Position numbers and translations under genes: made by a program | The notes under the pieces: model-generated | The model's input: only the letters and a program-made list of their open reading frames with translations | What the model was told of the DNA's origin: nothing | Database searches by the model: none | IMG/VR virus record: IMGVR_UViG_2529292887_000008 | Direction: 5' to 3' (one strand) | Source: a virus | Taxonomy: Duplodnaviria; Heunggongvirae; Uroviricota; Caudoviricetes | DNA: 11,155 bases | In this document: positions 1-11,155 of the stretch, piece by piece | Layout of the letters: each line of letters begins with the position of its first letter | Numbering within the stretch: the first letter of the stretch is position 1

Positions 1-1230
1 ATGAGCAGAGCACTTAACAAACTGAGCGATACACAGCTGAGGAAAATCAACGGCACACCCGCCCAAAAAACAGCCTTTCTTAATGACGGTGGAAACCTGA
101 GCGTCAGGCATTCAACCAGTGGCCTTTTAACCTGGTATTTCACTTACAGGGCCGGAACGGGAAGGGGGGCACCACCGGAACGCATTAAGCTGGGAAATTA
201 TCCTGATCTGAGCCTGAAATCAGCCAGGGAAAAAGCCGCCCAGTGTCGCGCATGGCTGGCAGAGGGGAAAAATCCACGTCATGAAATGAATTACACCGTA
301 CAGGAAGCGTTAAAGCCGGTAACGGTTGGCGATGCGCTCACCTACTGGCTTGAGTCGTACGCAAAGGAAAACCGTGTGGATTATGACCCACTGAAAAAGC
401 GGCTAAATAATCACGTAATACAGCACATTGGCCCTATGCCGCTGGATAAATGCGAGCTACGGCACTGGCTGGCCTGTTTTGATCGGGTGGCAAAGAAAGC
501 CCCTGTTTCCGCCGGGTTCCTGCTACAGACATGCAAGCAGGCGCTTAAGTTCTGCAGGAAGCGGCGCTATGCAATCAGCAACGTTCTTGATGATATGAGT
601 GTGGCGGACGTTGGGAAAAAACCGGATATAAGTGAGCGTGTCTTAAGTAACAAAGAACTTGGCGAATTATTGCAGGCACTGGACAAAAAAATATTTTCCC
701 CTTACTACGTCGCACTAATCCGCCTCCTGATTGTTTTCGGATGCCGGACAGTAGAACTGAGGTTATCGGAGATCGGCGAGTGGGATTTTACCGAAATGCT
801 CTGGACCGTTCCGAAGGAGCACAGCAAAACGAAGGTAGCCATATTCCGGCCCATACCGGAAGCGATACTGCCGTTCGTCACGCAGCTGGTGGAGCAGAAC
901 AGGCACACGGGCTTATTGCTGGGGGAAGTGAAACAGGAAACCAGCGTATCGCAGTACGGCAGATTGGTGCACAGGAGGCTTAAACACCCTCACTGGTCAC
1001 TGCATGACATCCGGCGCACCTTTACAACCATGCTGAACGATTTAGGCGTTGATCCTCACGTCGTGGAGCAGCTTACAGGCCACCAGATGCCAGGAATGCA
1101 ACGCGTGTACAACCATTCCCGCTATATTGATGCGAAACGCAATGCGCTTGATATGTGGGTGGAGCGGTTGGAGATACTGGCGGGAACACATGAAAACGTA
1201 ACCACGCTACCAGTAACCAGAATAAAATAA
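1..1230 (+). CDS. int: Tyrosine site-specific integrase, P4-type (409 aa)
   Basis: N-terminal P4-Int-like arm-binding region (LSDTQLRK...LNDGGNLSVRHS...TWYFTYR...IKLGNYPDLSLKSAREKA) and C-terminal catalytic motifs (LHDIRRTFTT...GHQ...VYNHSRY). ORF begins at window position 1. Confidence 0.9.
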   Translation: MSRALNKLSDTQLRKINGTPAQKTAFLNDGGNLSVRHSTSGLLTWYFTYRAGTGRGAPPERIKLGNYPDLSLKSAREKAAQCRAWLAEGKNPRHEMNYTVQEALKPVTVGDALTYWLESYAKENRVDYDPLKKRLNNHVIQHIGPMPLDKCELRHWLACFDRVAKKAPVSAGFLLQTCKQALKFCRKRRYAISNVLDDMSVADVGKKPDISERVLSNKELGELLQALDKKIFSPYYVALIRLLIVFGCRTVELRLSEIGEWDFTEMLWTVPKEHSKTKVAIFRPIPEAILPFVTQLVEQNRHTGLLLGEVKQETSVSQYGRLVHRRLKHPHWSLHDIRRTFTTMLNDLGVDPHVVEQLTGHQMPGMQRVYNHSRYIDAKRNALDMWVERLEILAGTHENVTTLPVTRIK

Positions 1231-1278
1231 TTTTTTTCGTGTTTTTTCAGTATGCGCATACTGGATAAGTGCACAGAT

Positions 1279-1314
1279 ACAACGTGAAACAATGTGCAAC
1301 AACGTGACACAATC
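1279..1314. promoter_or_regulatory. Direct repeats AACGTGA(A/C)ACAAT at 1281-1293 and 1301-1313 in the int-alpA intergenic region
   Basis: Two 13-bp near-identical direct repeats spaced 20 bp apart; candidate regulator or recombinase binding sites. A 10-bp palindrome TATGCGCATA lies at 1251-1260. Confidence 0.3.
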
Positions 1315-1419
1315 ACGAACAAGAGGCCAAAAAGAATACAGATTTATAAGTTACTGATTTTTAATGCTTAGCTGGTTTTTTATACATTAGTGAATTACGC
1401 GTTAAAGCGTGCGAAAAAA

Positions 1420-1450
1420 GGCATAAAACAAGATTTTATGCCTTTGTATT
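1420..1450 (+). terminator. Hairpin plus T-tract, putative intrinsic terminator
   Basis: Stem GGCATAAAA (1420-1428) / TTTTATGCC (1434-1442), 5-nt loop, followed by TTTGTATT. Confidence 0.4.
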
Positions 1451-1604
1451 GATATGAATTTAAATGATTTTATCCTGATTATTCCTCTTTCTGTAAACCA
1501 TGCGACACCAACATTTGCCAACTCTGAATCATCCTGACACAATCAGACACATCCCAACGCAATAGAACACGAAATAACTCTTTAAGAAACGAAAGGGGGC
1601 AATA

Positions 1605-1793
1605 GTGTTAAGCACTGATCGGTTTATACGTGAAAAAGAATGCGAAAAGCTAACAGGCCTTAGCCGCTCATGCCGCTACCGCCTGGAAAAGGCCGGACAA
1701 TTCCCATCACGTCGTAAACTTGGTGGGCGTTCTGTTGGCTGGTCTTTATCTGAGGTTTTGGCCTGGAAGGATAGCTGCAAGGCAGTTCACTAA
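1605..1793 (+). CDS. alpA: AlpA-family (Phage_AlpA) DNA-binding transcriptional regulator, 62 aa, GTG start
   Basis: Motifs LTGLSRSCRYRLEKAGQFP...RKLGGRSVGWSLSEVLAWK match the AlpA helix-turn-helix family; RBS AAAGGGGG about 8 nt upstream of GTG at 1605; position immediately after int as in Gram-negative PICIs. Confidence 0.8.
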   Translation: MLSTDRFIREKECEKLTGLSRSCRYRLEKAGQFPSRRKLGGRSVGWSLSEVLAWKDSCKAVH

Positions 1794-1933
1794 AAAGACT
1801 GGCGGCACACAGTCGCCACACATCCACTAATACAGAGATATAACTATGAAGATTGAATATGCGCCCGAACGTGGGCGGGGATTCGTTCGCCCTGGTGAAA
1901 CTGAAAAACAACAAAATTGGGGTTTTTCAGGCA

Positions 1934-1962
1934 TAAAAAAAGCGGCCCCGATATGGAGCCGC
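1934..1962 (-). terminator. Intrinsic terminator for minus-strand module 2
   Basis: On the minus strand, stem GGCGGC...GCCGC (1942-1962) followed by a 7-nt T-run (complement of A-run 1934-1940), downstream of the CDS ending at 2037. Confidence 0.5.
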
Positions 1963-2036
1963 CTTTCTGAACAATTAACCTGCTGCGCCTTATGTGTATG
2001 TGATCCCAAACATAAGCACGGGAATGATAGCCGCTA

Positions 2037-2240
2037 TCAGGCTGGTGGGCAATTACCTTGCTTGTTGGGGCCGTATTGTGCTGCCATTTTCATCCGTTCA
2101 GAACGTGAATATTTTTTTAGAAACTCATCAAGGACAAAAGCGCATGGAGCGAATCTTTCTGATTCATGCTCGAGCGCCATATTTTCGTGCTCTCTGTTCG
2201 TTTTTTGCGATGGTGTATTGGTTGATTCTTTATTGGTCAT
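2037..2240 (-). CDS. Small hypothetical protein (67 aa), paralogue of 2698-2925
   Basis: Shares N-terminus MTN(K/N) and motif ERFAPCAFVLDEFLKKYSRS / EKFALEDFVDKYPRR and a C-terminal PP(A/G) with the 75-aa protein at 2698-2925; preceded by the same conserved ~45-bp leader. Confidence 0.5.
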   Translation of the reverse strand: MTNKESTNTPSQKTNREHENMALEHESERFAPCAFVLDEFLKKYSRSERMKMAAQYGPNKQGNCPPA

Positions 2241-2246
2241 TGTGTG

Positions 2247-2294
2247 TACCTGTAAAGCAATGCGCCGGAGTTCCTCACGCCACGGCGCTGATGT
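2247..2294 (-). promoter_or_regulatory. Conserved ~45-bp intergenic element (copy 2) between RHH gene and small-protein gene
   Basis: CCTGTAAAGCAATGCGCCGgAGttCCTCACgCCACGGCGCTGAT nearly identical to 2931-2980; contains inverted repeat GCGCCG...CGGCGC (6-bp stem, 15-nt loop) followed on the transcribed strand by AUUGCUUU. Confidence 0.45.
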
Positions 2295-2297
2295 TTT

Positions 2298-2477
2298 TTA
2301 TTCTTTGGGTTCAATACCGCGTTGCTGTAATTCTTTTCGGATTATTCGTTTTATCCAAGCAGCTAAAGAGTCATCACCGTCTTGTTGTTGTGCTTTTTCC
2401 ATCTTTTCCCGTAAGTCAGGATCTAAACGGAACTGGAAAGGAGGATTACCACGCCTTTCATTCTTGTGTGTTGACAC
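2298..2477 (-). CDS. Ribbon-helix-helix (Arc/CopG-like) DNA-binding protein, 59 aa, putative GTG start; absent from the ORF track
   Basis: Manual minus-strand translation: VSTHKNERRGNPPFQFRLDPDLREKMEKAQQQDGDDSLAAWIKRIIRKELQQRGIEPKE; predicted beta-strand FQFRLD plus two helices parallels the RHH protein at 2983-3162. In-frame ATG at 2402 would remove the beta-strand, so GTG 2477 is preferred. Confidence 0.45.
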   Translation of the reverse strand: MSTHKNERRGNPPFQFRLDPDLREKMEKAQQQDGDDSLAAWIKRIIRKELQQRGIEPKE

Positions 2478-2498
2478 GTCAATTACACCCCATATAAT
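2471..2498 (+). promoter_or_regulatory. Near-consensus sigma70 promoter (TTGACA - 16 bp - TATAAT), plus strand
   Basis: -35 TTGACA at 2471-2476 and -10 TATAAT at 2493-2498; overlaps the putative start of the minus-strand RHH gene. Confidence 0.45.
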
Positions 2499-2542
2499 GT
2501 GTTTATGTGTATATACACATTACACACAACTAGCACAAAAAA

Positions 2543-2578
2543 CAACGCCCCGCAGTGATGGGAACACATACGGGGCGT
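2543..2578 (-). terminator. Hairpin with downstream U-tract on minus strand (putative terminator between modules); also 5' part of repeated leader element copy A
   Basis: Stem ACGCCCCG (2543-2550) / CGGGGCGT (2571-2578); on the minus strand followed by TGTTTTTTGTGC. Confidence 0.4.
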
Positions 2579-2665
2579 CTAACCAAACCATTAATTGAGG
2601 TAACGATTATGGTTATAAAAGAGCATAGCTTACTCTTTATACACACACAAACGCCCCGGAAACGG

Positions 2666-2688
2666 AATAATCCGTTTCATAGTTCGGT
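2666..2688. terminator. Perfect 8-bp hairpin GAAACGGA-ATAA-TCCGTTTC just past the stop of the 2698-2925 gene
   Basis: Stem-loop read directly from sequence, 10 nt beyond the minus-strand CDS end; the flanks are T-rich on the plus strand and GU-rich on the minus strand. Confidence 0.4.
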
Positions 2689-2697
2689 TTTGTGCAC

Positions 2698-2925
2698 TCA
2701 TCCTGGCGGTCGGTTTTTGCCGGATTTAAGCCGCCGTGGGTATTTATCGACAAAATCTTCAAGGGCAAATTTTTCTGGTGGCACTAAGCGCGGCGCTGGT
2801 GGTGGTATTTTTGTTCTGGTTAGTTCTTCCTCAAGTCTGGCGCAGGCTTCTGACTGCCTTTGCCGGATGATTTCATCATCTTGCGTTTGCGAGTCTTGTA
2901 TTGGTGATAGTGTGTTGTTGGTCAT
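2698..2925 (-). CDS. Small hypothetical protein (75 aa), paralogue of 2037-2240
   Basis: MTNNTLSP...EKFALEDFVDKYPRRLKSGKNRPPG; shares motifs and the upstream conserved leader with the 67-aa paralogue. Confidence 0.5.
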   Translation of the reverse strand: MTNNTLSPIQDSQTQDDEIIRQRQSEACARLEEELTRTKIPPPAPRLVPPEKFALEDFVDKYPRRLKSGKNRPPG

Positions 2926-2930
2926 GATAC

Positions 2931-2980
2931 TGCCCTGTAAAGCAATGCGCCGTAGTACCTCACACCACGGCGCTGATAGT
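2931..2980 (-). promoter_or_regulatory. Conserved ~45-bp intergenic element (copy 1) between RHH gene and small-protein gene
   Basis: CCTGTAAAGCAATGCGCCGtAGtaCCTCACaCCACGGCGCTGAT; differs from copy 2 only at loop positions of the GCGCCG/CGGCGC hairpin. Confidence 0.45.
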
Positions 2981-2982
2981 GA

Positions 2983-3162
2983 TTATTCTGATTCTTTGGC
3001 CTTGCGACGCTGGCGGTATTCAACTTCCCGCTTTAATGCAGCTGTAACAAACTGCCCTGTACTTTCGCCGGGCATTTTTACCGCCTCAACATTGTTCATA
3101 ACTTCATGTGGAACCCTTGCCGCAACTGTTTGTGATTTTGCGTTTACTGCTTTTGTCGCCAT
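2983..3162 (-). CDS. Ribbon-helix-helix (Arc/CopG/MetJ-like) DNA-binding protein, 59 aa from ATG 3162 (ORF track starts at GTG 3171)
   Basis: MATKAVNAKSQTVAARVPHEVMNNVEAVKMPGESTGQFVTAALKREVEYRQRRKAKESE: beta-strand TVAARV, helix A, G-x-S/T turn, helix B; SD GAGGGG 8 nt upstream of ATG 3162. Confidence 0.6.
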   Translation of the reverse strand: MATKAVNAKSQTVAARVPHEVMNNVEAVKMPGESTGQFVTAALKREVEYRQRRKAKESE

Positions 3163-3212
3163 GTTGAGCACCCCTCATAAAAAACAAATGCAGTATGCAG
3201 GAAAAAAAATAA

Positions 3213-3288
3213 GTGTTCAACACTTGACGTGTTTAACACCTCGATTTAAATTGGTGTTCAACACCTTATTTAGGCAAGGTGTTGAAAC
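3213..3288. promoter_or_regulatory. Operator array (4 copies of palindromic GTGTT-N-AACAC) overlapping a plus-strand promoter
   Basis: GTGTTCAACAC 3213-3223, GTGTTTAACAC 3229-3239, GTGTTCAACAC 3254-3264, GTGTTGAAAC 3279-3288; candidate -35 TTGACG at 3224-3229 and -10 TAAATT 3247-3252 between the divergent RHH gene and the replication operon. Confidence 0.5.
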
Positions 3289-3354
3289 GACGAAACCCCG
3301 CACTGTAGGAGCAGTAACGGGGCTTCTAACCAACAACGTAAACGAGGAGCCGTT

Positions 3355-3552
3355 ATGGTTGCTGTAAATCATATACCACACCTTGTACACACACAAACTG
3401 CCTTTGTGTGGCGTTTTCTGGCACTGAGTGCCGGAGAATCTCAAATCATCCACGTAACCGCCTGGACGGAACGCGAAGCGCGTAGCCGTTGCCCGTCCGG
3501 TTGTGTTGCTGTATTTGCCGCCCGTATTCGTCAGGGGGTATGCCGTGCTTAA
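3355..3552 (+). CDS. Hypothetical protein (65 aa), first ORF of rightward operon
   Basis: Strong SD GAGGAG 5 nt upstream of ATG 3355; the first ~45 nt belong to a repeated leader element (see findings), so coding status is uncertain. Confidence 0.35.
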   Translation: MVAVNHIPHLVHTQTAFVWRFLALSAGESQIIHVTAWTEREARSRCPSGCVAVFAARIRQGVCRA

Positions 3553-3730
3553 AACCTTCCGCGTTTTTTCCCGTGCTGTTAACAAGCGCGGCTATACCGT
3601 TGGCATCACGCAGAACGTGAAGGCCGTTAATATGCAAGCGGCGATTGATTCAGTAATCAGTAATTCCGGTAAAGCAGGTTTATCACAAGTCATTATTTCA
3701 GCAGTGTATGAATTAAAAGAGGTGCATTAA
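3545..3730 (+). CDS. Hypothetical protein (61 aa from GTG 3545; ORF track frame opens at 3503)
   Basis: SD AGGGGG 8 nt upstream of GTG 3545, which overlaps the stop of the preceding ORF (GTGCTTAA). Confidence 0.4.
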   Translation: MLKTFRVFSRAVNKRGYTVGITQNVKAVNMQAAIDSVISNSGKAGLSQVIISAVYELKEVH

Positions 3731-3921
3731 TGAAGGAAATTACATTACACGAAGCCGCTGAACGTGCGCACCAGACAGAAATTATTTGCCGCCTTCTTGA
3801 GGTGTACCCTGATAAATTAAATGATGGTGATATATCCGCATTAGCTGGCCTTCTGGCAAAACTGTCAGGAAGTGTTGCGCTGTGGTTAATTGATGAGAGA
3901 GCCGAACGCTATGAAAAATAA
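3730..3921 (+). CDS. Hypothetical protein (63 aa)
   Basis: ATG overlaps preceding stop (TAATG at 3728-3732), suggesting translational coupling; protein-like composition. Confidence 0.5.
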   Translation: MKEITLHEAAERAHQTEIICRLLEVYPDKLNDGDISALAGLLAKLSGSVALWLIDERAERYEK

Positions 3922-4153
3922 TAAACTGGCGACCAGTGAATTAAGAAGCCTTGCCAACAGCGCAATATCTTTAAACAACGCAGCAAACGAAGTAATGAAT
4001 ATGTGGCTTCAGTCGCTGGTGAATAATGAACGCGATGAATCAACTGCAAGATTAATATTAGCCGTTTCTGAATTACTGGATAGTTCAACCAGCAAAATAG
4101 AGAGCATATCAGAGAAGATTAACGGCTTATCAGGTCACGCTATCGGAGAATAA
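3911..4153 (+). CDS. Hypothetical protein (80 aa from ATG 3911; track start 3890 is TTG)
   Basis: ATG 3911 overlaps the upstream stop (ATGAAAAATAA); predicted helical. Confidence 0.5.
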   Translation: MKNNKLATSELRSLANSAISLNNAANEVMNMWLQSLVNNERDESTARLILAVSELLDSSTSKIESISEKINGLSGHAIGE

Positions 4154-4158
4154 AAATA

Positions 4159-4458
4159 ATGAAACTTAAATATTCTGGCTTAACTGCCAGTGGCAACACT
4201 CACCCTAAATTTACGCGCGGTGATATTTACCGCGACCAGTACGGCGGCACGGTAATGATTAAGGGCGTGGCGGGACGGTGCGTAACTTACCGCCGTGAAG
4301 GTTACGAATATGATTGCGTGATGCCTGTTTATCAGTTCCGGCGTGATTTTTCTCTGGTACAGACCGCGCCGCATAACGTGCCCACCAGCAACGCCAGGGC
4401 ACGGGCAAACATCCAGAAGCTGAAAACCATGATTAACGGATTCAGGGGTAAAAAATGA
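4159..4458 (+). CDS. Hypothetical protein (99 aa)
   Basis: SD GGAGA 9 nt upstream of ATG 4159; stop overlaps the primase start (ATGA at 4455-4458). Confidence 0.55.
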   Translation: MKLKYSGLTASGNTHPKFTRGDIYRDQYGGTVMIKGVAGRCVTYRREGYEYDCVMPVYQFRRDFSLVQTAPHNVPTSNARARANIQKLKTMINGFRGKK

Positions 4459-6203
4459 AACTGGCACCGAACGTAAAAAAACAGCCACGCGGAATAAAAC
4501 ACAAAGACACAGAGGTAATTATCTTTGCGGGTAGTGATGCCTGGTCGCACGCGAAACAATGGCAGGAGCAGGATGGCCCCGCATCCGGCGATAATGTGCC
4601 GCCTGTGTGGCTTGGGCCAAAGCAGCTTGCCGAACTTGATGCGCTGAAAATTGTTCCGGATGGGAAAAAGCGCGTAAGGCTGTACCAGGCCGGAGAACTG
4701 GATTTAGTGGAGACCAAAAAGATTGGTCAGAAGCTGGCGGCGGCAGATATTCAGGACGCAAATTTTTACCACGAAGGAATGCACGTCCAGAAGTGTGAAA
4801 ACTGGCGGCGCTATCTGAATGCTGAGCGTGAAAATATTGCCGCAGGGCTTACCATGCCGGAGCAGAAAAATACGCAACTGGCACAAATGGCAGACAGTGA
4901 GCGCGCACAGATGCTTGCTGGTCGATTTGATGGCGTTTGTGTGCATCCGGAAAGTGAAATCGTTCACGTATGGCGCGGCGGGGTATGGTGTCCGGTCAGC
5001 ACAATGGAACTTAGCCGCGAAATGGTGGCGATCTATTCAGAGCACAGGGCCACTTTCAGCAAGCGCGTAATCAATAACGCCGTGGAAGCATTAAAAGTTA
5101 TTGCCGAACCAATGGGCGAGCCGTCCGGCGATTTGTTGCCGTTCGCCAATGGTGCGCTTGACCTGAAAACAGGGGAATTTTCCCCGCACACGCCGGAGAA
5201 CTGGATCACCACGCACAACGGCATTGAATACACGCCACCAGCACCAGGGGAGAATATCCGCGACAACGCGCCAAACTTTCATAAATGGCTTGATCACGCA
5301 GCCGGAAAAGACCCGCGCAAGATGATGCGTATATGTGCCGCGCTGTACATGATTATGGCGAACCGGTACGACTGGCAGATGTTTATTGAGGCCACCGGAG
5401 ACGGCGGGAGCGGTAAAAGTACATTCACACACATAGCCAGCCTTCTGGCAGGGAAACAGAACACGGTAAGCGCTGAAATGACATCGCTTGATGATGCTGG
5501 TGGACGTGCGCAGGTTGTCGGGAGTCGTCTTATCGTCCTGGCAGACCAGCCGAAATATACAGGCGAAGGAACGGGCATCAAGAAAATCACGGGCGGCGAC
5601 CCCGTGGAAATAAACCCGAAATATGAAAAGCGTTTCACGGCGGTAATCAGGGCGGTGGTGCTGGCGACCAATAATAACCCGATGATATTCACCGAACGGG
5701 CCGGAGGTGTGGCACGTCGTCGCGTGATTTTCCGTTTCGACAATATTGTTAGTGAGGCCGAAAAAGACAGGGAACTACCGGAAAAAATTGCGGCTGAAAT
5801 CCCCGTTATTATCCGCCGCTTGCTGGCGAACTTTACCGACCCTGAAAAGGCGAGGGCTTTACTACTGGAACAGCGTGACGGTGATGAAGCACTGGCAATA
5901 AAGCAACAGACGGATCCGGTTATTGAGTTTTGCCAGTTCCTGAATTTTCTGGAGGAAGCGCGCGGCCTGATGATGGGTGGCGGTGGTGATTCAGTGAAGT
6001 ACACGACCAGGAACAGCCTTTACCGCGTCTATCTGGCGTTTATGGCATACGCAGGCAGGAGCAAACCGCTAAACGTGGCTGAGTTCAGCAAGGCCATGAA
6101 GCCAGCGGCGAAAGTTTACGGGCATGAATATATTACGCGAAAAGTTAAGGGAGTAACGCAGACCAACGCAATTACAACAGACGATTGCGACGCGTTTTTA
6201 TAA
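4455..6203 (+). CDS. Replication initiator: P4-alpha / D5-family primase-helicase (582 aa)
   Basis: Walker A GDGGSGKST (nt ~5401-5427), Walker B-like RLIVLADQ, and overall resemblance to the phage/plasmid primase P4-family C-terminal domain; SD AGGGG upstream; iteron origin immediately downstream as in PICIs. Confidence 0.88.
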   Translation: MKLAPNVKKQPRGIKHKDTEVIIFAGSDAWSHAKQWQEQDGPASGDNVPPVWLGPKQLAELDALKIVPDGKKRVRLYQAGELDLVETKKIGQKLAAADIQDANFYHEGMHVQKCENWRRYLNAERENIAAGLTMPEQKNTQLAQMADSERAQMLAGRFDGVCVHPESEIVHVWRGGVWCPVSTMELSREMVAIYSEHRATFSKRVINNAVEALKVIAEPMGEPSGDLLPFANGALDLKTGEFSPHTPENWITTHNGIEYTPPAPGENIRDNAPNFHKWLDHAAGKDPRKMMRICAALYMIMANRYDWQMFIEATGDGGSGKSTFTHIASLLAGKQNTVSAEMTSLDDAGGRAQVVGSRLIVLADQPKYTGEGTGIKKITGGDPVEINPKYEKRFTAVIRAVVLATNNNPMIFTERAGGVARRRVIFRFDNIVSEAEKDRELPEKIAAEIPVIIRRLLANFTDPEKARALLLEQRDGDEALAIKQQTDPVIEFCQFLNFLEEARGLMMGGGGDSVKYTTRNSLYRVYLAFMAYAGRSKPLNVAEFSKAMKPAAKVYGHEYITRKVKGVTQTNAITTDDCDAFL

Positions 6204-6217
6204 TTTTTTGTAAAAGC

Positions 6218-6441
6218 CCTCTACCCCATCTACCTGAATGAAATAAATACATATTATTCAACATGATAAGTGGGTAGAGGGCCAGGTAGAAGGCTAATAA
6301 AAGCTCTCTACCTCTTCTACCTGATTTTATCAGTTTCAGGTAGCAGGGTAGACGGCAGGTAGAGGAGCTCAAAAAGCTATCTACCCGCTGAAAGCCGCGC
6401 CATTACTGACATGATGAGCATTCGGGTAGATGGGTAGAGGG
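6218..6441. repeat. Iteron cluster (putative replication origin): at least 12 copies of core GGTAGA in alternating orientation blocks
   Basis: CCTCTACC 6218-6225, CCATCTACC 6226-6234, GGGTAGAGG 6272-6280, CAGGTAGAAGG 6283-6293, CTCTCTACC 6304-6312, TCTTCTACC 6313-6321, CAGGTAGCAG 6337-6346, GGGTAGACGG 6347-6356, CAGGTAGAGG 6357-6366, CTATCTACCC 6378-6387, GGGTAGATGG 6424-6433, GGGTAGAGGG 6432-6441. Confidence 0.65.
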
Positions 6442-6486
6442 GGGGAGGCACAACTAAAAACTTTTTAAACGAGGGGGTGAAAATAA

Positions 6487-6801
6487 ATGCGCATACATCA
6501 AAATCACTTAACAAACATGCCAGCCGAAAACATGAATCAGGGGCGACAAATGACCAAAATTCGCAGAGACAGAACAGAGCCAAAATATAAAGCGTTAGAC
6601 ATGACTGAGCACACCTTAAAGGTGGCAATCAGAACGATAGACCGCCACACGCGGGAAGGATACGCGAAGGAACATCCCGAACTGATAAGCGCATTCATGA
6701 CCACAGCGGCGGCAAACTTTGCCACGCTGACAGAACGGGAGATTGCCGAAGCGGAACAGGTAACAACCATCAACGTTAAAACCGGAGAGGTGGAATCATG
6801 A
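6487..6801 (+). CDS. Hypothetical protein (104 aa; alternative starts at 6550 or 6601 possible)
   Basis: SD AGGGGG upstream of ATG 6487; stop overlaps ssb start (ATGA at 6798-6801). Confidence 0.5.
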   Translation: MRIHQNHLTNMPAENMNQGRQMTKIRRDRTEPKYKALDMTEHTLKVAIRTIDRHTREGYAKEHPELISAFMTTAAANFATLTEREIAEAEQVTTINVKTGEVES

Positions 6802-7208
6802 CAGCACAGATAGCCGCTTACGGGCGGCTGGTGGACGACCCGCAGGTAAAACAGACCAGCAAGGGCACACCGATGACGCTGGCGCGTATGGCGGTCCCCC
6901 TTCCGTGCAGCCAGGCAGATGACGGAACGGCTACGTTATGGCTATCGGTGATGGCATTTGGTAAGCAGGCCGACTTCCTGGCTAAACATCAAAAAGGCGA
7001 CGTTGCCAGCATATCTGGCGTGATGCAGATAAGCCAGTGGACCGGACAGAACGGGGAAACGCGGCAGGGTTATCAGGTTATTGCAGACAGCGTAATCAGT
7101 GCCCGTGCGGCACGTCCTGGCGGGAACAGACGCAAAACCACAGGCGCACAGGGTAATCAGCCACCAGCGGGAGACGATGACCCCTACGGTGATGATATTC
7201 CGTTCTGA
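6798..7208 (+). CDS. ssb: Single-stranded DNA-binding protein (SSB-like, 136 aa)
   Basis: C-terminal acidic tail DDDPYGDDIPF (the canonical SSB tip is DDDIPF), Gly/Gln/Pro-rich linker, N-terminal OB-fold-like region (AAYGRLVDDPQV...LWLSVMAFGKQA...); SD GGAGAGG upstream. Confidence 0.75.
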   Translation: MTAQIAAYGRLVDDPQVKQTSKGTPMTLARMAVPLPCSQADDGTATLWLSVMAFGKQADFLAKHQKGDVASISGVMQISQWTGQNGETRQGYQVIADSVISARAARPGGNRRKTTGAQGNQPPAGDDDPYGDDIPF

Positions 7209-7216
7209 ACGCACAG

Positions 7217-7238
7217 GCCGGAGAAAATCCGGCTTTTT
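7217..7238 (+). terminator. Intrinsic terminator
   Basis: Stem GCCGGA (7217-7222) / TCCGGC (7228-7233), loop GAAAA, then TTTTT (7234-7238). Confidence 0.65.
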
Positions 7239-7243
7239 GTACC

Positions 7244-7288
7244 CAAAAAAAGCCCGATAAGTACAGGAGGAAGCTTATCGGGCTTTTG
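7244..7288. terminator. Bidirectional intrinsic terminator
   Basis: A7 tract (7244-7250), stem AGCCCGATAAG (7251-7261) / CTTATCGGGCT (7273-7283), then TTTTG. Confidence 0.55.
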
Positions 7289-7361
7289 CTTACGAGGTTA
7301 ACAGCATGGTGACTACTGTTGCTGTAAATCATTTCATAATTTGCAACACAACTCAATTTTA

Positions 7362-7412
7362 TTGCGCAAAATGCAATCATGATTATAATCATAACTGGAT
7401 GAACATCCAGTT
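7362..7412 (+). promoter_or_regulatory. Promoter of capsid/packaging operon with overlapping palindromic operators
   Basis: -35 TTGCGC 7362-7367, 16-bp spacer, -10 TATAAT 7384-7389; 10-bp palindrome AATCATGATT at 7375-7384; 20-bp inverted repeat AACTGGAT-GAAC-ATCCAGTT at 7393-7412. Confidence 0.5.
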
Positions 7413-7445
7413 GTGATTTTTTAAGTCAAAGAGGAATTTCTGACT

Positions 7446-7652
7446 ATGGCAGAAGAGAAAAAAGGCGGTGTTTCGGTGTACATAAGCCCCGAAATCGTGG
7501 AGGTGCTCAAGCAGCGCCACAAAAAAAACTATGAGGCTGGCGTAGCGGCTGGACTGGATCCGCTGATGACGCCGGAGCCGTCGATAGGTTCACTTGTGCG
7601 CTCTTATTTACTTGCGGCGCTTGGGATGCATAAAAATTATGGGGGTGAATAA
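7446..7652 (+). CDS. Hypothetical protein (68 aa), possibly RHH-like
   Basis: SD AAGAGGA upstream; the stretch VSVYISPEIVEVLKQRHKK suggests a beta-strand followed by a helix; stop overlaps capsid gene start (TAATG). Confidence 0.5.
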   Translation: MAEEKKGGVSVYISPEIVEVLKQRHKKNYEAGVAAGLDPLMTPEPSIGSLVRSYLLAALGMHKNYGGE

Positions 7653-8707
7653 TGGCAGGCAAAGCAACGGCACTTAACACTAACCAGCTTTTTGCGTACC
7701 TGAATCGCGGGGATATTGCGGAATTTAAATTCAGTCCGCTGTTTACCACGCTGTTTTTCCCGAACGTGGCGACATTCAGCACCCAAAACATCATGCTGGA
7801 TACCCTGGACATTGAAGAAGTCACCATGTCGGCGTTTTGTTCGCCTATGGTTGGCAGCCAGGTACAGCGCGATAAAGGATACGAAACCAGCACGATTAAA
7901 CCTGGCTACATGAAGCCAAAGCACGAAATCGATCCAACAAAAACCATCATGCGCATGGCTGGAGAAGATCCGGCACAGCTTAACGACCCTACCTACCGAC
8001 GTATGCGCCTGATTACTGGCAACATGCGCCGCCAGGTAAACGCCATTAAAGCGCGCGTGGAATGGCTGGCGGTGAATGCGATAACGACCGGAAAAAACAT
8101 TATTGAGGGCGAAGGCATAGAACGCTATGAAATAGACTGGAAAATACCGGAAAACTGCATCATAGAGCAGGGCAAGGGTAAAAAATGGTCCGAGCAGGAT
8201 AAAGAGATGCACGACCCAATCTATGACATCGAGCTTTATGCTGATCAGGCTGGTTGCCCCGCAAACGTCATGATTATGGGCGCTGAGGTATGGCGCACGT
8301 TACGCAGCTTTAAAAAATTCCGTGAGCTGTACGATCTTTCCCGTGGTTCAGAATCCGCCGCAGAACTGGCCTGTAAAAACCTGGGCGAAGTGGTGAGCTT
8401 TAAAGGCTATCTGGGCGATATTGCCCTTATCGTCTATTCCGGCAAATACGCTGACAGCGACGGCACAGAAAAATATTTCCTTGAGCCTGATTTGCTGGTT
8501 CTGGGCAACACCAACAATAAAGGGCTGGTGGCCTATGGTGCGATAATGGATCAGGAAGCGGTAAGAACGGGCGCAACACAAAACATGTTTTACCCGAAAA
8601 ACTGGATTGAGGACGGCGATCCGGCGATTGAGTACGTGCAGACACACAGTGCACCGCAGCCGGTACCGGCAGATATTCGCAAATTTGTTACCGTCAAAAT
8701 TGGTTAA
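7652..8707 (+). CDS. Major capsid protein, lambda gpE family (351 aa)
   Basis: Conserved blocks versus lambda gpE as I recall it: EFKFSPLF..LFF, PGYMKPKHEIDP, EDPAQLNDPTYRRMR, WSEQDKEMHDPIYDIELYA, RGSESAAELACKNLGEVVSFKGYLGDIALIVYSGKY, VLGNTNNKGLVAYGAIMD, YPKNWIEDGDPAIEY...SAP; similar length (351 vs 341 aa). Confidence 0.88.
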   Translation: MAGKATALNTNQLFAYLNRGDIAEFKFSPLFTTLFFPNVATFSTQNIMLDTLDIEEVTMSAFCSPMVGSQVQRDKGYETSTIKPGYMKPKHEIDPTKTIMRMAGEDPAQLNDPTYRRMRLITGNMRRQVNAIKARVEWLAVNAITTGKNIIEGEGIERYEIDWKIPENCIIEQGKGKKWSEQDKEMHDPIYDIELYADQAGCPANVMIMGAEVWRTLRSFKKFRELYDLSRGSESAAELACKNLGEVVSFKGYLGDIALIVYSGKYADSDGTEKYFLEPDLLVLGNTNNKGLVAYGAIMDQEAVRTGATQNMFYPKNWIEDGDPAIEYVQTHSAPQPVPADIRKFVTVKIG

Positions 8708-8719
8708 CGGGGGGATTCT

Positions 8720-9055
8720 ATGGACACTCCATACATTGAGTTATTTGCAGGCAGTCAGCAGGTCGCCACGACGCTGGTACATTTTGCCGCTGATGCTGGC
8801 GTTATTCAGGAATTTACCCCGCTGATGCTGGCGGACAATGGCGAGTTTAAGCCGTGGGATGGTAAGGAATCTGGCAAGGCTGTTTATCTGACCTCGTACC
8901 CTGTGGACACGTCAAAGCAGAAATCAGCACAGTGTTACAAGACGGGGATATTCAATATTGCCGCCGTTAACTGGCCTGAGAGCGTCGACACCGATGCGAA
9001 AAAATGCGCCGCCTTTGCGGGTTCCGGCGTATCCGTTCAGCCGCTGGCCCGATAA
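8720..9055 (+). CDS. Head decoration protein, lambda gpD family (111 aa)
   Basis: Blocks TPLMLAD, WDG, YKTGIFN, WPE, AFAGSGVS match lambda gpD (TPLMLD, WDG, YKSGTF, WPE, AFAGTAIS); same length class (111 vs 110 aa); SD GGGGGG upstream. Confidence 0.78.
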   Translation: MDTPYIELFAGSQQVATTLVHFAADAGVIQEFTPLMLADNGEFKPWDGKESGKAVYLTSYPVDTSKQKSAQCYKTGIFNIAAVNWPESVDTDAKKCAAFAGSGVSVQPLAR

Positions 9056-9067
9056 GCAGGGGGAACG

Positions 9068-9481
9068 ATGGCAACGAATGAAAGCATCATGACGCTACCG
9101 CTGGCGAGTAAATTTAAAGCCGAAGCGCGGGCAATGGCTGACAGAGGTTTATCAACCTATGAGGCCGTATATCAACTAAACAAACTGGAAGAGCAGGACA
9201 AGCCGCGCGCTGATGCGATTATGGCGCTTCATGAGCATAAAGACTATCAGCCGCTGTTGCGTGCAATGGCAAACGTGCCTTGTATCGATGTTGGTACGGC
9301 TAAAAGCATCCTTAGCATGACCATAGAGCAGGAACGTCCGAAGGTTGCGCCGGAACTTACCGCAGCCTTTGAAAACTTTATGGACATGCACAGCCCGCAA
9401 GCCGTATCAGCTGGCATGGCATACGATGGCAGAAACCAGGGCGATGACGGCGACATCGATCGCATACTGAAAACCATCTGA
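9068..9481 (+). CDS. Hypothetical protein (137 aa), last gene of capsid operon
   Basis: SD AGGGGGA upstream; followed by an intrinsic terminator. No family assignable from the sequence alone. Confidence 0.6.
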   Translation: MATNESIMTLPLASKFKAEARAMADRGLSTYEAVYQLNKLEEQDKPRADAIMALHEHKDYQPLLRAMANVPCIDVGTAKSILSMTIEQERPKVAPELTAAFENFMDMHSPQAVSAGMAYDGRNQGDDGDIDRILKTI

Positions 9482-9487
9482 GACAAG

Positions 9488-9509
9488 GCCGGAGAAATCC
9501 GGCTTTTTT
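9488..9509 (+). terminator. Intrinsic terminator (near-duplicate of 7217-7238)
   Basis: Stem GCCGGA (9488-9493) / TCCGGC (9498-9503), then TTTTTT (9504-9509). Confidence 0.65.
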
Positions 9510-9510
9510 A

Positions 9511-9686
9511 CGGGTCCTTCCTGGAATTATGGCCCGTTACGGGGCGGCGACCTCGCGCGTTTTCGCTATTTATGAGCCTTTTCAGGGGGGTGGTGGTGGT
9601 TTTGTTGTTTGCTCTATCTTTATGAATGAAAAGGGAAAGATGCAAACAATACACCAACCTGAAGCAGTAATTAAGTTGGTGTATTA
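9511..9686 (+). other. cos site 1 (plus orientation): lambda-like cosQ-cosN with a non-lambda cosB
   Basis: CGGGTCCTTCCTGGAATTATGGCCCGTTACG followed by GGGCGGCGACCT (9542-9553; identical to the lambda 12-nt cohesive end as I recall it) and CGCGCGTTTTCGCTATTTATGA; thereafter diverged, with an 11-bp inverted repeat AATACACCAAC (9648-9658) / GTTGGTGTATT (9675-9685) abutting the terS start. Confidence 0.7.
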
Positions 9687-10229
9687 ATGAAATCTCATCT
9701 GATGAACAAAAAAAACATGGCGAAAAGCTGCCGTGTAAGTGCGACAGCGTTCGACAAGTGGGGAGTGACTCCCGTTGAACGTAAAGGCCGTGAGGCGTTT
9801 TATGATGTTGCCAGCGTGATAGACAATAGGGTTAACAATGCAATTAGCCAGCTTACAAACGACAAAGGCGATATTGATGATGATGAACTCTTACGAGTCA
9901 GGATCAGATTACTGACAGCACAGGCGGAGGCGCAGGAACTTAAAAACGAGCGCGATCGCGGTGACGTGATTGATACTGAGTTTTGCCTGTACGCGCTTTC
10001 AAAGCTGGCGAGTCAGATTTCATCAATCATGGACAGCCTCCCGCTTACTATGCAAAGGAGCTTCCCACAGATTACCCCCGCCATGCTGGACAGGCTTAAA
10101 AGGGAAGTGGTTAAAGCCTGTAATGCCAGTGCCAGAGTTGCCGACAACCTCCCACAGATACTGGCTGATTACTTGAAAGAAACAACCGGAAACGTACCGG
10201 AAAAGTTGCTACAGAAGAAAGGCAAGTAA
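9687..10229 (+). CDS. Small terminase subunit, lambda Nu1-like (180 aa; ATG 9702 aligns better with the Nu1 N-terminus)
   Basis: LTAQAEAQELKNERDRGDVIDTEFCLYALSKLASQISSIMDSLPLTMQRSFPQ and LKREVVKACNASA parallel lambda Nu1 (LTRAQADAQELKNARDSAEVVETAFCTFVLSRIAGEIASILDGLPLSVQRRFPE...FLKRDIIKAMNKAA); N-terminus MNKKNMAKS...FDKWG parallels MEVNKKQLADIFG...QNWQEQG. Confidence 0.82.
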   Translation: MKSHLMNKKNMAKSCRVSATAFDKWGVTPVERKGREAFYDVASVIDNRVNNAISQLTNDKGDIDDDELLRVRIRLLTAQAEAQELKNERDRGDVIDTEFCLYALSKLASQISSIMDSLPLTMQRSFPQITPAMLDRLKREVVKACNASARVADNLPQILADYLKETTGNVPEKLLQKKGK

Positions 10230-10256
10230 CAGAAGCGCAATTATTGAACAAAAATG

Positions 10257-10451
10257 AGAAAGGATCTGATAATGGCATTTTCTGGCTAAAATGCCTCGTG
10301 TCAGATCCTTTCTTTTTTTAATATTTTCATTGTTAAACAGTCTGTTACAGAGAAGAAGAACGGATCTGACTTTTGCCGGAAAATTTTCATAAACAGATAA
10401 AAACCGCGAGGCCGCCGCCCCGTAACGGGCCATAATTCCAGGAAGGACCCG
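10257..10451 (-). other. cos site 2 (minus orientation): lambda-like cosQ-cosN-cosB with altered R elements
   Basis: Reverse complement reads CGGGTCCTTCCTGGAATTATGGCCCGTTACG-GGGCGGCGGCCT-CGCGGTTTTTATCTGTTTATGAAAATTTTCCGG...CCGTTCTTCTTC...AAAAGAAAGGATCTGACA...TCAGATCCTTTCTC, collinear with lambda cosN-cosB (R3/I1/R2/R1) but with GGATCTGA-type R elements at 10262-10269, 10301-10308 and 10362-10369; cosN complement at 10409-10420. Confidence 0.7.
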
Positions 10452-10484
10452 ACGACACCAGGCTATCAGAACGATGGGGGCACA

Positions 10485-10766
10485 ATGACAGAAGCCGAAC
10501 TACTGCGATTAATCCGCCGCGTTACCGGAATCAGCCAGCAGCATGACGAACAGGGCACGCAACCGGACAGCGTGACCGCTGAAAATTATGCGCGTGTTGT
10601 TGCTGAGGTGATGCGCCGTGATGGTATTGAGCTTAACGGCGTGGATATGCGCAACATACGAACCAGAGTCCTTGAGTTGCTGGCATACCGTCGCCGCGTG
10701 GAGATGTATCGGGAGAAGGAGAAAATCACGTACCACTGGAAGAAGCCGGAACGGTTGCGGCGGTAA
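10485..10766 (+). CDS. Hypothetical protein (93 aa)
   Basis: SD GGGGGG 4 nt upstream of ATG 10485; protein-like composition; unknown family. Confidence 0.5.
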   Translation: MTEAELLRLIRRVTGISQQHDEQGTQPDSVTAENYARVVAEVMRRDGIELNGVDMRNIRTRVLELLAYRRRVEMYREKEKITYHWKKPERLRR

Positions 10767-10850
10767 CTCACTGAGATTAAAGCAAAGCTCAAAATTGCGC
10801 TGGCTGAATGATCATTATGATTACTTATGTTTACGCAGATGATTAAGGCC
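10762..10850. repeat. Direct repeat copy 1 (~80 bp) with embedded palindromes
   Basis: CGGTAACT...TTAAAGCAAAGCtCAAAATTGCGCTGGCTGAATgATCATTATGATTAC[ttatgtttac]GCAGATGATTAAGG; contains AATCATTATGATT (10811-10823). Confidence 0.6.
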
Positions 10851-10893
10851 TAAACCGTTGATTATTCCACAATCCCCCATTGGGGGAAGCTGG

Positions 10894-10971
10894 CGGTAAC
10901 TGGTTGAACTTAAAGCAAAGCGCAAAATTGCGCTGGCTGAATAATCATTATGATTACGCAGATGATTAAGG
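10894..10971. repeat. Direct repeat copy 2 (~78 bp) with embedded palindromes
   Basis: CGGTAACT...TTAAAGCAAAGCgCAAAATTGCGCTGGCTGAATaATCATTATGATTACGCAGATGATTAAGG; contains AGCGCAAAATTGCGCT and AATCATTATGATT (10944-10956). Confidence 0.6.
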
Positions 10972-11155
10972 AATGACCGAAGGCGGAAATTCGCCTGTGG
11001 TTGATGGGGGAGTTGCAGATCTGCAACTCGACCATGAAATTACGGAAACTACCCGTAGTTTGGGTAGTAAGAGCAACACCCAGATTTTGGGGCTTACTCG
11101 TGATACCCAAATTTGGGGTATCGGCGGCAACCATAACGACTTTCGTTACGGTTGA

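Follow-up and report, generated by a model that had tools for sequence, protein, structure and literature searches.

The locus studied here raises the question of how an E. coli phage satellite that encodes a small terminase, TerS, and no large terminase directs packaging to its own DNA, and which sequence at its cos site that TerS would recognize. SatelliteFinder counts TerS, as a redirector of packaging, among the core components of PICIs (PMC10085698), and the presence of a terS homologue in some Gram-negative PICIs was noted as early as 2018 (PMC6092414). A PICI-encoded TerS is therefore a known concept, and the island described here varies a known piracy strategy in a predictable way; our literature search found no paper characterizing a TerS/cosB pair of the Nu1 type in cos PICIs. 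A first-pass annotation of the sequence had proposed that the island carries such a private pair, and had equated the cosB with an 11-bp inverted repeat next to the start codon of terS.

The island and its gene order

The 11,155-nucleotide stretch of DNA that was analysed as a whole (the window) is classed, by its ORF and Pfam content, as an approximately 11-kb Gram-negative PICI of the EcCICFT073 family, a satellite of E. coli phages. Its genes follow the PICI layout, with an integrase, alpA, a primase/replication gene, capsid-type genes, and a packaging module in that order (Table 1), and the ORF and Pfam content of the window includes no tail, lysis, or terL gene. The top genomic match is an insert of approximately 11.7 kb in tqsA, which marks the element as a chromosomal island. 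Of 5,426 complete E. coli genomes, at least 486, O157:H7 strains among them, cover segment 9400-10500 over at least 80% of its length.

Table 1. Genes and packaging elements of the window. Positions count from the first nucleotide of the window; bp numbers count from the cos1 nick.
Feature	Position	Strand	Remarks
Integrase	1-1230		
AlpA-like regulator	1605-1793		
D5-type primase	4455-6203		
SSB	6798-7208		
68-aa gene	7446-7652		
Lambda E-type capsid protein	7652-8707		
gpD-type decoration protein	8720-9055		
137-aa protein	9068-9481		
Terminator-like hairpin	9488-9510	+	GCCGGA-GAAA-TCCGGC followed by T6, read from the sequence; between the 137-aa gene and cos1
cos1 cosQ/cosN region	9511-9586	+	Left arm of a 76-nt inverted duplication with cos2
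cos1 cohesive end	9542-9553	+	bp 1-12; GGGCGGCGACCT, identical to that of lambda (compared with the lambda left end, L002)
cos1/terS region under study	9554-10229		
R3-slot block	9591-9609	+	bp 50-68; TGGTGGTGGTTTTGTTGTT; candidate primary TerS site
Left arm	9648-9658	+	bp 107-117; AATACACCAAC; conserved element, possible inverted R2 analogue
Right arm	9675-9685	+	bp 134-144; GTTGGTGTATT; overlaps SD-like GGTG at 9678-9681
terS	9687-10229	+	180-aa small terminase of the Nu1 family, with a predicted winged-HTH domain like that of N15, a coiled-coil middle, and a predicted lambdoid-type C-terminal TerL-docking region
cos2	10256-10451	-	Inverted phage-type cos; cohesive end 10420 to 10409
cos2 R3-, R2-, and R1-like elements	10357-10369, 10301-10313, 10257-10269	-	GGATCTGA
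93-aa gene	10485-10766		

The 137-aa protein belongs to phrog_1999 and has a second match to the C-terminal part (positions 495-567) of phrog_53, a head maturation protease/scaffold family. RefSeq annotation of it alternates between hypothetical and 'head-tail connector', and it may be a scaffold-like protein of the satellite, encoded beside the capsid and decoration genes. The minus strand of 2037-3171 carries a two-gene module in two tandem copies, with a YlcI/YnfO-like protein of 59 or 62 aa and a protein of 67 or 75 aa that starts MTN, and the long plus-strand ORFs over this module look spurious. Two further ORFs, 9529-9687 (+) and 10209-10433 (-), span the cos sites and were taken as mechanical ORFs, not genes.

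The terminator-like hairpin that precedes cos1 is also present in EcCICFT073, and a consensus terminator scan did not flag it. A sigma-70 promoter scan found no promoter between this hairpin and terS, and none in the cosB interval. Because of the upstream hairpin, and with no sigma-70 promoter detected between it and the gene, expression of terS may require read-through or antitermination.

A mosaic small terminase of the Nu1 family

The product of the 180-codon gene was described in the first-pass annotation as a Nu1-type small terminase retaining both the N-terminal and the C-terminal regions of lambda Nu1, and database searches bear this out. The protein scores 83 bits against Pfam family Phage_Nu1 (PF07471; cutoff 30), matches PHROG 57, 'terminase small subunit', over residues 1-174 (E 3e-53), and aligns with lambda Nu1 at 35% identity over residues 6-166 (E 1e-34), a span that covers both regions. 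RefSeq likewise labels the gene 'terminase small subunit', and NCBIfam gave no match to the protein. The start codon is backed by a conserved N-terminus, M-x-x-H-L-[LM]-N-K-K, and relatives of 58% identity have the identical pattern, with a canonical SD upstream. The alignment to lambda Nu1 contains a gap of approximately 14-17 residues after the predicted winged HTH, a short linker in common with N15 gp1.

N15 gp1 is also the nearest phage protein, at 46% identity overall. Among 50,697 phage records there was no TerS above 60% identity, N15-like phage-plasmids reach 47% at most, and no TerS of a phage or phage-plasmid goes beyond that value. Over the DNA-binding domain (residues 6-50), identity is 60% to N15 gp1, at most 31% to lambda and other lambdoid Nu1 proteins, and 29% to Nu1 of the PhiR5_1 type. 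Over the C-terminus (residues 126-166), N15 gp1 and the lambda and other lambdoid Nu1 proteins stand at 32%, and the PhiR5_1-type proteins at 51-55%. The coiled-coil middle is 44-58% identical to phage Nu1 proteins. By these alignments the island TerS is a mosaic Nu1, combining an N15-like DNA-binding domain with a C-terminus that is nearest to E. coli lambdoid Nu1 proteins of the PhiR5_1/PhiR12 type.

Residues 6-47 align with residues 3-47 of lambda Nu1. In an AlphaFold2 model built on a 15-sequence alignment, which is of low confidence (pLDDT 59), the elements follow the order alpha1-alpha2-hairpin-alpha3, as in a winged HTH. A Foldseek search of this model against the PDB returned no significant match, the top one being a MerR-type winged HTH with E about 0.5, and phmmer against PDB sequences recovered neither lambda TerS(1-98) nor RppC, the DNA-binding domain being too diverged for that search. 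The C-terminal part of lambda Nu1 has been proposed to bind gpA (PMC9026076); the C-terminus of the island TerS aligns with it and is predicted to be a TerL (gpA)-docking region.

In phages, terS lies next to terL. This is the arrangement in marine relatives of 38% identity, in N15, in lambda, and in one CFT073 prophage, where terL is directly downstream, whereas no gpA homologue was found in the window or in the flanks of any of about 100 satellite terS genes. The missing terL neighbour is the feature that makes the gene a satellite TerS.

Conserved elements between the cosN nick and terS

A collection of 103 loci encoding TerS relatives was assembled, 98 of which were used for comparisons of the interval from the nick to the terS ATG, with all intervals aligned on the nick. 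A profile search of genome contigs returned five loci when the query was an alignment and none when it was a single protein. The ATG of terS in the window is at bp 146 from the nick. The distance between nick and ATG is fixed: E. coli-lineage loci have 145 bp, and those of the lineage with 58% identical TerS (hereafter the 58% lineage) have 148-150 bp.

As the first-pass annotation had stated, R sites of the lambda type are missing from the cosN-to-ATG interval of cos1, the best match to the lambda R sequences having five mismatches in 16. The IHF consensus WATCAANNNNTTR, allowing up to one mismatch, is absent from bp 61-112 of the window in a scan that does recover lambda I1. Two elements in the interval are conserved. 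The first, which the earlier reading had missed, is a (GGT)n(GTT)n block in the R3 slot. It occurs in 97 of the 98 loci with a mean column conservation of 0.98, its flanks being variable, and bp 50-68 read TGGTGGTGGTTTTGTTGTT in the window and GGTGGTGGTGTTGTTGTT elsewhere. The second is the left arm of the inverted repeat, whose core, A[CT]A[CG]C[AC]AC, was found in every locus (98/98) at a constant distance from the nick, with conservation again at 0.98. The E. coli-lineage loci are closely related and such conservation may partly reflect recency, yet both elements are kept across TerS identities of 54-100%, across differing cohesive ends, and across dS values that reach 0.5-1.6. The left arm is complementary to the R3 block at 14 of 18 positions and could be an inverted analogue of R2.

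Among the TerS sites of lambda, R3 (bp 50-65) is the critical one, and in N15 it is the sole site (bp 48-60, GAGGTTGTTGTTT) (PMC9026076). The island block occupies the same slot as N15 R3 and resembles that GTT-repeat sequence, with the GTT-repeat part in the satellites offset by approximately 8 bp from N15 R3. Because the DNA-binding domain of the island TerS is N15-like and N15 R3 lies in the same slot, the block at bp 50-68 is most likely the primary TerS binding site, a reading that draws on position, conservation, and analogy to N15. No match to the island cosB was found in the 50,697 phage records or in phage-plasmid records.

Two variable features adjoin these elements. At the 5' edge of the R3 block (bp 45-60), the G-run/GGT tract of L025, L026, and L027 is polymorphic in length and sequence, and L027 has lost 3 bp; slippage in this low-complexity tract, or an assembly error, could be the cause. 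The 12-nt cohesive end varies among islands that share one TerS/cosB module, the forms being GGGCGGCGACCT, GGGCGGAGACCT, GGGCGTCAGGCG, GGGCGGAAGGCG, GGGCGTCGACCT, and GGGCGGCAGACG, and the loci with differing ends include L023, L035, L052-L065, L072, and L096. Such variety suggests that the islands are matched to helpers differing in TerL or cosN type.

Relation to the Rpp cassette

For comparison, coordinates of the EcCICFT073 island (locus L005) were taken from the supplement of the 2018 paper. EcCICFT073 has the same genes in the same order as the window, including an identical decoration protein, and where the window has the 180-aa gene it has the 144-aa rppA. The window resembles Rpp-type islands through cosQ and cosN, being nearly identical to EcCICFT073 cos1 as far as approximately bp 35, and the resemblance ends approximately at bp 35-41 past the nick. 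Because synteny is otherwise intact, similarity breaks at the cosN/cosB boundary, and the encoded protein is unlike RppA, we interpret the difference as a cassette replacement, in which the island holds its own cosB and terS at the place where characterised EcCICFT073-type relatives carry another cosB together with rpp (PMC6092414, PMC6739421).

The two cassettes share one short sequence. The core of the R3-slot block, GGTGGTGGT, lies at 9592-9600 (bp 51-59). Its exact reverse complement, ACCACCACC, stands in EcCICFT073 cos1 at bp 55-63 and is reported as a core identical in four Rpp-type PICIs (Murialdo & Feiss). The flipped shared core hints at a common origin, or else at a geometric rule for the placement on cosB of homodimeric TerS versus heterodimeric Rpp-TerS heads. 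A more general model, which we put forward as speculative, is that the packaging slot of enterobacterial cos PICIs might be a swappable cassette that is bounded by inverted cosN copies and holds either Rpp or a satellite-only TerS. Under this model TerS would keep an invariant N15-like head and R3 block while its tail diversifies to dock helper TerLs, and both cassette types appear to read one (GGT)3/(ACC)3 duplex core in opposite orientations.

Given that terS occupies the rppA slot, the island TerS might instead act mainly in the manner of Rpp, heterodimerizing with the helper TerS through its DNA-binding domain and long helix; the complex would be retargeted to cos1 and the helper cos blocked, with the helper TerS still required. 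Rpp itself has a TerS-like DNA-binding domain and works by heterodimerizing (PMC6739421, PMC9026076), the coiled-coil middle of the island protein is close to those of phage Nu1 proteins at the identities given above, and the reverse-complementary R3 cores of the two cassette types lie at nearly the same position. We nevertheless consider this mode unlikely. BLASTP detects no similarity between RppA and the 180-aa protein (E = 1.3), in keeping with the earlier claim, now searched against both TerS/Nu1 and Rpp sequences, of a bona fide Nu1 homologue rather than an Rpp. Rpp proteins are 135-154 aa in length without the TerL-binding C-terminus, which Feiss proposes they borrow from TerS, whereas the island TerS, at 180 aa, keeps the full conserved C-terminal region of Nu1. 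In addition, the 14-17 residue deletion relative to lambdoid TerS at the junction of DNA-binding domain and linker falls in the heterodimer-interface region. By analogy with EcCICFT073-type islands, which need the helper's TerS, some dependence on helper TerS may exist here as well.

The inverted repeat next to the start codon

The repeat that the first-pass annotation described is present and perfect, with two 11-bp arms, AATACACCAAC and GTTGGTGTATT, a 16-nt spacer, and an end one nucleotide before the ATG (base 9686 is A). When the 159-bp cosN-to-ATG interval is dinucleotide-shuffled, 0.18% of the shuffles contain a perfect 11-bp inverted repeat with a spacer of 3-40 nt; for the whole window the figure is 8.3%. 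Across the family, however, the two arms have separate fates. Conservation within the interval is lowest in the right arm (0.85), which has the perfect form in only 24 of the 98 loci. Six other variants occur, including GTGGGGATATT, GTTGTGGTATC, GTTGGGATATT, GTGTGGGTATT, and GTGGGTGTATT, with 7-9 of 11 pairs retained and no compensation in the left arm. In the 58% lineage the right arm is replaced by AGAGGTGAAAATG, an ordinary SD, or by ACAGAGGAACAAATG. Because the right arm is perfect in so few loci, varies without compensation, and is replaced in the 58% lineage, the perfect repeat, although real, must be viewed as a feature of one sub-lineage and not as the recognition determinant of the family. 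The proposal that the repeat is the cosB is thus not supported, and the conserved elements are the R3-slot block and the left arm. Right-arm variants also do not track the DNA-binding domain, which is itself almost invariant. A symmetric operator for a TerS dimer and a conserved RNA hairpin were both rejected on the ground that the right arm varies uncompensated.

A regulatory form of the hairpin idea deserves separate mention. The GGTG at -9 to -6 within the right arm is the only SD-like sequence for terS, and the window repeat, taken as RNA, folds into a hairpin that covers it and ends 1 nt before the AUG (MFE -15.3 kcal/mol, z = -2.87). The left arm, which contains CACC, could accordingly pair with the SD-bearing right arm in terS mRNA and throttle translation, with no role in DNA recognition. 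We regard this as quite improbable, since 74 of the 98 loci keep 7-9 of 11 pairs with no compensatory changes, L011 yields z = -0.5, and no hairpin forms in the 58% lineage. Conservation of the left arm extends to loci in which it has no partner, which argues for a DNA function or for a function independent of the right arm. In the reading that we prefer, with the R3-slot block as the main recognition element, the repeat would arise where the SD region happens to complement the conserved left arm, and the right arm would at most add an R1-like site or damp translation of terS.

The second cos site

On the minus strand, cos2 carries a complete cosB of lambda architecture, with R sites at the R3, R2, and R1 positions. 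These sites match the cosB of phage SerU-LTIIb (L108), whose TerS has a lambda-type DNA-binding domain. Islands with 99-100% identical TerS have a different cos2 cosB type, CATGTCGG/CGACA, and the inverted cos2 is absent from about 50 of the 83 loci with enough flanking sequence. Because islands with identical TerS differ in cos2 or have none, the GGATCTGA sites of cos2 were rejected as the cognate of TerS, which appears to be linked to cos1. As far as the sequence can tell, this speaks against the condition under which the first-pass annotation would have been refuted, namely that the protein binds only the cos2 elements.

The variable cassette cosB1-terS-cosB2 is bracketed by the 76-nt inverted cosQ/cosN copies, whose arms (9511-9586 and 10376-10451) are 87% complementary. 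These copies could act as recombination handles for exchange or inversion of the cassette.

Distribution of terS and selection on the gene

Every relative with at least 54% identity to the island TerS is satellite-borne, either in PICIs like that of the window or in helper-embedded satellites. The gene is intact at 180 codons in 82 of 84 loci of the E. coli lineage. Relative to the terS of the window, dN/dS is 0.10-0.22 overall and 0.02-0.09 in the DNA-binding domain, and the gene is under purifying selection. The C-terminal third evolves fastest at the protein level, with a dN of 0.11-0.25 for residues 126-180 (10062-10229) against 0.02 for the DNA-binding domain.

The relatives of 54-59% identity (169-170 aa; L008-L021, L102, L103) belong to satellites inserted in the prophage capsid gene E. 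They share the R3 block and left arm with the window and have a canonical SD instead of the right arm. Helper-embedded PICIs inserted in the prophage capsid E gene have been described (PMC10111431); 11capE is described there as being without terS, and helper-only cos packaging is presumed for it (PMC10111431).

In a further reading, terS and its cosB would be a fragment captured from a phage and now idle, the helper terminase alone packaging the island via cos2 or the shared cosN. In its favour, helper late genes are captured by satellites of this family (PMC10111431), interference by EcCICFT073 does not require its capsid and decoration genes (PMC6092414), and cos2 is a complete phage-type cos. 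This reading is nevertheless very improbable and is contradicted by selection and distribution: terS is under strong purifying selection and almost always intact, is never accompanied by terL, occurs without cos2 in about half of the loci, has no phage source for either its cosB or its TerS in the 50,697 phage records, and is present in the hundreds of complete E. coli genomes (at least 486) counted above.

Proposed packaging mechanism

Because terS is always satellite-borne without terL in about 100 related loci, is under purifying selection, and has no counterpart with a close TerS or cosB in phage or phage-plasmid records, the data support a private TerS/cosB pair. We conclude that the packaging-specificity slot of this EcCICFT073-family PICI probably holds a satellite-specific Nu1-family TerS and its cognate cosB instead of Rpp. 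The private pair of the first-pass annotation is therefore supported with respect to the satellite-only terS, the missing terL, and a cosB without a phage match, and is not supported with respect to the repeat as that cosB.

After induction by a lambdoid helper, the island TerS would bind cos1 through its predicted N15-like winged-HTH domain. It would chiefly contact the (GGT)n(GTT)n block at bp 50-68, with the inverted element at bp 107-117 as a possible second site. The C-terminal domain of TerS would recruit the helper large terminase, gpA/TerL, which would nick the lambda-type cosN and package island concatemers. Competition of the island TerS for TerL would depress packaging of the helper.

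Such a mechanism would be a second and simpler route by which cos-type PICIs capture the lambdoid packaging motor, through a TerS of their own versus an Rpp adaptor. With at least 486 complete E. coli genomes carrying the segment, this route would be a common one. To the known concept of a PICI-encoded TerS, the present analysis adds the N15-like head, the R3-slot block, the cassette relation to Rpp, and the independence from cos2. With the likely recognition site now placed in the R3 slot, at a G/T-repeat block that is short and conserved, TerS-cosB specificity becomes directly testable. These details may be of use in picking cos/TerS pairs for engineered PICI delivery vehicles and in predicting which helpers mobilise which islands.

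Comparison with known systems

The closest known arrangement is Rpp/cos1 of EcCICFT073 (PMC6092414, PMC6739421). There, as in the window, the gene sits between two inverted cos sites and a private cosB adjoins a lambda-type cosN, and the presumed outcome, a helper terminase redirected to island DNA, is common to both. The systems differ in the protein, Rpp being shorter by the lengths given above and the island TerS being a full-length Nu1 homologue with a predicted C-terminal TerL-docking region. They differ also in the distance from nick to ATG (145 bp in the window and 101 bp in EcCICFT073) and in the orientation of the R3 core, GGTGGTGGT in the island and ACCACCACC in EcCICFT073.

N15 gp1 (PMC9026076) resembles the island TerS in its DNA-binding domain (60% identity), in its short linker, and in having a G/T-repeat element in the R3 slot. 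Unlike the island gene, that of N15 is followed by terL and serves a phage. The N15 cosB is 88 bp long with a single R3 and no IHF site, terS starting at approximately bp 89, whereas the island interval is 145 bp long and contains a second conserved element. The C-terminus is lambda-like in N15 gp1 and PhiR5_1-like in the island TerS.

Lambda Nu1 and its cosB (R3-I1-R2-R1) have the protein family, the domain order, and the cosN in common with the island. The island cosB may also share the inverted R3/R2 logic of lambda, with the bp 50-68 block and the inverted bp 107-117 element in the corresponding roles. The R sequences themselves are unrelated (at least five mismatches in 16), an R1-like copy is confined to some lineages of the island family where lambda cosB has R3-R2-R1, and the island cosB is 45 bp shorter than that of lambda, with no IHF consensus between its two elements.

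Helper-embedded PICIs (PMC10111431) are hosts of the terS relatives of 54-59% identity, whereas the island of the window is chromosomal. The TerS of pac-type SaPIs offers a parallel of a different kind. It too is a satellite TerS that partners the helper TerL, packages satellite DNA, and competes with the helper, but it belongs to an unrelated TerS family and serves headful, pac-type packaging, whereas that of the island is of the cos/Nu1 type. In its logic, then, the island TerS resembles the SaPI TerS, and in its outcome it resembles Rpp.

Follow-up and report, generated by a model that had tools for sequence, protein, structure and literature searches.

The pair of direct repeats of about 80 bp near the right-hand end of IMGVR_UViG_2529292887_000008, an 11,155-nt stretch of viral DNA that was analyzed whole (the window), consists of two adjacent paralogous units of a satellite-specific, non-coding array located at the right end of many E. 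coli PICIs. This array of palindromes and IHF-consensus sites is previously undescribed; full-text searching of the PICI literature returned no description of it. We read it as a satellite-specific palindromic array, predicted to bind IHF and resembling BIME-1/RIP, at the untranslated end of the island operon. We give this reading a probability of about 0.5, with high confidence in the anatomy and low confidence in the function. It is supported because the array and the gene before it, which encodes a 93-aa protein, recur together behind four packaging modules, with strict orientation and spacing, a consensus that is kept, and stems that are compensated.

The window is a cos PICI of the EcCICFT073 type. 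Pfam and PHROG matches identify a tyrosine integrase (1-1230; P4/lambda type and the sole integrase of the island), a D5-type primase (4455-6203), an SSB, lambda E-like and D-like capsid proteins, and a Nu1-like protein (Rpp, 9687-10229), and lambda-type cosN 12-mers lie at 9542-9553 (plus strand) and 10409-10420 (minus strand). Int, an alpA-type regulator, primase, capsid E/D, Rpp, cosN, and an att site of its own are all found in the island. The published EcCICFT073 encodes a capsid protein (c1499), a decoration protein (c1500), and RppA (c1503) and has two cos sites (PMC6092414; PMC6739421); a lambda-type cos layout has been described (PMC6739421), and the published cos1 and cos2 clones function as short fragments (PMC6092414; PMC6739421). 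A right end 99.9% identical to that of the window was found in E. coli RM10466 (L001 in our series of island right ends), where the island is inserted in tqsA.

The last conserved gene of the island (10485-10766, plus strand) encodes the 93-aa protein, a member of phrog_1561 without a Pfam domain. Its family is narrow (37 clusters at 50% identity), and the C-terminal WKKPERLRR is invariant; the AlphaFold model has three helices and is of poor quality (pLDDT 66). The matches listed in a search of the protein against genome contigs included one Shigella locus, and the phage collection gave one weak protein match. A preprint on cf-PICIs describes a hypothetical gene, '1792', whose mutant transfers poorly; it may or may not be the 93-aa gene.

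By alignment, copy 1 of the repeat (array unit 1) spans 10759-10848 (90 nt) and copy 2 (array unit 2) spans 10892-10971 (80 nt), with a start-to-start spacing of 133. The gapped alignment has 73 identities over the 80 shared positions and a single 10-nt indel; its ungapped blocks are 10759-10824 against 10892-10957 (66 nt, 89%) and 10825-10848 against 10948-10971 (24 nt, 96%). The preliminary description of this DNA, which had placed direct repeats of about 80 bp here, is borne out, and so is its statement that the 93-aa ORF stops where they begin: the copies are homologous from GGCGGTAAC on, a sequence that takes in the TAA (10764-10766), so that the stop codon lies inside the first array element. 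That description also had the copies near-identical apart from a 10-bp indel; the indel is there, but near-identical is slightly generous for copies with seven mismatches, five of which fall within the first 17 nt. A tandem duplication in copy 1 (TTATGATTAC/TTATGTTTAC, 10815-10834) accounts for the indel. It is older than the island of the window, since a perfect copy of the same duplication is present in a related island. TRF detects only this 10-nt duplication; it is blind to the larger repeat because the 133-nt period is present in just 1.6 copies and the units are divergent.

The DNA between the two copies (10849-10891, minus strand) is itself a complete element of class 1. It holds AATCAACGGTTTA (10851-10863, minus strand), the one perfect IHF consensus of the whole window, and 9 nt from it the palindrome TCCCCCATTGGGGGA (10873-10887). 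The two repeat copies carry degenerate IHF-like motifs, with TGAGA and TGAAC, respectively: TAACTCACTGAGA in copy 1 (10764-10776, in plus-strand reading) and TAACTGGTTGAAC in copy 2 (10897-10909). As to the palindromes named earlier, that of the spacer and the two of copy 2 (AGCGCAAAATTGCGCT, 10919-10934, and TAATCATTATGATTA, 10942-10956) proved perfect when checked, but in copy 1 the first (AGCTCAAAATTGCGCT, 10786-10801) has one mismatch, AGCTC...GCGCT, and the second (AATGATCATT/ATCATTATGAT, 10807-10821) is shorter than its counterpart in copy 2. Palindromes continue through the distal part of the region (10972-11155), with GGCGGAAATTCGCC at 10982-10995, GAGTTGCAGATCTGCAACTC at 11010-11029, AAACTACCCGTAGTTT at 11046-11061, CCCAAATTTGGG at 11106-11117, and TAACGACTTTCGTTA at 11134-11148; in the RM10466 island the palindrome-dense DNA runs about 90 nt beyond the position of the window end. 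Between 10767 and 11155, perfect palindromes whose arms reach 6 bp or more number seven, against 0.37 in shuffled sequence (maximum 3) and no more than three in any other 389-nt stretch of the window.

The basic array element is about 50 nt long and reads, on the plus strand, (G/C)TAAC-N3-4-TTGAT-ATTYYCG, then about 10 nt, then a palindrome. The minus-strand reading of its first part, WATCAANNNNTTR, is the IHF core consensus. A scan of 17 distinct arrays (10.5 kb) for this consensus gave 38 occurrences, all of them on the minus strand, compared with 0.23 after shuffling; the constant orientation of the elements is partly a result of tandem duplication itself. An analysis that started from the palindromes, and so avoided selecting on the motif, found the perfect consensus upstream in 39 of 211 distinct contexts, at one offset (+/-1) in 36 of the 39. 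The four N positions vary (CGGG, CCAG, CGGT, ACAG, CTAC, CTCG, and GTTA) while ATCAA and TTA are kept, and the TTA of the first consensus doubles as the stop codon of the 93-aa gene in almost every island. IHF binding is predicted from this consensus of nine specified bases; the conserved TTGATATT block could instead be the target of a different nucleoid protein.

The palindromes of the elements are 13-16 bp long, with GC-rich arms and an A/T center, and 37 distinct palindrome sequences occupy the same position (for example TCCCCCATTGGGGGA, CCTCAATTTGAGG, CCACAGACTGTGG, CAGCCAACGGCTG, CCTGCAATGCAGG, AGCGCAAAATTGCGCT, AGCTCAAAATTGAGCT, and GCCCAAAAATGGGT); further palindromes are interspersed in the array. 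Elements of the spacer type with other stems gave 24 aligned copies. Among these, 87.5% of cells are paired, compared with 63% after shuffling (0 of 500), percentages inflated because the set was preselected for at least four of six pairs and the elements are mutual relatives. Double-change cells number 33 compared with 11.3 in shuffles (0 of 500), and the covariation score is 0.572 compared with 0.148 in shuffles and at most 0.149 for slid partners; despite the preselection and the relatedness, the compensatory changes in the stems are real. The window shows a half-step of such a change in the first palindrome of the repeat, with AGCTC...GCGCT in copy 1 and AGCGC...GCGCT in copy 2; another right end has the compensated AGCTC...GAGCT (AGCTCAAAATTGAGCT, L008). 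The array beside a 93-aa homolog of only 46% identity has new N4 sequences and new stems; its five consensus sites are all on the minus strand, with a palindrome after each. The array is a structured stretch under apparent selection.

Right ends were drawn from complete genomes, assemblies, and IMG/VR contigs, and 50 distinct arrays were analyzed. The 93-aa gene is the final gene behind at least four packaging modules (Rpp with capsid E/D; the HNH-TerS-TerL module of cf-PICIs; Terminase_2 with capsid; and a ClpP-capsid fusion) in islands at tqsA, phoQ, clpS, and other att sites. On its 3′ side lies a non-coding mosaic of 400-900 bp, that combines a small repertoire of short modules in varying order and number, with zero to about six array units per island. 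Copy 2 of the window is present as a single copy, with a different unit before it, in three right ends (L002, L019, and L021), copy 1 is found in other combinations (for example L024), and the exact arrangement of the window stands behind both Rpp-type and cf-PICI modules, at three att sites. Units that are single in some islands and paired in others make the direct repeat two paralogous units that happen to adjoin here. One island has the 93-aa gene and no array (L026) and another has the array without an adjacent 93-aa gene (L083); the array is therefore dispensable and separable from the gene.

Of 5426 genomes, 518 and 974 contained array units (1-6 and 1-4 places in each, respectively), and about 90% of complete E. 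coli genomes lack the unit. With so few copies it does not qualify as a dispersed repeat of the host, and all of the contexts inspected proved to be PICI right ends. The unit belongs to the island, and neither of the possibilities raised against it in advance, that it would prove a common host intergenic repeat or be absent from all related elements, was borne out. A DNA search of the phage collection matched only at the cos site, so the module is not phage-borne. The single match in the plasmid collection was set aside; the record (32.5 kb) carries chromosomal genes and a cf-PICI and is not a real plasmid.

Several roles for the region had been put forward on its first description, and none of the mechanisms offered is supported. 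The idea of duplicated promoters heading accessory genes beyond the window, or of small genes in the repeats themselves, is the least credible of the main rivals. For small genes one can cite the 52-aa hypothetical protein that RefSeq calls at the window end, where a plus-strand ORF of 60 aa lies at 10973-11155, and the hydrophobic stretches, which could be those of small peptides, in the minus-strand ORFs (one of 74 aa). But neither the 60-aa nor the 74-aa ORF has a Pfam or PHROG match; the plus-strand ORF loses its start in L008, L041, and L043, all of which retain the palindromic module, and in L016 and L037 it shifts frame and runs into a different C-terminal tail. The minus-strand ORFs continue into whatever module comes next, and a hand count of substitutions between variants found them mostly non-synonymous in all frames examined. 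The array region is non-coding, and the 52-60-aa "hypothetical protein" is probably spurious. The promoter-like hexamers reported in the repeats were not recovered: a scan for the sigma-70 consensus (-35/-10, 16-18 nt spacing) finds no site on either strand of 10762-11155, and sigma-70-like sites are also lacking in the full right end of the RM10466 island and in the six-element array of L004. The right-end location, where satellites tend to carry cargo, was correctly recognized, but the near-identical RM10466 island, which extends the analysis past 11155, has no cargo gene there and no conserved ORF; the interrupted host gene is reached after only some 300 bp of non-coding DNA. An accessory role at att, in which the array would be an extended attP arm whose IHF bends aid integrase or excisionase, is largely refuted and has only a slight chance of being right. 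IHF sites are classical parts of att arms, as in lambda attP, and of the two sides of the last gene the array occupies the one nearer att; against this, the sequences common to both island junctions (arm-type repeats CGGTGTAGTCACTGGTGTAGT and TTGTTCCACGTTGTTTCA and the 9-bp core ATAACAGCA) lie 400-490 bp beyond the array at attR, the core at about 490 bp. A counterpart of the unit, for which a search of the left flank upstream of int had been suggested, is absent from that flank and from the rest of the 28.7 kb around the island. Units also differ in number and kind at the same att site, while an identical array occurs at tqsA, phoQ, and clpS. A cis site for packaging is a shade less probable again, whether for IHF-assisted assembly of terminase or Rpp, as an accessory on the cosQ side, or in protection of the first-injected end. 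Lambda cosB does use an IHF site, and the array is found to the cosQ side of cosN (10409-10420, minus strand), 340-560 bp away, which would make it the last DNA packaged. Yet the whole 93-aa gene stands between that cosN and the array, no further cosN-like 12-mer is found inside the repeats, and the candidate cosB elements, three GGATCTGA repeats, are beyond cosN on the side away from the array; moreover, the same array follows terL in the capsid-forming HNH-TerS-TerL islands and is present in Terminase_2 and ClpP-capsid islands, all of which package by other systems. The partition site that had also been suggested finds no partition genes in the island.

Two further explanations deal with the array itself, and both are unlikely. 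The stronger of them holds that the array is selfish or neutral repeat debris of no use to the island, in the form of REP/MITE-like mini-elements or recombination scars at a cargo hotspot. Expansion and contraction would fit the range from no units (as in L026) to about six and the shuffling of modules into a mosaic, and debris is also consistent with the slippage duplication that adjoins a palindrome and with the reuse of the 3′ end of the 93-aa gene, GGCGGTAAC, by the first unit. Such debris would not, however, preserve the exact positions of the IHF consensus while the N positions drift, hold the spacing fixed, restore palindromes through double changes, or keep the architecture beside a gene diverged to 46% identity; the island has no RAYT or IS200/IS605 TnpA transposase, and copies outside PICI right ends were not found in any of the contexts inspected. 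A structured RNA, either the 3′ UTR of the operon or a product of the other strand, is somewhat less probable still; it would serve as an mRNA stabilizer, a source of sRNA, or a sponge for protein or sRNA, and the "IHF consensus" would be an RNA motif. The array is directly downstream of the last gene, no plus-strand terminator was found between the 93-aa gene and attR, the stems show compensatory changes, and the sequence folds with far greater stability than its shuffles do (z = -6.75 for one strand and -6.83 for the other). But the two strands fold alike, and single stem mismatches (6 G.T compared with 9 A.C) show no G.U bias for either; unlike a typical structured RNA, such strand symmetry favors a feature at the level of DNA, or leaves the choice of strand undecidable, and perfect palindromes of this kind are compatible with a role of either DNA or RNA structure. 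The palindromes are also perfect through their centers, which RNA hairpins do not need, and the best-conserved block fits a DNA-binding consensus. Rfam 15 gave nothing relevant over the whole window at E<=1, the best overlap with the region being manA RNA (18.2 bits against a gathering score of 55.2; E = 0.41), and the U-tailed terminators typical of Hfq sRNAs are lacking.

A number of narrower candidates were tried and rejected. Minus-strand terminators were dropped, a T-rich tail being present only in the AAAGCAAAGCGC... variant. A sponge of the CsrA type was rejected with GGA motifs confined to one element class, and small toxins or His-rich peptides with ORFs that are not conserved. For mimicry of CRISPR repeats there is one palindrome with a 9-nt, chance-level resemblance to the type I-E repeat. 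Resemblance to the nic region of an oriT or to lambda-operator decoys is no more than superficial. As for a type III toxin-antitoxin system or a CRISPR-like array, the units are divergent and of variable length, and no toxin or cas gene was found in the island.

Under the reading that we prefer, a BIME-1/RIP-like array predicted to bind IHF, the protein would bind each core and sharply bend the DNA beside a palindrome prone to form a hairpin or cruciform, and the iterated elements would turn the DNA that closes the long island operon into a compact nucleoprotein segment. By analogy with BIME-1/RIP, such a segment may attenuate or insulate the transcription leaving the operon, which has no canonical terminator before attR; the boundary thus buffered would be with attP and int in the excised circle and with host genes in the integrated state. 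The array might also provide the island transcript with protective 3′ stem-loops. Recombination between conserved parts of the units would duplicate, delete, and reshuffle them, with copy number set by unequal recombination, and the window would represent one local duplication plus the 10-nt slippage duplication within copy 1. Apart from the extra unit that it supplies, the duplication itself probably does nothing for the island.

A more ambitious proposal is that the 93-aa gene and the array form a conserved, satellite-specific cis/trans module needed by E. coli PICIs of every packaging type, in which the small, basic-tailed protein acts on the array as the site of a common step. We regard this as a long shot, with poorer prospects than either repeat debris or a structured RNA, though better ones than a role at att or in packaging. 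Candidate steps would be processing of replication concatemers, control of int after circularization, and protection of incoming DNA, and the site would be structure-dependent, a hairpin or cruciform plus IHF.

Among known systems, the closest analog of the array is BIME-1/RIP (RIB) of E. coli, in which REP palindromic units stand on either side of an IHF-binding "L" motif, as a rule where a transcription unit has its 3′ end; REP (PU) units are imperfect palindromes of about 35-40 bp, and the function of BIMEs is still debated. In both, short extragenic palindromes are combined with an IHF consensus and follow the final gene of an operon, and both are iterated, non-coding, and without a canonical terminator tail. 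An adjacent IHF consensus and a place at the 3′ end of a transcription unit are thus found in the array, but the REP consensus and the dispersion of that family are not. The array palindromes are perfect, variable, and only 13-16 bp long, and do not resemble the REP consensus in a comparison by eye. The IHF site is about 10 nt to one side of each palindrome rather than between two inverted units, the array occupies 1-6 places per genome at satellite right ends only, whereas BIME-1 is dispersed over the chromosome in hundreds of copies, and there is no associated RAYT transposase as in REP systems.

Other comparisons are more distant. The IHF sites of the lambda attP arms and of cosB (I1) share the core consensus WATCAANNNNTTR with the array and likewise belong to a mobile element dependent on an integrase and on cos packaging; unlike them, the array lies outside the att arms and not on the cosB side of cosN, and its copy number is variable and independent of the type of integrase or packaging. 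Integron attC arrays are also tandem series of palindromes conserved in structure and variable in sequence, with short conserved flanks (..TAAC/GTTG..) and modules that are apparently exchangeable, but the array has no IntI, attI, or ORF cassettes, its palindromes are perfect and lack the extrahelical bases by which attC folding is defined, and its units are 50-130 nt long. The Correia (CREE) elements of Neisseria are small, palindromic, non-coding repeats with a functional IHF site that can affect transcription or RNA processing; they are dispersed, with terminal inverted repeats and target-site duplications, whereas the array is tandem and local and has no terminal inverted repeats. In the ends of IS200/IS605 elements, PATEs, and REP/RAYT systems, a hairpin is combined with a short conserved tetra- or pentanucleotide (TTAC, TTGAT), and the conserved TAAC...TTGAT of the array, at a fixed distance from a variable hairpin, resembles ends of the IS200/IS605 type. 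There is, however, no Y1 transposase in or near the island, the rest of the genome has no copy, and the conserved motif is a better fit to the IHF consensus than to a cleavage site. This resemblance, like that to the Correia elements, is only a lead.

Studies of PICIs have concentrated on induction, capsid remodeling, and packaging, and the DNA between the last gene and attR has so far been treated as empty. The array offers a sequence signature for PICI right ends and a warning to annotators about the 52-60-aa ORF; even if it were inert, the promoter, att, and partition ideas could still be dropped. Its presence in islands with four unrelated packaging strategies makes it a new, testable cis-element of PICIs. 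It may also be a further example of the combination of IHF sites with palindromes, and a small, deletable, and inducible model of BIME architecture.

On either side of the Nu1-like rpp gene the window carries a lambda-type cosN 12-mer, one on the plus strand (9542-9553) and the other, oppositely oriented, on the minus strand (10409-10420); the published arrangement of cos1 and cos2 in EcCICFT073 matches this pair around rpp (PMC6092414, PMC6739421). The second cosN reads GGGCGGCGGCCT in the window and GGGCGGCGACCT in the island of E. coli RM10466 (L001), a single-base difference that lies within the cohesive end; the RM10466 version is exactly the lambda sequence, and that island is otherwise 99.9% identical to the window. 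Three copies of GGATCTGA (10262-10269 and 10362-10369 on the plus strand, 10301-10308 on the minus strand), compared with 0.17 in shuffled sequences, all fall in the interval that runs from the rpp stop codon to the minus-strand cosN, which is the expected place of cosB. The cosB of PICIs is so far undefined in the literature, and these repeats are candidates for its Rpp-TerS recognition (R-like) elements.

The last gene behind the packaging module (10485-10766) encodes a 93-aa protein of phrog_1561; the gene is terminal behind four unrelated PICI packaging modules and is essentially restricted to Escherichia and Shigella satellites. The C-terminus of the protein is basic and invariant (WKKPERLRR), and an AF2 model predicts three helices (pLDDT 66). 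A preprint on capsid-forming PICIs (cf-PICIs) describes impaired transfer on loss of a hypothetical gene, "1792," which may or may not correspond to the 93-aa gene. The stop codon of the gene is also the TTA of an IHF consensus in the adjoining array of short palindromes and IHF motifs. An ORF of 52-60 aa at the window end (10973-11155; 10997-11155 in the RefSeq annotation) overlaps five of these palindromes, and its start codon is missing or its frame altered in several related islands; this "hypothetical protein" is probably an annotation artefact.

The same array elements are found without an adjoining 93-aa gene in an IMG/VR contig (L083, 12420-12720, minus strand), with the host junction on one side and a 95-aa ORF (a putative perC-like gene) on the other, upstream of alpA, a placement that differs from the usual position 3' of the 93-aa gene. 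The 32.5-kb record "plasmid pD17EC0246-3" (CP088587.1), deposited as circular, contains the whole right half of a cf-PICI together with mdtJI, ydgD, asr, mlc, and clcB, which are chromosomal genes; the record probably represents a chromosomal segment, mis-assembled or mis-assigned.

Both junctions of the tqsA-inserted RM10466 island share a 9-bp core, ATAACAGCA (L001 2937-2945 and 15069-15077), and repeats CGGTGTAGTCACTGGTGTAGT and TTGTTCCACGTTGTTTCA, likely integrase arm-type sites, lie on both sides of the island (L001 3073-3093 and 14972-14992); all are outside the window.

The perfect palindromes ATGATTATAATCAT and AACTGGATGAACATCCAGTT directly adjoin each other at 7379-7412, just upstream of the 68-aa/capsid gene block, and could be an operator or terminator where the morphogenesis genes begin.

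Chi (GCTGGTGG) occurs nine times in the 11-kb window, compared with 0.45 in shuffled sequences, a density several-fold above the E. coli average. Sequence matches are on the plus strand at 885, 2041, 2795, 5496, 6827, and 8524 and on the minus strand at 4382, 5235, and 7161; an additional conserved minus-strand Chi (CCACCAGC) is found in the array tail just past the window (about L001 14830). These sites could protect the cos-ended or rolling-circle DNA of a Gam-less satellite from RecBCD.
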